Shown here piece after piece: positions 1 to 64,000 of a stretch of DNA of 64,000 nt; the first letter of the stretch is position 1, and every line of letters starts with the position of its first letter. The stretch covers positions 3,808,001 to 3,872,000 of the forward strand of contig OZ245033.1 of NCBI GenBank assembly GCA_965224025.1, given 5' to 3'. The position numbers were made by a program, and so were the translations under genes. A model generated the notes under the pieces. That model was given only the letters and a program-made list of their open reading frames with translations. It searched no databases and was not told where the DNA came from. This DNA comes from Candidatus Multivorans sp. (lineage in GTDB: Bacteria; Acidobacteriota; Thermoanaerobaculia; Multivoradales; Multivoraceae).

Positions 1-2
1 GC

Positions 3-3000
3 GACGCGGAAGCACTGACGAACGGAATGGCGTGGGACATGATGCCCCGCTTCAGCCCGGACGGCTCCGACATCGCCTTCATCAGCGATCGTAGCGGCGG
101 CGACAACGTCTGGACGATTCCCGCGGACGGCGGCGAGCCGAAGCAGGTCAGCCGTGAGGACTTCCGCCTGGTCAACAACCCGGTGTGGAGCCCCGACGGG
201 CGTTTTGTCGCCGCCCGGAAGCACTTCGTCTCGACCCGCTCCCTCGGCAGCGGCGAGATCTGGCTCTACCATGCGAGCGGCGAGGGAGGCGGCCTGCAGT
301 TGAACGAGAAGCCGAACGATCAGAAAGACTTGGGCGAACCTGCCTTTTCGCCCGATGGGCGATATGTCTACTTCAGCCAGGACACGACGCCTGGCGGCAC
401 GTTCCAGTACGGCAAGAACTCGGCCGAGGGCATCTACTCCATCCGTCGCATCGACCGGGAGACCGGCGAGATCGAGACGGTGATCTCGGGGCCCGGCGGC
501 GCCGTGAGGCCGACACCGTCGCCGGACGGGAAATACCTCGCCTTCGTGCGCCGGGTGCGCTTCCAGAGCCATCTGTTCCTGCACGATCTGCAAAGCGGAG
601 AGAACGTCCCCATCTACGATGCTCTCGACCGCGACATGCAGGAGATCTGGGCGGTTCACGGCGTGTACTCCAGCATGGCCTGGACGCCGGATAGCCGATC
701 GATCGTCTTCTGGGCCCGCGGCGGCCTGCACCGGATCGACATCGAGAGCCGGGAGGCTCAGGAGATTCCCTTCCGCGTCCGCGCGACCCACCGGATGAAG
801 GAAGCGCTCGCCTTCGACTTCGAAGCGGCGCCGGAGACCTTCCGGACGAAGATGCTGCGCTGGACCCAGGTCTCCCCCGCCGGCGACCAGGTCATCTTCC
901 AGACCCTGGGCCGGCTGTGGACGCGCAGCCGCAACCCGGCAACGGGCGAGGTCGGCGAGGCCCGGCGGCTAACCACCCAGGACGATCACTTCGAGTTCTT
1001 CCCGTCCTGGTCCCGCGACGGGAAATGGGTCGTCTATGTGAGCTGGCACGACGAGGACGTCGGCGCGGTCCGGATCGCGCCCGCTTCCGGCGGCGAGGGA
1101 CGGAAGCTCACGCCCGATCCCGGCTTCTACGTCGAACCGGTCTTCTCGCCGGACGGCGGCACGGTCGTCTACCGCAAGAGCCGCGGCGGCGGCATCCTGA
1201 GTCCGTTGTGGTCGAAGGATCCGGGGCTCTACCGAATCCATGCCGGCGGTGAGAGCGCACCAGTGCGCATATCCCGGTCCGGCTCCAGCCCGCACTTCGG
1301 CGCCGACTCGAGCCGCGTCTACTTCACCGCCCCGGAGCGCTGGGACCGGCAGGTACTCCGCAGCGTGCCACTGATGAGTGCCGGCGAAGCAGAGGTGCGC
1401 GATCATGTCGGCAGCAAGGTCGCCACCGAGATGCGGGTCAGCCCCGACGGCCGCTGGCTCGCGTTCGCCGAACGGTTCGATGCCCACGTCGTGCCTTTTG
1501 TGCCCGCCTCGAAGGCGATCGAGGTTGGACCGAGCACGCCCGGACTACCGGTTCGGAACGTCTCCACCGACGACGCCGCCTACCTGCATTTCTCGGGCGA
1601 CAGCTCGACGCTCTACTGGTCACTGGGGCCGGAGTTGTTCGAGAGGCGACTCGCGGACGCCTTTGCGCTCGCGGACGACGAGGATGAAGAGGACGGCGAA
1701 GGCAAGGACGGCGAAGAAGAGGACGGCGAAGGCAACGAGGCGGACAACTCCAGCGACGGGCAGGACGAGCCTGCCGCCGGCCTCGACCTCGGCTTCGAGG
1801 TGGACGCCTACCGTCCAGATGGCGTGACCGCGATCACGAACGCCCGCCTGATCACGATGGCCGGCGAGGACAACATGGAGATCATTCGCCGCGGCACCGT
1901 CATCGTCGACGGCGACCGGATCGCCGCAGTAGGCCCGTCCCGGCAGGTCGACGTGCCGGACGGCGCGACGGTCATCGACGCCTCGGGCCTGACCGTCATG
2001 CCCGGCCTGATCGACGTCCACTGGCACGGGCCGCAGGGCAGCCAGGAGATCATCCCGCAGCAGAACTCGGAGCTCTACGCCTCGCTCACCTTCGGCGTGA
2101 CAACGGCTCACGACCCCTCGACCGACACCAGCACCTTCTTCGCCGCCAGCGAGATGCAGCGCGCCGGCGAGATCGTGGGACCCCGGCTGTTCGCCACCGG
2201 CACGATCCTCTACGGCGCCTTCGGCGCCTTCCGCGCCATTGTCGAGACGCCGGACGACGCGGTCCAGCACCTGCGCCGGTTGCAGAAGGTCGGCGCCGTC
2301 AGCGTCAAGAGCTACAACCAACCGCGCCGCGACCAGCGCCAGAAGATCGTCGCCGCGGCGCAGGATCTCGGCATGCTGGTCGTCAATGAAGGCGGCGCCC
2401 TCTTCCAGCACAACATGACGATGGTCGCCGACGGCCACACCGGCATCGAGCACTCGCTCTCGGTGGGCGCGATCTACGACGACGTGATCCAGTTCTGGGG
2501 CAGCAGCCGGGTCGGCAACACCCCCACCCTCGGCGTCGCCTACGGCGGCATCCAGGGCGAGGACTACTGGTACGAGCACACCGACGTCTGGGCCAACGAA
2601 CGGCTGCTGAACTATGTACCGCGGGAAGAGATCGATGCCCGCTCCCGCCGCCGGCAGAAGGCGCCGGACGGCGAGTACAACCACATCCTGACCGCTCGCG
2701 TGGTGAACGACCTCGACCAGGCCGGCGTACCGATCATGCTCGGCGCCCACGGCCAGCGCGAGGGCCTCGCCGCCCACTGGGAGATGTGGATGTTCGAGCA
2801 GGGCGGGATGAGCCCGCACCGGGCACTGATTGCCGGGACGATCAACGGCGCCCGCTACCTCGGCATGGAGGCCGACCTCGGCTCCCTCGAAGCCGGCAAG
2901 CTCGCCGACCTGATCGTCCTCGAGCAGAACCCGCTCGAGAACCTGCGAAGCTCGGAACTCGTCCGCTACGTCATGGTCGGCGGCCGGTTGTTCGACGCCC

Positions 3001-3062
3001 TGTCGATGAACGAGATCGCGGGCGAGAAGCGGCAGCGCAAGCCGTTCTGGTTCCAGCGGTAG
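3..3062 (+). CDS. TolB-like (PD40 beta-propeller) / amidohydrolase fusion protein, 5'-truncated by window edge
   Basis: Frame is open from position 3. Repeated P-x-F/W-SPDG PD40 motifs; C-terminal amidohydrolase motifs MPGLIDVHWH and GSLEAGKLADLIVL. Confidence 0.85.
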   Translation, partial: DAEALTNGMAWDMMPRFSPDGSDIAFISDRSGGDNVWTIPADGGEPKQVSREDFRLVNNPVWSPDGRFVAARKHFVSTRSLGSGEIWLYHASGEGGGLQLNEKPNDQKDLGEPAFSPDGRYVYFSQDTTPGGTFQYGKNSAEGIYSIRRIDRETGEIETVISGPGGAVRPTPSPDGKYLAFVRRVRFQSHLFLHDLQSGENVPIYDALDRDMQEIWAVHGVYSSMAWTPDSRSIVFWARGGLHRIDIESREAQEIPFRVRATHRMKEALAFDFEAAPETFRTKMLRWTQVSPAGDQVIFQTLGRLWTRSRNPATGEVGEARRLTTQDDHFEFFPSWSRDGKWVVYVSWHDEDVGAVRIAPASGGEGRKLTPDPGFYVEPVFSPDGGTVVYRKSRGGGILSPLWSKDPGLYRIHAGGESAPVRISRSGSSPHFGADSSRVYFTAPERWDRQVLRSVPLMSAGEAEVRDHVGSKVATEMRVSPDGRWLAFAERFDAHVVPFVPASKAIEVGPSTPGLPVRNVSTDDAAYLHFSGDSSTLYWSLGPELFERRLADAFALADDEDEEDGEGKDGEEEDGEGNEADNSSDGQDEPAAGLDLGFEVDAYRPDGVTAITNARLITMAGEDNMEIIRRGTVIVDGDRIAAVGPSRQVDVPDGATVIDASGLTVMPGLIDVHWHGPQGSQEIIPQQNSELYASLTFGVTTAHDPSTDTSTFFAASEMQRAGEIVGPRLFATGTILYGAFGAFRAIVETPDDAVQHLRRLQKVGAVSVKSYNQPRRDQRQKIVAAAQDLGMLVVNEGGALFQHNMTMVADGHTGIEHSLSVGAIYDDVIQFWGSSRVGNTPTLGVAYGGIQGEDYWYEHTDVWANERLLNYVPREEIDARSRRRQKAPDGEYNHILTARVVNDLDQAGVPIMLGAHGQREGLAAHWEMWMFEQGGMSPHRALIAGTINGARYLGMEADLGSLEAGKLADLIVLEQNPLENLRSSELVRYVMVGGRLFDALSMNEIAGEKRQRKPFWFQR

Positions 3063-3078
3063 CGGCCTGCCGCACACC

Positions 3079-3543
3079 ATGCAGCGGCTGGAGATCCGCC
3101 CCTACCGCGAATCGGACGAAGATGCCGTGGTCGCGTTGTGGTACGAGTGCGGGTTGGTCAGGCCGTGGAACGATCCGATCAAGGACATCGGACGCAAAGT
3201 GCGGATCCAACGGGATCTGTTTCTGGTCGGATTCATTGACGGCCAGCTCATCGCGACCGTCATGGCGGGCTACGAAGGCCACCGCGGTTGGATCAACTAT
3301 CTGGCGGTTGCCACGGACAGCCGAAAACGGGGATTCGGACGGCTCCTGATGGACAAGGCCGAAGCACGGCTGCGCGAGATGGGCTCTCCCAAGATCAGCC
3401 TGCGGGTCAGGAGGTCGAACGCCGAGGCCGCCGAGTTCTATCGCTCGATCGGATACGCGGAAGACGATGTTCTGAGCATGGGCAAGCGCCTAGTCGAAGA
3501 CGGAGACGCCCAGGCAAACGAGCGACTGCTGAGTTACACGTAG
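3079..3543 (+). CDS. GNAT family acetyltransferase (YpeA-like)
   Basis: MAGYEGHRGWINYLAV, RKRGFG acetyl-CoA motif, N..A.EFYRSIGY. Confidence 0.85.
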   Translation: MQRLEIRPYRESDEDAVVALWYECGLVRPWNDPIKDIGRKVRIQRDLFLVGFIDGQLIATVMAGYEGHRGWINYLAVATDSRKRGFGRLLMDKAEARLREMGSPKISLRVRRSNAEAAEFYRSIGYAEDDVLSMGKRLVEDGDAQANERLLSYT

Positions 3544-3581
3544 CAGGAGGAGGTCGACGCTCGCGCCCACCGCCGCCAGAA

Positions 3582-3605
3582 AGCGCCGGGAGGCGTTCCG
3601 GCGCT
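3582..3605. terminator. Hairpin between convergent genes, possible terminator
   Basis: AGCGCCGG...CCGGCGCT stem; followed by TTCT on the minus strand. Confidence 0.4.
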
Positions 3606-4245
3606 AAGGCTGAGCGTCTCCCAGCGCCTCGAGGGCAGCTAGCCAGCCGTCGAACCGAGTGCACTCGCCACGGATGGTCTCCAAGCCGATCTTGCGAGCG
3701 ATGCGCGGACCGTGAACTGCTTTCTGGTAACGGGCCAGGGCCTTCTTGATTCGCTTGCTCGGCGCAGTGGCGGCGCTGTCGTTGATGTCCTCGGGCGAAG
3801 CGAATCGAGCGCGGGCGTCAAGAAGCTCGGCTACGGCGGCCTCCTGCGCAGCGGGCACGGACCTGAACGCCTCAGGGCGCGAGAACAGCAGTCCCTCAAA
3901 CTCGTGGAGTTGCACGTACGGGATGACGCACCGTGCTCGCGGACCGAGCTCTCCTCGAAGCTCCTCGCGCAAATCCGCGACCAACTCGTCCGCCGTCCGG
4001 TCCCGTTTACCGCGAAACCCGTAGAAGTCGACCAGCGATGTCACGGCATCGAAGTTGTGTGACAGGAGCCTCATTTCGGCGATCAGCGCCGATTCGGAAA
4101 CGTTGCCGCCCTTCCATCGGTTGCGGGCGCTACCCACCTGAACCGGCGTCACGTCCACGCCAAACGGCTTGAGGTGCTCCTTGAGAACGTCCTTGGCGAA
4201 CTCTTCCTCAGTCTGTCCCTCTACCGAGATCGCGAGCCGGATCAA
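3604..4245 (-). CDS. DUF4276 family (TOPRIM/RloB-like) protein
   Basis: ISVEGQTEEEF, DFYGF, QLHEFEGLLFS, PEDIND...APSKR motifs. Likely TTG start overlapping the ATPase stop (TTGA). Confidence 0.8.
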   Translation of the reverse strand: MIRLAISVEGQTEEEFAKDVLKEHLKPFGVDVTPVQVGSARNRWKGGNVSESALIAEMRLLSHNFDAVTSLVDFYGFRGKRDRTADELVADLREELRGELGPRARCVIPYVQLHEFEGLLFSRPEAFRSVPAAQEAAVAELLDARARFASPEDINDSAATAPSKRIKKALARYQKAVHGPRIARKIGLETIRGECTRFDGWLAALEALGDAQP

Positions 4246-5375
4246 GGGCGGCCGCCGAGGAGGTTCTTCTGCCACAGCTCACCGGGCGTGAAGTCCTCGT
4301 CGAGCCAGACTCGGTAGTCGTCCGAAGACAACTTGCGAACCTCCGTTCGGCCTTCGCGCAGTTCCAGGACGAAGATCTCCTCGAGATCGAAGGCGTCCAC
4401 GAGCAGGGGTGACTGAGTGGCCAGGATGACCTGTCGCTCTTCCGCCAAGGACCTGATCATCCCGCCCAGGAGAGTGATCGCCGCGGGATGAAGCCCCAGT
4501 TCCGGCTCGTCGAAGAGCAGCACGTTCGGCAGCATCTCGGCCGGCAGATTCAGTAAGGCGACGAGAGCAAAGAACCGCAAAGAGCCATCGGATGTCAGGT
4601 GCGCCCCGAACGTCTTGTCCGCTCCCCTGGCCTTCCACCGCAAAGCCACGCTCCCGTAGCTCTCGTGAAGCTCGAAGTGGTCGAAGCCGGGAAGGATGCG
4701 GCCGATCTGCTCGCAGATCAACTCGTAGCGGTCGAGATCCTCCCGCTCCAGCCGGAGGAGGACCGCGGCGAGGTTGCCGCCGTGGGAGCGAAGGTAGTTG
4801 TTGTCAGTCGCGTCCCACTCCTTCTTGAAGTTCGACTCGTCCGAGGTGTCGTGGAACTGATAGACCGCGCAGCCGCGTAGAAGATGAACGATGACCCGGG
4901 CAGTCCTTTCATTGACGCCCGGGTAGGAACCGGATTGGGCCGCGCGAACGATCTCAGCCTCTCGATTGCCGTTCTCGAGATACTGCCAAGGCGCCTCGCT
5001 CGCCACGTCGCCGCTGCTGAACCGGAAGCCCTCCTCGGAGAAGAAGAGACGGTCGCCTTGGGCGTAGCTGAGCGCGAAACGGTAGTCGTTCCTTCCCGCC
5101 TCCGTCCGAAGCGACAGCTCGGCCTTCATGCGCGGAGTCGTCCGATTGCCTCCGTACAGTTGATCGTCGGCACGGCCGTGCTTCTCGACGAACGCGCCGA
5201 GCCGGCGAGGTCCGAGCATCCAACTCAGCATCTCGAAGAAGCGAATGAAGTTCGACTTGCCGGCACCGTTGGCGCCGATCAGAACCGCCGCTCCGGGCAG
5301 ACCGCGGAGTTCGACATCGGCCAGCGAACGGAAGCCGCGCACTTGAACGCGTTCGATCGGAGCGCCAGCGGCCAT
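4242..5375 (-). CDS. ABC/AAA_21-type ATPase (partner of DUF4276)
   Basis: Walker A GANGAGKS, signature-like SDGS, Walker B LLFDEPELGLHP, ATQSP, C-terminal GELW...LGGRP. Confidence 0.85.
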   Translation of the reverse strand: MAAGAPIERVQVRGFRSLADVELRGLPGAAVLIGANGAGKSNFIRFFEMLSWMLGPRRLGAFVEKHGRADDQLYGGNRTTPRMKAELSLRTEAGRNDYRFALSYAQGDRLFFSEEGFRFSSGDVASEAPWQYLENGNREAEIVRAAQSGSYPGVNERTARVIVHLLRGCAVYQFHDTSDESNFKKEWDATDNNYLRSHGGNLAAVLLRLEREDLDRYELICEQIGRILPGFDHFELHESYGSVALRWKARGADKTFGAHLTSDGSLRFFALVALLNLPAEMLPNVLLFDEPELGLHPAAITLLGGMIRSLAEERQVILATQSPLLVDAFDLEEIFVLELREGRTEVRKLSSDDYRVWLDEDFTPGELWQKNLLGGRP

Positions 5376-5529
5376 CAGACGGTGCTCTCTTTCAACTCTA
5401 CAGAGGCTTCTTCAAGCCCCGGACCTTCTCGATGGTCTTGCGCACCGATTCCAGATCGCTCAAGGCCGCGCTCCGGTGTGAAGTGAGGATGATCAACGGA
5501 AGCGGAGAGTATCAAGGCGAAGTTCAGAG

Positions 5530-5696
5530 GCTTCGCTTCGGCCCACGACAGGATTGCCTCCGGCATCTCACGGATTGCGGGTGCTCATTCCGTGGAACGG
5601 CTCTCGGCGCCGGGATCGAGTGGCCTACTCGTACCGCCTCGAGGTTTGAACCACTCCCGCGCATCCTCTTGGGGGCAAGCGCTCAGGCGGCTTCAT
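5530..5696 (-). pseudogene. Degenerate HEPN-domain gene remnant
   Basis: MKPPERLPP, then (+1 frameshift) DAREWF, joined to ATR/PGAE...*...EMPEAILSWAEAK. These resemble the N- and C-termini of MNT-associated HEPN proteins with the middle missing. Confidence 0.55.
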
Positions 5697-5997
5697 ACAC
5701 GATCCGTCCCTCGGCCAACGCCGGCTTGTAGACCAAGCCGAGACTGTCCTTGTAGCGCTCCAGGTCCGTGGGCGTAACGAGAATCGCATCGACAGGCACG
5801 CCCACACCTGCCAGCCGCTCGTACACCTGAGCCGCAACGTCTGACCGATCTCCGCCTTCGGCAACGACGAGAAGGTCTACATCGCTCTGCGGGCCATCGT
5901 CACCGCGAGCCGCCGAACCGAACAGGATGACCTTCTCAGGCTCTGCCACGTCGACTACGCGACGGATGATCTCGTCGAGCTCTTCCTGATCGACCAC
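5683..5997 (-). CDS. Minimal nucleotidyltransferase (MNT) antitoxin-like protein
   Basis: ILFGSAARG...SDVDLLVV motif; 104 aa. Confidence 0.85.
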   Translation of the reverse strand: MVDQEELDEIIRRVVDVAEPEKVILFGSAARGDDGPQSDVDLLVVAEGGDRSDVAAQVYERLAGVGVPVDAILVTPTDLERYKDSLGLVYKPALAEGRIVYEAA

Positions 5998-6092
5998 TTC
6001 CAGCGTCTCCCTCGCGAAGCCTACGCCGCTTCAAGACCACGGCTCGACTGCCCTTTCGGACAAGGAACCCGGGCTGCGCGTCGCGGCCCGCT

Positions 6093-7121
6093 TCAGACCC
6101 GTGCCAGCATGTCCGCAACCGCTTGCTCTGTCGTCGAGTCTCCGTCGCGGTCGGGGGTTCGAGGGCCGGCCGCCCGGTGCTCAGCGAGGACCTCCTGGAC
6201 ACGGACTGCGCCGTCGGCAAGACCGACCCGTTGCAGCAAGAGCGCAGCGGCGGCCACGGCGGCGACCGGATTCGCGATCCCCCGTCCCGCAATGTCCGGC
6301 GCACTGCCGTGAACCGGTTCGGCCAGGCAGAAGCGTTCGCCGCAGTTGGCCGAGCCGACGACGCCCAGGCCGCCGACCAGGGCGGCGCCGGCGTCGCTCA
6401 GGATGTCGCCGTACAGGTTCGGCGCGACGATCACGTCGTAGCGCTCCGGCTCCAGGATGAGCCGGTAGACCATGGAGTCGACGAGCTGCTCCTCGACCTC
6501 GATCTCCGGGAAGCCAGCCGCGACATCGAGCGCCGTCTCGCGGAACAGGCCGTCGCTGACGCGAAGCACGTTGGCCTTGTGGATGACGGTGAGGCGGGCT
6601 GAGTTGCCGCGCTGGGCGGCGCGGGACAGCCCCAGCTCGCAGGCGAACCGCGTGATCCGTTCCGTCGCTCGCCGGCTGATCACCCGCTCGGCGATGGCCA
6701 CTTCGCCATCCCGTTCCCAGCGTTCGCGGCCGGCGTAGAGACCTTCCGTGTTCTCACGGACCACAACGGCGTCGACGGCGCCTCCGCGGAGCGGCCGGAC
6801 GTTTGCGTAGAGATCGAGACGACGCCGTAGCTCCACGATCGGACTCCGGTAGCCGTCAACCGCATGGCCCGGTGACGAGACGGCGCCGAACAGCGCGCCG
6901 GCGCAGCCCTCCAGGATCTCGACCGTGGCGTCGGGCAGCGCCGTACCGGTCCGCTCGAAGGTCCGCCAGCCCATCTCGGCTTCGACCCATTCGATCCGGT
7001 CGCCGCAGACGGCGTCGACGACTCGCACGGCGGCGGCGACGACCTCGGGGCCGACGCCGTCGCCGCCGATCCGGGCGAGGCGGACCGGCGCCGTCGTCGA
7101 ATCGTTGGAGCTCCGCGTCAC
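6093..7121 (-). CDS. Homoisocitrate (isocitrate/isopropylmalate family) dehydrogenase
   Basis: [43 protein letters not shown]; last gene of an operon headed by homocitrate synthase. Confidence 0.8.
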
Positions 7122-7714
7122 GGTGCGGCTACCCCTCCCGCCAGACGCAGCTTCGTCTGCTCGATCAGACCGCCGGCGGCGATCATCGACCGGACGGCCG
7201 GACTGAACTCGGCGAAGACGAACTGTTGCGGCGCGGATCCGGATGCGGGCGAGACGCCCGCGTTCCCCGGTCCCGAACCGGCTTTCTCCCCGCCACCGGC
7301 ACAGCGGATCACCGAGCCCTCCAGATCGACCTCCACTTCGGCCCCCTCCTCCAACGCATCGACCGCCTCGGGACAGACAATCGCCAGCAAACCGCTGTTC
7401 AGAGCGTTGCGGTAGAAGATGCGACCGAAGCTGCGGGCGATCACCGCGCCGACGCCGGCGTAGCGGAGGCAGACCGCGGCCTGCTCGCGGCTCGAACCGC
7501 AGCCCCAGTTCCAGCCGGCGACGATCACGTCACCGTGCCGGACCCTTTCGACGAACGTCGGGTCGAGGTCTTCCAGCGCATGGGGGGCGACCTCCTCCGG
7601 CCGGCTCTTCGTGTAGGTGTAGCGGCCCGGGAAGATGACATCCGTGTTCACGTGATCGCCGTAGCGGAAGACCCGGCCGCAGAAGGGCCTGATGACATCG
7701 ACCGGACCGCTCAT
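7118..7714 (-). CDS. Homoaconitase small subunit (LeuD/LysU-like)
   Basis: [43 protein letters not shown] at 7714 overlaps the large-subunit stop (ATGA). Confidence 0.85.
7239..7267 (+). repeat. REP-like hairpin repeat inside the small-subunit CDS
   Basis: CCGGATGCGGGCGAGACGCCCGCGTTCCC, identical to 49233-49261. Confidence 0.8.
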
Positions 7715-9066
7715 TCCGCGACCTCCCGCGGGTGGACGATCCGGCCCGCGACCGCGCTCGCCGCGACCACCGCGGGCGACGCCAGGTAGATCTCCGCGCC
7801 ACGGTCGCCCATGCGACCCTGGAAGTTCCGGTTGGCGCTGGAGATGCAGACTTCGCCCGGCGCCAGCACGCCGAGGTGGTTGCCCATGCAGGGGCCGCAG
7901 CCCGGAGTGCCGAAGACGGCGCCGGCGGCGGCGAGGTCGGCCACCCAGCCGCGCGCCAGCGCTTCGTTCCAGACCTCGCTCGAGGCCGGGACGATGACCA
8001 TTCGGGTTCCCCGCGCTAGCCGCCGGCCGGCCATCACTTCCCGAACCGCGCCGAGATCCTCCAGGCGGCCGTTCGTGCACGTGCCGATGAACGCCTGGTC
8101 CACTCGTACCGAATCAAGCTCTCCGACCGCGACGGTGTCGTCCACCTGGTGCGGGCGCGCCACCCGGGGTTCCACCCCGGACAGATCCAGCAGATGCTCG
8201 GCCACGTAGTCAGCGTCTGGATCGGGGTAGAGCGCCCGCTCCTCAAGTCGCGCCGCAACCGCCGCCGCAGTCTCGCCGGGCTCGGCGCCGCGGCCCGGTC
8301 GCCGTCCTGGACGCGCGATGAGCCGCTCGGCCAGGTAGTCGAACACCGCCCCATCCGGCGGCATGTACGCGTTCTTCGCCCCCATCTCGGCCATCATGTT
8401 GACCAGCGCTGCACGGGAGTCGAGGCTCAGAGCCGCGATCCCCGGTCCGCTGAACTCGACGCTCCGGTAGAGCGCGCCGTCGGCGCCCAGGTCGCCGATC
8501 AGCGTCAGCGCCGCGTCCTTCGTCGTGACCCACTCGCCGAGCGCGCCCTCAAGCCCGATTCGCAGCGACTCCGGCACTCGTAGCCAGAGTTCCCCGGTGG
8601 CCCACAACACGGCCATCTCGCTCCGACCGACGCCGGCGCCGAACACCCCCAGCCAGCCGAAGTGCGGGGTATGGGAATCCGAGCCGAGAATCGCGTCTCC
8701 CGGCAGCACGACCGCCTCCTCGCTCAGGACCTGGTGGCAAATGCCGCGACCGACCTCGAAGAAGTGCCCGACGCCCTGCTCGGCGACGAAGGCCCGGACC
8801 TCGGCGTGGTTCCGGGCGTGACGCACGGTCGGCGCCGGCACGGCGTGGTCGAGGGTGACGGCCATCCTCTCCGGGATCGTGACCCGCGGCTGCCCGAACT
8901 GCCGCCAGATCTCGGCGATCGGCGCGGTGTTGTCGTGGCTGAGCACGATGTCGGGCCGCGCGTCGACGATCTCGTCGACCGCGATCGTAGCCTGGCCACT
9001 GGCCCGCGCCAGGGCCTTCTGCGCGAAGGTGTAGGCCGTGTCGGCCGGCCGACAGCGTTCGCTCAC
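7711..9066 (-). CDS. Homoaconitase large subunit (LeuC/LysT-like)
   Basis: [43 protein letters not shown] at 9066 overlaps the upstream stop (GTGA). Confidence 0.85.
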
Positions 9067-10244
9067 CCGGCTGCTCCGGCGACCGCCGGCGCCGGCTGCC
9101 CCGTGTGGTAGCTGCGCAGCAGCGTGTCCACGTCCGAGAGACTGAGCGGCTTCTCGTCCGCCAGCGCCTTGATGTGAGCTGTGATCTCCTTGATCTGCGC
9201 GTCGCCCAGATCGAGACGCAACTGCTCGACACGGGACTTGATCGCGTTCCACCCGGTCAGCCGGTGGGCCACGTGGACGTATCGGTCGAGCCCGAAGTCG
9301 GCCGGATCGAGGATCTCGTAGCTCGAGGGGTGGTTGAGGATCGCCTTCGCGTGAATGCCGGCCTTGTGGGTGAAGGCGGTGTAGCCGGTGATGTAGTTGT
9401 TGAACGGCACGTCGACCTCGACCAGGGAGGCGACGTAGTTCTCGATCTCGCGCAGAAGCGGCAGGTCGTAGCGCGCACGGATCGCTTCCGGATCCTCCGC
9501 GTAGAAGCGCGCCACCAGGCCTCCGAGCGGCGTGATTCCGTTCCGCTCGCCGATCCCGAGCACCGACGTGTCGACGTGTGTCGCCCCCGCCTCCAGAGCG
9601 CAGAACGCGTTGGCTACCGCGCAGCCGGTGTCGTTGTGGCCGTGAAACTCGATGTCGCAGTCCACTTCCTGCCGCAGGCGGCGAACCAGGTCGTAGACCT
9701 GCCTGGGACTCGCCACCCCCACGGTGTCGGCGACGCCGACGCGGTGCACACCGACGGCGTTTACCGCCCGGTAGGCCCGAATCAGGTCCGCCAGATCGCT
9801 GCGGAACGAGTCCTCGGTGCTGAAGCGCACCTCGACATCGTGCGATCGGATGTACTGGACGACCTCGACCGCGGTCTCGATCACCTCGTCCATGCTCTTG
9901 CCGTGCGAGTACTCCCGCAGGTAACGGGAGGTGCCGAACACGACGTCGATGCCGTCGACGCCGGTCTCGAGAGCCAGTTTCGCGTCCTCCAGGTGACAGC
10001 GCGTATGGGTCAGCACCTTGGCCCGCAGGCCCAGCCTCGCCACCCGTTCGCAGTCGTCCCGGCTACGGCGGCTGGCCGCCGGCGAAGTCAGCTCGATGTA
10101 CTCGACCCCGAAGGCGTCCAGCAGACACGCGATCTCCACCTTCTGGTCGCTGTCGAAGAAGGCGTTGGCGAACTGCTCGCCTTCGCGCAGGGTCGATTCG
10201 ATAATCGCGGGTTGAGACTCGATGGTTGCCGGATGAGAGGCCAT
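9063..10244 (-). CDS. Homocitrate synthase, Thermus/fungal (Lys20/LysS) type
   Basis: [56 protein letters not shown]. Confidence 0.9.
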
Positions 10245-10249
10245 GCAGT

Positions 10250-10289
10250 GTTCCTCTGGTTACAGAAGGGTTCCTCTAGTTACAGAAAG
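10250..10289 (-). repeat. Tandem 20-bp duplication containing the RBS
   Basis: GTTCCTCTGGTTACAGAAGG / GTTCCTCTAGTTACAGAAAG (18/20); each copy reads AGAGGA on the minus strand. Confidence 0.8.
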
Positions 10290-10320
10290 GCCGGCGCATC
10301 CCAGAACTGGATGGCCGGCC
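10282..10320 (-). terminator. Putative attenuator terminator upstream of homocitrate synthase
   Basis: Minus strand GGCCGGC-CATCCAGTTCTGGGATG-C-GCCGGCC followed by TTTCTGT. Confidence 0.6.
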
Positions 10321-10344
10321 GGAAGGTCTTTCGATGAAAGGACT

Positions 10345-10437
10345 CTAGGGGTCGGGCGCCCAGTCCTGAAGCAGGGGCTTCGCGCCCGGCTTGTCGAGCC
10401 GCTTGAGCAGAGACGAGGTGTATGTCGAGTGGATCAT
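10345..10437 (-). CDS. Putative lysine leader peptide (30 aa)
   Basis: MIHSTYTSSLLKRLDKPGAKPLLQDWAPDP*, three AAG codons, directly upstream of the hairpin and the lysine-pathway operon. Too short for the ORF track. Confidence 0.5.
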   Translation of the reverse strand: MIHSTYTSSLLKRLDKPGAKPLLQDWAPDP

Positions 10438-10698
10438 GTCGCGGTTGTCGCGCCGCACCGAATCCCCGCCCGCAGACGAGTCAGAAGGAGGGTGAGAGCG
10501 GATTGTGCGCGCTCAGGCTCCGCCATGTCAAGCCGCGCGGCGGGGTCTGGACATGCGACAGAGCTTTCGGAACAACTCCTGAAGTTCCTTGAAGGCCTGA
10601 CACGCCGTCGTCACGTGGGTATCGGCGTCAGCGCCGAGACCGCCGCCCCCGGACAGCCTCGGGGGCTCGCCGTTCGGATCGCACTGGATCGAAGAGGC

Positions 10699-10734
10699 TT
10701 GACAGGCCAGATCGATCTGGCCAGAATGGCCAGA
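10699..10734 (+). promoter_or_regulatory. Sigma70-type promoter with palindromic operator for the TA operon
   Basis: TTGACA (10699-10704), 17 bp, CAGAAT (10722-10727); perfect palindrome GGCCAGATCGATCTGGCC at 10705-10722. Confidence 0.7.
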
Positions 10735-11033
10735 TGAAGCGAGCCAGTGTGAGCGAAGCGAAGGACGGATTCAGTGCGCTGCTGAAGGAGGTCCGTCGCG
10801 GCGAGAGCGTGCTGATCACGCACCGCGGCGAGCCCGTGGCCCGGCTGGAGCCTTGCCGGCTGGACGACCTGGGGTTGAGCGAGGCTGCCAAAGCGCTGGT
10901 ACGGCGCGGAGTCGTGACGCCTCCCCGCAAGCGGCTCGATGTGGAGGGCTTTCTGGCCAAGCCGCTCCCCAAGCTGAAGGATGGTCTCAGCGCAAGCGAG
11001 ATCGTCGTGGCCGAACGCAGAGGAAGCCGCTGA
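10734..11033 (+). CDS. Phd/YefM family antitoxin
   Basis: SVSEAKDGFSALLKEVRRGESVLITHRGEPVARL. Confidence 0.85.
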   Translation: MKRASVSEAKDGFSALLKEVRRGESVLITHRGEPVARLEPCRLDDLGLSEAAKALVRRGVVTPPRKRLDVEGFLAKPLPKLKDGLSASEIVVAERRGSR

Positions 11034-11446
11034 AGTACTGGGACTCCTCCGCGCTGGTCTCGTTGCTGGTCAGCGAACCGAGGTCGGGAGAGCGCCAGGC
11101 GATCTTCGACCGGGACCATGAAATTGTCACCTGGTGGGGTTCGGTCGTCGAATGCACGTCCGCCCTGAACCGCATTGACCGGGAAGGCCGCCTTGAGGAA
11201 GGGTTGGTCAGACCCATGGAGCAACTGCGCCGGTTGGCGGAGGACTGGCTGGAAGTCGCTCCCACCAAGGCCGTACGACAACGGGCGACCCTTCTGCTTC
11301 GGCTCCACCCGCTACGCGCCGCCGACGCCTTCCAACTGGGCTCGGCGTTGACCGCGACGGCGGATCATCCGGATGTCATCGACGTCGTCTGCAGCGACGA
11401 GAGGCTCTCGGCGGCCGCACGCCTCGAGGGCTTCCGGGTTCTGTAA
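11030..11446 (+). CDS. VapC (PIN domain) toxin
   Basis: KYWDSSALV, E.TSAL, LRAADAFQLGSA, SDERL..AARLEG. Apparent CTG start overlapping the antitoxin TGA. Confidence 0.8.
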   Translation: MKYWDSSALVSLLVSEPRSGERQAIFDRDHEIVTWWGSVVECTSALNRIDREGRLEEGLVRPMEQLRRLAEDWLEVAPTKAVRQRATLLLRLHPLRAADAFQLGSALTATADHPDVIDVVCSDERLSAAARLEGFRVL

Positions 11447-11453
11447 CGCCTTC

Positions 11454-11942
11454 ATGACCGACCCGCAGCCCATCTGGACCGGCACGGTCCTGCCCGAGTG
11501 GATCGACCACAACGGCCACATGAACGCCGGCTACTACCTGGTCGTGTTCGACGACGCGACCGGCCCCTGGACCGCGTTCCTGGGTATCGATCAGACCTAC
11601 CGCCGGAAGGACCGGCGCTCCACCTTCTCGATCGACAGTCACCTCACCTGGCTGCGGGAGTTGCCCGAGGGCGCGCCGATCATCGTTGAAGCGGAACTGC
11701 TCGGCTTCGACCACAAGAAGTACCACACCTTCATGCGCATGCTTCACGCCGACGAGGGCTACGTCGCCGCGACCCACGAACTGCTGAGCATCCACATCGA
11801 TCTGGACACACGGCGCAGTACGCCGTTTCCGCCCGAGATCCACGCGCGGATGAACGAGGTTCTGCAGGTTCAGCGCAAGATCGCCAGTACCAGGGACGTT
11901 GGCCGGGTAATCCGCACAAGACCCTGGCCGCCGGGCGCCTGA
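11454..11942 (+). CDS. Hot-dog fold thioesterase family protein
   Basis: EWIDHNGHMNAGYY..VFD motif. Confidence 0.8.
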   Translation: MTDPQPIWTGTVLPEWIDHNGHMNAGYYLVVFDDATGPWTAFLGIDQTYRRKDRRSTFSIDSHLTWLRELPEGAPIIVEAELLGFDHKKYHTFMRMLHADEGYVAATHELLSIHIDLDTRRSTPFPPEIHARMNEVLQVQRKIASTRDVGRVIRTRPWPPGA

Positions 11943-11987
11943 TTCGCACCCAGCCTTCCAGGCAACGCTCCGGTACCATTCCCCGCC

Positions 11988-13094
11988 ATGAGCACCAAGA
12001 ACGACTCCAGCGACTCCGACGCAGCCATGACCCGCCGTACCCTCATCGCCGGTTCGGCCGTAGGCGCCGCCGCGCTCGCCGCGAAGCCGGGCAAGGCAGC
12101 CGCCGCCAAGCAAGAGACCACGGCCTGGCCGGATCCCAGCTACATCCGCACCAATGGCGGCCTCAGAATGGCGGTGTACGAAGCCGGAAACGAGGGCGTG
12201 CCCGTCGTCTTGAGCCACGGCTTCCCCGAACTCGCCTACTCCTGGCGTCACCAGTTGCCGGCGGTGTCGGCTGCAGGCTTCCGCGTTCTGGCGCCCGATC
12301 AGCGGGGCTACGGCCACACGCAACGGCCCCTGACGATCGAGGCCTACAACATCGCCGAACTGTGCGCCGACCTGGTTGGGCTCCTCGACGCCCGGGGCAT
12401 CGACAAGGCGGTCTTCGTCGGCCACGACTGGGGCGGCGGCGTGGTCTGGGCCATGCCTCGGCTGCACTCCGACCGCGTCCTCGGCGTCGTCGGCGTGAAC
12501 ACCCCCACGGGGCCGCAGCCGCCACAGCCGCCGATCGAGATGCTCCGCCGCATGCGGGGCGAGGACAACTACGTCGTCGCTTTCCAGGAACCGTACAGGG
12601 CGGAAGCAGTGCTCGATGCGGACACCGAGAAGACCTTCCGCACCTTCATGCGCCGCGGAACCTGGGATGCCGAGGCCTTTAGCAAACTCCCCGCCGACGC
12701 GCCGGAGCGGAAGTTCCAACTACTGGAGATCATCAAACACGGAACGGCAGCCGACTTGCGCGGCGAGCTTCTGCTCACCGACGAGGAGTTGGCCCACTTC
12801 GTCTCCGTCTACGAACGAACCGGCTTCACAGGCGGCGTCAACTGGTACCGGAACATCGACCGCAACTGGAAGCTGATGAAGGACAAAGGCGAGCGGATCG
12901 AGCAGCCCTGCCTCTACATCGGCGCCGAGAACGACGTCGTCCTGCCTCCCTCCTCCGCCGACGGCATCGAGGCGCTGGCGCCGAACATCGACAAGCACAC
13001 GATCAAGGACTGCGGCCACTGGACCCAGCAGGAAAAGCCCGAGGAGTTCAACCGCGTACTGATCGATTGGCTGACTGCGACGTTCAGCGCGTAG
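11988..13094 (+). CDS. Epoxide hydrolase-type alpha/beta hydrolase with Tat-like signal
   Basis: HGFPE, PDQRGYG, GHDWGG, NWYRN, CGHWTQQE; N-terminal TRRTLI followed by a hydrophobic stretch. Confidence 0.85.
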   Translation: MSTKNDSSDSDAAMTRRTLIAGSAVGAAALAAKPGKAAAAKQETTAWPDPSYIRTNGGLRMAVYEAGNEGVPVVLSHGFPELAYSWRHQLPAVSAAGFRVLAPDQRGYGHTQRPLTIEAYNIAELCADLVGLLDARGIDKAVFVGHDWGGGVVWAMPRLHSDRVLGVVGVNTPTGPQPPQPPIEMLRRMRGEDNYVVAFQEPYRAEAVLDADTEKTFRTFMRRGTWDAEAFSKLPADAPERKFQLLEIIKHGTAADLRGELLLTDEELAHFVSVYERTGFTGGVNWYRNIDRNWKLMKDKGERIEQPCLYIGAENDVVLPPSSADGIEALAPNIDKHTIKDCGHWTQQEKPEEFNRVLIDWLTATFSA

Positions 13095-13096
13095 GG

Positions 13097-13711
13097 GTGC
13101 CGCCGCCGGGAGTCGATCTCGCCACGATCCGCCGCCGGCTGGCGGCGCACGACGCCCTCATCCGCCCGCCGGCCGAGTTCGAGGCCAGTGTCGCGATGGT
13201 TCTCCGCCCATCGGCGGCGGGCCCGGAGGCGCTGTTCATCGAGCGGGCCCGCAAGCCGTCCGACCCCTGGTCGGGGCAGATGGCGTTTCCCGGCGGCCGG
13301 CATGACGAGACCGACTGCGATCTCCGGCACACCGCGGAACGCGAGGCCGCGGAGGAAGTTGGTCTTTCAATCGAGGGCGCCCACTTGATCGGTCGCCTCG
13401 ACGATCAGACGGGGCAGCGTGCAGGCCAGGGAAGGCAGCTCCGGATCGCGGCCTTCGTCTACGAGGTCGACGCGGGCGCGGGCAACGACCTGGTCCTGAA
13501 CTACGAAGTCGCCGAAGCGTTCTGGGTGCCCCTGGCCTGGTTCGAGGATCCCTCCCGGGTCATCGACTACCGGCATCCGCCCTATCCCGAAGTGAGCTTC
13601 CCCGGCGTCGTCGTCGGTGAACCCGAGCGGCACATCGTCTGGGGCCTGACGTTCCGCTTCCTTGCCGCCTTCTTCGAGATCGTCGGCCATCGCTTCGCCG
13701 CGGGCAGCTAG
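13097..13711 (+). CDS. Nudix hydrolase, CoA pyrophosphatase-like
   Basis: WSGQMAFPGG...TAEREAAEEVG Nudix box; VWGLT motif. Confidence 0.85.
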   Translation: MPPPGVDLATIRRRLAAHDALIRPPAEFEASVAMVLRPSAAGPEALFIERARKPSDPWSGQMAFPGGRHDETDCDLRHTAEREAAEEVGLSIEGAHLIGRLDDQTGQRAGQGRQLRIAAFVYEVDAGAGNDLVLNYEVAEAFWVPLAWFEDPSRVIDYRHPPYPEVSFPGVVVGEPERHIVWGLTFRFLAAFFEIVGHRFAAGS

Positions 13712-13718
13712 TCCGCGC

Positions 13719-14528
13719 TCACTCGACGATCTCCACGTACTCACGCTTCGACCAGCCCCTCTGGCCGTCGGGCAGTTCGACCCGGATCCACTCCGGTCGC
13801 TGTTCGATGACCCGTACTTCGGTGCCGGCATGGAGGCGGAAGCGGACAACCGAACCCTCGCCGGCGGCAGCGTGGAGATTGATCTCCTGCGGCAGGACAA
13901 CGGCGATGGCGGGGTCGAAGGCCCCGTGGGCCACGAGCGAGCCGCCCAGGGCGAGCCCAACCGCCAGCAGACAGACCGCGGACCACCGGAGCACCTCGGA
14001 AGCCGGCCGGTAGAGCCGCAGGGCAAGCACGATCCAGAAACCGAGGCCGACCAGCACCACGCTCCTCACAACTTCATTCGGCGCCAGACTGTAGTGCCAG
14101 AACAGCAGGGTCCGGACCAGCACTGGCGGCGCCGGCGGCGCGATCTCATCGCGGGCGCTGCGGCGAGCGAAGGCCAGATTCGCGTAGGCGTCCTCGTCGC
14201 GCGGCAACAACCGCAGGGAGCGGCGGTAGGAGGCGATGGACCGTCCCAGTTGGCCGGCGCGGAGGTAGGCGTTCCCCAGGTTGTAGTGCACGTGGCCGTT
14301 GTCGACCCCCATCTCCTGCATTTCGCGGTAGAGAGCAACTGCTCGCTCGAAGTCGCCCGCCTCATAGGCGGCGTTGCCGTTCACCCAGAACTCGGCCGGT
14401 TCCGGTGCGGCTGGCGCCTCCTCCGCCGACTGGGCTTCGGTGACGACGGGCAGCTCCTCCTGCCGGCCGAACGAGGATCCCGCCGCGAACACTCCGGCCA
14501 CGAGGAGAATCGCGAAAGCCCGTCTCAT
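13719..14528 (-). CDS. batE: BatE-like TPR/SH3 protein
   Basis: Signal peptide, TPR (YNLGNAY), TM helices, C-terminal SH3-like LHAGTEV...GW; last gene of the bat cluster. Confidence 0.75.
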   Translation of the reverse strand: MRRAFAILLVAGVFAAGSSFGRQEELPVVTEAQSAEEAPAAPEPAEFWVNGNAAYEAGDFERAVALYREMQEMGVDNGHVHYNLGNAYLRAGQLGRSIASYRRSLRLLPRDEDAYANLAFARRSARDEIAPPAPPVLVRTLLFWHYSLAPNEVVRSVVLVGLGFWIVLALRLYRPASEVLRWSAVCLLAVGLALGGSLVAHGAFDPAIAVVLPQEINLHAAAGEGSVVRFRLHAGTEVRVIEQRPEWIRVELPDGQRGWSKREYVEIVE

Positions 14529-16372
14529 GGCCTGCGCCCCCGGAGTTGCCGGTCGAGGGTTCGGATCAACTCGCTCAGACCGTCCGTCTCGGTCTCGACA
14601 GCGGCGGACCCGACCGCGACCGACGCCATGCCGTACTGAGCGCCCTCGAATCGTTCGAGCTGTTCACGGCAACTCCTGGCCGCGTTCGAGTCCACACCAG
14701 CCTGCACCAGCGCGGTCTCGGCCTCGGACGGCGTCAGTGCCGCTCCCTCGATGCCCAGCTTGTCCCCCACGTAGCGACGCAGCACGCCGGATGCCTCCGC
14801 AGCGAAAGCAAACCCCGTGCCGCGACCGAGGTTCCGAGCCGCGGACAGCGCCTGACGCAAGGCCCGCTGGCGCCGGCGAAGCGTTCGGTCGGCGGCGTAG
14901 CGACGCTCCCGCCGGTGCTGGGCAAGCAGGGCCAGGTACAGGAGAGCCGGCAGCAGGCCGCCGGCGAGCCAGACCCACAACCGCCAGCCCCGAGGCATCG
15001 CCGAAGTGATGCCGGCGGCCGTTCGACGAATCGGCAGAATGTCGTCGGCAAGGATCCGCACCGCCACCTTGCCCGTGGTCGGCGCCAGGGACTCGGTGAG
15101 CATCAGCTCCTCCTCACCCTCGGCCGGGGTGACATCCAGGTCGATGCGGTCCGTCGAGCGGGTCGCGTACTCGCCAAGCTCGGGATCGAAGTAGACGAGA
15201 TCGATCGGTGGAATGTCGCGGGGTCCAGCGACCAGCGGAACCAGAGCCCGCCGGAAGACCTTGCGTGCGGTCAGTCGGCGGCCGCTGCGGTCGATGCTCG
15301 AGTCGGGTTGGTCCGCGTAGATCTTGAACGCCGGCAGTTCCGGGAATCCGGGCTCGGCGAGCAACTGCACGTTGCCGGCGCCGGCGACCTGTACCTCAAG
15401 GGTGGCCGACTGACCCACCTGCAACTGGCGCCTGCTCAGCGACGCACGGATGTCGAACTCCCCCACCAGACCGTTCCAACCGTCGGGCGCCGGCGGCAGC
15501 GGCCGCACGTCGAGAGTCAACGGCTCCGAAAGCAGGTACTTCGTCGCCCAGCGCCCTCCCCCGCCAAGCAGGCTGTCGAATTCGTCGAAGATGCCGCGCC
15601 TCCGGCTCGGCCCGCGCGTCTGTTCGGCCTGCACGTCCACACGAAGCTGGGTCGGCGGCAGTACGATCTCTCCGGCGCGCTGCGGGAAGAGCGCCTTGCG
15701 CACCTCGTTCACCGAGTACTCGACGCCCTCGATCACGGTCGCGAACTGCCGCACCTCCCCGAGATCCTCGGCCACAACGTCACCGCCGAAGTCCATCGAC
15801 TCGATCGACCCCTGGCCGACCCGCACGCTGCTGTAGAAGCGCCACGTATAGATCACCTGCTGCCCCCGCCATGGCTGGTCGGTGGAGACGGAAGCAGTAA
15901 CGAAGAGTTCCCGGTTCTGCTCATCACCGTCTTCCTCCGCAGCGGTGACTTCGACCGTGAATGGCTGGCTCCTGACCTCCACGCCGTTGACCAGCGCGAC
16001 CGCCGATCCGACCTCGAACGTGCCGGCCCGTACCGGGATCAGCAGGTAGTTGTACGAGGTGCTGTTGCTCACCCGGCCGTTCGTGATCTGGGTCTGTCGC
16101 TGTTGACCACGCGACACGACCCGGAAGTCCGGCAGTTCGGGCAGCCTCGGCGGCTCGTCGGGCGAGCCGTTGAGCCTGATCGTCAGATAGATCTGGGTCC
16201 CGAGAGCGACCTGGTTGCGGTCCACCGTGACCTGCATCGCCCCCGGTTCCTGTGCTCCGACCGCCGTTGCCCCCGGGATGGCCAAGAGCGACGTGCACAG
16301 GACCGCAGACCAGGCGAGAGCGACAGAGCGGCTCCCGGCCGGCCGACGGAACGCTCGTCTCCTGCCATCCAT
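14525..16372 (-). CDS. batD: BatD family protein
   Basis: Signal peptide, Ig-like repeats (VDRNQV, KALFPQRAG, VGEFDI, YFDP), C-terminal TM; synteny. Start codon uncertain. Confidence 0.8.
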   Translation of the reverse strand: MDGRRRAFRRPAGSRSVALAWSAVLCTSLLAIPGATAVGAQEPGAMQVTVDRNQVALGTQIYLTIRLNGSPDEPPRLPELPDFRVVSRGQQRQTQITNGRVSNSTSYNYLLIPVRAGTFEVGSAVALVNGVEVRSQPFTVEVTAAEEDGDEQNRELFVTASVSTDQPWRGQQVIYTWRFYSSVRVGQGSIESMDFGGDVVAEDLGEVRQFATVIEGVEYSVNEVRKALFPQRAGEIVLPPTQLRVDVQAEQTRGPSRRRGIFDEFDSLLGGGGRWATKYLLSEPLTLDVRPLPPAPDGWNGLVGEFDIRASLSRRQLQVGQSATLEVQVAGAGNVQLLAEPGFPELPAFKIYADQPDSSIDRSGRRLTARKVFRRALVPLVAGPRDIPPIDLVYFDPELGEYATRSTDRIDLDVTPAEGEEELMLTESLAPTTGKVAVRILADDILPIRRTAAGITSAMPRGWRLWVWLAGGLLPALLYLALLAQHRRERRYAADRTLRRRQRALRQALSAARNLGRGTGFAFAAEASGVLRRYVGDKLGIEGAALTPSEAETALVQAGVDSNAARSCREQLERFEGAQYGMASVAVGSAAVETETDGLSELIRTLDRQLRGRRP

Positions 16373-16376
16373 CGAC

Positions 16377-17273
16377 CTACCAGTCCTTCGCCTGACGGCT
16401 GCTACGTCCGCGCTGACCACGCCGATTCGGGTCGAGGCGTCCCTCCTCCAATGCCTGCAGGTGGCGCTCGGCCTCCTCCGGCGTCATGCCCGGCGACGGT
16501 TCCTGGGGCCCGCCCTGAATGCCGGGGTCCGAGCCATCCTCCTCGGGCGGCGAATCCGCCTCGTCGGGGATGCCGTCACCGTCGCTGTCCCGCGGCGCTT
16601 GGTCCTCCGACTGGTCCTGGCCCTGGGCGCCATGGTCCTGCTGCTGATCGTCCGGCTGCTCGCCTTCGCCCTGGTCGGAATCCTCCGATTGCTGCTCGGC
16701 GCCCTCCTGGCTCTGCTGTTCCTGGTCCTGCTGCTCCTGGTCCTGACCGTCTTGGTTCTGCTGCTGCTGTTGCTGCTTCTTCAGTTCCTCACGCACGAAC
16801 TCCAGATTGAACTTGGTGTCCAGGTCGTCCGGATTCGCCTCCAGAGAGGCCATGTAGAAGTCGATCGCTTCTCCCGGCTTGCCCTGACGGTAGGCGCTGT
16901 TGCCGAGGTTGTAGAGCGACTGGGCCCGCAACTCGTCGCCGCCGGTCGCCGCGGCACGGTAGAACTGGGCGTCCGCGGACTCGAAGTCGTTCAACTTGTA
17001 GTGCGCTGCGCCGACGTTGAGGCTCAGTTCCGGGTCGTCGGGCTGCCTGGTCTGCCGGTCCACGAAGCCGTCGAGGGCCTGGGCGTAGGCGCCGGCGTCG
17101 AACGCATCGTAGGGCGAGGAGAACTCGACCGGCGGCGTTTCGGGCGACGCCTGCGGCTGAAGCGGTTGCGGCGTCCCACTGTCCGGCGGCTGTGCGCCCG
17201 CGGTGAGCGGAAACAACAGCCCCCACGCCAGGAGAACGAGCGGCTCCACGCGCGCTTCACGCGGCGGCCGCAT
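16377..17273 (-). CDS. batC: BatC-like TPR protein with Gln/acidic tail
   Basis: TPRs (YNLGNSAY), Q-rich linker, EEAERHLQALEE...KDW C-terminus; AAGGAGG RBS upstream. Confidence 0.8.
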   Translation of the reverse strand: MRPPREARVEPLVLLAWGLLFPLTAGAQPPDSGTPQPLQPQASPETPPVEFSSPYDAFDAGAYAQALDGFVDRQTRQPDDPELSLNVGAAHYKLNDFESADAQFYRAAATGGDELRAQSLYNLGNSAYRQGKPGEAIDFYMASLEANPDDLDTKFNLEFVREELKKQQQQQQNQDGQDQEQQDQEQQSQEGAEQQSEDSDQGEGEQPDDQQQDHGAQGQDQSEDQAPRDSDGDGIPDEADSPPEEDGSDPGIQGGPQEPSPGMTPEEAERHLQALEEGRLDPNRRGQRGRSSRQAKDW

Positions 17274-18408
17274 GGTCGCCTCCTTCAAGCGTCACGTCGC
17301 GCCGACGCAGCCGGTCGCTGATCAGCGGTTCCAGCATCAGCGCGACCAGGGCGACGACCAGCAGCCACTGGAAGCGCTCCTGCCAGCGCTGGCGACGGCT
17401 GGAACCGAGTTCCTGGTCTTCGAGCTGTGCCTTGATGCCCTGGGCGTAGATCTGCTCCAGGTCCACATCGCCGGTCACCGAACGGACGTAGAGGCCGCCG
17501 GTGGTCAGGGCGATCCGCTGCAGTGCCGCCTCGTCCAGCCGGCTCAGGATGATCTCGCCCCGACGGTCGGTGCGGAAACCGCCGCCCGCCCTGGGGATGG
17601 GCGCGCCCTCGTCGCGCCCGATGCCGATCGCGAACACCCGCACGCCGGCCGCGGCGGCGGCCTCGGCGACTTCCTGCGCCTCGCCCAGATGATCTTCGCC
17701 GTCGGTGATCAGGATCACGGCACGCGACTGCCGCGATCCGACCGCGGCGACACGGTCGAACGCATCGAGCGACACCCGCAGCGCCTCACCGATCGCGGTG
17801 CCCTTGGTTGGAATCAGATCCGGCGCCATGGCGTCCAGAAAGAGAGTGGTCGCCGAGTAGTCGAGCGTCAGCGGCAGCTCGAGGAACGCCGCGCCGGCAA
17901 AGGCCACCAGGGCGATGCGATCGCCCTCCAGGCGCTGGAGCAGGTCGGCGATCTCGCGCTTGGCGCGCTCGAGGCGACTGAGTTCGCCCCCCGCCTCCGC
18001 GTCGCGCACCAGCATCGAGTCCGAGACATCGAGAGCGACCACGATGTCGACGCCTTCGCGGTGAACCTCCTCCCAGACGAAGCCCCAGCGGGGCTGGGCG
18101 AGAGACGCCACCAGGGCGAGCAGTGCCACCAGCACGAGAAACGCCTTCAGACGACGCCGGGGCCTACTGACTCCGGCGACCAGGACGGGCAGCATCTGGC
18201 GCGAGGCAAAGCGGCCGAGCAACCGGGCCCGGGTGCGGAAGGCGTAAACGTAGAAGAGCAGCATGCCCGGCCCCAGCCACAGCAGCCAGAGCGCGTCCGG
18301 GCGTCCCGTGCGGACTTCGCAACCGAGCACGAGGAACGCGACCGGCACAAGCGCCAGCAGCGTTTGCCCCCGGTGCTCACCGCGGCGCCGGGACGATCCT
18401 TGTCTCAT
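17257..18408 (-). CDS. batB: BatB-like VWA domain protein
   Basis: MIDAS DVSDSM, LPLTLDY, LITDGED. Confidence 0.8.
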   Translation of the reverse strand: MRQGSSRRRGEHRGQTLLALVPVAFLVLGCEVRTGRPDALWLLWLGPGMLLFYVYAFRTRARLLGRFASRQMLPVLVAGVSRPRRRLKAFLVLVALLALVASLAQPRWGFVWEEVHREGVDIVVALDVSDSMLVRDAEAGGELSRLERAKREIADLLQRLEGDRIALVAFAGAAFLELPLTLDYSATTLFLDAMAPDLIPTKGTAIGEALRVSLDAFDRVAAVGSRQSRAVILITDGEDHLGEAQEVAEAAAAAGVRVFAIGIGRDEGAPIPRAGGGFRTDRRGEIILSRLDEAALQRIALTTGGLYVRSVTGDVDLEQIYAQGIKAQLEDQELGSSRRQRWQERFQWLLVVALVALMLEPLISDRLRRRDVTLEGGDHAAAA

Positions 18409-18418
18409 CGGAACCGCC

Positions 18419-19492
18419 TCACGGCAACTTCCTCAAGCGGGTGTCGAGCAGCACCACTTCGAGCAGGAGCAGGAACACGGCCGGCGTCACCAGCCAGGCG
18501 AAACGCTCCTCGTACTCCATGTAGGACTCCTGGGTGATCTCGGTCTTCTCGAGCTCGTCGATCTGCTCGTAGATCTCCTCCAGCCCCGCCACGTCTTCGG
18601 CCCGGAAATAGGCGCCGCCGGTGACCGTCGCCATTCGCCGCAGCGTGTCCTCGTCGATCTCCACGTCCTCGTAGACGACGCGCGGCCCGAACCGCGTCTC
18701 GACCACGATGGGCGCCTGACCGCGGGTGCCGACGCCGATCGTGTACAGCTTGACGCCCAGCGCCGCGGCGGCCTCGGCGGCCCGCAGCGGCGTCAGCGCT
18801 CCCGCATTGCTCCGCCCATCCGTCAGCAGGACCGCGACCTTCGATTCGGCCTCCGAGTCCACAAGACGCTTGGTCGCCACCCCGACCGCCGATCCGATCG
18901 CCGTGGCGTCCCCCGCCATGCCGATCTCCAACTGCTCGAGGAAGGTCGCGGCGATGCCGTGGTCGAGCGTCAGCGGACACTGCGTGAAGGCCTCCTCGCC
19001 GAACACGACGAGACCGATGCGGTCGTTCGGCCTACGCCCGATGAACGTCTCGACTACTCCCTTGGCCGCCTCCAGACGGTCCCTCCGGCGACTCAGCGAG
19101 CGCTCGTGCGCGTCGAGGTCGAGCGCCCTCATCGACCCCGAGGTGTCGATCACGAGCACGATGTCGATGCCCTCCGTGCTCACCTCGGTGAGCGCACGCC
19201 CGGTCTGGGGACGCATCACGGCGAGCAGCACCAGGGCGACGACCAGGAGGCGCAGCGCCGACACCAGGCGACGGGCCGTCGGCGTTCCCGATCGTGCCGC
19301 TTGGCGCGCATGCACGAGCGACGAATACGCAACGGCTGTTCTGCCCGCGGCATTCCCTCCGATGGAGAAGCCGCGCCGCGCCGCCAGATGACGCCAGCGC
19401 GGCCGAAGCCACCACAGGAGCGACCAGATCACGTACAGCGGCAGCAGCACCCAGAGCCAGCGGACATCGGCGAACAGGAGTTGCTCGTTCAT
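18419..19492 (-). CDS. batA: BatA-like VWA domain protein
   Basis: DTSGSM MIDAS, DRIGLVVFG..AFTQCPLTLDH, LLTDGRSNAG. Confidence 0.85.
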   Translation of the reverse strand: MNEQLLFADVRWLWVLLPLYVIWSLLWWLRPRWRHLAARRGFSIGGNAAGRTAVAYSSLVHARQAARSGTPTARRLVSALRLLVVALVLLAVMRPQTGRALTEVSTEGIDIVLVIDTSGSMRALDLDAHERSLSRRRDRLEAAKGVVETFIGRRPNDRIGLVVFGEEAFTQCPLTLDHGIAATFLEQLEIGMAGDATAIGSAVGVATKRLVDSEAESKVAVLLTDGRSNAGALTPLRAAEAAAALGVKLYTIGVGTRGQAPIVVETRFGPRVVYEDVEIDEDTLRRMATVTGGAYFRAEDVAGLEEIYEQIDELEKTEITQESYMEYEERFAWLVTPAVFLLLLEVVLLDTRLRKLP

Positions 19493-20520
19493 GCCGCCTT
19501 CCCCGCCTGGTCAAACGCCGGCGCGGAGGCCTCTTTGTTGCCGCCGTCCTCGCCGGCATCGTCCTCCACCGGCCGTGTCGCGCGCACGAAGCCCAAGGCC
19601 TGCTCGCAGGTGCGGTCGATCTCCTCGGGCAGGGGCAGGTGGGCCGCGAACTTGACCTGGTCCGTGGCGACCAGGAACCGCTCAAGGCGCCTTGCCTGCA
19701 CCGGATCGAGCCGGATCAGAGCCAGCCGGCTCAGGATCTCCTCCGTCGTCAGATCGGTGGCGTTCATGCCGAAGCGACCCTCGACGTAGGCCCGGACGAC
19801 CGCCGAGACGGCAAAGTAGTAGCGGCGCAGTTCCCGCAGGTCCGAGAAGTCGGTGCGCCGAAGTCGCTCCAACTCCTGCATCGCCAGGTCGTAGGGTGGA
19901 ATCCGGGGCACTTCCGGACCTTCGCCCCCACGCCCGCGCCGCCGGCGCCACCACCACCACCATGCCGCTGCCGCCAGCACGAGAACCGCGGCGGCAAGTC
20001 CTAGCCACAACAGCCACAGCCGGCCGGTCTCGACCCGGCGCAGCGGCTTGATGTCGCGGATGTCCGTCACCTCGGCGCCGTCCGCCGGCAGCACCGACTC
20101 GACTTCGACCGGGATCTCCGGTGTCTGGAGGTCGCCTGCGTCACCGGCAGGACCACCGTACGTAGCGGAGAGCGCCGGCAGCACGTAGGAACCGACCAGA
20201 TCGGCGCGGAGCTGGAACCAGCGGCGCTCCAGGATCCGGCCCGAAGAAAGAGTCTCCGCCTGGTCCTGGCCGAGGTCCACGATCCGGAAGCCCGCGATGT
20301 CGATTCCGGGGTCAGCCAGGTCGACGCTCACCTCCGGCTTGCGCTCGACTACGACTTCGTAGGTGATCAGGTCGCCGGTCGTGGCGGTGGCGCGGTCGAC
20401 CGCGGCCCGCAGCTCCGCCGGCGGCTTCGGCGCCTCCCCGGTGCCGGCCTGTTCCTCGACGGCGCCGCACCCCAGGAGGAAGAGCGCCGCAGCAAGTCCG
20501 GTAGCGAAGCGAACGACCAC
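19489..20520 (-). CDS. Bat-associated membrane lipoprotein (DUF4381-like)
   Basis: Lipobox LLGC, IRDIKP, TM helix, TTEE and DQVKFA motifs. Confidence 0.7.
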   Translation of the reverse strand: MVVRFATGLAAALFLLGCGAVEEQAGTGEAPKPPAELRAAVDRATATTGDLITYEVVVERKPEVSVDLADPGIDIAGFRIVDLGQDQAETLSSGRILERRWFQLRADLVGSYVLPALSATYGGPAGDAGDLQTPEIPVEVESVLPADGAEVTDIRDIKPLRRVETGRLWLLWLGLAAAVLVLAAAAWWWWWRRRRGRGGEGPEVPRIPPYDLAMQELERLRRTDFSDLRELRRYYFAVSAVVRAYVEGRFGMNATDLTTEEILSRLALIRLDPVQARRLERFLVATDQVKFAAHLPLPEEIDRTCEQALGFVRATRPVEDDAGEDGGNKEASAPAFDQAGKAA

Positions 20521-20523
20521 GAC

Positions 20524-21456
20524 CTACACCCGTACCGTCTGTTCGCGCGCCCGCAGGTAGCGGACGACCGGATCGATCCACGGGCGATCGGCCCAGACCT
20601 GGATCTCGCCGACGCCGGCCTGGCGGAACTGCTCGGATCGTCGCGTCAGGTCCTCGCGGGCCACGCGGGCGAAGCTGTCCGACACCCGCCGGCTCGCCGT
20701 GTCGATGACGATCGTCTCCCCGGTCTCCGCGTCCTCGAGTTCGACCAGACCCATCCGCGGCAGGCTGACCTCGCGTTGGTCGAGGACCCGGATCGCGGTC
20801 AGGTCGTGACGGCGAGCAGCCACCCGCAAGCGCTCGGAGAAGCCCTCATCCAGGAAGTCCGAGATGACGAAGCCAACCGACCGGCGCGGCACCACCCGGC
20901 CCAGGTAATCCAGAGCGCCGTCGAGGTCGGTGCCGCGGCCCGTCGGTCGGAAGCTCAGCACCTCCCGAATCACGCGCCAGACGTGGGAGCGCCCCTTCTT
21001 GGGCGGGATGAAATGCTCGATCCGATCCGAGAAGATGATCATGCCTACCCGGTCATTGTTCTGGATCGCGAGGTAGGCGAGCACGGCGGCGACCTCCGCG
21101 ACGACCTCGCGCTTCTGCTTCTGGGCAGTGCCGAAGGCGCCTGAGGAACTGACGTCGACGATCAGCATGACCGTCAGCTCCCGCTCCTCCCGGTGCTCCT
21201 TGACGAAGGGGCTCGACATCCGCGCCGTCACGTTCCAGTCGACGTGGCGGATGTCGTCCCCCGCCGTGTACTCGCGCACCTGCTCGAACTCCATGCCCCG
21301 GCCCTTGAAGGCGCTGTGGTATTCGCCCGCGAGGGCGTCGGTCACCAAGCCCTGGGTGCGAAGCTGGATCGTCTTGATCCGCGCCAGCAGCTCAGGCGAA
21401 AGGGTCGCCTCATGCCGCTGCTGGTTCGCGGTTTCGTGACGCCGGAAGAACCACAT
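20524..21456 (-). CDS. DUF58 domain protein
   Basis: GMEFEQVREYTAGDDIRHVDWNVTAR. Confidence 0.9.
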   Translation of the reverse strand: MWFFRRHETANQQRHEATLSPELLARIKTIQLRTQGLVTDALAGEYHSAFKGRGMEFEQVREYTAGDDIRHVDWNVTARMSSPFVKEHREERELTVMLIVDVSSSGAFGTAQKQKREVVAEVAAVLAYLAIQNNDRVGMIIFSDRIEHFIPPKKGRSHVWRVIREVLSFRPTGRGTDLDGALDYLGRVVPRRSVGFVISDFLDEGFSERLRVAARRHDLTAIRVLDQREVSLPRMGLVELEDAETGETIVIDTASRRVSDSFARVAREDLTRRSEQFRQAGVGEIQVWADRPWIDPVVRYLRAREQTVRV

Positions 21457-21477
21457 CGATCGCGCTCCGAAGCGACG

Positions 21478-22545
<1,068 letters not shown>

Positions 22546-22783
22546 GTCGGTCGGATTCGCTTCGGTCGTTTCCCGGATGTTTGCGCCGGCGGGACGTCCG
22601 GCTGGGAGAGGCCGAGCCTCGGAGCGGCGCACGGACACCCCATTCACGCCTTCTCCAACCCGCCACTCGCCCAGGTTCTTCCCAAGGCCGGCACGGCGGC
22701 ATGACTCTAACCTAGCCGAGCGCCCGCCTCGGTCTGTTGGCGGGAGGCGTATCCCGGTCGAGAGCACGACACCCCCGTCTCCG

Positions 22784-25700
22784 TCACTTCCGTGGCGCCG
22801 CGGGTCCTCCCAACTGCACGAACGACACCAGTCCGGAATCGACTCTTACCGTTCTCGCGAAACCCGGCCAAGCAGCGGCTTCGACGATCCAGGAACCCTC
22901 CGGAACTTGCTCGAATCGGAACTGGCCCATCGAGTCGGCGTGCGTCCGCTGGAGAAGGTCGAAACGCTCCGCCTCGTAGCGCGTCACCTCGCTCGGCCAG
23001 ATCGACACCTCCGCGCCCACAATCGCTTGTAGCGCCCCGGCACCGTGAACCGAACCCTGCACAACCCCACTGGAGAGCGCAATCGTGACGTACTCGTCCC
23101 TCCGCACGGACACTTCCCGAACGCCAGCGCCAACGCCCAAGAAGTAGCTGCCTCGATTCAGATCATCGAAACTAAATGAGCCGTCGAGGCCGGTCCACGT
23201 TCGGCGCACGGAAGTCCAGTCGGCACCCTCGATCAACAGTACCTGGGTTGACTGGAACGGTAGACCATCCAGAAGGACGGCGCCCTCCACTCTAAAGCGA
23301 CGCTTGAACTCAACGACGACGTACGAATCTCCACCAGTGGTTCGGACACGCCGGTCCGCTCGCCGCTCGCTGTGCCCGACTGTAGCGATCACAACCCATA
23401 AGCCTGCATCGATTCCTCCGATCTCGAAACGACCGTCACTGTCGACCTCGGCCACTCGATGGTCGACTTCATCCACGTTGATCGCCTCCACCAGCAGGCG
23501 CTCCATCTCAGCCGAACCTAAGCCCTCGACGCGGCCCGTGATCCTTGAAGCGCGGCGGATTCGGACAACCGCGTCCGACATCGGTCCCGCAACCCGCAAC
23601 CGGCTCAGCGGCCGGTCGCCCGCCGGCACGCACACTGCCCTCGATCACGGCACCGCGCTGGAGCACGACCTCGACTGGCCCGGGCCGCTCGGGCGTCACG
23701 CTCTCGATGACCGTCGCAACAAAACCGGGCGCGTTCACATGAACGTCGACCCGCGCACTCTCAGTCAGTCCGTCGATCCAGAACTCCCCCGTCTCGGTGC
23801 TGCTCGCCTCCATGCCGTTTCTGGAAACGCGCGGCCGTACGGTCCCGGGCCCCGAGCAGCCCGCTTGTTCTGGTACCCACAACCCGAATCCGCGCTCCCG
23901 GAATCGGTCCGCCCGATTCCTCCAGGACCACGCCTGAGAGACGGAATCCGCGACTTAGTGCCACGACGCCTACGTCAACACCTATCCCCCGGATCTCTAC
24001 ACCTCGAAGCTGACGCCGCGCCATGCCGGCGGCGCGCACCAGAACGTCCCATCTGCCGGGCCAAACAGAGAGCTCAAACGAACCGTCAGCGCGAGAGCGA
24101 CCGCGACGGATCCGCCCGAACGGTCCATCGGCGCCATCAGCGAGTGGTCCAAGAACCAAAGGGCGACCGACCGACACGAAGCGGCCGACGCCGATCTCGG
24201 CGCCGGGCACGGAAACACCGGTTCTGCTGTTCACGACCCTGCCCGTCACCAAGGCCCCACGTTCAAGGCGAATCAGGTGGTCATCCCCCCTGTTCACAAA
24301 GGAGTCGATCGACTGACGGCTCACGGGAAGGTATCCGCGGCGGGCCGCGCGAAGTCCGACGAAGTCAAAGACGGAAGCGCTGATCCTCCCTCCCACCCGA
24401 TCGGTGGCGAAACGGCCATTGGCGTCGGAACGGAGCAGGAGCAACGAAGCGCGGGACGAGCCAGGAACATCGCCACGAATGACGGTGACGCCGCCGTTCT
24501 CAGCCGGTTCGACCCAGTCGAGCAGAAGCTCCGCATTGGCCACGGGTCGGCCCTGACCGTCCACCACTGATCCACTGCTTTTGCGTGCAGGCCGCAGGGT
24601 CGGACAGGACAAGCGGCGCCCCGCGCTAACGGAAAACGCGATCCCCTGAGTTTCGAGGCGCCCATCGGTGCAGCGGGCGTAGCCATAGCCTGCGGCCGCG
24701 AACCAAAGCGCCTCTCCTTCGAGAAGCTCCGCATCGTAGGCGCCGAGTGCGGAGCGACCAAGGGGCGCCGCGGCAGGGAAGACACTGGCTCGCCATGGCC
24801 GATCTGATTCTCGCCAGTAGTACGAAGTCGGCAGGTCGGCCGAACCGGTTCGAGCCGGACCGCGCAGCCCGTCAGGGGAGGCGAAATCGATATGGCCTTC
24901 GACCCTTCGAGACAGCTTGCGCGCGGAAATCGCTCCCCCGGCGCCAATGGACGCTTCGTAGACAGCTCCCGAAGACAACTCCACTATCAGTGTCGAAGCT
25001 CTGGTTTCCCCAGGGTCGAGTTGGGATCTGCCCGCGTTCGTCGCTGACGGCGAGTACGCCTCGCGACTGGTCGCGAACGAGAGCTGCTTTCAGGGGCTGG
25101 CCCGATTCATCCCGCAACAGAAAAGAACGCTGCTCACGAGGTTCCAGGACCACAACGGCACGACGGCCGGAAGCGCAGGGCACCGAGGCAACGCGGAAAC
25201 CCGGTGCGCGAACATGGAGTGTCATGGCCGTTGACTCGCGTAGGCGGTAGTCGGTCAGGCCATGACTGTCGGTTCGGGCAGGGCGATACCAAGGGCGCCA
25301 CGATTGGAACACAGCCGGTCGGGCGCCAGCCGGCGTCTCTACCTCCGGCGCGCTCGACGACCCTGGAAACACCAAGGCGCCGGACACGCCGGCGCCAGCA
25401 GTGTCCTGCACAGCGAGCCTGCAGGAGCCCAAGTTCAGAACAGGCACAGGTACGAGATCTCCGCTGGCGATGGCTGGACGCCAGAGCATGGCCATTGGCA
25501 CGCGACCATCGCCGTGAACCACGATCCACCATGCGTCGCGTTCTTCAGGGACCTCGCTCCTGAAGATGCCGCCAGGGCCAAACGACGCCTGAAACGCGGC
25601 GCGACGAATCGGTTGACCCTCCGACTCTGCAAGTCCGCACTTGTACGGGTCGCAGGCATGGTAGAGCGAGACGGTACCGCCCAAGAAAGGCCCTTCGGCT

Positions 25701-25849
25701 TCATCCCAACGGACGGAGTACTCGTTCCCAACCGCATCGAGCCGAACGGACGAAGCCGCAACAAGAACGGTGCTGAGCGCGACGAAACGAACTGCCGACA
25801 CGGAAGTACGCATTCGCGGAAGCCTATCCGCAAGTATAGGTAACAACAT
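22784..25849 (-). pseudogene. Frameshifted large secreted protein with carboxypeptidase-regulatory-like (prealbumin-fold) repeats
   Basis: Four overlapping ORFs in different frames (24872-25849, 23761-24984, 23508-23882, 22784-23635) carry G.V.D..G.P..GA and D..G.F-type repeat motifs; signal peptide in the first. Confidence 0.65.
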
Positions 25850-25965
25850 CCCCCTCGGGAGAAGTGCAAACCAGGGTGGTCCCGTCGATTCTCACTTCCA
25901 CCGCGTTCACGCACCCTGTCGTCGGCGCCCCGAAACAGCGCCGCCGCACCACAGAGCACCCCCAT

Positions 25966-27022
25966 AGAGCCAGGTGACGCGGCTGATCCGGCAGCACCGG
26001 GAGACGGGCCGCATTCGTGACCGCCGCGGCCGGACGACGTTCAAGAAGACGCGGGCGACCGCGGTTGGGATCGGAGAACGGCGCAAGCCACGGCCCGAGG
26101 GGAAGCCGGGTTACCTGCGCGTGGACACGGTGCACCAGGGGGACAAAGACGGCGAGAAGGGCGTGTACCACATCAACCTCGTGGACGAGGTGACCCAATG
26201 GGAGCACGTAGCGACGGTGCGGGCCATCTCCCAGCGGTGTCTGGTGCCGGTGCTCAAGGAGCTCATCGAGTCCTGTCCCTTCAAGGTGCTGGGCTTCCAC
26301 GCCGACAACGGCTCCGAGTATATCAACCGCAAGGTCGCGGAGATGCTCAACCAACTGCACGTCCCCGAGTTCACCAAGTCCCGCAGCCGGCACGGCAACG
26401 ACAACGCCCTGGTCGAATCCAGGAACGGCAACGTGATCCGGCGCCAGTTCGGATACCGGCACATCCCCAAGCTGTTCGCCCGCGAGGTCAACGCCTTCGC
26501 CCGCGATGTGCTCACGCCCTTCCTCAGCTTCCACCGCCCGTGCCTGTTTCCCACCGAGGTCACGGACAAGAAGGGCCGCATCAGAAAGCGCTACCGCTAT
26601 CAGGACACCATGACGCCGTTCGAGAAACTCAAGGCCCTGCCTGACGCGCAGCGGTACCTCAGGCCCGGCGTCACCATCGCCGCCCTCGAAGACCAGGCCG
26701 GCGCCACGAACGACCTCGACGCCGCAGTTGCCCTCAAGCTGGCTCGTGCCACACTCTTCCAACTCATCGACCGGGAGTCCGATCCCCACTGGCGCCGAAG
26801 CGCCTGAACCGCAGAACGCCCAGCCCCATGCCATACGCCGCCCACCACCACCGGCCCAGGCCGGAGCACAACCCCTGTAAGCCGCCGCGGCCTCGCAGCG
26901 GCCGCTACCGCAGGCGGCAGACGGTGCAGAACCGTCTGCCGCTCCAGAACTACACCGAGACCGACCACACTCGACTCTCCATGACGGTCCCGTTCACGCT
27001 CATTTCAGGATTGGACTACGCT
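25966..27022 (+). mobile_element. Truncated DDE integrase/transposase IS remnant (rve core, ISNCY-like)
   Basis: ORF 25974-26807 with RVDTVHQGD, FHADNGSEY, NDNALVESRNG; N-terminus missing. Probable right end near CTCATTTCAGGATTGGA (~26999-27015); boundaries approximate. Confidence 0.75.
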
Positions 27023-27024
27023 GG

Positions 27025-27645
27025 TCAGATGCCGGACATCCGATCGCCGTCCGCCGACGCCGCGTCCAGGTGGTCGCTGCAGTTGATCCGGGTCGCCCTC
27101 CACGGCGCCCGATTCTCGACGTAGGTGACCGAGGTGTTTCCCCAACGATCGGGCTGCTCCACACCGTCGCCAAGATCCAGGCGATGCAGCGCCAGGGAGT
27201 GGCAGACGAGGCCGTGAGTGACGAAGACACTGTCGCCTTCGGTTTCCCGGGCGAGCTCACGCATCCTGCCCCAAGCCTGGTTGACCCGCCGGTGGAACGA
27301 CGGCCAGTCCTCCCCCGCCGGCGGTTCATACCCGGGTTCCATGATGTCGAGACCGATGTCGGCGTACGCCCGACCTCGCAGGTCGCCGAAGTTGCGTTCG
27401 GCGAGCAACGGCTCGATGATGAGCGGCAGCCCCAGGGCCGCGGCCACCGGCTCCGCGGTCATCTCCGCGCGCCGCAGATGGCTGGCCACGATGCACCCGA
27501 TCGGGCGCTCCTGGTGGTGCTTCAGCAGCCGCGTCGCCAACCGCTCCGCCTGCACCATGCCGCGCTCGTTGAGCGGCGTCTCCGGCGCCTGGACGATCCG
27601 GGCGGCGTTCAAGGCAGTCTCGCCGTGACGCACGATGAGCAGCAC
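27025..27645 (-). CDS. Histidine phosphatase (phosphoglycerate mutase family)
   Basis: VRHGET, S.LRRAEMTA, ERNFG, VTHG. Confidence 0.9.
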   Translation of the reverse strand: MLLIVRHGETALNAARIVQAPETPLNERGMVQAERLATRLLKHHQERPIGCIVASHLRRAEMTAEPVAAALGLPLIIEPLLAERNFGDLRGRAYADIGLDIMEPGYEPPAGEDWPSFHRRVNQAWGRMRELARETEGDSVFVTHGLVCHSLALHRLDLGDGVEQPDRWGNTSVTYVENRAPWRATRINCSDHLDAASADGDRMSGI

Positions 27646-27786
27646 GGGCGGCAGGGTATCAACGCGTACCGCCGAGAACGTAGAGCAGCTTGACTCAGCC
27701 CGAACAGGACGTATGTGGGCATGTGGCCGGCGGCGCTAGCTCCCCGAAACCCCTCGCACACTCGGTGTTCGGCCCATCCCGTCCTC

Positions 27787-27845
27787 TCCCAGGAGCTTGA
27801 GCCGTAGACTTGCTTCGCTGCGTTCTACGGCTCAAGCTCCTGGGA
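27787..27845. repeat. Perfect 22-bp inverted repeat with 15-nt loop
   Basis: TCCCAGGAGCTTGAGCCGTAGA ... TCTACGGCTCAAGCTCCTGGGA. Confidence 0.85.
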
Positions 27846-27863
27846 TCGCAACCCGAGGCCGCC

Positions 27864-28616
27864 ATGCCGCCAAGAATCTCGATCGTCGCCCCGGTCTTCA
27901 ACGAAGCGGGCAACCTGAAACGTCTGGCGGCCGAAACGGCAGACGCGATGGCCGCAGCCGGCATCGACTACGAGTTGATCCTCGTCGACGACCTGAGTAC
28001 GGACGGCAGCCGCGAGGAACTTGCTGCCCTGGCAGCGGGCGACGCGAGACTGCGGGTCCTGAGCCTGGACCGTCACGCCGGCCAGTCGGCGGCCCTGTTC
28101 GCGGGGATACGCGCCGCGCGAGCGTCTCTCATCGTGACCATGGACGCCGATCTGCAGAACGACCCCGCCGACATTCCGGCCATCGTCGCCCTGCTCGAAG
28201 ACCACGATGTCGCGTCGGGAGTGCGCGCGAGACGCCAGGACACGCGACTGCGGCGCCTTGCGAGCCGGATCTCGAACCGGGCCCGGCGGTCGGTCCTCGG
28301 GGATCCCTGCACCGACATCGGCTGCGCGCTCAAGGGCTACCGCGCCGACGTTCTCGAAGACCTGCCCGCCTTCGACGGCCTTCACCGCTTCCTGCCGGTA
28401 CTGGCGCTTCGGCACGGAGGAACGTACGCCGAGATCGCGGTCGGACACCGGCCCCGCACCCACGGCAGGAGCAAGTACAACATCCGCGGCCGCTTCCTCC
28501 GCGGAATCCTGGACCTGTTCGGCGTCTCCTGGTACCGCCGGCGCGCCGTCTCCGTCGCTACCCACCCACTGGAGTGCCCGCCATGCCATCACTCAACCCC
28601 GAACACCTCTGGATAG
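27864..28616 (+). CDS. GT2 polyprenol-phosphate glycosyltransferase (DPM1/ArnC-like)
   Basis: SIVAPVFNE, VDDLSTDGS, MDADLQNDP, HRFLP, GRSKY. Confidence 0.88.
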   Translation: MPPRISIVAPVFNEAGNLKRLAAETADAMAAAGIDYELILVDDLSTDGSREELAALAAGDARLRVLSLDRHAGQSAALFAGIRAARASLIVTMDADLQNDPADIPAIVALLEDHDVASGVRARRQDTRLRRLASRISNRARRSVLGDPCTDIGCALKGYRADVLEDLPAFDGLHRFLPVLALRHGGTYAEIAVGHRPRTHGRSKYNIRGRFLRGILDLFGVSWYRRRAVSVATHPLECPPCHHSTPNTSG

Positions 28617-28867
28617 CCTTCGGTTACGGCGGGCAGGCCCTCTTCGCCTCCCGTTTCCTGGTCCAGTGGATCGCCACGGAGCGCCGCCGGCAGAGCGTCG
28701 TCCCCACCGCCTTCTGGTACCTGAGCCTGGCCGGCGGTCTCGTGCTGTTCACCTACGCCGTGTGGCGGCGGGATCAGGTGTTCATCGTGGGCCAGAGCTT
28801 CGGTCTACTCGTCTACTCCCGCAACCTCTGGTTCGTACACCGGGGCAGGACGGACACGACCGGCTGA
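28583..28867 (+). CDS. Lipid-A-disaccharide synthase N-terminal (LAB_N) domain membrane protein
   Basis: GQALFASRFLVQWIATE....VVP..FWYLSL.GG...YSRNL. Confidence 0.85.
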   Translation: MPSLNPEHLWIAFGYGGQALFASRFLVQWIATERRRQSVVPTAFWYLSLAGGLVLFTYAVWRRDQVFIVGQSFGLLVYSRNLWFVHRGRTDTTG

Positions 28868-28878
28868 GCGCCGGCGAA

Positions 28879-28911
28879 TCGCCCGCACCCCGGGCTTCGG
28901 GATGCGGGCGA
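28879..28911. terminator. Hairpin between convergent genes
   Basis: TCGCCCGCA...TGCGGGCGA stem; the right arm matches the first half of the REP family. Confidence 0.5.
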
Positions 28912-28924
28912 GAGCCCCGGCTGA

Positions 28925-31900
28925 TCAGAAGTTGTACTTGACGCCGAGCTGAACGATCCGGCCGTCGCCGTTCGTCGCGGTGATGACGCCGTAGCCGCGG
29001 TCTCCGATCCGGTTGCCCGGCTGAGCGAAGTTGACCCGGTCGAAGACGTTGAAGGCCTCGATCCGAAGCTGCAGCGAACGGTCGCCGCCGCCCAGCGGGA
29101 TGTTCTTGATCAGAGACAGGTCGATCCGCTCGAAGTCCGGCCCGCGGATGACGTTGCGGCCAGCGTTGCCGCGCTGCGTGGCGGTCTCGGCCAGGCTCAG
29201 CCGCACGAAGCACTCCGTGTTGAACCACTGCTCGACGGTGCGCGGCGCACCCTGGTTCGGGTCGCACACCTGGTTCGGCCTGGAGGTGAGGCCGCGGATG
29301 TCGTCGCCGCGGACCCGGATCGGGAACGGATAGCCGGTCTGGTACTGGAGAATCCCGTTCACCTGCCAGTTGCCGAACAGTCCGCGCACGAAGCCGCTGC
29401 TGTTCTCGAGCGACGGCAGGTCGTAGCCGAAGCTGAGCACCAGGCGGTGCCGGACGTCGAACAGCGCATCGCCCCGCTCACGCTCGAGCGCCCGGTCGAT
29501 CGAACTCAGCCGCTCCAGGTCCACCGGAAAAATAGGCCGCTCCTCGCCGCCGATGTTCAAGCCCGAGACGTGATCTTCGGCAGTGCCGTAGGTGTACGAG
29601 AAGAGGAAGTTGAGGCCGCGCGTGGGCCGCATCCGCACACTCGCCTGCAACGCGTCGTACCAGGATTTCGCCACCGTGAAGGTCGGCCGCACCAGGCTGA
29701 AGGCCGGGAACGTGCGCGGCCCGAGCGTTGTCTGGCCGGGTTCGACCACTCGCGGATTGACCTCCATGAAGATCGGCAGGTTCCGGCCCCGTGAACCGAC
29801 GTAGCCAACCTCGAGGCCGATGTTCTGCCCGAGCTGGCGCTGATAAGTGAGGTTGAAGTGCTGGTAGTTCGGCGTCGTGAAGTGAGAACCCCAGCCGATG
29901 AAGATGATCCCCGGCGGGAATCTCGTTGGCCCGCCCACGAGGTTGGCGAGCGGGTCGGCAAGGCTGACCATGGTCGGCGGCGCATCGAGCTGCAGCAGCG
30001 GATTGAAGGGCGGCGCCAGAACCGAGTTCTGGAAGAAATCGCCCTGCCCGGGAATGCTGTCGAAGAACAGCCCCCAGCCGGCGCGGATGCTGCTGCGCCC
30101 GTCACCCTTCGGATCCCAGGCCATCGCCAGCCTCGGCGCGAAGTTGTTCCTGTCCGTGTCATAGGTTCCCTTCGGCACACCTGCGTCGCCGGGGTAGACA
30201 AGACCAGTCGGCGCATCCGGGAACCGGGTCGACTGCTCGCCGGGCCGGAAGCTGTTCAGGCCGTCACCGCTGTCCTCGAACGGCGTCGCGAGTTCGTAGC
30301 GCAGACCGAGATTCAGGGTCATCCGCGGCGTGACCCGGATCTCGTCCTGAACGTAGTACGAGTAGAGCCAGCCGTCGCCCTCGTTGATCGAGTCGGCGCC
30401 GGGAACCGCGGTGCGGAACCTGGAGGGCATGCCGAGCAGGAAGTCCGCCGCGGCGCTGCCCGTGTGGCGTCCGTTGAACGCGTAGTCACCGTTCGGCCGG
30501 TTGATGAAGCCGATGAACATCTTCTCGTTGCGGATGTCGACTCCGGCCTTGATGGTGTGCCGGCCGGCGAGGATGGTGAAGTCGTCGGTGAACTGCTCGA
30601 CCTCGTTCTCGCGCTTGACGAAGGGCTGGTTCCGGTCGCCCATGCTCGAGAAACCCGAGATCGAGAACTGCGGCAGGCCGACGGCCAGATCGTTGATGTT
30701 CGGGATGTTCAGCCCGTACTCGGAGTTCGTGATGCCGCTGGTCACGACCGGTTCCGCGTCGATCATGCTCGACAGGACGCGCGCCTGGTTGAAGGCGTTC
30801 GAACCGATCGCGGACGTGTGCGAGAGCATGTAGTCGTCGAGGGTCGACGCGGACGTGTTGCCGATCGGCCGCACCGTGGGCGGCTCGAAGCGGTCCGACG
30901 AACTGCGCAGAATCCGCAGCAACACGTTCTGCGCGTCGGTGATCCGGTAGTCGAGGCGCAATCCGAACTGGTCCCGGTCATCCGTGACGTCCGGCGACGC
31001 GATGTACCGGCCGCCGACGTTCGGCAGCGGCATGAAGTCGTTGATCAGCCGCACCGCGATCGGACTCAGCCGGTCGGCGGGAATCACGTTTCCCGGGAAC
31101 GGCTCACCGGTCATCGGATCGACGATCGTCGACCCGCCGGAGAAGTCCCCCATTCGCTGGGCGGCGCTCATCACCGCGATGTTCTGGGTCGTGCCGCGCG
31201 TGTTGCGGAAGCCCTCGTAGTAGCCGAAGCCGAACAGCCGGTCGGTCATCATCGGACCGCCGAGGCTGCCGCCGAACTGGTCCTGCGCCAATGTCGGCTT
31301 GTCCTGGTCCGGCGGCGAGAAGTAGTTGCGGGACTCGAACGAGTCGTCGCGGTTGAACTCCCAGACGCTCCCCCGCACGCTGTTGCCGCCCGACTTGGTC
31401 ACCACGTTGACGATCGAGCCGGCACTCTTTCCGAACTCCGCGGTGTAGGAGTGGGTCAGGATCTTGAACTCCTCGATCGCATCGGGCGGCGGCCGCACGA
31501 CGAAGCCGGTGTTGAACGTGTCGTTGTTCGCGGCGCCATCGAGCAGGAAGTTGTTCGACTGGTTGCGGACGCCGTTGACGCTGAAGCCCGCGGTCGCCGC
31601 GCCGAAGCCATGGATGGCCGCGTCCGCGTCGCCCCGCGCGCCCCCGAGCCGGGCCGGCGGCTCGACCACGCCCGGAATCAGCGTGCCCAACTGGGTGAAG
31701 TTCCGGCCGTTGAGCGGCAACTGGACGATCTTCACTTCGTCGACCACGATGCCCAGGGTCGCGTTGGAGGTCTCGATCAGGGGCGCCTCGCCGGTCACCG
31801 TCATCGTCTCCGAGAACTCGCCCACAGCCATCGCCATGCTGATCCTCGCGGTCTCAGCGGCACTGACGCGGACGCCTTCCCGGCTCAACTGGACGAAGCC

Positions 31901-32164
31901 CTCGAGCGCCGCCGTCACGTTGTAATCGCCGGGGGGCAGGAGCGGCGCCGCGAAGTAACCGTCCTGGCCGCTCATCACCTGTCGGGACTGATTCGTCGCG
32001 ACGTTCGTCACCGTAACGCTGACGCCCGGCAGGGCGCCGCCCTCGTCATCCGTGACGAAGCCGCTCAATTGGCCCGTCGCCTGCGCCCATGCGCCGGATG
32101 CACACAAGACCATCGCAAGCGCGGTGAGCGCATGCCCTAGAACACGACCAGCCAAGTTCCTCAT
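28925..32164 (-). CDS. TonB-dependent receptor, Oar/acidobacterial type with N-terminal carboxypeptidase-regulatory-like domain
   Basis: Signal peptide, LPLNGRNF, LDGAANND, AIEEFKI, NVVTKSG, NLGLRYE, C-terminal GRIVQLGVKYNF. Confidence 0.9.
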   Translation of the reverse strand: MRNLAGRVLGHALTALAMVLCASGAWAQATGQLSGFVTDDEGGALPGVSVTVTNVATNQSRQVMSGQDGYFAAPLLPPGDYNVTAALEGFVQLSREGVRVSAAETARISMAMAVGEFSETMTVTGEAPLIETSNATLGIVVDEVKIVQLPLNGRNFTQLGTLIPGVVEPPARLGGARGDADAAIHGFGAATAGFSVNGVRNQSNNFLLDGAANNDTFNTGFVVRPPPDAIEEFKILTHSYTAEFGKSAGSIVNVVTKSGGNSVRGSVWEFNRDDSFESRNYFSPPDQDKPTLAQDQFGGSLGGPMMTDRLFGFGYYEGFRNTRGTTQNIAVMSAAQRMGDFSGGSTIVDPMTGEPFPGNVIPADRLSPIAVRLINDFMPLPNVGGRYIASPDVTDDRDQFGLRLDYRITDAQNVLLRILRSSSDRFEPPTVRPIGNTSASTLDDYMLSHTSAIGSNAFNQARVLSSMIDAEPVVTSGITNSEYGLNIPNINDLAVGLPQFSISGFSSMGDRNQPFVKRENEVEQFTDDFTILAGRHTIKAGVDIRNEKMFIGFINRPNGDYAFNGRHTGSAAADFLLGMPSRFRTAVPGADSINEGDGWLYSYYVQDEIRVTPRMTLNLGLRYELATPFEDSGDGLNSFRPGEQSTRFPDAPTGLVYPGDAGVPKGTYDTDRNNFAPRLAMAWDPKGDGRSSIRAGWGLFFDSIPGQGDFFQNSVLAPPFNPLLQLDAPPTMVSLADPLANLVGGPTRFPPGIIFIGWGSHFTTPNYQHFNLTYQRQLGQNIGLEVGYVGSRGRNLPIFMEVNPRVVEPGQTTLGPRTFPAFSLVRPTFTVAKSWYDALQASVRMRPTRGLNFLFSYTYGTAEDHVSGLNIGGEERPIFPVDLERLSSIDRALERERGDALFDVRHRLVLSFGYDLPSLENSSGFVRGLFGNWQVNGILQYQTGYPFPIRVRGDDIRGLTSRPNQVCDPNQGAPRTVEQWFNTECFVRLSLAETATQRGNAGRNVIRGPDFERIDLSLIKNIPLGGGDRSLQLRIEAFNVFDRVNFAQPGNRIGDRGYGVITATNGDGRIVQLGVKYNF

Positions 32165-32380
32165 CCCAGATCTCCTAGTGAATGCACTCCCGGAACTGGA
32201 AGTGCGGGGCAACCAAGTCAAGAAAGCCGGAACGGCCGACGCTGCACTTCGATCAACGTCGAGCGTGGTTCGGTCCGTGTCGTGGCGGCAGCATAGCAGC
32301 GCACCGACGCTACTACAGTATCGCCAACTGACATCTGCTACCATCGTCGGCGTTCTGGCGGCGGTTCCCGTCGCCGGGGC

Positions 32381-32504
32381 ACTCATCGAGACCGGCCGAG
32401 GGATTGGGCCCGTTGAAGCCGGGGCAACCACCGGGGCTTCGCAACCCAGGGAAGGTGCCAACTCCTACGGGAGTCCGCTCGCGGGGCTTTACCGAGAGAT
32501 GAGT
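32381..32504 (+). ncRNA. SAM-I (S-box) riboswitch
   Basis: P1 ACTCATC...GATGAGT; GAGGGA, GGCCC, TGAAGCC, GCAACC, AAGGTGCCAACTCC consensus elements; directly upstream of metB. Confidence 0.92.
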
Positions 32505-32631
32505 CAACGAGCCGCGTATCCGCGGTCTCGGCGCCTCCTCCGGTTCACTCTCCCGTAGAAGTCTTCTCGAGAGAGCGTTGAAGCCGTCTCGCTTGCGGGA
32601 CCACCAACCCCCTTCTCGACCGGAGACTCAC

Positions 32632-33819
32632 ATGACTTCGAACCACCACCCGGCAACCCGCGCCGTGCGGGCGGCGCTCGCTACCGACACGCAGCACGGC
32701 GCGGTCGTTCCGCCGCTCCACCTGTCGGCCAACTTCACCTTTGAAGGCCTCGACCGCAAGCGGCCGTACGACTACACGCGCTCCGGCAACCCGACGCGCT
32801 CCGCCCTCGCCGGCGCGCTCGCCGAGGCCGAGGGCGGCCACGGCGCGGTCGTCACCGCCTCGGGCATGGCCGCGGTGACCCTGGTGTCCCAACTGCTCGA
32901 CCCCGGCGACCGGATCGTCGCCGCCCACGACTGCTACGGCGGGACGTTCCGGCTCTTCGACCGTTTGAGGCGGCGCGGCCTCCTCGAAGTCGAGTTCGTC
33001 GACCTGACGGACGCGGAAGCCATGGCGGCAGCCCTCGCTTCCCGCCCGAAGCTGGTCCTGGTCGAGACGCCGAGCAACCCCCTTCTTCGGATCACCGATC
33101 TGGAAGCCGTCTGCCGGCACGCAGGACGGGCCGGCGCGCTGGTCGTCGCCGACAACACGTTCATGTCGCCCGCGCTCCAGCGACCGATCGAGTGGGGCGC
33201 CGACGTGGTGATCCACTCGACGACCAAGTACCTCAACGGCCACAGCGACGTGGTCGGCGGCGCGGTAGTCGCGGCGACTCCGGAACTCCAGGAGTTCTTC
33301 GAGGACTGGGCGAACATGATGGGCGTAGCCGGAGCTCCCTTCGACAGCTACCTGACGCTGCGCGGACTGCGGACATTGCATAGTCGTCTACGTTGCCACG
33401 AGGAAAACGCACTGGCCGTGGTCGAGATGCTCGCCGAACATCCGGCCGTGGAACGGGTATTTCACCCGAGCCTGCCCGACCATCCCGGCCACGAAATCGC
33501 CAAGCGCCAGCAGGACGGGTTCGGCGCCATGGTCAGCTTCGAACTCGCCGGGGAGACCGAGGACGTGGCGGTCCTGGTCTCGAACCTCACCTGCCTCTCG
33601 CTCGCCGAGTCGCTCGGCGGCGTCGAGAGCCTGATCTCCCACCCGGCAACCATGTCCCACGCCTCCATGACGGTGGAAGCGCGGGCCGCCGCCGGCATCA
33701 GCGACCAGCTTCTAAGACTCTCGATCGGGATCGAGCGCGCGGACGATCTGGTGGACGACCTGCGCGGCGCCCTCGACCGCGTCCTGAACCGGCCGAGGTC
33801 GGCGACCGCCGCCGGCTAG
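32632..33819 (+). CDS. metB: Cystathionine gamma-synthase
   Basis: YDYTRSGNPTR, ETPSNP, DNTF, HSTTKYLNGHSDV (PLP Lys), AESLGGVESL; SAM riboswitch upstream. Confidence 0.88.
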   Translation: MTSNHHPATRAVRAALATDTQHGAVVPPLHLSANFTFEGLDRKRPYDYTRSGNPTRSALAGALAEAEGGHGAVVTASGMAAVTLVSQLLDPGDRIVAAHDCYGGTFRLFDRLRRRGLLEVEFVDLTDAEAMAAALASRPKLVLVETPSNPLLRITDLEAVCRHAGRAGALVVADNTFMSPALQRPIEWGADVVIHSTTKYLNGHSDVVGGAVVAATPELQEFFEDWANMMGVAGAPFDSYLTLRGLRTLHSRLRCHEENALAVVEMLAEHPAVERVFHPSLPDHPGHEIAKRQQDGFGAMVSFELAGETEDVAVLVSNLTCLSLAESLGGVESLISHPATMSHASMTVEARAAAGISDQLLRLSIGIERADDLVDDLRGALDRVLNRPRSATAAG

Positions 33820-33825
33820 GGCCGC

Positions 33826-34839
33826 TCAGTCGCCGCGCCGGCTGAGCGCCAGACGGACCATCCGATCGCAAAGCTCATCGAAGGAGATCCCGAACACCGC
33901 GGCCGATTGCGGCAACAGGCTGGTCTGAGTCATGCCAGGCAGCGTGTTCACCTCCAGGCAGTATGGCTCGCCGGCGGCATCGAGTCGGAAGTCGACGCGC
34001 GAGAAGTCGCGCAAACCAAGCGCCCGGTGGGCGGCCAGCCCAAGCGCGCGCAGACGCTCCGTGAGTTCGTCATCGATCTCAGCCGGGAAGACCTCCCGGG
34101 CCACTCCCGGCGTGTACTTGCTGTGGTAGTCGAAGATCTCGCCCGGCGGCACGATCTCCCCTACTCCAAGAGCCTCTCCGTCGAGCACACCGACGGTGTA
34201 CTCGCGGCCGGGCAGGAACCGTTCCAGCAACACCTCGTCATCGAACTGGAGCGCGCGGCCGACCGCAATATCGATTTCCGACAGGTCCCGCATCAGGGTG
34301 AGTCCCACCGTGGATCCGACCCGCGACGGTTTGACCACCATGGGCAGTCCCAGAGCCTCGACGTCGGCGCGTGCCGCAGGCCACACGGTGCCTTCGGGCG
34401 CCGGTATCCCTGCGACGCGAAAGAGACGCTTGCTGGCGGTCTTGTCCATCGCCCGTGAGCTGGCGACGGCGCCGCTGCCAGTGAAAGCGAGACCCGCGTT
34501 CTCGAGCAGTCCCTGGACTTCGCCACCCTCTCCCTGCCGGCCGTGGAGGACCAGGAATACCGCGTCGTGGTTCGCGAGGCCGCCGTGTACGACCAGAGCC
34601 GGCAGATCCTCCCGCGCCTCGAGGGCCCGCAGGTCGGCCAAGGAAGGTGGCCTGACGCCGACCGTCTGCGCCAGCAGTCGTCGCTCGCGTTCTCCATCGA
34701 GAAGCGCTGCCTCCGCCGTGTCGAATACCGTGACCCGGTAGTCCCGATCGCGCAGCGCCACGACCACTTGGCGCGCACCCGCGAGGGCGACGATTCGTTC
34801 CGGCGTCGAACCGCCGGTAAGCACTGCGATGCGGGCCAC
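33826..34839 (-). CDS. ddl: D-alanine--D-alanine ligase
   Basis: LHGRQGEGG, MDK, VKP...GSTVG, DYHSKY, SRVDF, LEVNTLPGMT..SLLP. Confidence 0.88.
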   Translation of the reverse strand: MARIAVLTGGSTPERIVALAGARQVVVALRDRDYRVTVFDTAEAALLDGERERRLLAQTVGVRPPSLADLRALEAREDLPALVVHGGLANHDAVFLVLHGRQGEGGEVQGLLENAGLAFTGSGAVASSRAMDKTASKRLFRVAGIPAPEGTVWPAARADVEALGLPMVVKPSRVGSTVGLTLMRDLSEIDIAVGRALQFDDEVLLERFLPGREYTVGVLDGEALGVGEIVPPGEIFDYHSKYTPGVAREVFPAEIDDELTERLRALGLAAHRALGLRDFSRVDFRLDAAGEPYCLEVNTLPGMTQTSLLPQSAAVFGISFDELCDRMVRLALSRRGD

Positions 34840-34960
34840 GTCAGTTCACCTGGCCGCGGATGGTACTGCCAATCGCCTGCCTCTTCGAGCCGCTAACCAG
34901 GGGCGCGCCGCGCGCATGTGCCAGGACAAACCCAGCGGCCCCGACTGTTACGCTGAATCC

Positions 34961-36619
34961 ATGCCGACCTGTAACTTGCGATCCGTACTCCCGGCCCTGA
35001 CCGTCGCCGCCGTGGCGATGTTCGCCGCCGCAGACGGTGCAGTCGCCGACGAGGCGGCCGACGAACCCCTCGCGCCGATGCTCGAAGGCCTGGGCGATCT
35101 CCACTACCCCATCACCACCTCGTCCAAGGCGGCGCAGCGCTTCTTCGACCAGGGGCTGCGTCTCGTCTATGCCTTCAACCACGCGGAAGCCGTGCGCGCC
35201 TTCGAGGAAGCGGCGCGCCTCGACCCGGAGGCGGCGATGCCGCATTGGGGCAAGGCCCTGGCCCTCGGTCGCAACCTGAACGACTCGATGCCGCACGAGC
35301 GCGAGCTCCAGGCGCTTCAGAGTCTGAGCCAGGCTCAGGAGCGGCGCGACAACGCCGGCGAGCGTGAGCAGGCCCTGATCGATGCGCTCGCGAGCCGGTA
35401 CTCCGCCGACGAGGACGCCGACCGCGCGGCCCTGGACGCGGCCTGGGTCGAGGCCATCGCCAAGGTGGCCGAGAGGTTCCCCGACGATCCGGAGCCCTCC
35501 ACCCTGCACGCGGCCGCGATCATGAACACGATGCCCTGGGACTACTGGCGCGGCGGCGAACCCCAGCCCGGGACCCTCGAGGCGAAGGAGCTGCTCGAGC
35601 GGGTGGTCGTCGAACATCCCCGCCACCCGGGGGCGCACCACTACTACATCCACCTGATGGAGGCCCGCGAGCCTCACCTGGCCGAGCCCAGCGCCGACGC
35701 GCTGGGCAAGCTCATGCCCTCGGCCGGACACCTCGTCCACATGCCCGCCCATATCTTCATCCGCGTCGGCCGCTACGACGACGCCGTGGACTCGAACCAG
35801 CGCGCCATCGAGGCCGACCTCGACTACATCGCCCAGTGCAGCGCCCAGGGCCTGTATCCCGTCGCCTACTACCCCCACAACATCCACTTCCTATGGGCAT
35901 CGGCCACCTTCGGCGGCCGCGCCGAACTGGCGATCGAGAGCGCCGACTCGCTGGCCGGGGAAGTCCCGGCGGAGATGGCCTCCAGCCTCGCCTTCCTCCA
36001 GAACTACCTAGCCACGCCGCTGTTCGCCCGCGTCCGCTTCGGCCGCTGGCAGGAGATCCTGGACACCCCGCAGCCGCCTGCCGGGCAGACATTCCAGACC
36101 GCGATGTGGCGCTATGCCCAGGGCCTTGCCGCGGCGGCCACTGGAGACTCCAGGGCGGCCAAGAGGCACATGAAGGCGCTCGGCAAGTTGCGGCGCAACC
36201 CCGAACTGGCCGACATCCGCATCTCCTTCGCCCAGGCGAGCGACCTGGTCCGCCTCACCGAGCACCTTGTAGCCGGCGAGATCCACGCCGCGAAGGGACG
36301 CACGGAGCGCGCGATCGAGGAAATGCGATCCGCCGTGGCGCTCCAGGACAGCCTGCGCTACGCCGAACCGCCAGCGTTCCACTACCCGGTGCGGCAGTCA
36401 CTCGGCGCCGTGCTGCTCCAAGCCGGCCACCCTCGGGAAGCCGAAGCTGCCTACCGGCAGGACCTCGAGCACAACCCGCACAACGGCTGGTCCCTGTTCG
36501 GCCTGGCAAGGGCCCTGGGCAACCAGGGCCGCAATGAAGAGGCGGAGGAAGCGGAACGGCGCTTCCGTGAGGCATGGCAGAGCGCCGACGTGGAACTCGA
36601 AGAGTCGGTGTTTCGCTAG
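34961..36619 (+). CDS. Secreted TPR-repeat protein
   Basis: Signal peptide, FDQGLRL.YAFNHAEA, HPGAHHYYIH, GHLVHMPAHI, NGWSLFGL. Confidence 0.75.
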   Translation: MPTCNLRSVLPALTVAAVAMFAAADGAVADEAADEPLAPMLEGLGDLHYPITTSSKAAQRFFDQGLRLVYAFNHAEAVRAFEEAARLDPEAAMPHWGKALALGRNLNDSMPHERELQALQSLSQAQERRDNAGEREQALIDALASRYSADEDADRAALDAAWVEAIAKVAERFPDDPEPSTLHAAAIMNTMPWDYWRGGEPQPGTLEAKELLERVVVEHPRHPGAHHYYIHLMEAREPHLAEPSADALGKLMPSAGHLVHMPAHIFIRVGRYDDAVDSNQRAIEADLDYIAQCSAQGLYPVAYYPHNIHFLWASATFGGRAELAIESADSLAGEVPAEMASSLAFLQNYLATPLFARVRFGRWQEILDTPQPPAGQTFQTAMWRYAQGLAAAATGDSRAAKRHMKALGKLRRNPELADIRISFAQASDLVRLTEHLVAGEIHAAKGRTERAIEEMRSAVALQDSLRYAEPPAFHYPVRQSLGAVLLQAGHPREAEAAYRQDLEHNPHNGWSLFGLARALGNQGRNEEAEEAERRFREAWQSADVELEESVFR

Positions 36620-37800
36620 CTCTCGGACAACTTCAACTCCGCCGCCAGCCGGTCGGCGCGAGCCATTCCCTCAAGCGTCGGTTGCAAGCGGCGCCCGCTG
36701 ATCCGCAGCCAGCCTGCCCTCGCCCAGGCTTCGATCTGCCGAGCGTTCCGAGACCCTAAATCGAACCCGAAACGCAGCTCCAACGCGGCGCAATCGATAC
36801 CGGAACGCTGGCGAAGTCCCATCATGACGGTCTCGAGCAGCAACTGACGGTCGGTCAGTTGTTCGACGTCGGCGATCGGCGACTCGGCACCTTCCACAAC
36901 ATAGCTCCAGCGTTTCCAGGGCGCAACGTTCCACCAACGGCGGCGCCCGGCGAACGAATGTGAGGACGGTCCAAGACCCAGGTAGGGAGTGTGGTTCCAG
37001 TACTTCCGGTTGTGGCGGCTCCGATGCCCCTCGCTGCGGGTGAAGTTCGAGACCTCGTACCCCTCGTAGCCGAGTTCCTCGAGAAGGCGGTGGGCGGCAA
37101 CGAAGTTGGCGGCCCGCTCGTCCTCACCAGTCTCACGCAGCCTGCCCGCCTCCCGGCGCCGGCCGAACGGCGTCCCGTCGTGGATCGTCAGCTCGTAGCA
37201 GGAGAAGTGATCCGGTCCAAGCGCCGCCGCCTCGTCGAGGGTCCGAAGCCACCAATCGGCGTCGAAGCCGGGCAGGGAGTAGATGAGGTCGACCGACACG
37301 GACCGGAAGCCCGCGGCACGGGCCCGTTCGACACTCGATCGAGCCTCTCCGGCGTCGTGGCGACGGCCAAGGAAACGCAACGCTCGATCGTCCAACGCCT
37401 GCACTCCCAAACTGATGCGGTCGAACCCAATCGCCCGCCACCCTGCGAGCAACTCCGGTGCGGCATCCTCCGGATTCACCTCGATCGTCCACTCGGCTTC
37501 CGCGTCGACGTCGAACACCGCCCGAAGCCTCCCGCACAGGCTCTCCAACTGACCCAGGCTCAGCGCGGACGGCGTACCCCCGCCAAAGTACACGGTGTCG
37601 AAGCGGCTTTCTACGAACGCGCCGGCGTCGTCTGGCGGCTTGAACCCGGCGCCACCAACAAAGCTGTCAATCTCGATGCCAAGCGCCGCAACGTACCGAC
37701 TCCGATCCTCCGCTCCGCCCCGCGCCACCGCGAAGTCGCAGTACGGACAAATCGCCGAGCAGAACGGGATGTGGACGTAAAGCCCCCCCGCGTTCGTCAC
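36616..37800 (-). CDS. hemW: Radical SAM heme chaperone HemW (HemN-like)
   Basis: LYVHIPFCSAICPYCDF, GGGTPS, YEVSNF, HNRKYW. Confidence 0.88.
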   Translation of the reverse strand: MTNAGGLYVHIPFCSAICPYCDFAVARGGAEDRSRYVAALGIEIDSFVGGAGFKPPDDAGAFVESRFDTVYFGGGTPSALSLGQLESLCGRLRAVFDVDAEAEWTIEVNPEDAAPELLAGWRAIGFDRISLGVQALDDRALRFLGRRHDAGEARSSVERARAAGFRSVSVDLIYSLPGFDADWWLRTLDEAAALGPDHFSCYELTIHDGTPFGRRREAGRLRETGEDERAANFVAAHRLLEELGYEGYEVSNFTRSEGHRSRHNRKYWNHTPYLGLGPSSHSFAGRRRWWNVAPWKRWSYVVEGAESPIADVEQLTDRQLLLETVMMGLRQRSGIDCAALELRFGFDLGSRNARQIEAWARAGWLRISGRRLQPTLEGMARADRLAAELKLSES

Positions 37801-37984
37801 ACCGATCCCAAACGAGCTGGCCCCGTACCGACCACCCCTGAACCCTACCGCCGCCCGTCCTCACGTTCCCCCGCACAGTGCTGCCAACGAATTTCCGTAC
37901 CCCATCAGCCCTGGACGATCCCCGGCAAGCCAAGATTGGCCGCCGATTCCGCGAGAATCCGGCCCGACCGCCCGGCGCCGTCCA

Positions 37985-38229
37985 GCCGGTCCGGGGGTCT
38001 GTGGGGAGGGTCCCAGCGGACTCGAAGCGAGCGACGCCCGACGACGCCACAAACAGCAACGCACTACCGGAGCGAGCGTAGTGGAGTGAGCGCCCTACCC
38101 CTCATCCTCCTCAGAAGCGCGAACCCGGGTGGCGCGATCCGCGCCACCCGTGAACCAGTCCGTGCGCCCGGCATCGGGCGCACGGATGACACGGCCGCTG
38201 GGCCCCTCCCCACAGACCCCGGGGCCGGC
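37985..38229. repeat. 245-bp structured element with 35-bp terminal inverted repeats (MITE/REPIN-like or ncRNA)
   Basis: 37985-38019 vs 38195-38229 match 32/35 as an inverted repeat; three internal hairpins. Confidence 0.75.
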
Positions 38230-38256
38230 GGGTGCCACCGACAGCACCGCCGTCGC

Positions 38257-40842
38257 CTAGCGCGGTTTCTCGCCGCCGACCCACCATGGGCTCGACCACG
38301 CGAGGTGGCCGTCGATCTGCTCGACGCGCAGGTAGTACCAGTCCTCCTGGTCGCCGAAGTCGGTGAAGCGGAAGGTCACGTCGTCGCGGAGCCCCTCAAG
38401 GAGGTCGACCCGCACGCTGTCCTGGTAGTCGCCCTCATGGAACACGTGCTCGTTGCCGCCGCGTGAGGCGGAGCCCGCCCCGGGATCCTCAGGCAGAGCC
38501 AGCGTGAAGCCGGCGGCGGCGAACTGCTGCGGAGTCCGCACCTGAGTCGGCGCCGTGCCGTACTCGAACCCGGCTTCGATCTCGAAGTTGAGCCGGACCT
38601 CCGACGGATCGCCCTCCAGCACCAGGGCGAAGGAGCGCCGCGACCCGCGGGTGGTCACGTCGAAGCGGGCGCCGTTGCCGTCGACGCCGAAGCGGTCGGC
38701 CGGCAGCGGCGTACCGATGAGCCTGCCGCTCACCAGTTCCGCCCCCTCGACGGTCACGTTCCCAGCCCACGGGCGCTGGCCGCGCGGGTTGTCCCGGATG
38801 TCCACCCAGGTCTCGGAAAAGAAGCTGATCAAGGCCTCGAACCGGCCGTCCGGCAGCGCCGAACCGCCGGCGCCGCGGGTGTCGAAGGTGGCCACGACTT
38901 CGCCGTTGCGGATCAGGTCGACCCGGCGAATCGGCGCCGTGCCGATCGCACGTCCATCGAGCACGCGGCGGTCCGTCTGGTCCAGTTCACTGCCCATGGG
39001 AGCGCCATTCAAGCGGGCATCGAGCACGATCCGCTGCGCTCCCGTGGTGGCGTATGCCAGGCGCGACTTGAGGGCGCCGAAAACGGCATCCGTGGTACGA
39101 GCCGGCGCCCACGCCGCCGCGAGACCGCCGAACTGGAAGATGTTCGACCGACGCCCGGACGCCGCGGCCTGGTGACCGGGCGAATAGCCCGGATGACCCC
39201 GGTGATCGTCCGACGCGGACACGAAGCCGACCCGGAAGCCCTGCTCGAGGTAGCGGCTGCCGAACCACTCGAAGGTGCCGTGGCCCGACATGATCTCGAT
39301 CAGGTTCTCCATCTGGAAGTCGTTCTGCCGCCAGTCGCCGTTCTGGTGGGCGTGCGGAATGATCAGAACGTCGTCCGTGTCGTACTCGGCGCGCAGGCCC
39401 CGGTAGAGTTCGGACAGGTTCGGCGCCACCTGGACGCCGACGCGCCGCATGTCGGCGCGGCGGAAGAACACGTTGTGGTGGCCGCCGCGCTGGCGCGGCG
39501 AGGTCCACTCGTATCCCGCAAAGACCAGCAACTCGCCTTCGCGGTGGTACTCCTGAACCGCGTCCGTCAACTCCTCCCAGAGCCCGTCAGTGAGCCAGAG
39601 GTCGTGCTCACTCAGGGTGACGAAGTCCAGCGTGGCGTCGTCACGGGCGAAGGCGAAGTACCCCTCCGGCGTGCCCTGGCCCTCGGCGAAGCCGGAGTGG
39701 CCGTGCGTCTCGCCCCAGTACAGGCGGTGCTCGGGGTCGGCCTTCACCCAGATCGGATTGGCGGCGCCCGTCACCTCCCCGTCCGGACTGCGGAAGGTGT
39801 AGCGCTGCACGCCCTCGCCCTCGGCCGTGACCTCCATCAGGTGGATCGCCCGGCCGGCCGGCAGCTCACCCACCTGCTCGCCGTCGCGGAACACCTGGAG
39901 GCCCGGAATGTCCCGGCTCGCCCGGTTGTAGCGCCGGTCCTCGCTGCGCACCGAGATGACGAAGGTCTCCCCGTCACCGACGACGGACGGGGCGAAGCCG
40001 TGAACCCGCTCCGCCGCTCCGCCCACGACCTCGAAGGTCGCCGGCGGCATTTCGTAGACCCTGCCGTCGCCCGGGTCGACGTGCATCGGCAGGGCGATCC
40101 GGTCGTTGCTGAACTCGCCGACTCCGAGACCCCGGCCGCCACCGCTCCTGTCGCCGTAGGTCAACGTGATCGTGTCGCCGGCCTCCAGATTCCCGCCGCG
40201 AACGCGGTACGTGGGGAACCCCGCCGGACTGCGGAAGCCACCGTACGGGCCCCAGATCGGGTGCGCGTCCTGCTCCAGGCTGATGCCTTCCCTGCTCACC
40301 AGGGCGGAGACGTAGTGATCCCCGGCTGGGTCCGCGGTCTGCAGCCGGCCGTAGCCGCCGGCGCCCTGCGTCGAGATCACGATTCCACCGCCTTCCTCCA
40401 TGCCGAGCGAGCCGACCATGTAGACAACCTCGAGACTGGCCCAACTGCGCGCCTCGAACACCTCGGACCCGGTGCGCGTCACGGTGCCGAGCGCCTCCTC
40501 GTCCTCGTCGAGCCAGGCGAGCTGCCGCACGTAGTCGTCCACCGCTTCGACCTGGAACGGCGCCAGTTCGCTGCCGGGCCGGGGAAACGGGCCGTAGAAC
40601 GCGATGAGGGGCAGGTTCTTGGGTACGAAGGCCCCCTGGAGCGAGACCGCGTTCGCCCACTCCCAGAGAACCGCTACCCGCTCGGCAATGTTCGAGGCGG
40701 TGGTCGGCGAGCGGTCGACCTCCGCGATCAGGGCATCGACGCGAGGCCTGAGATCCCCCTCCAGTTCCTGGCCGACGGACGCCGGCGTCACCACCAGGCC
40801 ACCCAAAGCGACAAGAACGAGTCCACCGATCAGTTTCCGCAC
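38257..40842 (-). CDS. DUF3604 (PHP-like metallohydrolase) protein with N-terminal extension
   Basis: YWGETHGHS, LDFVTLSEHD, GYEWT, GHHNV, IPHAH, SASDDH, WYYLRV....AWSSPWW. Confidence 0.75.
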   Translation of the reverse strand: MRKLIGGLVLVALGGLVVTPASVGQELEGDLRPRVDALIAEVDRSPTTASNIAERVAVLWEWANAVSLQGAFVPKNLPLIAFYGPFPRPGSELAPFQVEAVDDYVRQLAWLDEDEEALGTVTRTGSEVFEARSWASLEVVYMVGSLGMEEGGGIVISTQGAGGYGRLQTADPAGDHYVSALVSREGISLEQDAHPIWGPYGGFRSPAGFPTYRVRGGNLEAGDTITLTYGDRSGGGRGLGVGEFSNDRIALPMHVDPGDGRVYEMPPATFEVVGGAAERVHGFAPSVVGDGETFVISVRSEDRRYNRASRDIPGLQVFRDGEQVGELPAGRAIHLMEVTAEGEGVQRYTFRSPDGEVTGAANPIWVKADPEHRLYWGETHGHSGFAEGQGTPEGYFAFARDDATLDFVTLSEHDLWLTDGLWEELTDAVQEYHREGELLVFAGYEWTSPRQRGGHHNVFFRRADMRRVGVQVAPNLSELYRGLRAEYDTDDVLIIPHAHQNGDWRQNDFQMENLIEIMSGHGTFEWFGSRYLEQGFRVGFVSASDDHRGHPGYSPGHQAAASGRRSNIFQFGGLAAAWAPARTTDAVFGALKSRLAYATTGAQRIVLDARLNGAPMGSELDQTDRRVLDGRAIGTAPIRRVDLIRNGEVVATFDTRGAGGSALPDGRFEALISFFSETWVDIRDNPRGQRPWAGNVTVEGAELVSGRLIGTPLPADRFGVDGNGARFDVTTRGSRRSFALVLEGDPSEVRLNFEIEAGFEYGTAPTQVRTPQQFAAAGFTLALPEDPGAGSASRGGNEHVFHEGDYQDSVRVDLLEGLRDDVTFRFTDFGDQEDWYYLRVEQIDGHLAWSSPWWVGGEKPR

Positions 40843-40937
40843 AACGCTGCCTCCCTTCGCGATCCGGCGCGAGAAATCCAAACGACGATAGTAGAACGAA
40901 TAGTAGACTCTCGCGACACTACTCTCGAGGAGAACCG

Positions 40938-42863
40938 ATGAAGAAGCTCACGATGGTCGCGGCGATGGCGGCGTTCTCCGCCTTCCTGCTTGTCGCCTGC
41001 GCTCCCGGCGACGACGCTGCCGACGGCGACGCGGCGACGGCGGGCGTCGCGGAAGGCCCGAACCCGACCCGGAACGCCTACTTCGGCGACCTCCACGTCC
41101 ACACGCGCTACTCCTTCGACGCCTTCATCTTCGGCACCACGACGGACCCGAACGACGCCTACGAGTTCGCCAAGGGCGGGACGATCAAGCATCCCGCCGG
41201 CTTCGACATGAAGCTCGACCGGCCTCTCGACTTCCAGGGCGTGACCGACCACGGCATGTACCTCGGCATGCTCCCGGCGATGACCGAGGAGGGTTCGCCT
41301 GCCTATGACCACCCGATCGCCGCCGACATGCGCGTGGCCGAAGAGGCCGACGAGCGTCGCGGCATCTTCGTCGGCATGCGCCCCTACCTGGCCGCCCGGG
41401 CGGGAGAGGACGAGCATCTCAACATGGACGTCGTCCGGGGCGCCTGGTCCAAGATCATCGAGGCGGCCGAGGCGCACAACGATCCGGGGAACTTCACGAC
41501 CTTCATCGCCTACGAGTACACGTCGTCCGGCTATGAGCGGGACAACCTGCACCGCAACGTGGTCTTCCGCGGTTCCGAGCATCCGGACGCACCGTTCAGT
41601 CGGACCGACTCTCAGAACCCCGAGGACCTCTGGGCCGCGATGGACGGGTGGCGGGAGCAGGGGATCGAAGCGCTCGCGATTCCGCACAACTCGAACGGCT
41701 CCGGCGGCCGCATGTTCGAGATGGAGAAGTTCTACGGCGACCCGCTCGACGACGAGTACGTCGACCTCCGGATGCGCAACGAACCGATCGTGGAGATGAC
41801 TCAGGTCAAGGGCACCTCGGACACCCACCCGGCGCTGTCGCCCAACGACGAGTGGGCCGACTTCGAGATCATGCCGTACAAGATCGCGACCACGATCATC
41901 AGCGACCCGCCCGGTAGCTACGTCCGCGACGCGCTGATCCGGGGTCTCCGGCTCGCCGACGGCGGCCTCGCGAACCCGTACAAGTTCGGCCTCATCGGCG
42001 CCAGCGACAACCACGTCTCGGGCGGAGCCTTCAACGAGGACAACTACTGGTCCAAGGTCGGGATCCTCGATGCCACCGCCGAGCTTCGGGGTTCGGTGCC
42101 CGGCACCGGCGCCAACCAGACCACGGGCGATCCGGCCCAACAGTCCGATTCCTCGATCCGCACCGACGACGGCTCGGGCCGCACCTTCCGCGACACCTAC
42201 TACTACACCTGGGGCGCCTCCGGCCTGGCCGGCGTCTGGGCCGAGGAGAACACCCGCGAGTCGATCTTCGACGCCATGCGGCGCAAGGAGACCTTCGCCA
42301 CCTCCGGACCGCGCATGAAGATCCGGTTCTTCGCCGGCGACTTCGAAGACGGCGACCTGGACGACGCCGAGTTCCTGACCAAGGCCTACGCCGAGGGCGT
42401 GCCCATGGGCGGCGACCTGCTGGCCGCCGATGACGCCTCGGCGCCGACCTTCGCCGTCATGGCGATGCGCGATTCGATGGGAGCGCCGCTGCAGCGGCTG
42501 CAGGTGATCAAGGGATCGTCGAAGGACGGCGAAGGGTCCGAGGTCGTCTACGACGTGGCCTGCTCCGACGGCGCCGCCGTCGACCCGGCCACCAACCGCT
42601 GCCCCGACAACGGCGCAATGGTCGATCTCGCCACTTGCGAAATCAGCGCCGACTCCGGCGCCGACGAACTGAAGGCGGTCTGGACCGACCCGGACTTCGA
42701 CGCCTCGGAGCGCGCCTTCTACTACGTCCGGGCGCTCGAGAACCCCACCTGCCGCTGGTCGACCTGGGACGCCATGCGCGCCGGCGTCGAACCACGCCAG
42801 GACATCTCGCCGACCCTCCAGGAACGCGCCTGGTCATCGCCCATCTGGTACAACGCGGACTAG
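40938..42863 (+). CDS. DUF3604 domain lipoprotein
   Basis: Lipobox LVAC, FGDLHVHT.YSFDA, VTDH, AYEYT, NLHRNV, IPHNSN, ASDNH, FYYVRALENPTCRWS, QERAWSSPIWY. Confidence 0.85.
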   Translation: MKKLTMVAAMAAFSAFLLVACAPGDDAADGDAATAGVAEGPNPTRNAYFGDLHVHTRYSFDAFIFGTTTDPNDAYEFAKGGTIKHPAGFDMKLDRPLDFQGVTDHGMYLGMLPAMTEEGSPAYDHPIAADMRVAEEADERRGIFVGMRPYLAARAGEDEHLNMDVVRGAWSKIIEAAEAHNDPGNFTTFIAYEYTSSGYERDNLHRNVVFRGSEHPDAPFSRTDSQNPEDLWAAMDGWREQGIEALAIPHNSNGSGGRMFEMEKFYGDPLDDEYVDLRMRNEPIVEMTQVKGTSDTHPALSPNDEWADFEIMPYKIATTIISDPPGSYVRDALIRGLRLADGGLANPYKFGLIGASDNHVSGGAFNEDNYWSKVGILDATAELRGSVPGTGANQTTGDPAQQSDSSIRTDDGSGRTFRDTYYYTWGASGLAGVWAEENTRESIFDAMRRKETFATSGPRMKIRFFAGDFEDGDLDDAEFLTKAYAEGVPMGGDLLAADDASAPTFAVMAMRDSMGAPLQRLQVIKGSSKDGEGSEVVYDVACSDGAAVDPATNRCPDNGAMVDLATCEISADSGADELKAVWTDPDFDASERAFYYVRALENPTCRWSTWDAMRAGVEPRQDISPTLQERAWSSPIWYNAD

Positions 42864-42881
42864 CAACTTGCGCGGCAGCTA

Positions 42882-42913
42882 CTGGGTGCTCCGGCGTCCC
42901 CGCCGGCATCCGG
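42882..42913 (-). repeat. REP-like hairpin repeat
   Basis: Minus strand CCGGATGCCGGCGGGGACGCCGGAGCACCCAG; same architecture as 7239 and 49233. Confidence 0.7.
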
Positions 42914-42932
42914 CTTGAGGGCAACGGGAACC

Positions 42933-43565
42933 ATGGACTTCGACGTTGCAATTCATCTCGGCACCGTCGAGCGTTCCGTGTCGTCGCCGGAACACGACAG
43001 CCAACCCGCTCGCGCAGTCACCCTGTCTCGCAGCTTCCCCACGACGGTCGAGGATCTCTGGGACGCCGTCACCAACGAGAAGCGCCTCCCACTCTGGTTT
43101 CTCCCGGTCGCCGGCGAACTCCAACTCGGCGGCCGCTATCAACTCGAGGGCAACGCCGGCGGCCTGATCACGGCGTGCGAGCCACCCGCACGTCTCGCGA
43201 TCACATGGGAGTTCGGCGACGACACGAGTTGGGTGGAAGTACGAATCTCAGACGATGGGCCGCGCCGCGCGCGACTCACCCTCACGCACACCGCGGAACT
43301 CTCGCCACATTGGGACCACTACGGACCCGGCGCAACCGGCGTCGGCTGGGAGTTGGGCCTCATGGGCCTTGCGCTACACATCACGCAGCCAGCCGAATCC
43401 CAACTGGACGAAGCCGCCTTCGCCGCTTCTCCCGACGGCAACGCGTTCATCAAAGCCAGCAGCGACGGCTGGGGACAGGCCGCAGTTGCCTCTGGAACGG
43501 AGCCCGACGCCGCCCACGCCGCCGCACGGCGCACCACCGCCTTCTACACCGGCGAATCCGCCTAG
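42933..43565 (+). CDS. SRPBCC/AHSA1 family protein
   Basis: DLWDAVT...RLPLWF.PV.GEL.LGGRYQLEGNAGG, GPGATGVGWE. Confidence 0.85.
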   Translation: MDFDVAIHLGTVERSVSSPEHDSQPARAVTLSRSFPTTVEDLWDAVTNEKRLPLWFLPVAGELQLGGRYQLEGNAGGLITACEPPARLAITWEFGDDTSWVEVRISDDGPRRARLTLTHTAELSPHWDHYGPGATGVGWELGLMGLALHITQPAESQLDEAAFAASPDGNAFIKASSDGWGQAAVASGTEPDAAHAAARRTTAFYTGESA

Positions 43566-45352
43566 TTGTCGCTGCGCAACACGGACACGAACGCTTCCTG
43601 GGGGATGTCGACGGAGCCGACGCGTTTCATGCGCTTCTTGCCCTCGCGCTGCTTCTCGAGCAGTTTGCGCTTGCGGGTGATGTCGCCGCCGTAGCACTTG
43701 GCGGTGACGTCCTTGCGGAAGGCGCCGATCGTGGTGCGGGCGATGATCTGACCGCCGATCGCCCCCTGGATGGCGATCTTGAACTGCTGGCGCGGGATCG
43801 TGTCCTTGAGGCGCTCGCAGTAGCGCAACGCCCGCCGCCGCGCCTTTTCCCGGTGCACGAGCTGCGACAGGGCATCGACCCGTTCGCCGTTGACGAGGAT
43901 GTCGACCTTGACCAGGTCCGTCACCCGTGACTCGATGAGTTCGTAGTCGAACGAGCCGTAGCCCTGGGTTACCGTCTTCAGGCGGTCGTAGAAGTCGAAG
44001 AGCACTTCGGCAAGCGGCAGTTCGCAGGTCAGTTCGACGCGTCCCACGGCCAGGTAGTGGATGTTCGTCTTGCCGCCGCGACGCTCCAGGCAGAGTTCCA
44101 TGACCGCCCCGAGGTAGCGCTCCGGCAGCATGATCGAGGCCTTGATGTACGGCTCGGCGACGGTCGCGATCTCGGAAGGGTCGGGATACGCCGACGGATT
44201 GTCGATCCGTCGCTTCGCGCCGTCCGACATCTCCACCAGGTACTGCACGGACGGCGCCGACAGCACCAGAGACAGCCCGTACTCGCGCTCCAGGCGCTCC
44301 TGCACCACGTCCAGGTGCAGCAGGCCCAGAAAGCCGCAGCGGAAGCCGAAGCCGAGGGCCGAGGACGAGTCCTTGTCGTAGGTCAGCGCTGCGTCGTTCA
44401 GAGCCAGCTTCTCGAGCGCGTGAGTCAGGTCCTCGTAGTTGTTGCTCGACACCGGGTAGATCGATGAGAAGACCACCGGCTTCGCCTCGCGATACCCGGG
44501 GATCGGTTCGACCGCGCCGTTCGCCGCGGTCGTGATCGTGTCGCCGATGTCGATTTCCGAGATGTTCCGGATCCCGGCGATCACGTAGCCCACCGCCCCG
44601 GCCTCCAGTTCCTCGGTCCGGCGCCGTTTGAGCAGCAGGGTCCCCACCTCCTCGACGTCGTGCTCGCTGCCGGTGTGCATCAGGCGCACCTTCTGCTTCG
44701 GCCGCAGAAGGCCGTCGCGCACCCGCACCAGCAGCACGACGCCGCGGTACGGGTCGTACTGGGCGTCGAACACCAGCGCCTTGAGCGGGGCTTCCAGCGT
44801 GCCCGACGGCGCCGGCAACCGGGCCGTGATCGCGTCCAAGACGTCCTCGACACCCTGGCCGGTCTTGGCCGAGCACTGCACCGCCTCGAACGGATCGAGC
44901 CCCAGGTCACTCTCGATCTCTTCCAGCACCCGGTCGACATCGGCAGAAGGAAGATCGATCTTGTTGATCACGGGAATGATCGCGAGGTCGTACTCGAGCG
45001 CCAGATAGAGGTTGGCTACTGTCTGCGCCTCCACTCCCTGGGAGGCGTCGATCAGCAGCAGCGCTCCTTCGCAGGACATGAGCGACCGCCGCACCTCGTG
45101 CGAGAAGTCGACATGGCCCGGCGTGTCGATCAGGTTCAAACGGCAGAGCCGGCCCTCGCCGTCGTGATGGCGCAGGGTGACCGTGTTGCTCTTGATCGTG
45201 ATCCCCCGCTCCCGTTCGATGTCCATCGAGTCCAGGATCTGGTCCCGAAACTGGCGATCCTCCACCGCGCCGCAGTGCTGGATCAGCCGGTCGGCAAGCG
45301 TCGACTTGCCGTGGTCGACGTGAGCGATGATGCAGAAGTTACGGACCGACAT
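43562..45352 (-). CDS. lepA: Elongation factor 4 (LepA)
   Basis: RNFCIIAHVDHGKSTLADR, ERERGITIK, GFRCGFLGLLH, AKCYGGDITRKRKLLEKQ. Confidence 0.97.
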   Translation of the reverse strand: MSVRNFCIIAHVDHGKSTLADRLIQHCGAVEDRQFRDQILDSMDIERERGITIKSNTVTLRHHDGEGRLCRLNLIDTPGHVDFSHEVRRSLMSCEGALLLIDASQGVEAQTVANLYLALEYDLAIIPVINKIDLPSADVDRVLEEIESDLGLDPFEAVQCSAKTGQGVEDVLDAITARLPAPSGTLEAPLKALVFDAQYDPYRGVVLLVRVRDGLLRPKQKVRLMHTGSEHDVEEVGTLLLKRRRTEELEAGAVGYVIAGIRNISEIDIGDTITTAANGAVEPIPGYREAKPVVFSSIYPVSSNNYEDLTHALEKLALNDAALTYDKDSSSALGFGFRCGFLGLLHLDVVQERLEREYGLSLVLSAPSVQYLVEMSDGAKRRIDNPSAYPDPSEIATVAEPYIKASIMLPERYLGAVMELCLERRGGKTNIHYLAVGRVELTCELPLAEVLFDFYDRLKTVTQGYGSFDYELIESRVTDLVKVDILVNGERVDALSQLVHREKARRRALRYCERLKDTIPRQQFKIAIQGAIGGQIIARTTIGAFRKDVTAKCYGGDITRKRKLLEKQREGKKRMKRVGSVDIPQEAFVSVLRSDN

Positions 45353-46733
45353 GGGCGCCCCGCATCCTATTGCGCCCGGCCCCGGGCCGGCATCTGCCAC
45401 CGCGTGCGCCTGCATCCGCCGCTGGGACTCTCCACCCTTTAGCAAATGTGTTTTGGGGAGGCTGCTGCGGGTCAGGGAGGTCATGCGACCTGGGCATGGC
45501 ATCGCTTGTTGGGGTCGAAGAGAGTCGGCCTCGGAGCATGGCGCAGGCGACGCCGAGGAGTCGGTCGACGAGTTGTCTGATGGCGCGTCCGTGCGTCTTT
45601 CCCTGGGCTTTCATGGCGTCGTACTTGGCGCGGCTGATCGGGTCGTGCTGGATGGCGACTCGTCCCCAGTGATAGACGGCGTCGCTGAGGTGTTCGTTGG
45701 CGGCGAGTCGTCGCATGACGATGAGCTTCTTGCCGGACTTGACGGTCACCGGCGCCACTCCGCAGAGGCAACGCAGTGCCTCGTGGTCTCTGCGGCCCAG
45801 GCTTTGATCGGCCTCGGAGAGCAGGGTGGCGAGGCCGACCTTGCCGAGTCCGGGCAGCGACCTGAGGATGGCGGCGTCGCTCGGCTTAGGGGAGTCGTCG
45901 TCGTTTTCCCGTTGGGCCGGGGCCTCGAGTGCGCGGGTCATCCGCTCCAGCCGCTTGTCGGCGTCGGCGAGTTGGCGGCAGACGGTGTCGAGCACCGGCC
46001 GGAGGAGTCCTATGTGTTCGACGGCGGCCTTAACGGTGTCCGGGGAAACGGCGATCGGCTCGGCCCGCAGTTGATCGCGCAGTTGGGCGGAGGTCAGGCG
46101 CCGGATGCGGTGTTCCTTGAGCAGTTTGGCGAGCGTGGCTTCGCGCAGCCGTCGAGCCTTGCCGGGGGTCGGCGCCAGTCGCCACAAGGCCAGCGCGAAG
46201 GGCGCCGACACCTCGTTCTTGACCACGGCGAGAAACTGCGGGTAGTAGCGCCAGAGCTGGTCGCGGACCTGGTTCTCCAGGCGGTTCTTCTGGCCGACCA
46301 ACTGCTTGCGGCCGCGGGACACCTCGCGCAGCATCACGATGGCGGCATCGGATGGTTGCACGCGGTTCAGGCACTCGGGGTCGGTGCGAAGCGCGGCGGC
46401 GAGCGCCCGTGCATCGCGGCGGTCATCCTTGGCGCCGGCGACGGAGAAGCGGTCCCTGAAGCGGTCGAGCTGCTTGGGGTTGATCGAATGCACGGCGAAG
46501 CCCCGCTCCAGGAGAGTCTCGACCACCGGTCCGTGCGGCACCTCGATGGCGACGCCGATCTCGTCCGGAGACGTCGGTCGGGTATGTCCAAGGAGCCAGT
46601 CGGCCATGGCGGCAAGTCCCTTGCCGCTGTGGTCGAACGCCCGCTCCCCCCTCACCTTGCCGTCCCGATCCAGCACACACACGTGGTGGGTCTCGGACCC
46701 CCAGTCCACGCCGGCGAACCACGTCCTGGTCAT
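45339..46733 (-). CDS. IS110 DEDD recombinase/transposase, apparently frameshifted near the C-terminus
   Basis: FAGVDWG (D), AIE (E), KDDRRDA (D,D), APVTVKSG (Ser); GGAGG RBS. An alternative frame gives TLFDPNKRCHAQVA* ending at 45481. Confidence 0.9.
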   Translation of the reverse strand: MTRTWFAGVDWGSETHHVCVLDRDGKVRGERAFDHSGKGLAAMADWLLGHTRPTSPDEIGVAIEVPHGPVVETLLERGFAVHSINPKQLDRFRDRFSVAGAKDDRRDARALAAALRTDPECLNRVQPSDAAIVMLREVSRGRKQLVGQKNRLENQVRDQLWRYYPQFLAVVKNEVSAPFALALWRLAPTPGKARRLREATLAKLLKEHRIRRLTSAQLRDQLRAEPIAVSPDTVKAAVEHIGLLRPVLDTVCRQLADADKRLERMTRALEAPAQRENDDDSPKPSDAAILRSLPGLGKVGLATLLSEADQSLGRRDHEALRCLCGVAPVTVKSGKKLIVMRRLAANEHLSDAVYHWGRVAIQHDPISRAKYDAMKAQGKTHGRAIRQLVDRLLGVACAMLRGRLSSTPTSDAMPRSHDLPDPQQPPQNTFAKGWRVPAADAGARGGRCRPGAGRNRMRGAHVGP

Positions 46734-47044
46734 CTCGTCCTCCTTCTCCCTTGCGGTAGTGTTGCCTGGTCGGCATGCCGCGTTGCCTGCCCGTACCTGT
46801 ACTGGTGCTCTAAGGCACTGACTCTCCACTGGGCGTCCAACGCGGCGAAGCAGCCAGGGCACGGGTCCCAGCCAGGTGCTCGAAGCACAGTGCGCCGGTG
46901 GTTGCTCCTGGCTGCTTGCCGACTTTCCTTCAGTGACTCCGGCAGGCCGGAGACGCAACCGACCGGCGGTCTCGGCTGCGGAAGCTGCCGGTCCATTCCA
47001 CCTCTCTCAACGACACGCCAGAATGCATCCCGGAAAGGTACAGG
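45425..47044 (-). mobile_element. IS110-family element (IS110 group, non-coding end upstream of the recombinase), CC core at both junctions
   Basis: Minus-strand junctions GGCGTA|CC|TGTACC and GGAGAGT|CC|CAGC; no terminal inverted repeats; DEDD recombinase inside. Confidence 0.9.
46778..47028 (-). ncRNA. Predicted bridge RNA of the IS110 element
   Basis: 5' stem-loops, a target-binding loop closed by AAGCAGCCAGG/CCTGGCTGCTT, and a donor-binding loop closed by CCGCGTTG/CAACGCGG. Guide segments match the junctions. Ends approximate. Confidence 0.85.
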
Positions 47045-47126
47045 TACGCCGGCCTCCGGCCGGCATCCGCCGAAGGCGGAATCCGGAACAACCACCTCGA
47101 CCTGGGAGTTGCTAACTTCCCACACC

Positions 47127-48038
47127 ATGTCCACCCCCGCCGCAGCCGCACAGACCACCATCCGCATCGTCGGCGCGCCGCTCGACCTCGGCCAGGCGCG
47201 CCGCGGCGTCGACCTGGGACCGACCGCGCTCCGCTACGCGGGTCTCAAGTCCGCCCTGAGGCGACTCGGCTACCGGGTCGAGGACCGGGGCAACATCGAG
47301 ACCGTCGAGCGGGACACACTGCCCGAGGAACCCGGCCTGGGTTTCCTGCAACCGGTCGTCGACGCCTGCGAGCACATCTACGAGGCCAGCCGGCAGGCGG
47401 TGGCCGAGGGCGCCGTGCCGCTGGTGCTCGGCGGCGACCACTCGATCGCCGTCGGCACCGTCGGCGGCGTCTCGCACGAGCACCGCACAGGCGTCCTCTG
47501 GATCGACGCCCACGGCGACTTCAACACCCCGGACACCTCTCCGACCGGCAACCTCCACGGCATGCCCCTCGCCGCCCTGTGCGGACACGGCGCATCGGAA
47601 CTGGTCGATGCCGGTCGCCCCGGCGCCAAGCTCCGGGCCGAGGACGTCGTCCTCTTCGGCGTCCGCGACCTCGATCCCGGCGAGCAGGCCCTGATCCAGC
47701 AGGCCGGCATCACCACCTACACGATGCGCCAGATCGACGAGCGAGGGCTGGCGCCGGTCGCCGCCGAGGCTCTCGAAGGCCTGGGCCACGTGGACCGGAT
47801 CCACGTCAGCCTGGACATGGACTCGATCGATCCCCATGAGGCCCCAGGCGTCGGCACGCAGGTGCCCGGCGGCCTGAGCTACCGCGAAGGCCACCTGCTG
47901 ATGGAACTGATCGCCGAGCACGGGAGCATCGGCTCCGTCGACGTGGTCGAAGTGAACCCGATCCTCGACACCCGCAACCAGACCGCGAAGCTCGCGCTCG
48001 GTCTGTTGAGCTCCCTCTTCGGCCGCAGCATCCTGTAA
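47127..48038 (+). CDS. rocF: Arginase
   Basis: RRGVDLGP, LGGDHSIA, WIDAHGDFNTP, GNLHGMP, SLDMDSIDP, VEVNP. Confidence 0.92.
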   Translation: MSTPAAAAQTTIRIVGAPLDLGQARRGVDLGPTALRYAGLKSALRRLGYRVEDRGNIETVERDTLPEEPGLGFLQPVVDACEHIYEASRQAVAEGAVPLVLGGDHSIAVGTVGGVSHEHRTGVLWIDAHGDFNTPDTSPTGNLHGMPLAALCGHGASELVDAGRPGAKLRAEDVVLFGVRDLDPGEQALIQQAGITTYTMRQIDERGLAPVAAEALEGLGHVDRIHVSLDMDSIDPHEAPGVGTQVPGGLSYREGHLLMELIAEHGSIGSVDVVEVNPILDTRNQTAKLALGLLSSLFGRSIL

Positions 48039-48149
48039 CGGGTACTTCTTCTACGGTGGGTAGGAGCTGACGGCTTGGCCGCGGGTTCTGTGACTCCAAC
48101 CGGCTGCGCCGCACCATCGTCGCCAAACGCGCGAATTCTGGACGTCCGA

Positions 48150-48662
48150 CGAGAACAGGCGCTACCTCAACGACATCGGCGACTTGCCTTAAAGAAGATC
48201 GTGGGGCTCTCGCAACCACTCGTTCTCGACTTCCAGGTCTCGAAAGAGCGAATGCAGGGACTCTCTGATCCTGAACAGATGGGCTATCCGATCCCGAACG
48301 TCGCGGCCGTGAAGCTCTTCGCGTCCCGTCAGCATCGCGGCCGCGTGGTCTGCGTCACCGGCACCGAAGCCGAGGAGACCAGCCAGATCTTCCCGACTCA
48401 GGCGCCAGAAGTCAGCCAGCTTCAAGGCGAACTGGATTGGACCGGCAGGCCGCGCAGGTAGTCCTGGAAGCGTGCCTTGACTCCGAGAGCTTCGCGTCTC
48501 GGGTGGCGATTCCACTGAGGATCGACTCCTGATCCGTGGATCGCGAAAGAGCCCCGCGTACTTTCCCGTCCGAGCCGAAGGCGGCCTAACGGCCCGGCCG
48601 CCGCGCACGAGAGCCCGCAAAGTCCGGCGCGCTGGTTTCGGTCGCTCCTTCTTCACGCTCAT
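48150..48662 (-). pseudogene. MbcA/ParS/Xre-type antitoxin-like gene with premature stop
   Basis: ...LFRDLEVENEWLREPHDLL*GKSPMSL: TAA interrupts the W-L-R-E-P-H...G-x-S-P motif. Confidence 0.55.
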
Positions 48663-48741
48663 GACCAAGCGCGATGGTATCCGACCCATCCGCTCGCAGC
48701 GAGGCAGAATACGGGCTTCACGTCACCACCAGGAGACCCCA

Positions 48742-49224
48742 ATGACCGACGACCAACGCCAGTACTGGCTGATGAAGAGCGAGCCGGGCGAGTACTCGAT
48801 CGACGACCTCGAACGGGACGGCACGACCTACTGGGACGGCGTGCGCAACTATCAGGCCCGCAACCTGATGCGCGACCGGATGCTGATCGGCGACGGAGTT
48901 CTCTACTACCACTCGAACGCGAAGCCGACGGCCGTGGTCGGCCTGGCTCGCGTGTGCAGCGAGTCCTACCCGGACCCGACCCAGTTCGATCCGGACGATG
49001 CTCACTACGACCCGAAGTCGGACCCCGAGAATCCCCGCTGGCACCTGGTCGACATCGAGTTCGAACGCAAGTTCGACGAGCCCGTGACCCTGGCGGAGCT
49101 ACGCCAGCGCCCCGATCTCGAAGGGATGGCCCTGCTCCGCCGGGGACAGCGGTTATCGGTGCAGCCGGTCACCGCCCGCGAGTGGCGGATCGTGTGCCAG
49201 ATAGGGGGAGTCGCCTTGGAGTAG
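48742..49224 (+). CDS. EVE domain protein
   Basis: YWLMKSEP, WDGVRNYQARN, YYHSN, RLSVQPV; AGGAG RBS. Confidence 0.92.
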   Translation: MTDDQRQYWLMKSEPGEYSIDDLERDGTTYWDGVRNYQARNLMRDRMLIGDGVLYYHSNAKPTAVVGLARVCSESYPDPTQFDPDDAHYDPKSDPENPRWHLVDIEFERKFDEPVTLAELRQRPDLEGMALLRRGQRLSVQPVTAREWRIVCQIGGVALE

Positions 49225-49232
49225 CGCCAGCG

Positions 49233-49261
49233 CCGGATGCGGGCGAGACGCCCGCGTTCCC
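49233..49261 (+). repeat. REP-like hairpin repeat (intergenic copy)
   Basis: Identical 29-mer to 7239-7267, between convergent genes. Confidence 0.8.
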
Positions 49262-49312
49262 AGGGGGCGGCTCAGTGGCCGGACGGCGTCTAAGTGGACC
49301 GCATGCGGTCAC

Positions 49313-50524
49313 TCAGTTCACGCTAGCGACACGGACGCTGCCGGAGCCCGTGTCGAGGATCACGTTCGCATCGCCGTCGCCGGCAACGAAGCGCATCTCG
49401 CCTCGCGACTTGTGCAGCGTCTTCGTGATCGGCACATCGACATCGATGCCGCCGCTGCCAACGTCGATGTCGAACCGGGCCGACAGGTCGTCCGGAACCA
49501 GCATGACGATGCCGCCAGAGCCGGTGTCGATCTCGAATCTGCCATCGCCCATCCGCTCCAGAGCCAGGTGCACTCTGCCGCTGCCCGTATCGATCACCGC
49601 GGCGTCGGCGCCCACGGATTCGACCCGCACGCTGCCGCTCCCCGTGTCGATCGTGAGCCTCTTGGCTTCCACGCCGTCCACGGTCACTCCGCCGCTGCCG
49701 GTGTCTATATCGATCGCCTCGGCCGACACCTCGGTGATCGCCACCGAGCCGCTGCCGGTGTCGATAGAGAGCGCGTCGCCTTCGAAACGGTCGAGTCGGG
49801 CTTTGCCGCTGCCGGTGTCCATAAGCAACCGGCCGCGAACGTCCTGCACCGCCAGCCCGCCGCTGCCGACCCGGATCCGCACATCGCCATCAAGGCCGGC
49901 AGCTTCCGCCATCCCGGCTCTGGTCTTCAGTTCCAGATCAGCCGCGACGTCGGACACGTCGATGTCGCCCGCTCCCAACTCGACCTCGAGCGACCGGCCC
50001 TCCGGCACGCGAATCGTCACATCGGCCCAGGCTTCCAGGCCGCTGCCGGTCCTCACGACCCGGATGCGGCGGCCGGATACGGAGCGCAGGATCTCGCCCA
50101 GCAGACTGTGGGAGCCGCTCTGCCGGCGCGACCACAGGTTCGACGAACGACGGCTGAACTCGGGATAGACGTACCGCCTCTCCTCGTCGACCGGGAACTC
50201 GACGGCCAGCCGAGCCCGCGAGCCACGCGTGTCCTGGTCGAGTCTGATGTTCTCGCGGGTGCCGTCCTCGCCGCGGACCGACACCTCCACCTCGAACTCA
50301 TCGCCGGCCGCCTGCCTGACTTCCACCTTGCCAATCAGACTGGAAACCGAGAGAGAGTCGGCGTCGAAACGGTAACTCTCGTCGAACTCACCCAACGCCG
50401 GGACGGCCAGGAATACGATTGCGCAAAGCGCGCCCATGCCCGGGCGCCCTGACGGTCTTCGCTGCCCGCGGGCCGCGGCGCGACCCGGGGAGTCCGTTGC
50501 GGTTCTCGAAGATCGGTTGGTCAT
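49313..50524 (-). CDS. DUF4097 beta-strand repeat (adhesin-like) protein
   Basis: Multiple (I/L)DTGSG repeats after a hydrophobic signal segment. Confidence 0.8.
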
Positions 50525-50690
50525 CGGTCTCTCCTTGTTTCCGGGACTGAGAGTGGAGGCGCCCGACGCGCCCTTCACCGCTACACAACGCAAACGAGCG
50601 GGCAGGGTTTCACCGAACGCCCTCCGGCCGCTGTGCCGACTGCTATCGTCCCTTTCGTCGATCCGCGGCCCAGGAGGACGGTCCCAGACC

Positions 50691-51260
50691 ATGGCCGGCT
50701 ACAACATGAACCAGGTCCGAACCGGGCTGAAGGTACTCGAGAGCGGTGAGCCGAACGTGATCATCGCCTGCGACTTCATCAAGCCCGGCAAGGGGCAGGC
50801 GTTCACTCGCGTCAAGATGCGCAACCTGCTGAGCGGACGAGTCAACGAGAAGACGCTCAAGCCCGGCGATCTACTCGCGGGCGCCGATGTCGTCGACACG
50901 TCGATGCAGTACCTCTACAGCGACGGCGAACACTGGTTCTTCATGGACTCCGACACCTACGACCAGGTCGAAGCCGACGCACAGGCTCTCGCGGGCGACG
51001 AGCAGTGGATCAAGGAAGAGGACGTGTGCGACGTGACGCTCTGGAACGGCCATCCGATCCAGGTCAAGCCGCCGAACTTCGTGGTCCGGGAAATCGTCGA
51101 GACGGACCCCGGCCTCAAGGGCGACACGTCGAGCGGCGGCAGCAAGCCCGCCAGGCTGGAAACCGGGGCCACAGTCAAGGTGCCCCTGTTCATACAGAAC
51201 GGCGAGTCGATCCGGGTGGACACCCGCACCGGGGAGTACGTTTCCCGCGCCAAGAGCTAG
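50691..51260 (+). CDS. efp: Elongation factor P
   Basis: [43 protein letters not shown]; AGGAGG RBS. Confidence 0.96.
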
Positions 51261-51279
51261 CGACCAGGGAGGCCGCCAC

Positions 51280-52266
51280 GTGACCGGCAACGACGCCGAC
51301 TGGCGCCCCACCGCTACCCCTGAAGCCCTGCGCCGACGCGCGGCGATGCTGGCCGAACTGCGCGCCTTCTTCGCCGAGCGGGGCGTACTCGAGGTCGAGA
51401 CGCCGCTCCTGAGCGCCGAGACCACACTCGACCTGCATCTGGAGAGCCTGAGCTCCGAGATCGAAGCGCCGGGTTTCCCGAAGCGCCGGATGTACCTCCA
51501 GACTTCACCCGAACTGGCGATGAAGCGGCTGCTCGCCGCGGGTTCCGATTCGATCTACCAGGTCTGCAAGGCGTTTCGCGACGGCGAGCGCGGCCGATGG
51601 CACAACCCGGAGTTCACGATCCTTGAGTGGTACCGCGTCGGTTGGGACCACCACCGGCTGACGCGAGAGGTCGTGGCTCTGATCGAGACGCTTCTCGCCG
51701 GTTCGCGGCGCCTCGAAGCAGCGTTCTACGCGAGCTACGCCGACCTGACGAAACAACACGCCGGAGTCGATCCGCACGACACGCCGACCCGAGCCCTGCG
51801 CCAGGCCGTGGAACGGTCGCCCGCACACCGGAACACCGACGGTCTCGACCGCGACGACCTGCTCTCCCGTGTGTTCGTCGACCAGGTCGAGCCCCACTTC
51901 GCACCCAACCGGGTGACCGTGGTCTTCGACTACCCGGCCTCCCAGGCCGCGATGGCCCGGCTTGGCGCCAGCGATCCGAGGACGGCAAAGCGCTTCGAGG
52001 CCTACGTGGGGCGTATCGAGCTCGCCAACGGCTACGGCGAATTGAGCGACCCGGCCGAACAACGACAGCGCCTCGACCGCGACCTGACCAGGCGCCGGAA
52101 ACTCGGCCGGCCACTGCCGCCGATGCCATCCCGGTTCCTTGCCGCCCTCGAGGTCGGTCTGCCCTGTTGCGCCGGGGTCGCCCTGGGCTTCGACCGCCTG
52201 CTCGGACTCGACCTGGGCGCCCAGAGGATCGACGAGCTCATCGCCTTCCCGGTCGAGCGCGCCTGA
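51280..52266 (+). CDS. epmA: EF-P beta-lysine ligase EpmA (GenX/PoxA)
   Basis: LEVETPLL, YLQTSPELAMKRLL, HNPEFTILEWY, IELANGY, GVALGFDRL; adjacent to efp. Confidence 0.92.
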   Translation: MTGNDADWRPTATPEALRRRAAMLAELRAFFAERGVLEVETPLLSAETTLDLHLESLSSEIEAPGFPKRRMYLQTSPELAMKRLLAAGSDSIYQVCKAFRDGERGRWHNPEFTILEWYRVGWDHHRLTREVVALIETLLAGSRRLEAAFYASYADLTKQHAGVDPHDTPTRALRQAVERSPAHRNTDGLDRDDLLSRVFVDQVEPHFAPNRVTVVFDYPASQAAMARLGASDPRTAKRFEAYVGRIELANGYGELSDPAEQRQRLDRDLTRRRKLGRPLPPMPSRFLAALEVGLPCCAGVALGFDRLLGLDLGAQRIDELIAFPVERA

Positions 52267-52276
52267 GCGCCTTCCG

Positions 52277-52894
52277 CTACGGCGCCGGCCGGCCCACGGA
52301 CACCGCGATGGCGGCGGGTCCCGGCGGCAGGACTTCCAGGAGCTCGACCGCGGGCCGCTCGTCATAGAAGATCGTCGCGAGACGCCCATACACCCGCTTC
52401 GCCGCCCCCGCGCGCGGCGCCGCGAGACCGAAGTGCCGACGAATCTCCGAATCCGGCTCGATCGCCAGCAGGCTGTGCGTACTGATCCGCCGCAACCGCC
52501 GGTGACGGATCAGGATGTGCCCGAGCGGCGATCTCTCGCTCAGAATATCGAGCCGCGCTTCGTCGGTCGCGAACCGCAGGTTGAAGAGCATGATCCCGAA
52601 CTGGACCACGGCGGTACTGCCCCGCCCCGTCTCGCCACCGGCGCCCGCAATTCGGCGAAGGAGAATCCTCCGCGCGTAGTGGTGCTGGTGGACCACCCGG
52701 TCCAGAACGACGACCTCGACCGGGCCGCGGTGGTATTGCTCAAGGGTCACCGTCATATGGCTCTCGTGAACCAGCAGACTCCGTTGCGGTTGCGGAACGG
52801 CGCTTTCCGGCACGACGGTCGACGGCGGCGAATCCCTACGGAACAGGCCGTACAGGTCGCTGATCGTGTGCGGCAACCGATCCACCTGCCTCAT
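52277..52894 (-). CDS. Hypothetical protein, possibly chorismate-lyase/UTRA-like fold
   Basis: LLVHESHMTVTLE, YARRILL, I......PLGHILI pattern; ATGA-coupled to rnd. Confidence 0.5.
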   Translation of the reverse strand: MRQVDRLPHTISDLYGLFRRDSPPSTVVPESAVPQPQRSLLVHESHMTVTLEQYHRGPVEVVVLDRVVHQHHYARRILLRRIAGAGGETGRGSTAVVQFGIMLFNLRFATDEARLDILSERSPLGHILIRHRRLRRISTHSLLAIEPDSEIRRHFGLAAPRAGAAKRVYGRLATIFYDERPAVELLEVLPPGPAAIAVSVGRPAP

Positions 52895-54132
52895 CTCACT
52901 CCCGCTCCCCGCGGTCCCGCGTTTCGGTTGCGAGCCTGTCTCACGGTACGGCCTCTCCGCGCCCGGCTACGACCACTCCCGGCCCTCTTCCCCGACTCCA
53001 GCAGGCCGGCGCCTTCGACCTCGGGCGCCAGCACGAAGCGGCGCCAACCCTCGATCTCGCCCGGCCAGGCCCAGGCCCCGCGCTCCAGACTTCGCGCCGC
53101 CCATGTCTCCAGCGTCCGCCGGGGCACGAGGGCCTCGGCCGGGAGATCGAGGTCGGCGGCAACGCGCGCAACCAGCTCCCGCAGCCCCTCCACAAGATGG
53201 CTCGACGACCGCCCACCCGAGCGCTCCAACCGCTGCGGGAGTTCGCTCTCGGGCAAGGTTGCCGCGCCTCGCACCAAGTCCAGCAGGGTCGGACCGTACC
53301 GGCGCGCCTGTCCAGGACCGATGCCCTTCACCGAGGCCACATCCTGACCGTTCCGCAGCAACCGTCTCGCGATATCGAGGACGGCCTCGTCCTTGAGTAC
53401 GAAGCCGCGGGGAAGGTCGCGCCCGCGAGCTCGCTTCTCGCGCCACTCGCAGACCGCCCGCAGAGCAGCCAGTTGACGCCGCGACATCCCCGGACGCCGT
53501 AGCCGTTGATACGACCACTCCCGGCGCAACCGCGCCTTGGAGGCGCGCAGCAGGCGGCCGAACTCCTCCTCAGCCCAAGCCTCACGACCGAGGTCCACCA
53601 GCTTCGCCTGCAACAGCTCGTGAGCGGGCAGAAGATACGCGACATCGAGGCCCGCGTAGCGCACCTGCTCCTCGCTCAGAGGCCGCCGCAACCAATTGGA
53701 CCGTTGCGCTCCCTTGGCCAGTTCGACCTCGAACAGGCTCGAGACCAGATGAACGTAGCCCAGCGAACCCCCAAGGCCGCAGAGCGTGGCCGCGACCTGA
53801 CAGTCGAACAGGTGCTCGGGAGCGAAGCCGAAGGCATGCTGGAAGATCTCCAGGTCCTCACTCGGCGAGTGGAACACCTTGGTCACCGCGGGCGACCTGA
53901 CCACCGTCGCAAGTGGAGAGCTGTCCCCGACCGCCACCATGTCTACCAGGTAGCAGCCGGACGAGTCCGCGACCTGGATCAGACCGAGCCTGGGGAAGAA
54001 GGTCCGTTCGCGGATGAACTCCGTGTCCAGACCCACCGCCGGCTCACGCAGCCAGCGGTGAGCGAGTTCGGCCAGGCGATCGTCACGGTCCACGACCTCG
54101 GGCGTCGGCGGCGGGGGAAGTCTCATCAGCAC
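52891..54132 (-). CDS. rnd: Ribonuclease D
   Basis: GLDTEFIRERTFFPRLGLIQ, DCQVAA, SNWLRRPLS..Q..YA.LDV, HRDC region. Confidence 0.9.
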   Translation of the reverse strand: MLMRLPPPPTPEVVDRDDRLAELAHRWLREPAVGLDTEFIRERTFFPRLGLIQVADSSGCYLVDMVAVGDSSPLATVVRSPAVTKVFHSPSEDLEIFQHAFGFAPEHLFDCQVAATLCGLGGSLGYVHLVSSLFEVELAKGAQRSNWLRRPLSEEQVRYAGLDVAYLLPAHELLQAKLVDLGREAWAEEEFGRLLRASKARLRREWSYQRLRRPGMSRRQLAALRAVCEWREKRARGRDLPRGFVLKDEAVLDIARRLLRNGQDVASVKGIGPGQARRYGPTLLDLVRGAATLPESELPQRLERSGGRSSSHLVEGLRELVARVAADLDLPAEALVPRRTLETWAARSLERGAWAWPGEIEGWRRFVLAPEVEGAGLLESGKRAGSGRSRARRGRTVRQARNRNAGPRGAGVR

Positions 54133-54268
54133 GCAAGCGACGGCAGGGCGACCGTCCGCCGGATGCTAGCGCCGCGACACGATCACCGCTCCCCCTCCCC
54201 CAAACGTCTTGGGCTCCAGCCCTCCTCCAACATAGAATCGATCAGCCCTCGGAGAACCGGATTCTGCC

Positions 54269-55204
54269 ATGACCTCCATGTCCGTACCCCTGATCGTCCT
54301 CGGGGGCAGCGACCGCCGCCCGGCATACATGCCTCCCGGCGGCCGCTCCAAGCATCCGCTCGCAGGCATCAAGGGCGTCGACGTGAAGATCGGCGGCAGG
54401 CCGCTTATCGAGGTCGTCATCGAGCGGATTCGCCAAGCCGGCGCATTCGACCCGATCTATGTCGCCGGGCCGGGACACGCCTACCGGTCGCTCACCGACG
54501 GGATCTCGATCGATACGGACGGCGGCTTCGGCCGAAACATCCAGGTCGGCGTCGAAACAGCCCGCCGACTGCACGGCGACGGGCCGCTGGCGATCGCCAC
54601 CTGCGACATCGTCCCGGACCCGGGCGAGATGCGGACGGTGGTCGAGGACTTCTGGGGCCACAGCCCGCTGGACTTCTTCTTCCCCATGATCGAGGCGCCG
54701 CGGAACCCCGAACGGCTCGGTGCGTCCGAGTGGAAGCCGCGATACCACGTCAAGCCCGAGGGAGCGTCCACGCCAGTACCCGTGCTGCCCGGTCATCTGG
54801 CCATGTTCGACTCCGCGGCGCTGCGCTGGAAGTTCATGTACCGGCTGATGGATCTCGCGTACCGCACTCGCAACCGCCCGATCCTCTACCGCAACACCTA
54901 CATGGCCCGACGCCTCCTGTGGATCATGCTCGTTCAGGACTTCATTCACCTGCTGAACCTCCGGCTGCCCACCTTCACCTCGGACACGCTGCTCTCCGGC
55001 ACGTGGGCCGCCCGGCGTCTCAAGGAAAAAGTCATCCAGCAGTCCGAACTCGAGCTCGCTGTTCGCCGCATGTTCATCAAGCGCCGCCACCGCCGGAAGT
55101 ACCCCGAACGCAAGGTCCGGATGCCCGTCCTCGACGCGATGTCCCTGGCCCGCGATATCGACACCCAGGAAGAAGCCGTCGCCTTCGGGGCCGTGACTGC
55201 GTGA
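54269..55204 (+). CDS. MobA-like NTP-transferase fold protein
   Basis: IVLGG, K..DVKIGGRPLIEVV, ATCD, DIDT.EE motifs. Confidence 0.6.
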   Translation: MTSMSVPLIVLGGSDRRPAYMPPGGRSKHPLAGIKGVDVKIGGRPLIEVVIERIRQAGAFDPIYVAGPGHAYRSLTDGISIDTDGGFGRNIQVGVETARRLHGDGPLAIATCDIVPDPGEMRTVVEDFWGHSPLDFFFPMIEAPRNPERLGASEWKPRYHVKPEGASTPVPVLPGHLAMFDSAALRWKFMYRLMDLAYRTRNRPILYRNTYMARRLLWIMLVQDFIHLLNLRLPTFTSDTLLSGTWAARRLKEKVIQQSELELAVRRMFIKRRHRRKYPERKVRMPVLDAMSLARDIDTQEEAVAFGAVTA

Positions 55205-56535
55205 ACGCGGGCGCCCGCGTCATCCGTACGGCCCTCCTGGCGGCGGCGCTCGGCGCGCCGCTCTCGGCCGAGCCGCACCTGGTGCTGTTCTCGGTGGATA
55301 CCCTGCGGGCGGACGCGGTCGGCGCCTACGGAGCCGAGGGTGCGACGACGCCGACGATCGACGCTCTCGCCGCCGCGGGAATGCTGTTCGAGGACGCCCA
55401 GACCACGATCGGCAAGACGGGACCCGCTTTCGCCTCGATCTTCACGTCCCTCTATCCGCCGACGCACGGCGCCCGCCGCAACGCGCAGCGGATGCGGACC
55501 GATATCCCGGTCCTCGCAGAGATCCTGGGCGAAGCGGGCTACGAGGCCGGGGCCTTCATTTCGAACTGGACGCTGCGAGCCGACCTGGTCGGCCTGGACC
55601 GGGGTTTCGACCACTACGACGAGGAGTTCGACCAGAGCCGGAACGCGGTCGGCGTCATGGAACGGAACGCCGACGACATCGCCAGGGCAGCGGAGCGCTG
55701 GCTGCGCCGCCGCGCCGGCGACGAAGAACGAAACGAACGGCCGCTGTTCCTCTGGGTCCACTTCTCCGACCCCCACAATCCCTACCTGGAGCGCGCCGGC
55801 TTCACGCCTCCACGGCCGCCGAAGGAGAAGCGAACCGCAGGCTGGCAGAAGCGCTGGCGCTACCAGTCGGAAGTGAACTACGTCGACCACTGGCTCGGCG
55901 AACTGTCCGAGGCGATCGAGGAGCTGCTGCCCGGGCCCCGCTTCACCCTGTTCCTGAGCGATCACGGCGAGAGCATGGGCGAGCACAGCTACTGGGGACA
56001 CGGCAAGAACGTCCACTGGCCGAATGCCCGCATCCCGATGATCCTCGCCGGTCCCGGACTACCACCCGGCCTCGAGATCCAGGCGCCGGTCGGCGTCATC
56101 GATGTGCTGCCGACGATCCTGGAACTGCTCGATATCGAAGCACCGGACGGTGTCGAGGGACGGAGCCTGGTTCCAACCGGAAGGGAGACGAAAGCCGTTC
56201 AGCGGCCGCGGTACGTCATCGGCGACCGCCACACCGCACTGTTCGGCAAGTCGCGCCGCAGCGCGCCATACGAGAACCCCCTGCAGATCAGCATGGAGCT
56301 CGAAGGCGCGAAGGTGCTGCATGACTTCTCGAAACGCAAGACCGTGTACTTCGACCTGACCGTCGATCCGCGCGAGGAGAAGCCGCTTTCAGAGCCCCCG
56401 GTCGATCTGGTCCCGCCCCTCGGCCGCCGTCTGGTGAACTGGTACCGCGCCTTGCCGAAGTACGAGGCCAAGAGCTCGACCGTCCTCAGCGAGGACGACA
56501 TCAGCCAGCTCAAGAGCCTCGGCTACATCGACTAG
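55201..56535 (+). CDS. Sulfatase-like (alkaline phosphatase superfamily) protein
   Basis: SVDTLRAD, TPTIDALA, FLWVHFSDPH.PY, SDHGE..GEH...GHG, QLKSLGYI; GTGA overlap with the upstream gene. Confidence 0.85.
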   Translation: MNAGARVIRTALLAAALGAPLSAEPHLVLFSVDTLRADAVGAYGAEGATTPTIDALAAAGMLFEDAQTTIGKTGPAFASIFTSLYPPTHGARRNAQRMRTDIPVLAEILGEAGYEAGAFISNWTLRADLVGLDRGFDHYDEEFDQSRNAVGVMERNADDIARAAERWLRRRAGDEERNERPLFLWVHFSDPHNPYLERAGFTPPRPPKEKRTAGWQKRWRYQSEVNYVDHWLGELSEAIEELLPGPRFTLFLSDHGESMGEHSYWGHGKNVHWPNARIPMILAGPGLPPGLEIQAPVGVIDVLPTILELLDIEAPDGVEGRSLVPTGRETKAVQRPRYVIGDRHTALFGKSRRSAPYENPLQISMELEGAKVLHDFSKRKTVYFDLTVDPREEKPLSEPPVDLVPPLGRRLVNWYRALPKYEAKSSTVLSEDDISQLKSLGYID

Positions 56536-56706
56536 CAGGCTGCGCTGCGCCTGCGCAGCGCTGACTTGCAGGGAACTGGCCGCCGACTGGGTGCGCGGGT
56601 CTTCTGACCCGCTGCCGCCGGAGGCGGCCAGAAACACGTGCCGGCCGCCCGGCCGGCTCCGCTCTGGCGGCCAGTTCCATGCATGCTCGCGCCGCTGAAC
56701 GGAGCG

Positions 56707-57966
56707 CTAGTCGCCGGAGCTGACCAGGACGATGCAATCGGCCAGCAGGCCGGTCGCCGTCTCGATCTCGTCGAGAGAGGGCAGCGTCGGGGCGATGCGG
56801 ATGTTCCGGTCCTGCGGGTCGAGGCCGTAGGGGAAGGTGGCGCCGGCGGGCGTCAGCCTGACGCCCGCTTCACCCGCCATCTCGACCACCGCCCGCGCGC
56901 AACCGAGCGCCGTGTCCAGGCTCACGAAGTAGCCGCCCCGAGGCCGGCTCCAGGAAGCGATCCCGAGGCCGCCGAGGCGCTCGTCGAGCACCCGAAGCAC
57001 GGCCTCGAACTTGGGCCGGATCAGGTCCGCGTGCCCCTTCATGTGATCCCGCACCGCCGAGACGGCGCCGTTGAAGAAACGGACGTGCGCGAGCTGGTTC
57101 AGCTTGTTGGGGCCGATCGTCTGAACCGAGCGGAACGCCCGGATCCAGGCGCAGTTTCTCGGACTCGCGGCCACCGCGGCCAGACCCGAGCCACCAAACG
57201 TGACCTTGGAGAAAGACGAGACGAGCAGCGCCCGATCCTCGTTGGCGTGAGCCGCGCAGCGGTCGTAGAGGCTGGCCAGCCGATCCGGTTCACCGTCGAA
57301 GGCGTGCAGCGCGTAGGCGTCGTCCCAGATGACCCGGAAGTCCGGCGCCGCGGTGCGCATGGAGGCAATCGCCTCGACCACGTCGTCCGAGTACGTGACG
57401 CCGGTCGGGTTGCTGTAGCGCGGCACGCAGAACATCCCCTTGACGTTCGGGTCCGAACCCGCGAGGCGAGCGACTTCGTCCACATCGGGGCCGTCGTCGC
57501 CCATGGCAACCAGCAGCATCTCGATGCCATAGCGCTCGAGGACCGCGAAGTGGCGATCGTAGCCGGGACACGGACAGAGGAACTTGACCGGCGTCGATCG
57601 CTTGGGGCCACCCCACGGGTCACCGCCGGGTACACCCATCAGCATCGCCTGCACGACAAGATCGTGCATCCACTGCAGGCTGGCGTTGCCGCCGACGAAG
57701 ACGAGCGCCGGATCGACACCCAGGATCTCGCCGAAGAGCGCCCGCATCTCCGGCAGACCACGGGGGTCTCCGCCGTAGTTCCTGCAGTCCGTGCCGTCGG
57801 CGGCGGGACTGTCCTCCCGCGCAACCGACCCCAGCAGGCCGTGCGAGCGGGCAAGCTGCTCCGGCGACGGTTTGCCGCGGGTCATGTCGAGGCTGAGACC
57901 AGCCGCCCGGGCCGCCGCATAGCGGTCGCGCGCCGCTTCGACGACGGCAGGATCGGTGGCCGTCAC
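56707..57966 (-). CDS. PLP-dependent class I/II aminotransferase (actinobacterial AspAT-like)
   Basis: LDMTRGKPS, RNYG, PGYDRHF, VPRYSNPTG, SKVTF, PRGGYF, NIRIAPT. Confidence 0.85.
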   Translation of the reverse strand: MTATDPAVVEAARDRYAAARAAGLSLDMTRGKPSPEQLARSHGLLGSVAREDSPAADGTDCRNYGGDPRGLPEMRALFGEILGVDPALVFVGGNASLQWMHDLVVQAMLMGVPGGDPWGGPKRSTPVKFLCPCPGYDRHFAVLERYGIEMLLVAMGDDGPDVDEVARLAGSDPNVKGMFCVPRYSNPTGVTYSDDVVEAIASMRTAAPDFRVIWDDAYALHAFDGEPDRLASLYDRCAAHANEDRALLVSSFSKVTFGGSGLAAVAASPRNCAWIRAFRSVQTIGPNKLNQLAHVRFFNGAVSAVRDHMKGHADLIRPKFEAVLRVLDERLGGLGIASWSRPRGGYFVSLDTALGCARAVVEMAGEAGVRLTPAGATFPYGLDPQDRNIRIAPTLPSLDEIETATGLLADCIVLVSSGD

Positions 57967-57970
57967 GCCC

Positions 57971-59155
57971 CTACTCTCCGGCTGCCGCCGCGGCATCGTA
58001 GGTGATCCGGTAGATCACGCCGCGCATGTCGTCCGAGACGAGCAGCGATCCGTCGGCGCGCTCCATCACGTCGACCGGCCGGCCCCACGATTCTTCGTCC
58101 TGGAGCCAACCGGTGGCGAACTCCTCGTACCCCGTGGCCCGGCCGTCACTGTCGACACGGACCACCATGACCCGGAATCCGATCTTCTGGCTACGGTTCC
58201 AGGAACCGTGCTCGGCAATGAAGATCTGCCCGCGGTAGCGCTCGGGAAAGGCGCTGCCGAGGTAGAAGCGCATGCCCACGGCTGCCACGTGAGGGTCGAG
58301 GTCGAGAGCCGGCGGCACAAGTTCGCCGCACGGACGCTTGTCGCCGAACTCCGGATCGGCGATGTCCCGGCCGTGACAGTACGGGTAACCGAAGTGCTGG
58401 CCGTCCTCGGTCAGCACGTTCAGCTCGTCGGGCGGGACATCGTCTCCCATCATGTCCCGGCCGTTGTCCGTGAACCACAGTTCGCCGGTGTCGGGATGCC
58501 AGTCGAAGCCGACCGTGTTGCGGACGCCGCGCGCCACGACCTCGGCGTCCCCGTTGGGATCCAGGCGCAGGATGGTGGCGAAAGGATCACCCTCGTCGCA
58601 GATGTTGCACGGCGCGCCGACCGGGACGTAGAGCCGGCCGTCGGGCCCGAAGCGGATGAACTTCCAGCCGTGGTGCCGCCTGTCCGGGAGATCGGCGGTC
58701 ACGACGACAGGTTCGGGCGGCGCGTTCAGGCGGCCGTCGATGTCGTCCAGGCGCACGATGCGGTTGATTTCGGCCACGTAGAGGTCGCCGCCGTGGAACG
58801 CGACGCCGTTCGGTCGGTTCAGGCCCGAAGCCACCTCGTAGCGCCGGTCCGCCTTGCCGTCACCGTCCTCGTCGACGACCGCGTAGACGGCGTCGCTCTG
58901 ACGGAGCCCGCCGGTGCCGACGAAGACGGCCCCGGATGGGCTCTGCGCCAGGGACCGCGCGAGATCGATGCCGGAGGCGAACACGCCGATGGAGAACCCG
59001 GCCGGCAGCTCGATCTCGTCCAGACGAAGTGCCTCGTCGTCGGCCGCGGAGACGGTCCCGGCGAGGATGGCGAGGAGCACGAGGAACACGGACCAACGAA
59101 GAGCAGCGCCATGGGAGCAGGACCGGCTGCGCGGTTCCAAGACTGTGCGGAGCAT
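57971..59155 (-). CDS. PQQ-dependent glucose/sorbosone dehydrogenase family protein
   Basis: LPAGFSI, HGWKFIRFGPDG, GAPCN.C, GVRNTVGFDWHP, AEHGSWNRS, GRPVDV. Confidence 0.88.
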   Translation of the reverse strand: MLRTVLEPRSRSCSHGAALRWSVFLVLLAILAGTVSAADDEALRLDEIELPAGFSIGVFASGIDLARSLAQSPSGAVFVGTGGLRQSDAVYAVVDEDGDGKADRRYEVASGLNRPNGVAFHGGDLYVAEINRIVRLDDIDGRLNAPPEPVVVTADLPDRRHHGWKFIRFGPDGRLYVPVGAPCNICDEGDPFATILRLDPNGDAEVVARGVRNTVGFDWHPDTGELWFTDNGRDMMGDDVPPDELNVLTEDGQHFGYPYCHGRDIADPEFGDKRPCGELVPPALDLDPHVAAVGMRFYLGSAFPERYRGQIFIAEHGSWNRSQKIGFRVMVVRVDSDGRATGYEEFATGWLQDEESWGRPVDVMERADGSLLVSDDMRGVIYRITYDAAAAAGE

Positions 59156-59226
59156 GCTGTAACTCCTGAGGTGTGTTGAGCTGTGACGCCCGGAACTGAA
59201 GAGTCGGGCAATTCGAAGCGCCGAGA

Positions 59227-60819
59227 CTATCGGCTGCAACTGTCGGGGAAGGCCCTGGCGTCCGTGATCGCCGCGGCGGGCTGTTCGGGGTCGTTCCGGT
59301 ACTCCTTGACGGCGCCCGTGGCCGTGTTCCTCACCCGGATCGCGTAACCCAGATCCGTCGTCGACGCTCCGTACACCCAGTAGTGACCGTTGACCGCGCA
59401 GCCGTTCAGCACCTTGATCAGGATCTCCCAGTTCTCGGAATCGAAGAATCGGAACAGGCCGGAGTCCTGCGTCGCCTCCGGCACAACCAGGGCCGAACCC
59501 GTCTCTCCGTCGCCACTCCACCACTCCACCCGAACCTCGTAGCGGTCGTCGTGCAGGCAGAGCGTCTCCGCGCTCGGCTTGCAGGGACCATCGGTTGGAG
59601 GCGGGTCGGGATCGGCGTCCGGCTCGGGATCAGGGTCGGGGCCTGGATCAGGGTCGGGGTCCGGATCGGGCTCGGGGTCCGGCTCCGGGTTGCTCCCGGA
59701 CCCATGGTCGATGCGATAGACCGCTCCGAGCCGGTCGTCCGAGACCAGCAACGAGCCGTCGGCACGCACCATCACGTCGACCGGCCTCCCCCAGGCCGAG
59801 CCGTTCTGAAGCCAGCCGGTGGCGAACTCCTCGTAAGCCGTGGGCCGCCCGGCGCTGTTCAGCCGAACCACCATGACCCGGTAGCCGATCTTCCGGCTGC
59901 GGTTCCACGAGCCATGTTCGGCGATGAAGATCTGGCCGCGGTAGCGCTCCGGAAATATCGTTCCGGTATAGAAGCGCATGCCCAGCGCCGCCACGTGCGG
60001 ACCGAGTTCCTGGGCCGGTTGTCGGAACTCGGAACAGGCACGGAGCGAGCCGAATTCCGGATCGGAAATGTCTCGACCGTGGCAAAAGGGGTATCCGAAG
60101 TGCTGACCGCGCGCGGTCAACACGTTGAGTTCGTCCGGCGGCCGGTTGTCGCCCAACCAATCGCGGCCGTTGTCCGTGAACCACAGCCGCCGCGTCTCGG
60201 GATGCCAGTCGAAGCCGACGGTGTTTCGAACGCCCCGCGCCACGATCTCGTACCCGCCACCGTCGGCGGCAAGCCGCAGAATCGAGGCATAGGGCTCCTC
60301 ACGCTCGCAGACGTTGCACGGAGCCCCAACCGGAACGTAGAGCCGACCGTCCGGACCGAAACGGATGAACTTCCAGCCGTGGCTGTCATCCCTCGGCAAG
60401 TCCGCGTTCACCACGACCGGCTGCGGCGGCGAGTCCAGCCGGTTCTCGATGCCGTCGTACCGGAGTATCCGGCTGATCTCGGCCACGTAGAGGCTTCCGT
60501 TGCGGAAGGCGACTCCGTTCGGCGAGTTCAGACCCGATGCGATCTGGTACTGCTCATCCGCGACGCCGTCGTTGTCGGAATCGACCAGGGCGTAAACCAC
60601 GCCCACCTGCCGTGTTCCGACGAACACGGTGCCGCCCGGGCTTTGTGCAAGCGAACGCGCGCCCGGCACGCCGTGGGCGAAAACGCTCATCGAGAAGCCG
60701 TCAGGCAACTCGATCCGGGACAACTGCGATTGCGCGACGACCGGCGCAGCCAAGGCGACGAACGCAGCCGCCGTGAGCCGCGAGACGGGTCGGAGAGCCG
60801 GGCGAAGAGCGACATCCAC
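59227..60819 (-). CDS. Second glucose/sorbosone dehydrogenase paralogue with Pro-Asp linker and extra C-terminal domain
   Basis: Same catalytic motifs as its neighbour, then (PD/PE)n and a ~120-aa Cys-containing domain. Confidence 0.88.
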   Translation of the reverse strand: MDVALRPALRPVSRLTAAAFVALAAPVVAQSQLSRIELPDGFSMSVFAHGVPGARSLAQSPGGTVFVGTRQVGVVYALVDSDNDGVADEQYQIASGLNSPNGVAFRNGSLYVAEISRILRYDGIENRLDSPPQPVVVNADLPRDDSHGWKFIRFGPDGRLYVPVGAPCNVCEREEPYASILRLAADGGGYEIVARGVRNTVGFDWHPETRRLWFTDNGRDWLGDNRPPDELNVLTARGQHFGYPFCHGRDISDPEFGSLRACSEFRQPAQELGPHVAALGMRFYTGTIFPERYRGQIFIAEHGSWNRSRKIGYRVMVVRLNSAGRPTAYEEFATGWLQNGSAWGRPVDVMVRADGSLLVSDDRLGAVYRIDHGSGSNPEPDPEPDPDPDPDPGPDPDPEPDADPDPPPTDGPCKPSAETLCLHDDRYEVRVEWWSGDGETGSALVVPEATQDSGLFRFFDSENWEILIKVLNGCAVNGHYWVYGASTTDLGYAIRVRNTATGAVKEYRNDPEQPAAAITDARAFPDSCSR

Positions 60820-60830
60820 CGCCGGTCAAC

Positions 60831-61742
60831 CTACCAGAGCATGACCGTGACTCCGGCGACGATGGCCGCCACCGCCAGCACCTTGCGGCCCGTCAGCGCC
60901 TCGGCGAAGAAGACCCGGCCGAGCACCAGCGCCAGCACGGAGCCGATGCCCCGCTTGACCGTGTCGACGAAGCCCACCCAGGCGTGCTGGAGAGCCAGCA
61001 ACTGAAGTCCAAGGGCCGCGGCGCCGAGAACGACCCCGGCAAGAAGCAGAGTCCAGGTACGAGCCCCCGACCCTTCACGCTCGCTGCGGCCTATCGGCGG
61101 CGCCTGTCGCAGGCCGCGAAGCGCGAGCATCATCATGCAGAGGCCCACGCCGATGTGCGTAAAGAGACCATGGAAGGCGGCGTTCGAGGCTTCGACGGCG
61201 AGTTTGTCGAGCGGCAGCGCCGCCGCCCACAGGAAGGCGACCAGGACCATCCACGAGGCGCCGGCGCTCGCCCTCCAGGAACCTCGCTGATCCTCGTCGC
61301 GTCGGCGGCCGAGCTGGAGCGCCAGCGCCCCGAGCACGACCATCGCTATGCCGAGCCATGCCCGCGCATCCGGCAGCTCGCCCAGCAGTGGAATCGCCAG
61401 CAGGGACGTGAACACCGGCGTCAGCGACAGCAGGGGAACTACCGCGCTCAGCCCCGACAGCCGGACGGAACGCAGGAAGCCGTAGTTCGCACCGAGATTG
61501 CAGGCGACCGCCAACGCCGCCGGCCAGGCGTACGCGGCGTTCACTTCGGCCGGCGGTTGCAGCACTGTCCAACCGGCGTAGAGCGGCGAAGCCCCCAGCG
61601 CCAGAATCGTCACCAGCAAGGCATCGTTCAGCCGCCCGGTGAGCTTCTTGCGCAGCAGATCGAACAGTGAGAAACACAGCGCCGCGCCGACCGCCAGGAC
61701 GATGCCCAATAGCGAGACCATCCACGGCATTCCACCATGCAC
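60831..61742 (-). CDS. DMT/EamA family transporter
   Basis: About 10 hydrophobic helices, [13 protein letters not shown]. Start uncertain. Confidence 0.8.
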
Positions 61743-61826
61743 GGCAGCCAGTTATCCGTCGACCGCACTGCCCCGCTCGGCCGGCAGGCTCGGACGCCGT
61801 CCGTCAGGTGTACAATCCCGCGGCCC

Positions 61827-62678
61827 GTGACCGCCTCTGAATCACCTCCCGTCGATGCTTCGTCGGGATCCGCGGCCTCCGGCGGGCTGCTGGCCGGTCG
61901 TCGCGGTCTGATCGTCGGCGTCGCCAACAAGCGCTCGCTGGCCTGGGGCATAGCCCGGCGCGCCCACAGCGAGGGCGCGGAGCTGGCGTTCACCTTCCAG
62001 GGCGACGCCCTGGAGCGGAGGGTGCGACCGCTGGCCGCGAGCATCGGTTCCACTATCGTCGAGCCGCTCGACGTCACCGACGACGGTCAGATCGACGCGG
62101 TGTTCGCCACTCTCGCGGAACGGTGGGGCCGCCTGGACTTCCTCGTCCACTCGGTGGCCTTCGCCAACCGGGAGGACCTGCTCGGCCGCACGGTCGACAC
62201 TTCGCGCGCCGGTTTCGCGACCGCGCTCGACATCAGTTGCTACTCCCTGATCGCCCTCGCCCGCGCCGCCGAACCGCTGATGACCGACGGCGGCAGCATC
62301 ATCGCGATGACCTACTACGGCGCCACCAAGGCGACCCCCAACTACAACGTGATGGGCATCGCCAAGGCCGCACTGGAGGCTTCGATCCGCTACCTCGCGG
62401 TCGACCTGGGTCCGAAGAACATTCGCGTCCACGGCATTTCCGCCGGCCCGGTGAGGACACTGGCGGCCTCGGGAGTTTCCGGCATGCGCGGCATGCTGAA
62501 GGTCATGCCGGAACGAGCTCCCCTCGGCCGCAACATCACGGTCGACGACGTCGGCGCCACGGCCGCCTACCTGCTCTCCGATCTGAGTGCGGGAACCACC
62601 GGCGGCATCCACTTCGTCGACGCCGGCTTCAACATCACCGCGATGCGGCACCCGGACCGGGAAGCGAAGAGCGGATAG
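61827..62678 (+). CDS. fabI: Enoyl-ACP reductase
   Basis: [42 protein letters not shown]; TACAAT -10 box at 61811. Confidence 0.93.
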
Positions 62679-62714
62679 CAGCACACGCGGGGCCGCAACT
62701 TTGGTCCAGCGCCC

Positions 62715-62740
62715 GAAACCCTGTCAATCCGCGTGCGTAA
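62715..62740 (+). promoter_or_regulatory. Candidate ECF-sigma promoter
   Basis: GAAAC-N16-CGTAA. Confidence 0.4.
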
Positions 62741-62901
62741 ACCGGAGCAGGGCGGAGCGGCACGCTCCTCATTGCAGTGTGTGACGTCAACTGACTACCT
62801 CCCCAGTGGACAGCAGCACGCCGCTCCGCCCCTCTCGGTCCAGCATCGGAAGTCGGCCCGGAACTTGCAGTCTCGTCTCTCCGCCCTTCCGAGGAGAAGC
62901 G

Positions 62902-63555
62902 ATGACCACGACACGCCGTCACCTGTACAGGACACTACCCGTCGCCGCCGCACTTGCCGCTCTGGTCACCGCGGCCGGCTCGCCCGCCGCGGCGCAGCAA
63001 CCGCGCTTCGAGATCACGCCCTACTACGGCCATAGCTTCTTCGGCGGCTTCGAGATCGACGACTACGAGTTCGGGCGCCTCGACCTGGAACTCGACGACA
63101 CCACTGTGCAGGGACTGATCGTCGGCTTCCCGGTCCGCCGGAATCTCCACCTCGAGCTGTTCGTCAACGAGCAGCACACGAGCTTCGGGCTCGACGAAGG
63201 CCCCTTCCTCGGCGCCGCGGACCTGGGCCCGATGGACGTCTCCTACTACCACGCCGGCGTGACCTGGACCGCCCCCGTCGGCCAGGTGCGTCCCTTCGCC
63301 TCCTTCGGCGCCGGCATCACGAGACTGGCGCCGGAAAGCGACTTTCTGCCCGAGACCGAGAGTCGCTTCTCCGTCGGATTCGGCGGCGGAACCAAGATCT
63401 TCTTTACCGATCACTTCGGCCTGCGACTCGAGGCGAAACTGCTGGTCACCAGCACCGGCGACGAAGACCTGTGCTGCCACCACTGCTGCTACGAGGCGGA
63501 GCGTGACGACCTCGTCCAGGGCATCGTCAGCGCCGGATTCATCTTCGCGTTCTAG
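62902..63555 (+). CDS. Outer-membrane beta-barrel protein (8-stranded OMP type)
   Basis: Signal peptide, FEITP, RPF...GAG, GGGTKIFF..HFGLRLE, terminal Phe; GAGGAG RBS. Confidence 0.8.
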   Translation: MTTTRRHLYRTLPVAAALAALVTAAGSPAAAQQPRFEITPYYGHSFFGGFEIDDYEFGRLDLELDDTTVQGLIVGFPVRRNLHLELFVNEQHTSFGLDEGPFLGAADLGPMDVSYYHAGVTWTAPVGQVRPFASFGAGITRLAPESDFLPETESRFSVGFGGGTKIFFTDHFGLRLEAKLLVTSTGDEDLCCHHCCYEAERDDLVQGIVSAGFIFAF

Positions 63556-64000
63556 CGGGGGTCGCCAGTTCCGACGACGCCCGCCGGGCGGCCGCCGCCA
63601 GTAGCGCGCCGCCGACGAAGATGGCCTCCTCGGCGGGCGCGAAGTACGGCGTGTGGGCGCCCACGACCGGGTTGTCGGGCAGCCGTGCGCCGACCCGGAT
63701 GAAGCAGCCGGGAATCCGTTCCAGGTAGAAGGCGAAGTCCTCTCCGCCCATGTTCGCGGCCGGCAAGGGCTTGACCGCTTCGGCGCCGATCACGGAGGCC
63801 GCGGCTTCGCGCGCCCAAGCCGTAGCACGCGCGTCGTTCAGCACTGCCGGCGTACCCTGCAGCATCCGCACCCGCGCCTCGAGCCGACAGGCTAAGGCAA
63901 CCGATTCGGCGACGTGCCTGACCTCGTCCGCGAGCAGTTCACGCACCTCCGGGTCGAGCGAGCGCAGCGTGCCCTTGAGCACCGCCCTGTCCGGAATCAC
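63539..64000 (-). CDS. M20 family amidohydrolase, C-terminal part (truncated by window edge)
   Basis: IPD.A.L.GTLRS, MGGEDFAFY, H.P.F. Confidence 0.85.
   Translation of the reverse strand: MIPDRAVLKGTLRSLDPEVRELLADEVRHVAESVALACRLEARVRMLQGTPAVLNDARATAWAREAAASVIGAEAVKPLPAANMGGEDFAFYLERIPGCFIRVGARLPDNPVVGAHTPYFAPAEEAIFVGGALLAAAARRASSELATPARTRR

Follow-up and report, generated by a model that had tools for sequence, protein, structure and literature searches.

The bridge RNA/recombinase type of system has been known since 2024 (Durrant et al., PMC11208160; Hiraizumi et al., PMC11208158). According to the structural account of IS621 (PMC11208158), residues D11, E60, D102, D105 and S241 have catalytic roles, and the backbone of G63 reads the T at the second core position, which is described as "almost invariant" among IS621 and closely related elements. 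ISCro4 is reported to be a close relative of IS621 that has a CT core and is active in human cells (bioRxiv 10.1101/2025.05.14.653916). For ISPpu10 from Pseudomonas putida, many identical REP copies are reported as targets, along with a junction promoter that drives the bridge RNA (bioRxiv 10.64898/2026.03.19.712850). Elements of the IS1111 group are described as carrying the RNA in the right end and long subterminal inverted repeats (PMC11208160). Bridge RNAs have already been predicted for most elements of the family, and the element described here is one more member.

This element is an IS110-group insertion sequence of approximately 1.6 kb that occupies positions 47044-45425 on the minus strand of the window (the whole 64,000-nt stretch analyzed here, from contig OZ245033.1 of Candidatus Multivorans sp.; all coordinates are positions in this window). 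It is very probably a copy that encodes a DEDD/serine bridge recombinase together with a bridge RNA located in its left end (Table 1). The left end is about 310 nt long vs about 55 nt for the right end, and the element has no long terminal inverted repeats. The 5.14-Mb genome contains 14 full copies with 97-100% identity, all at one type of REP-like site; decayed or interrupted copies are present as well. The CC dinucleotide, which the earlier note on this DNA had proposed as the core, is found at both junctions in all 14 copies and is the only sequence common to target and donor at the junctions in this genome. With these copies and 43 further candidate sites (see below), the element appears to be an active shaper of the host genome. 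By eye, the translations of the flanking genes suggest an arginase-like candidate upstream and a LepA/EF4-like candidate downstream.

Table 1. Features of the element, its predicted left-end RNA and its target (window coordinates)
Feature	Position	Strand	Basis or remark
Left target half (LT) CCGGCGTA	47045..47052	-	14/14 copies follow GGCG[C/T]A
Left copy of CC core (putative crossover dinucleotide)	47043..47044	-	read directly
Right donor half TGTAC	47042-47038	-	reverse complement of right donor guide
-10-like TACCTT	47040-47035	-	overlaps right donor half TGTAC
REP-like hairpin GCCGGCC-GGA-GGCCGGC	47048..47064	-	host DNA; 3' arm overlaps left target half
5' domain of left end, shortened here	46918..47037	-	comparison with other copies
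Target-binding loop module	46848..46917	-	read directly; fold; stem and guide covariation
Target loop closing stem, 11 bp	46917-46907 / 46858-46848	-	two further pairs beyond 1-nt bulge
Left target guide CCGGCGCAC	46898-46890	-	8/9 match; guide C vs target T at 46892; then U at 46889
Target loop hairpin GTGCTTCGAGCAC	46888-46876	-	
Right target guide GCTGGG	46872-46867	-	then handshake bases AC at 46866-46865
Donor-binding loop module including closing stem	46777..46846	-	read directly; fold; covariation
Left donor guide GTGGAGAGTC	46829-46820	-	10/10 match
Donor loop hairpin	46818-46805	-	
Right donor guide GTACAGG	46802-46796	-	7/7 match; then handshake bases TA at 46795-46794
Shine-Dalgarno AAGGAGG	46745-46739	-	read directly
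Recombinase ATG start	46733-46731	-	start position conserved in relatives
Recombinase gene, 464 codons in window copy	45339..46733	-	translation; Pfam; residue alignment
Right end of element	45427..45480	-	with -35-like TTGCTA and left donor half GTGGAGAGT
-35-like TTGCTA	45445-45440	-	right end
Left donor half GTGGAGAGT	45435-45427	-	within right end
Right copy of CC core	45425..45426	-	read directly
Right target half (RT) CAGC	45421..45424	-	reverse complement of non-core part of right target guide
Window target CCGGCGTA-CC-CAGC		-	reconstructed; flanks read directly
Donor (joined element ends) GTGGAGAGT-CC-TGTAC		-	reconstructed from both ends
General REP-like host site GGCCGGCG(C/T)A-CC-CAG(C/T)			
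Target form CCGGCGCA-CC-CAGT			named as partner of donor GTGGAGAGT-CC-TGTAC

Direct reading of the minus strand places every guide, stem, hairpin and flank listed in the earlier note where it had put them, and its reconstruction of target and donor is correct base for base. The left end carries a predicted two-loop bridge-RNA layout in which the target-binding module precedes the donor-binding module. The minimum-free-energy fold of the whole left end is unexceptional (z = -1.67); structural support comes from comparison with relatives. A scan of the window left end and of a full-length left end against Rfam 15 yields only chance-level matches far below the gathering scores, and a plasmid search yields 14 distant matches with 60-80% identity, which are labelled only "IS110 family transposase" and carry no element name.

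The comparison covered 80 related loci, mostly from Acidobacteriota. From the 94 elements examined, 89 were parsed, and the 76 elements with both flanks that were counted represent 19 guide combinations and 59 distinct sites. The counts leave aside L072 (disrupted left end) and L107 (no donor loop), both unparsed; L090, L097 and L104, also unparsed, in which the guides are visible by eye; ten loci with no recognisable right end in the fetched flank; and L105, which has no left flank. At cognate sites, the mean exact match is 6.2 nt for the left guide and 3.8 nt for the right one, compared to 2.7 and 1.3 nt, respectively, in 3,114 non-cognate pairings. The guide-by-site matrix is block-diagonal and comprises 7 target classes, all 7 of which have CC as the core; the guides change together with the flanks, which is the covariation that the earlier note had proposed to look for. 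In 2 of 78 insertions (L085 and L088), the right flank is not predicted by the right target guide. These two were considered as tandem copies with natural joined junctions, a reading that was rejected given that the sequence past their right ends is unrelated to the left end. On the donor side, the right ends change in step with the left donor guide where the latter varies between G and A (GTGGAGAGT, GTGGGAAGT, GTGGGGAGT).

Across 22 sequences, the 31 stem pairs of the two modules are 98.8% paired, and 11 of them show compensatory changes on both sides, including 7 of the 12 pairs of helix 1, in the target loop. None of 500 shuffles reaches the observed pairing or covariation, and sliding the registers by 1-3 columns reduces pairing to 27.6-42.7%. 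Several stem pairs alternate G-C with G-U, which fits an RNA transcribed from the recombinase-sense strand. At 58 of the 59 sites, the base directly following the right donor guide is the Watson-Crick complement of the target -1 base, with three different base pairs represented, and the base directly following the right target guide is complementary to the donor -1 base at all 59; pairing of these bases with the site of their own loop is seen at 0 and 1 of the 59 sites. The predicted handshake bases behave as in the IS621 model. These data bear out the IS621-like layout, the handshake guides and the CC core claimed in the earlier note, and with them every part of its inference that computation can address.

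The target is part of a repeated host structure. All 14 copies sit between GGCG[C/T]A-CC and CC-C[A/G]G[C/T], and the genome contains 43 unoccupied CCGGCGYACCCAGY sites vs 1.3 expected from base composition. A hairpin of the type found next to the window copy precedes most of these 43 sites and the other occupied sites. Among the 14 copies, whether the left target guide has C or T is unrelated to whether the occupied site has C or T (Fisher p = 0.58), and the left target guide of the window copy forms a C.A mismatch with its own site. T-sites account for 4 of the 14 occupied and 3 of the 43 unoccupied sites, a borderline difference (p = 0.054) from which no enrichment is claimed.

A search for a natural joined right-end/left-end junction found none, and in four contig-type sequencing runs aligned to the window the right end is nowhere joined to the left end. 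One contig in X2 and X3 connects 45381 with 47121 through 32 other letters. Its aligned side is about 89% like the window. It is read only as the corresponding region of a related organism, with a spacer that contains neither REP-like repeats nor the element, and not as a precise empty site.

The ends of the element include candidate promoter boxes. Joining the ends puts TACCYT 17 nt past the -35-like hexamer of the right end, and nearly all of the 31 distinct junctions listed contain CTTGC[A/T]A or TTGACA at a fixed distance, followed after 17 nt by TACCYT (L105, for which the parser mis-set the left-end position, has no TACCYT box). The junction promoter of the window copy matches 7 of 12 consensus positions, which is below the scan threshold, and a promoter scan of the linear element found none. 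Between the core and the target loop, the Thermoanaerobaculia lineage has a nearly invariant double-hairpin 5' module of about 110-130 nt. The window copy lacks 91 nt at about 46990-46995 compared to 11 of the 13 other full copies (90 nt compared to c534). Core and target loop are 136 nt apart here; the spacing is 226-227 nt in 12 copies, and one copy has 148 nt. In the module, which otherwise hardly varies, the deletion takes away one of the two strands of the outer helix. Relatives from Vicinamibacterales lack the module altogether and have only 57-59 nt in its place. The longer 5' domain noted earlier is what is left, in the window copy, of this lineage-specific module, which does not extend to the whole clade. 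The same module also occurs in IS21-family elements of these genomes, where it lies immediately inside the ends and likewise faces inward. It could be an exchangeable structured unit that controls how transcription enters an insertion sequence, or how stable the guide RNA is or how it is processed. It was also considered as a terminator, which is not claimed because a terminator scan of the module found none.

The gene downstream of the left end encodes an IS110-family DEDD/Tnp recombinase with a fold like that of the IS621 recombinase. The protein matches pfam profiles PF01548 (E = 4.2e-33) and PF02371 (E = 1.1e-12), and scores 174.3 bits against NCBIfam NF033542, "IS110 family RNA-guided transposase" (cutoff 140). 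A phmmer search against PDB sequences identifies IS621 (8wt6, E = 8.9e-10) and ISCro4 (9t56, E = 8.5e-8), and a search for protein homologues returns no informative names. Residues D10, E64, D104, D107 and S333 align to D11, E60, D102, D105 and S241 of IS621 and are invariant in 31 proteins of the clade. The AlphaFold model has a pLDDT of 86.6, with the last predicted helix at 381-402. Its best PDB match is to IS621 chains (E = 2.7e-12, TM-score by target length 0.70, 20% identity), and the best 10 Foldseek matches are all chains of IS621 and ISCro4 (E from 2.7e-12 to 5.1e-11, TM-score by target length 0.69-0.72). The loop past the catalytic glutamate has the form E-(V/T)-P-x-G-P in the clade and aligns 3 residues shorter than in IS621. 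At the second core position, where T is read by IS621-type enzymes, this remodelled and shorter loop may be what requires C.

By analogy with the IS621 literature, from which transcription, RNA-protein binding, the circular intermediate and catalysis at CC are all extrapolated, the element would move as follows. The first internal loop of the RNA would pair with both strands of the REP-like host site and the second with the junction formed when the excised element circularizes, GTGGAGAGT-CC-TGTAC, whereupon a recombinase tetramer would swap strands at the common CC dinucleotide. The two handshake bases past each right guide would engage the partner DNA only once the first strands have been exchanged. 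Joining of the ends would also unite the -35-like box of the right end with the -10-like box of the left end, and these together would drive expression of both the RNA and the recombinase.

Two other readings of the left end have to be weighed against a bridge RNA. The guide matches might be chance similarity in GC-rich sequence and, indeed, individual short GC-rich guides are not rare when the 309-nt left end is shuffled 20,000 times by mononucleotide: 1,500 shuffles contain the left target guide (at least 8/9) and 3,784 the right target guide. The right donor guide appears in 464. The left donor guide at 10/10, however, appears in only 14, and both target guides at the right spacing in 29. 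The joint chance of the guide matches is about 1e-8 (assuming independence), and the pattern is thus far beyond chance; moreover, it recurs with different sequences in the 7 target classes, and an origin by chance is extremely improbable. Alternatively, the structure could be a leader or a DNA-level binding site of the recombinase, in which case the protein would choose the target and the matches would be subterminal repeats. Compatible with this possibility, the RNA is so far only predicted here, and the donor-side guides are nearly invariant among the relatives, so that on their own they cannot tell an RNA guide from repeated protein-binding sites. Nevertheless, the sequences matched by the target guides lie in host DNA, beyond the element, and guides and host DNA vary together from class to class, the stems show compensatory changes and strand-specific G-U pairs, the handshake base tracks the target -1 base, and bridge RNA is present in solved structures of the homologous IS621 and ISCro4 proteins. 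Given these observations, a leader or DNA site appears highly unlikely, and the bridge RNA remains the preferred interpretation.

A separate question concerns the competence of the window copy, in which the two-loop RNA core is intact, the 5' domain is shortened and the recombinase tail is frameshifted. A -1 frameshift at about 45524/45525, after codon 402, replaces the conserved 14-residue tail TLFDPNKRCHAQVA; the shifted frame reads through the right end into host DNA, with the canonical stop at 45483-45481 out of frame. As a result, the window recombinase lacks the conserved F-D-P tail, including D407, which is at least 90% conserved in the 31 proteins. The frameshift is common to 3 of the 14 copies, and 10 of the 14 have the intact 417-aa frame. 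The chances appear about even that the window copy is decaying and non-autonomous, with an RNA that may work and an impaired recombinase, and moves only when protein and RNA are supplied in trans. Along with the lost tail, the deletion that breaks the outer helix of the 5' module and the mismatch between the left target guide and its own site are compatible with this possibility, and ISPpu10 is reported to act in trans (bioRxiv 10.64898/2026.03.19.712850). Conversely, the catalytic residues and the last predicted helix are intact, and the tail may be dispensable, since the model assigns it low confidence (pLDDT below 50 for residues 411-417). Furthermore, three copies at different sites share the same frameshift, which suggests that this variant transposed, in cis or in trans, and the Vicinamibacterales relatives do without any 5' module. 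The window copy may rely on the 10 copies of this genome that are intact. Non-autonomy is compatible with the assignment of the element to the bridge-RNA class and weakens only the candidacy of this particular copy.

Bridge recombinases are under development as programmable tools for DNA insertion, inversion and excision. In dual-bridge-RNA editing, orthogonal cores are reported to remove cross-reactions, and a GT core is reported to cost IS621 efficiency (bioRxiv 10.64898/2026.04.29.721476). A natural CC clade would be useful because orthogonal cores stop cross-reactions, while the GT core lowers the efficiency of IS621. The seven natural target specificities show which guide positions are free to change, and the loop at the place where IS621 reads the core is distinct. 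An orthogonal enzyme could be drawn from this clade, and the determinants of core preference studied in it. The broader proposition that the acidobacterial clade is a naturally orthogonal branch of bridge recombinases, defined by a core-setting Glu loop and an exchangeable 5' module in Thermoanaerobaculia, is tentative and rather unlikely to hold in full. The literature search returned no paper on an IS110 bridge RNA in Acidobacteriota and none on a CC core with bridge RNA, although the supplementary tables of Durrant et al., which cover thousands of IS110 elements, may list the clade.

Among the closest described systems, IS621 from Escherichia coli has the following in common with this element: the RuvC-like DEDD domain and the Tnp domain with the catalytic serine, and the fold; a left-end RNA (here predicted) with the target loop followed by the donor loop; in each loop, a left guide in the sense of the top strand and a right guide in reverse complement, with handshake bases behind the latter; a core of two nucleotides; and a target of the REP type. 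The candidate -35-like and -10-like boxes of the present element are split over the joined ends, as the promoter boxes of IS621 are. In contrast, protein identity is only about 20%, and the protein studied here comprises 417 aa vs the 305-328 residues of the solved IS621 chains, with about 90 extra residues between two aligned blocks (131-261 correspond to chain positions 132-171), a region that in the model includes a helical insert (165-222) flanked by two long helices. Unlike in IS621, the right target guide spans the core and 4-5 nt more, and the 5' domain in this lineage is much longer. IS622/ISCro4 from Citrobacter rodentium (PDB 9t56) belongs to the same family, with the same fold and the same loop and handshake nomenclature, and shows about 18% protein identity. 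In ISPpu10, the target adjoins a GC-rich REP stem-loop, which resembles the overlap of the left target half with the 3' arm of the REP-like hairpin here. The IS1111 group (seekRNA or right-end bridge RNA) has in common the recombinase family and the RNA-guided principle, but the predicted RNA of the present element is in the left end. The CT core that characterizes the IS621-like subgroup (IS621, ISCro4 and ISPpu10) is replaced by CC in every target class of this clade. The system belongs to a class that is already well known, and the lineage differs from these characterised members by a CC rather than a CT core.

Minus-strand reading of window positions 45200-47400 finds all the ends, flanks, guides and the stem of the bridge RNA that the earlier note had placed at 46778-47044, with the same coordinates (see the table). 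Two modules, each with a stem, an internal loop and a hairpin, lie between the left junction and the recombinase gene. The bases that follow the right guides, AC and TA, complement those that precede the core in the opposite partner (GT in the donor, TA in the target). With the 309-nt left end shuffled 20,000 times, the left donor 10-mer turns up in 14 shuffles, the correctly spaced target pair in 29 and the right donor 7-mer in 464, which gives a joint chance of about 1e-8 if independence is assumed; single short GC-rich guides are not rare among these shuffles.

Features of the element, its target classes and the 5' module (G000:C1, contig of the window's own genome; other positions are in the window)
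Feature	Sequence	Position	Strand	Remark
Recombinase ORF		ATG at 46733	minus	PF01548 (E 4.2e-33) and PF02371 (E 1.1e-12), Pfam IS110-family transposase domains
Left host flank	CCGGCGTA	47052-47045	minus	direct reading
Left core	CC	47044-47043	minus	then TGTAC
Right end of element	GTGGAGAGT	45435-45427	minus	direct reading
Right core	CC	45426-45425	minus	then CAGC
Target-loop closing stem, 11 bp		46917-46907 / 46858-46848	minus	first module
Left target guide	CCGGCGCAC	46898-46890	minus	8/9 match to left flank and first core base
Right target guide	GCTGGG	46872-46867	minus	reverse complement of CC+CAGC
Left donor guide	GTGGAGAGTC	46829-46820	minus	10/10 match; second module
Right donor guide	GTACAGG	46802-46796	minus	reverse complement of CC+TGTAC
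Target class 1	GCCGGCGYA-CC-CAGY			also CGGT, with guide CCGGG
Target class 2	GGGGTC-CC-TTTTC
Target class 3	GCGATC-CC-ATTTG
Target class 4	GTGGACG-CC-TCCCC
Target class 5	GTGATAGC-CC-TTGTC
Target class 6	TTCGTC-CC-CTCCC
Target class 7	AAGCGGAT-CC-ACTTG
5' module, intact IS110 copy		G000:C1:743531-743644		deleted in window at ~46990-46995
5' module, other places in own genome		G000:C1:4048798-4048895, 3672598-3672706, 2474161-2474267, 1301957-1302035, 3408859-3408901

A search limited to one genome per species yields 80 related loci (55-91% protein identity). Their record titles name Candidatus Multivorans, which is a genus in the acidobacteriotal class Thermoanaerobaculia, further Thermoanaerobaculia and many Vicinamibacterales, besides isolated records such as Azospirillum and a gammaproteobacterium. 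Together with the 14 copies from the window's own genome, 94 elements were examined; loops were parsed by regular expressions and the ends of each element were located from its own donor guides, with 89 elements parsed and 78 having both flanks inside the fetched DNA. Two loci of relatives with the right flank TGTAC (L085 and L088) were left out of the count; the remaining 76 elements comprise 59 distinct sites and 19 combinations of guides. On average, a guide matches its cognate flank exactly over 6.2 nt on the left side and 3.8 nt on the right side, versus 2.7 and 1.3 nt for 3,114 non-cognate pairings, and the matrix of guides against sites falls into diagonal blocks that define seven target classes. 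Guides and targets covary across insertion sites, the check proposed in the earlier note. The left donor guide varies in step with the right end of the element (GTGGAGAGT, GTGGGAAGT, GTGGGGAGT). Given that, in every class, target and donor share CC and nothing else, the core is CC throughout the clade; CC is also found at both junctions of the window copy, in agreement with the earlier claim of a core other than the CT of IS621.

Several loci of relatives fall outside this count. An eighth left half, AAGGAGCC-CC, was seen by eye in L090 and L097, outside the parsed set. In L085 (3087-3110) and L088 (2910-2935), 2 of the 78 insertions with two flanks, the right flank starts with TGTAC, the element's own right donor half, against the prediction from the right target guide; these recall a half-match insertion that a 2026 preprint mentions in its abstract. 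In L072 (1298-1457, Vicinamibacterales), the 5' half of the target loop is replaced by unrelated sequence and the donor loop is kept, a disrupted left end.

An alignment of 22 distinct two-loop regions yields a consensus structure of two closing stems and two hairpins, with pairing in 98.8% of cells over 31 pairs and changes on both sides in 11 pairs. In 500 shuffles, neither the pairing nor the covariation seen in the alignment is ever reached, and sliding the partners by 1-3 columns lowers pairing to 27.6-42.7%. Several pairs alternate between G-C and G-U, which is possible only on the recombinase-sense strand and so supports a transcript of that strand. The covariance model built from this alignment of homologous left ends, as the earlier note had suggested, matches 16 places in the own genome, namely all 14 full copies, the left end of a split copy and a remnant, and has matches in 3 of 150 other sampled Acidobacteriota genomes. 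The base directly following the right donor guide is Watson-Crick complementary to the target -1 base at 58 of 59 sites and makes a wobble pair at the remaining one; three pair types occur (U with A, G with C, C with G). The next base pairs at 18 of 59 sites only. Behind the right target guide, the two bases complement the invariant GT of the donor at 59 and 58 of 59 sites, versus 0 and 1 of 59 for handshake bases against the loop's own site. The same pattern is known from IS621, in which RNA positions 81 and 166 covary with partner-DNA position 7 (PMC11208158).

The recombinase is assigned to the NCBIfam equivalog "IS110 family RNA-guided transposase" (174.3 bits, cutoff 140), and a phmmer search against PDB sequences matches only IS621 (8wt6, E 8.9e-10) and ISCro4 (9t56, E 8.5e-8). 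Chains of the same two proteins are the best structural matches of the AlphaFold model of an intact copy (pLDDT 86.6), with E down to 2.7e-12, a TM-score by target length of about 0.70 and 18-20% identity. Residues D10, E64, D104, D107 and S333, invariant across 31 clade proteins, align with D11, E60, D102, D105 and S241 of IS621. Compared with IS621, the recombinase has about 90 extra residues between two aligned blocks, modelled as a helical insert (165-222) with long helices on either side. The loop after the catalytic glutamate also differs: it reads E-(V/T)-P-x-G-P, with invariant P66, G68 and P69, and aligns 3 residues shorter than E60-A61-T62-G63 of IS621, where the T of the CT core is recognised through the G63 backbone and A61 sits close to core position 1 (PMC11208158). 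The shorter loop may be linked to the CC core.

The assembly that holds the window (5.14 Mb, 67.6% GC) contains 14 full-length copies at 97-100% identity, one copy in two pieces and one left-end remnant. All 14 copies are flanked by ...GGCG(C/T)A-CC on the left and CC-C(A/G)G(C/T)... on the right, with the 3' arm of a REP-like hairpin (GCCGGC..GGA..GCCGGC) reaching into the left target half. A further 43 occurrences of the 14-mer CCGGCGYACCCAGY are uninterrupted, versus 1.3 expected from base composition, nearly all in the same hairpin context, which indicates that the element is site-specific for a repeated extragenic palindrome, also the target of IS621 and ISPpu10 (PMC11208160; bioRxiv 10.64898/2026.03.19.712850). 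The remnant (G000:C1:4322368-4322525, minus strand; 151.8 bits with the covariance model) retains both loops, lacks the recombinase gene and the 5' part of the left end, and has the right donor guide mutated to GTGCAGG. The split copy (G000:C1:13083-13643 and 5044248-5045405) is broken at about codon 50 of the recombinase, the pieces being 15,352 bp apart if the contig is circular; the DNA inside ends in TCGGTTnGTGCGAGAAA-type inverted repeats, with further GTGCGAGA repeats, which suggests that a second transposon has inserted into the IS.

Core and target loop are 57-59 nt apart in Vicinamibacterales relatives, enough to accommodate one 5' stem-loop of the kind that IS621 has, and 214-227 nt apart in the Thermoanaerobaculia lineage. 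The longer 5' domain claimed earlier is, in the window copy, a remnant of sequence specific to the latter lineage and no trait of the whole clade. This additional sequence is an almost invariant module of about 110-130 nt, in which an outer helix (GGCUGCGG/CCGCAGCC) encloses two A-tract/U-tract hairpins; because it barely varies, covariation within IS110 copies says little. Five other places in the own genome carry it at 88-91% identity, each just inside an IS21-type end with repeated GGAAAGTGAGCC motifs, one of them beside an IstB gene (PF01695, E 2.6e-77). The module points inward in both contexts, between which one helix differs by compensatory changes (GGUCC/GGACC vs GGCG/CGCC). It is present in 2 of 5 same-genus genomes, at two IS110 left ends, one IS21 end and one other context, and in 0 of roughly 295 other sampled Acidobacteriota genomes. 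A terminator scan finds no canonical terminator in the module.

In the window copy, the core-to-target-loop distance is 136 nt, versus 226-227 nt for 12 of the others and 148 nt for the remaining one, and the missing 91 nt lie between short GGACC-like repeats. Its codons 401-403 read GGC CGA CTC, where the 11 non-frameshifted copies encode D-R-T; through the loss of one base the tail TLFDPNKRCHAQVA is replaced and the reading frame extends to 45339 (464 codons). The recombinase tail of orthologues has a conserved F/Y-D-P. Three copies, this one included, share the frameshift, one has a stop at codon 27 and 10 are intact (417 aa). The left target guide has C against T in its own site, a C.A mismatch found in 2 of the 14 copies; three others have U opposite G and nine match exactly. 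The two-loop RNA core is intact. Other copies are probably better suited to a test than the one in the window. The guide position at 46892 is polymorphic on the minus strand (C in 9 and T in 5 of 14 copies), with the T form in contigs of runs X1-X3, contig-type sequencing runs compared with the window; among the 14 copies the guide C/T does not track the C/T polymorphism of the target site (p = 0.58). The copy occupies the spacer (flanking parts 45352-45420 and 47053-47130) between an arginase-like gene in divergent orientation and a LepA/EF4-like gene, both named by eye; this spacer also holds further REP-like hairpins; in contigs of a related organism (runs X2/X3) this spacer is 32 nt, without REP-like repeats or the IS.

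Once the ends are joined, CTTGC(A/T)A at the right end, TTGACA in some elements, precedes TACC(T/C)T at the left end by 17 nt in nearly all of 31 distinct junction reconstructions; L105, a relative whose left-end position was mis-set by the parser, has no TACCYT box. This split -35/-10-like arrangement corresponds to the junction promoter in IS621 and ISPpu10, and the joined ends may act as a promoter. The predicted junction promoter of the window copy matches the sigma-70 consensus at 7 of 12 positions, and a promoter scan of the linear element finds none.

The comparative evidence supports the earlier reading of an IS621-like bridge RNA with handshake guides; the architecture, and probably the mechanism, match those of IS110-group bridge RNA systems. 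The class is established, given that bridge RNAs are predicted in 85.7% of catalogued IS110 elements (Durrant et al., PMC11208160). A search of the literature, as distinct from supplementary element catalogues and ISfinder, finds no paper that links a CC core to bridge RNAs or that reports IS110 bridge RNAs from Acidobacteriota. Useful features of the clade are its CC core, its seven natural specificities and its larger recombinase; the 5' module shared with IS21-type elements is an addition to the known architecture. The second-position core T is described as almost invariant in IS621 and related orthologues (PMC11208158), and the characterised members compared, IS621, IS622/ISCro4 and ISPpu10, have CT cores, whereas the core of the present clade is CC.
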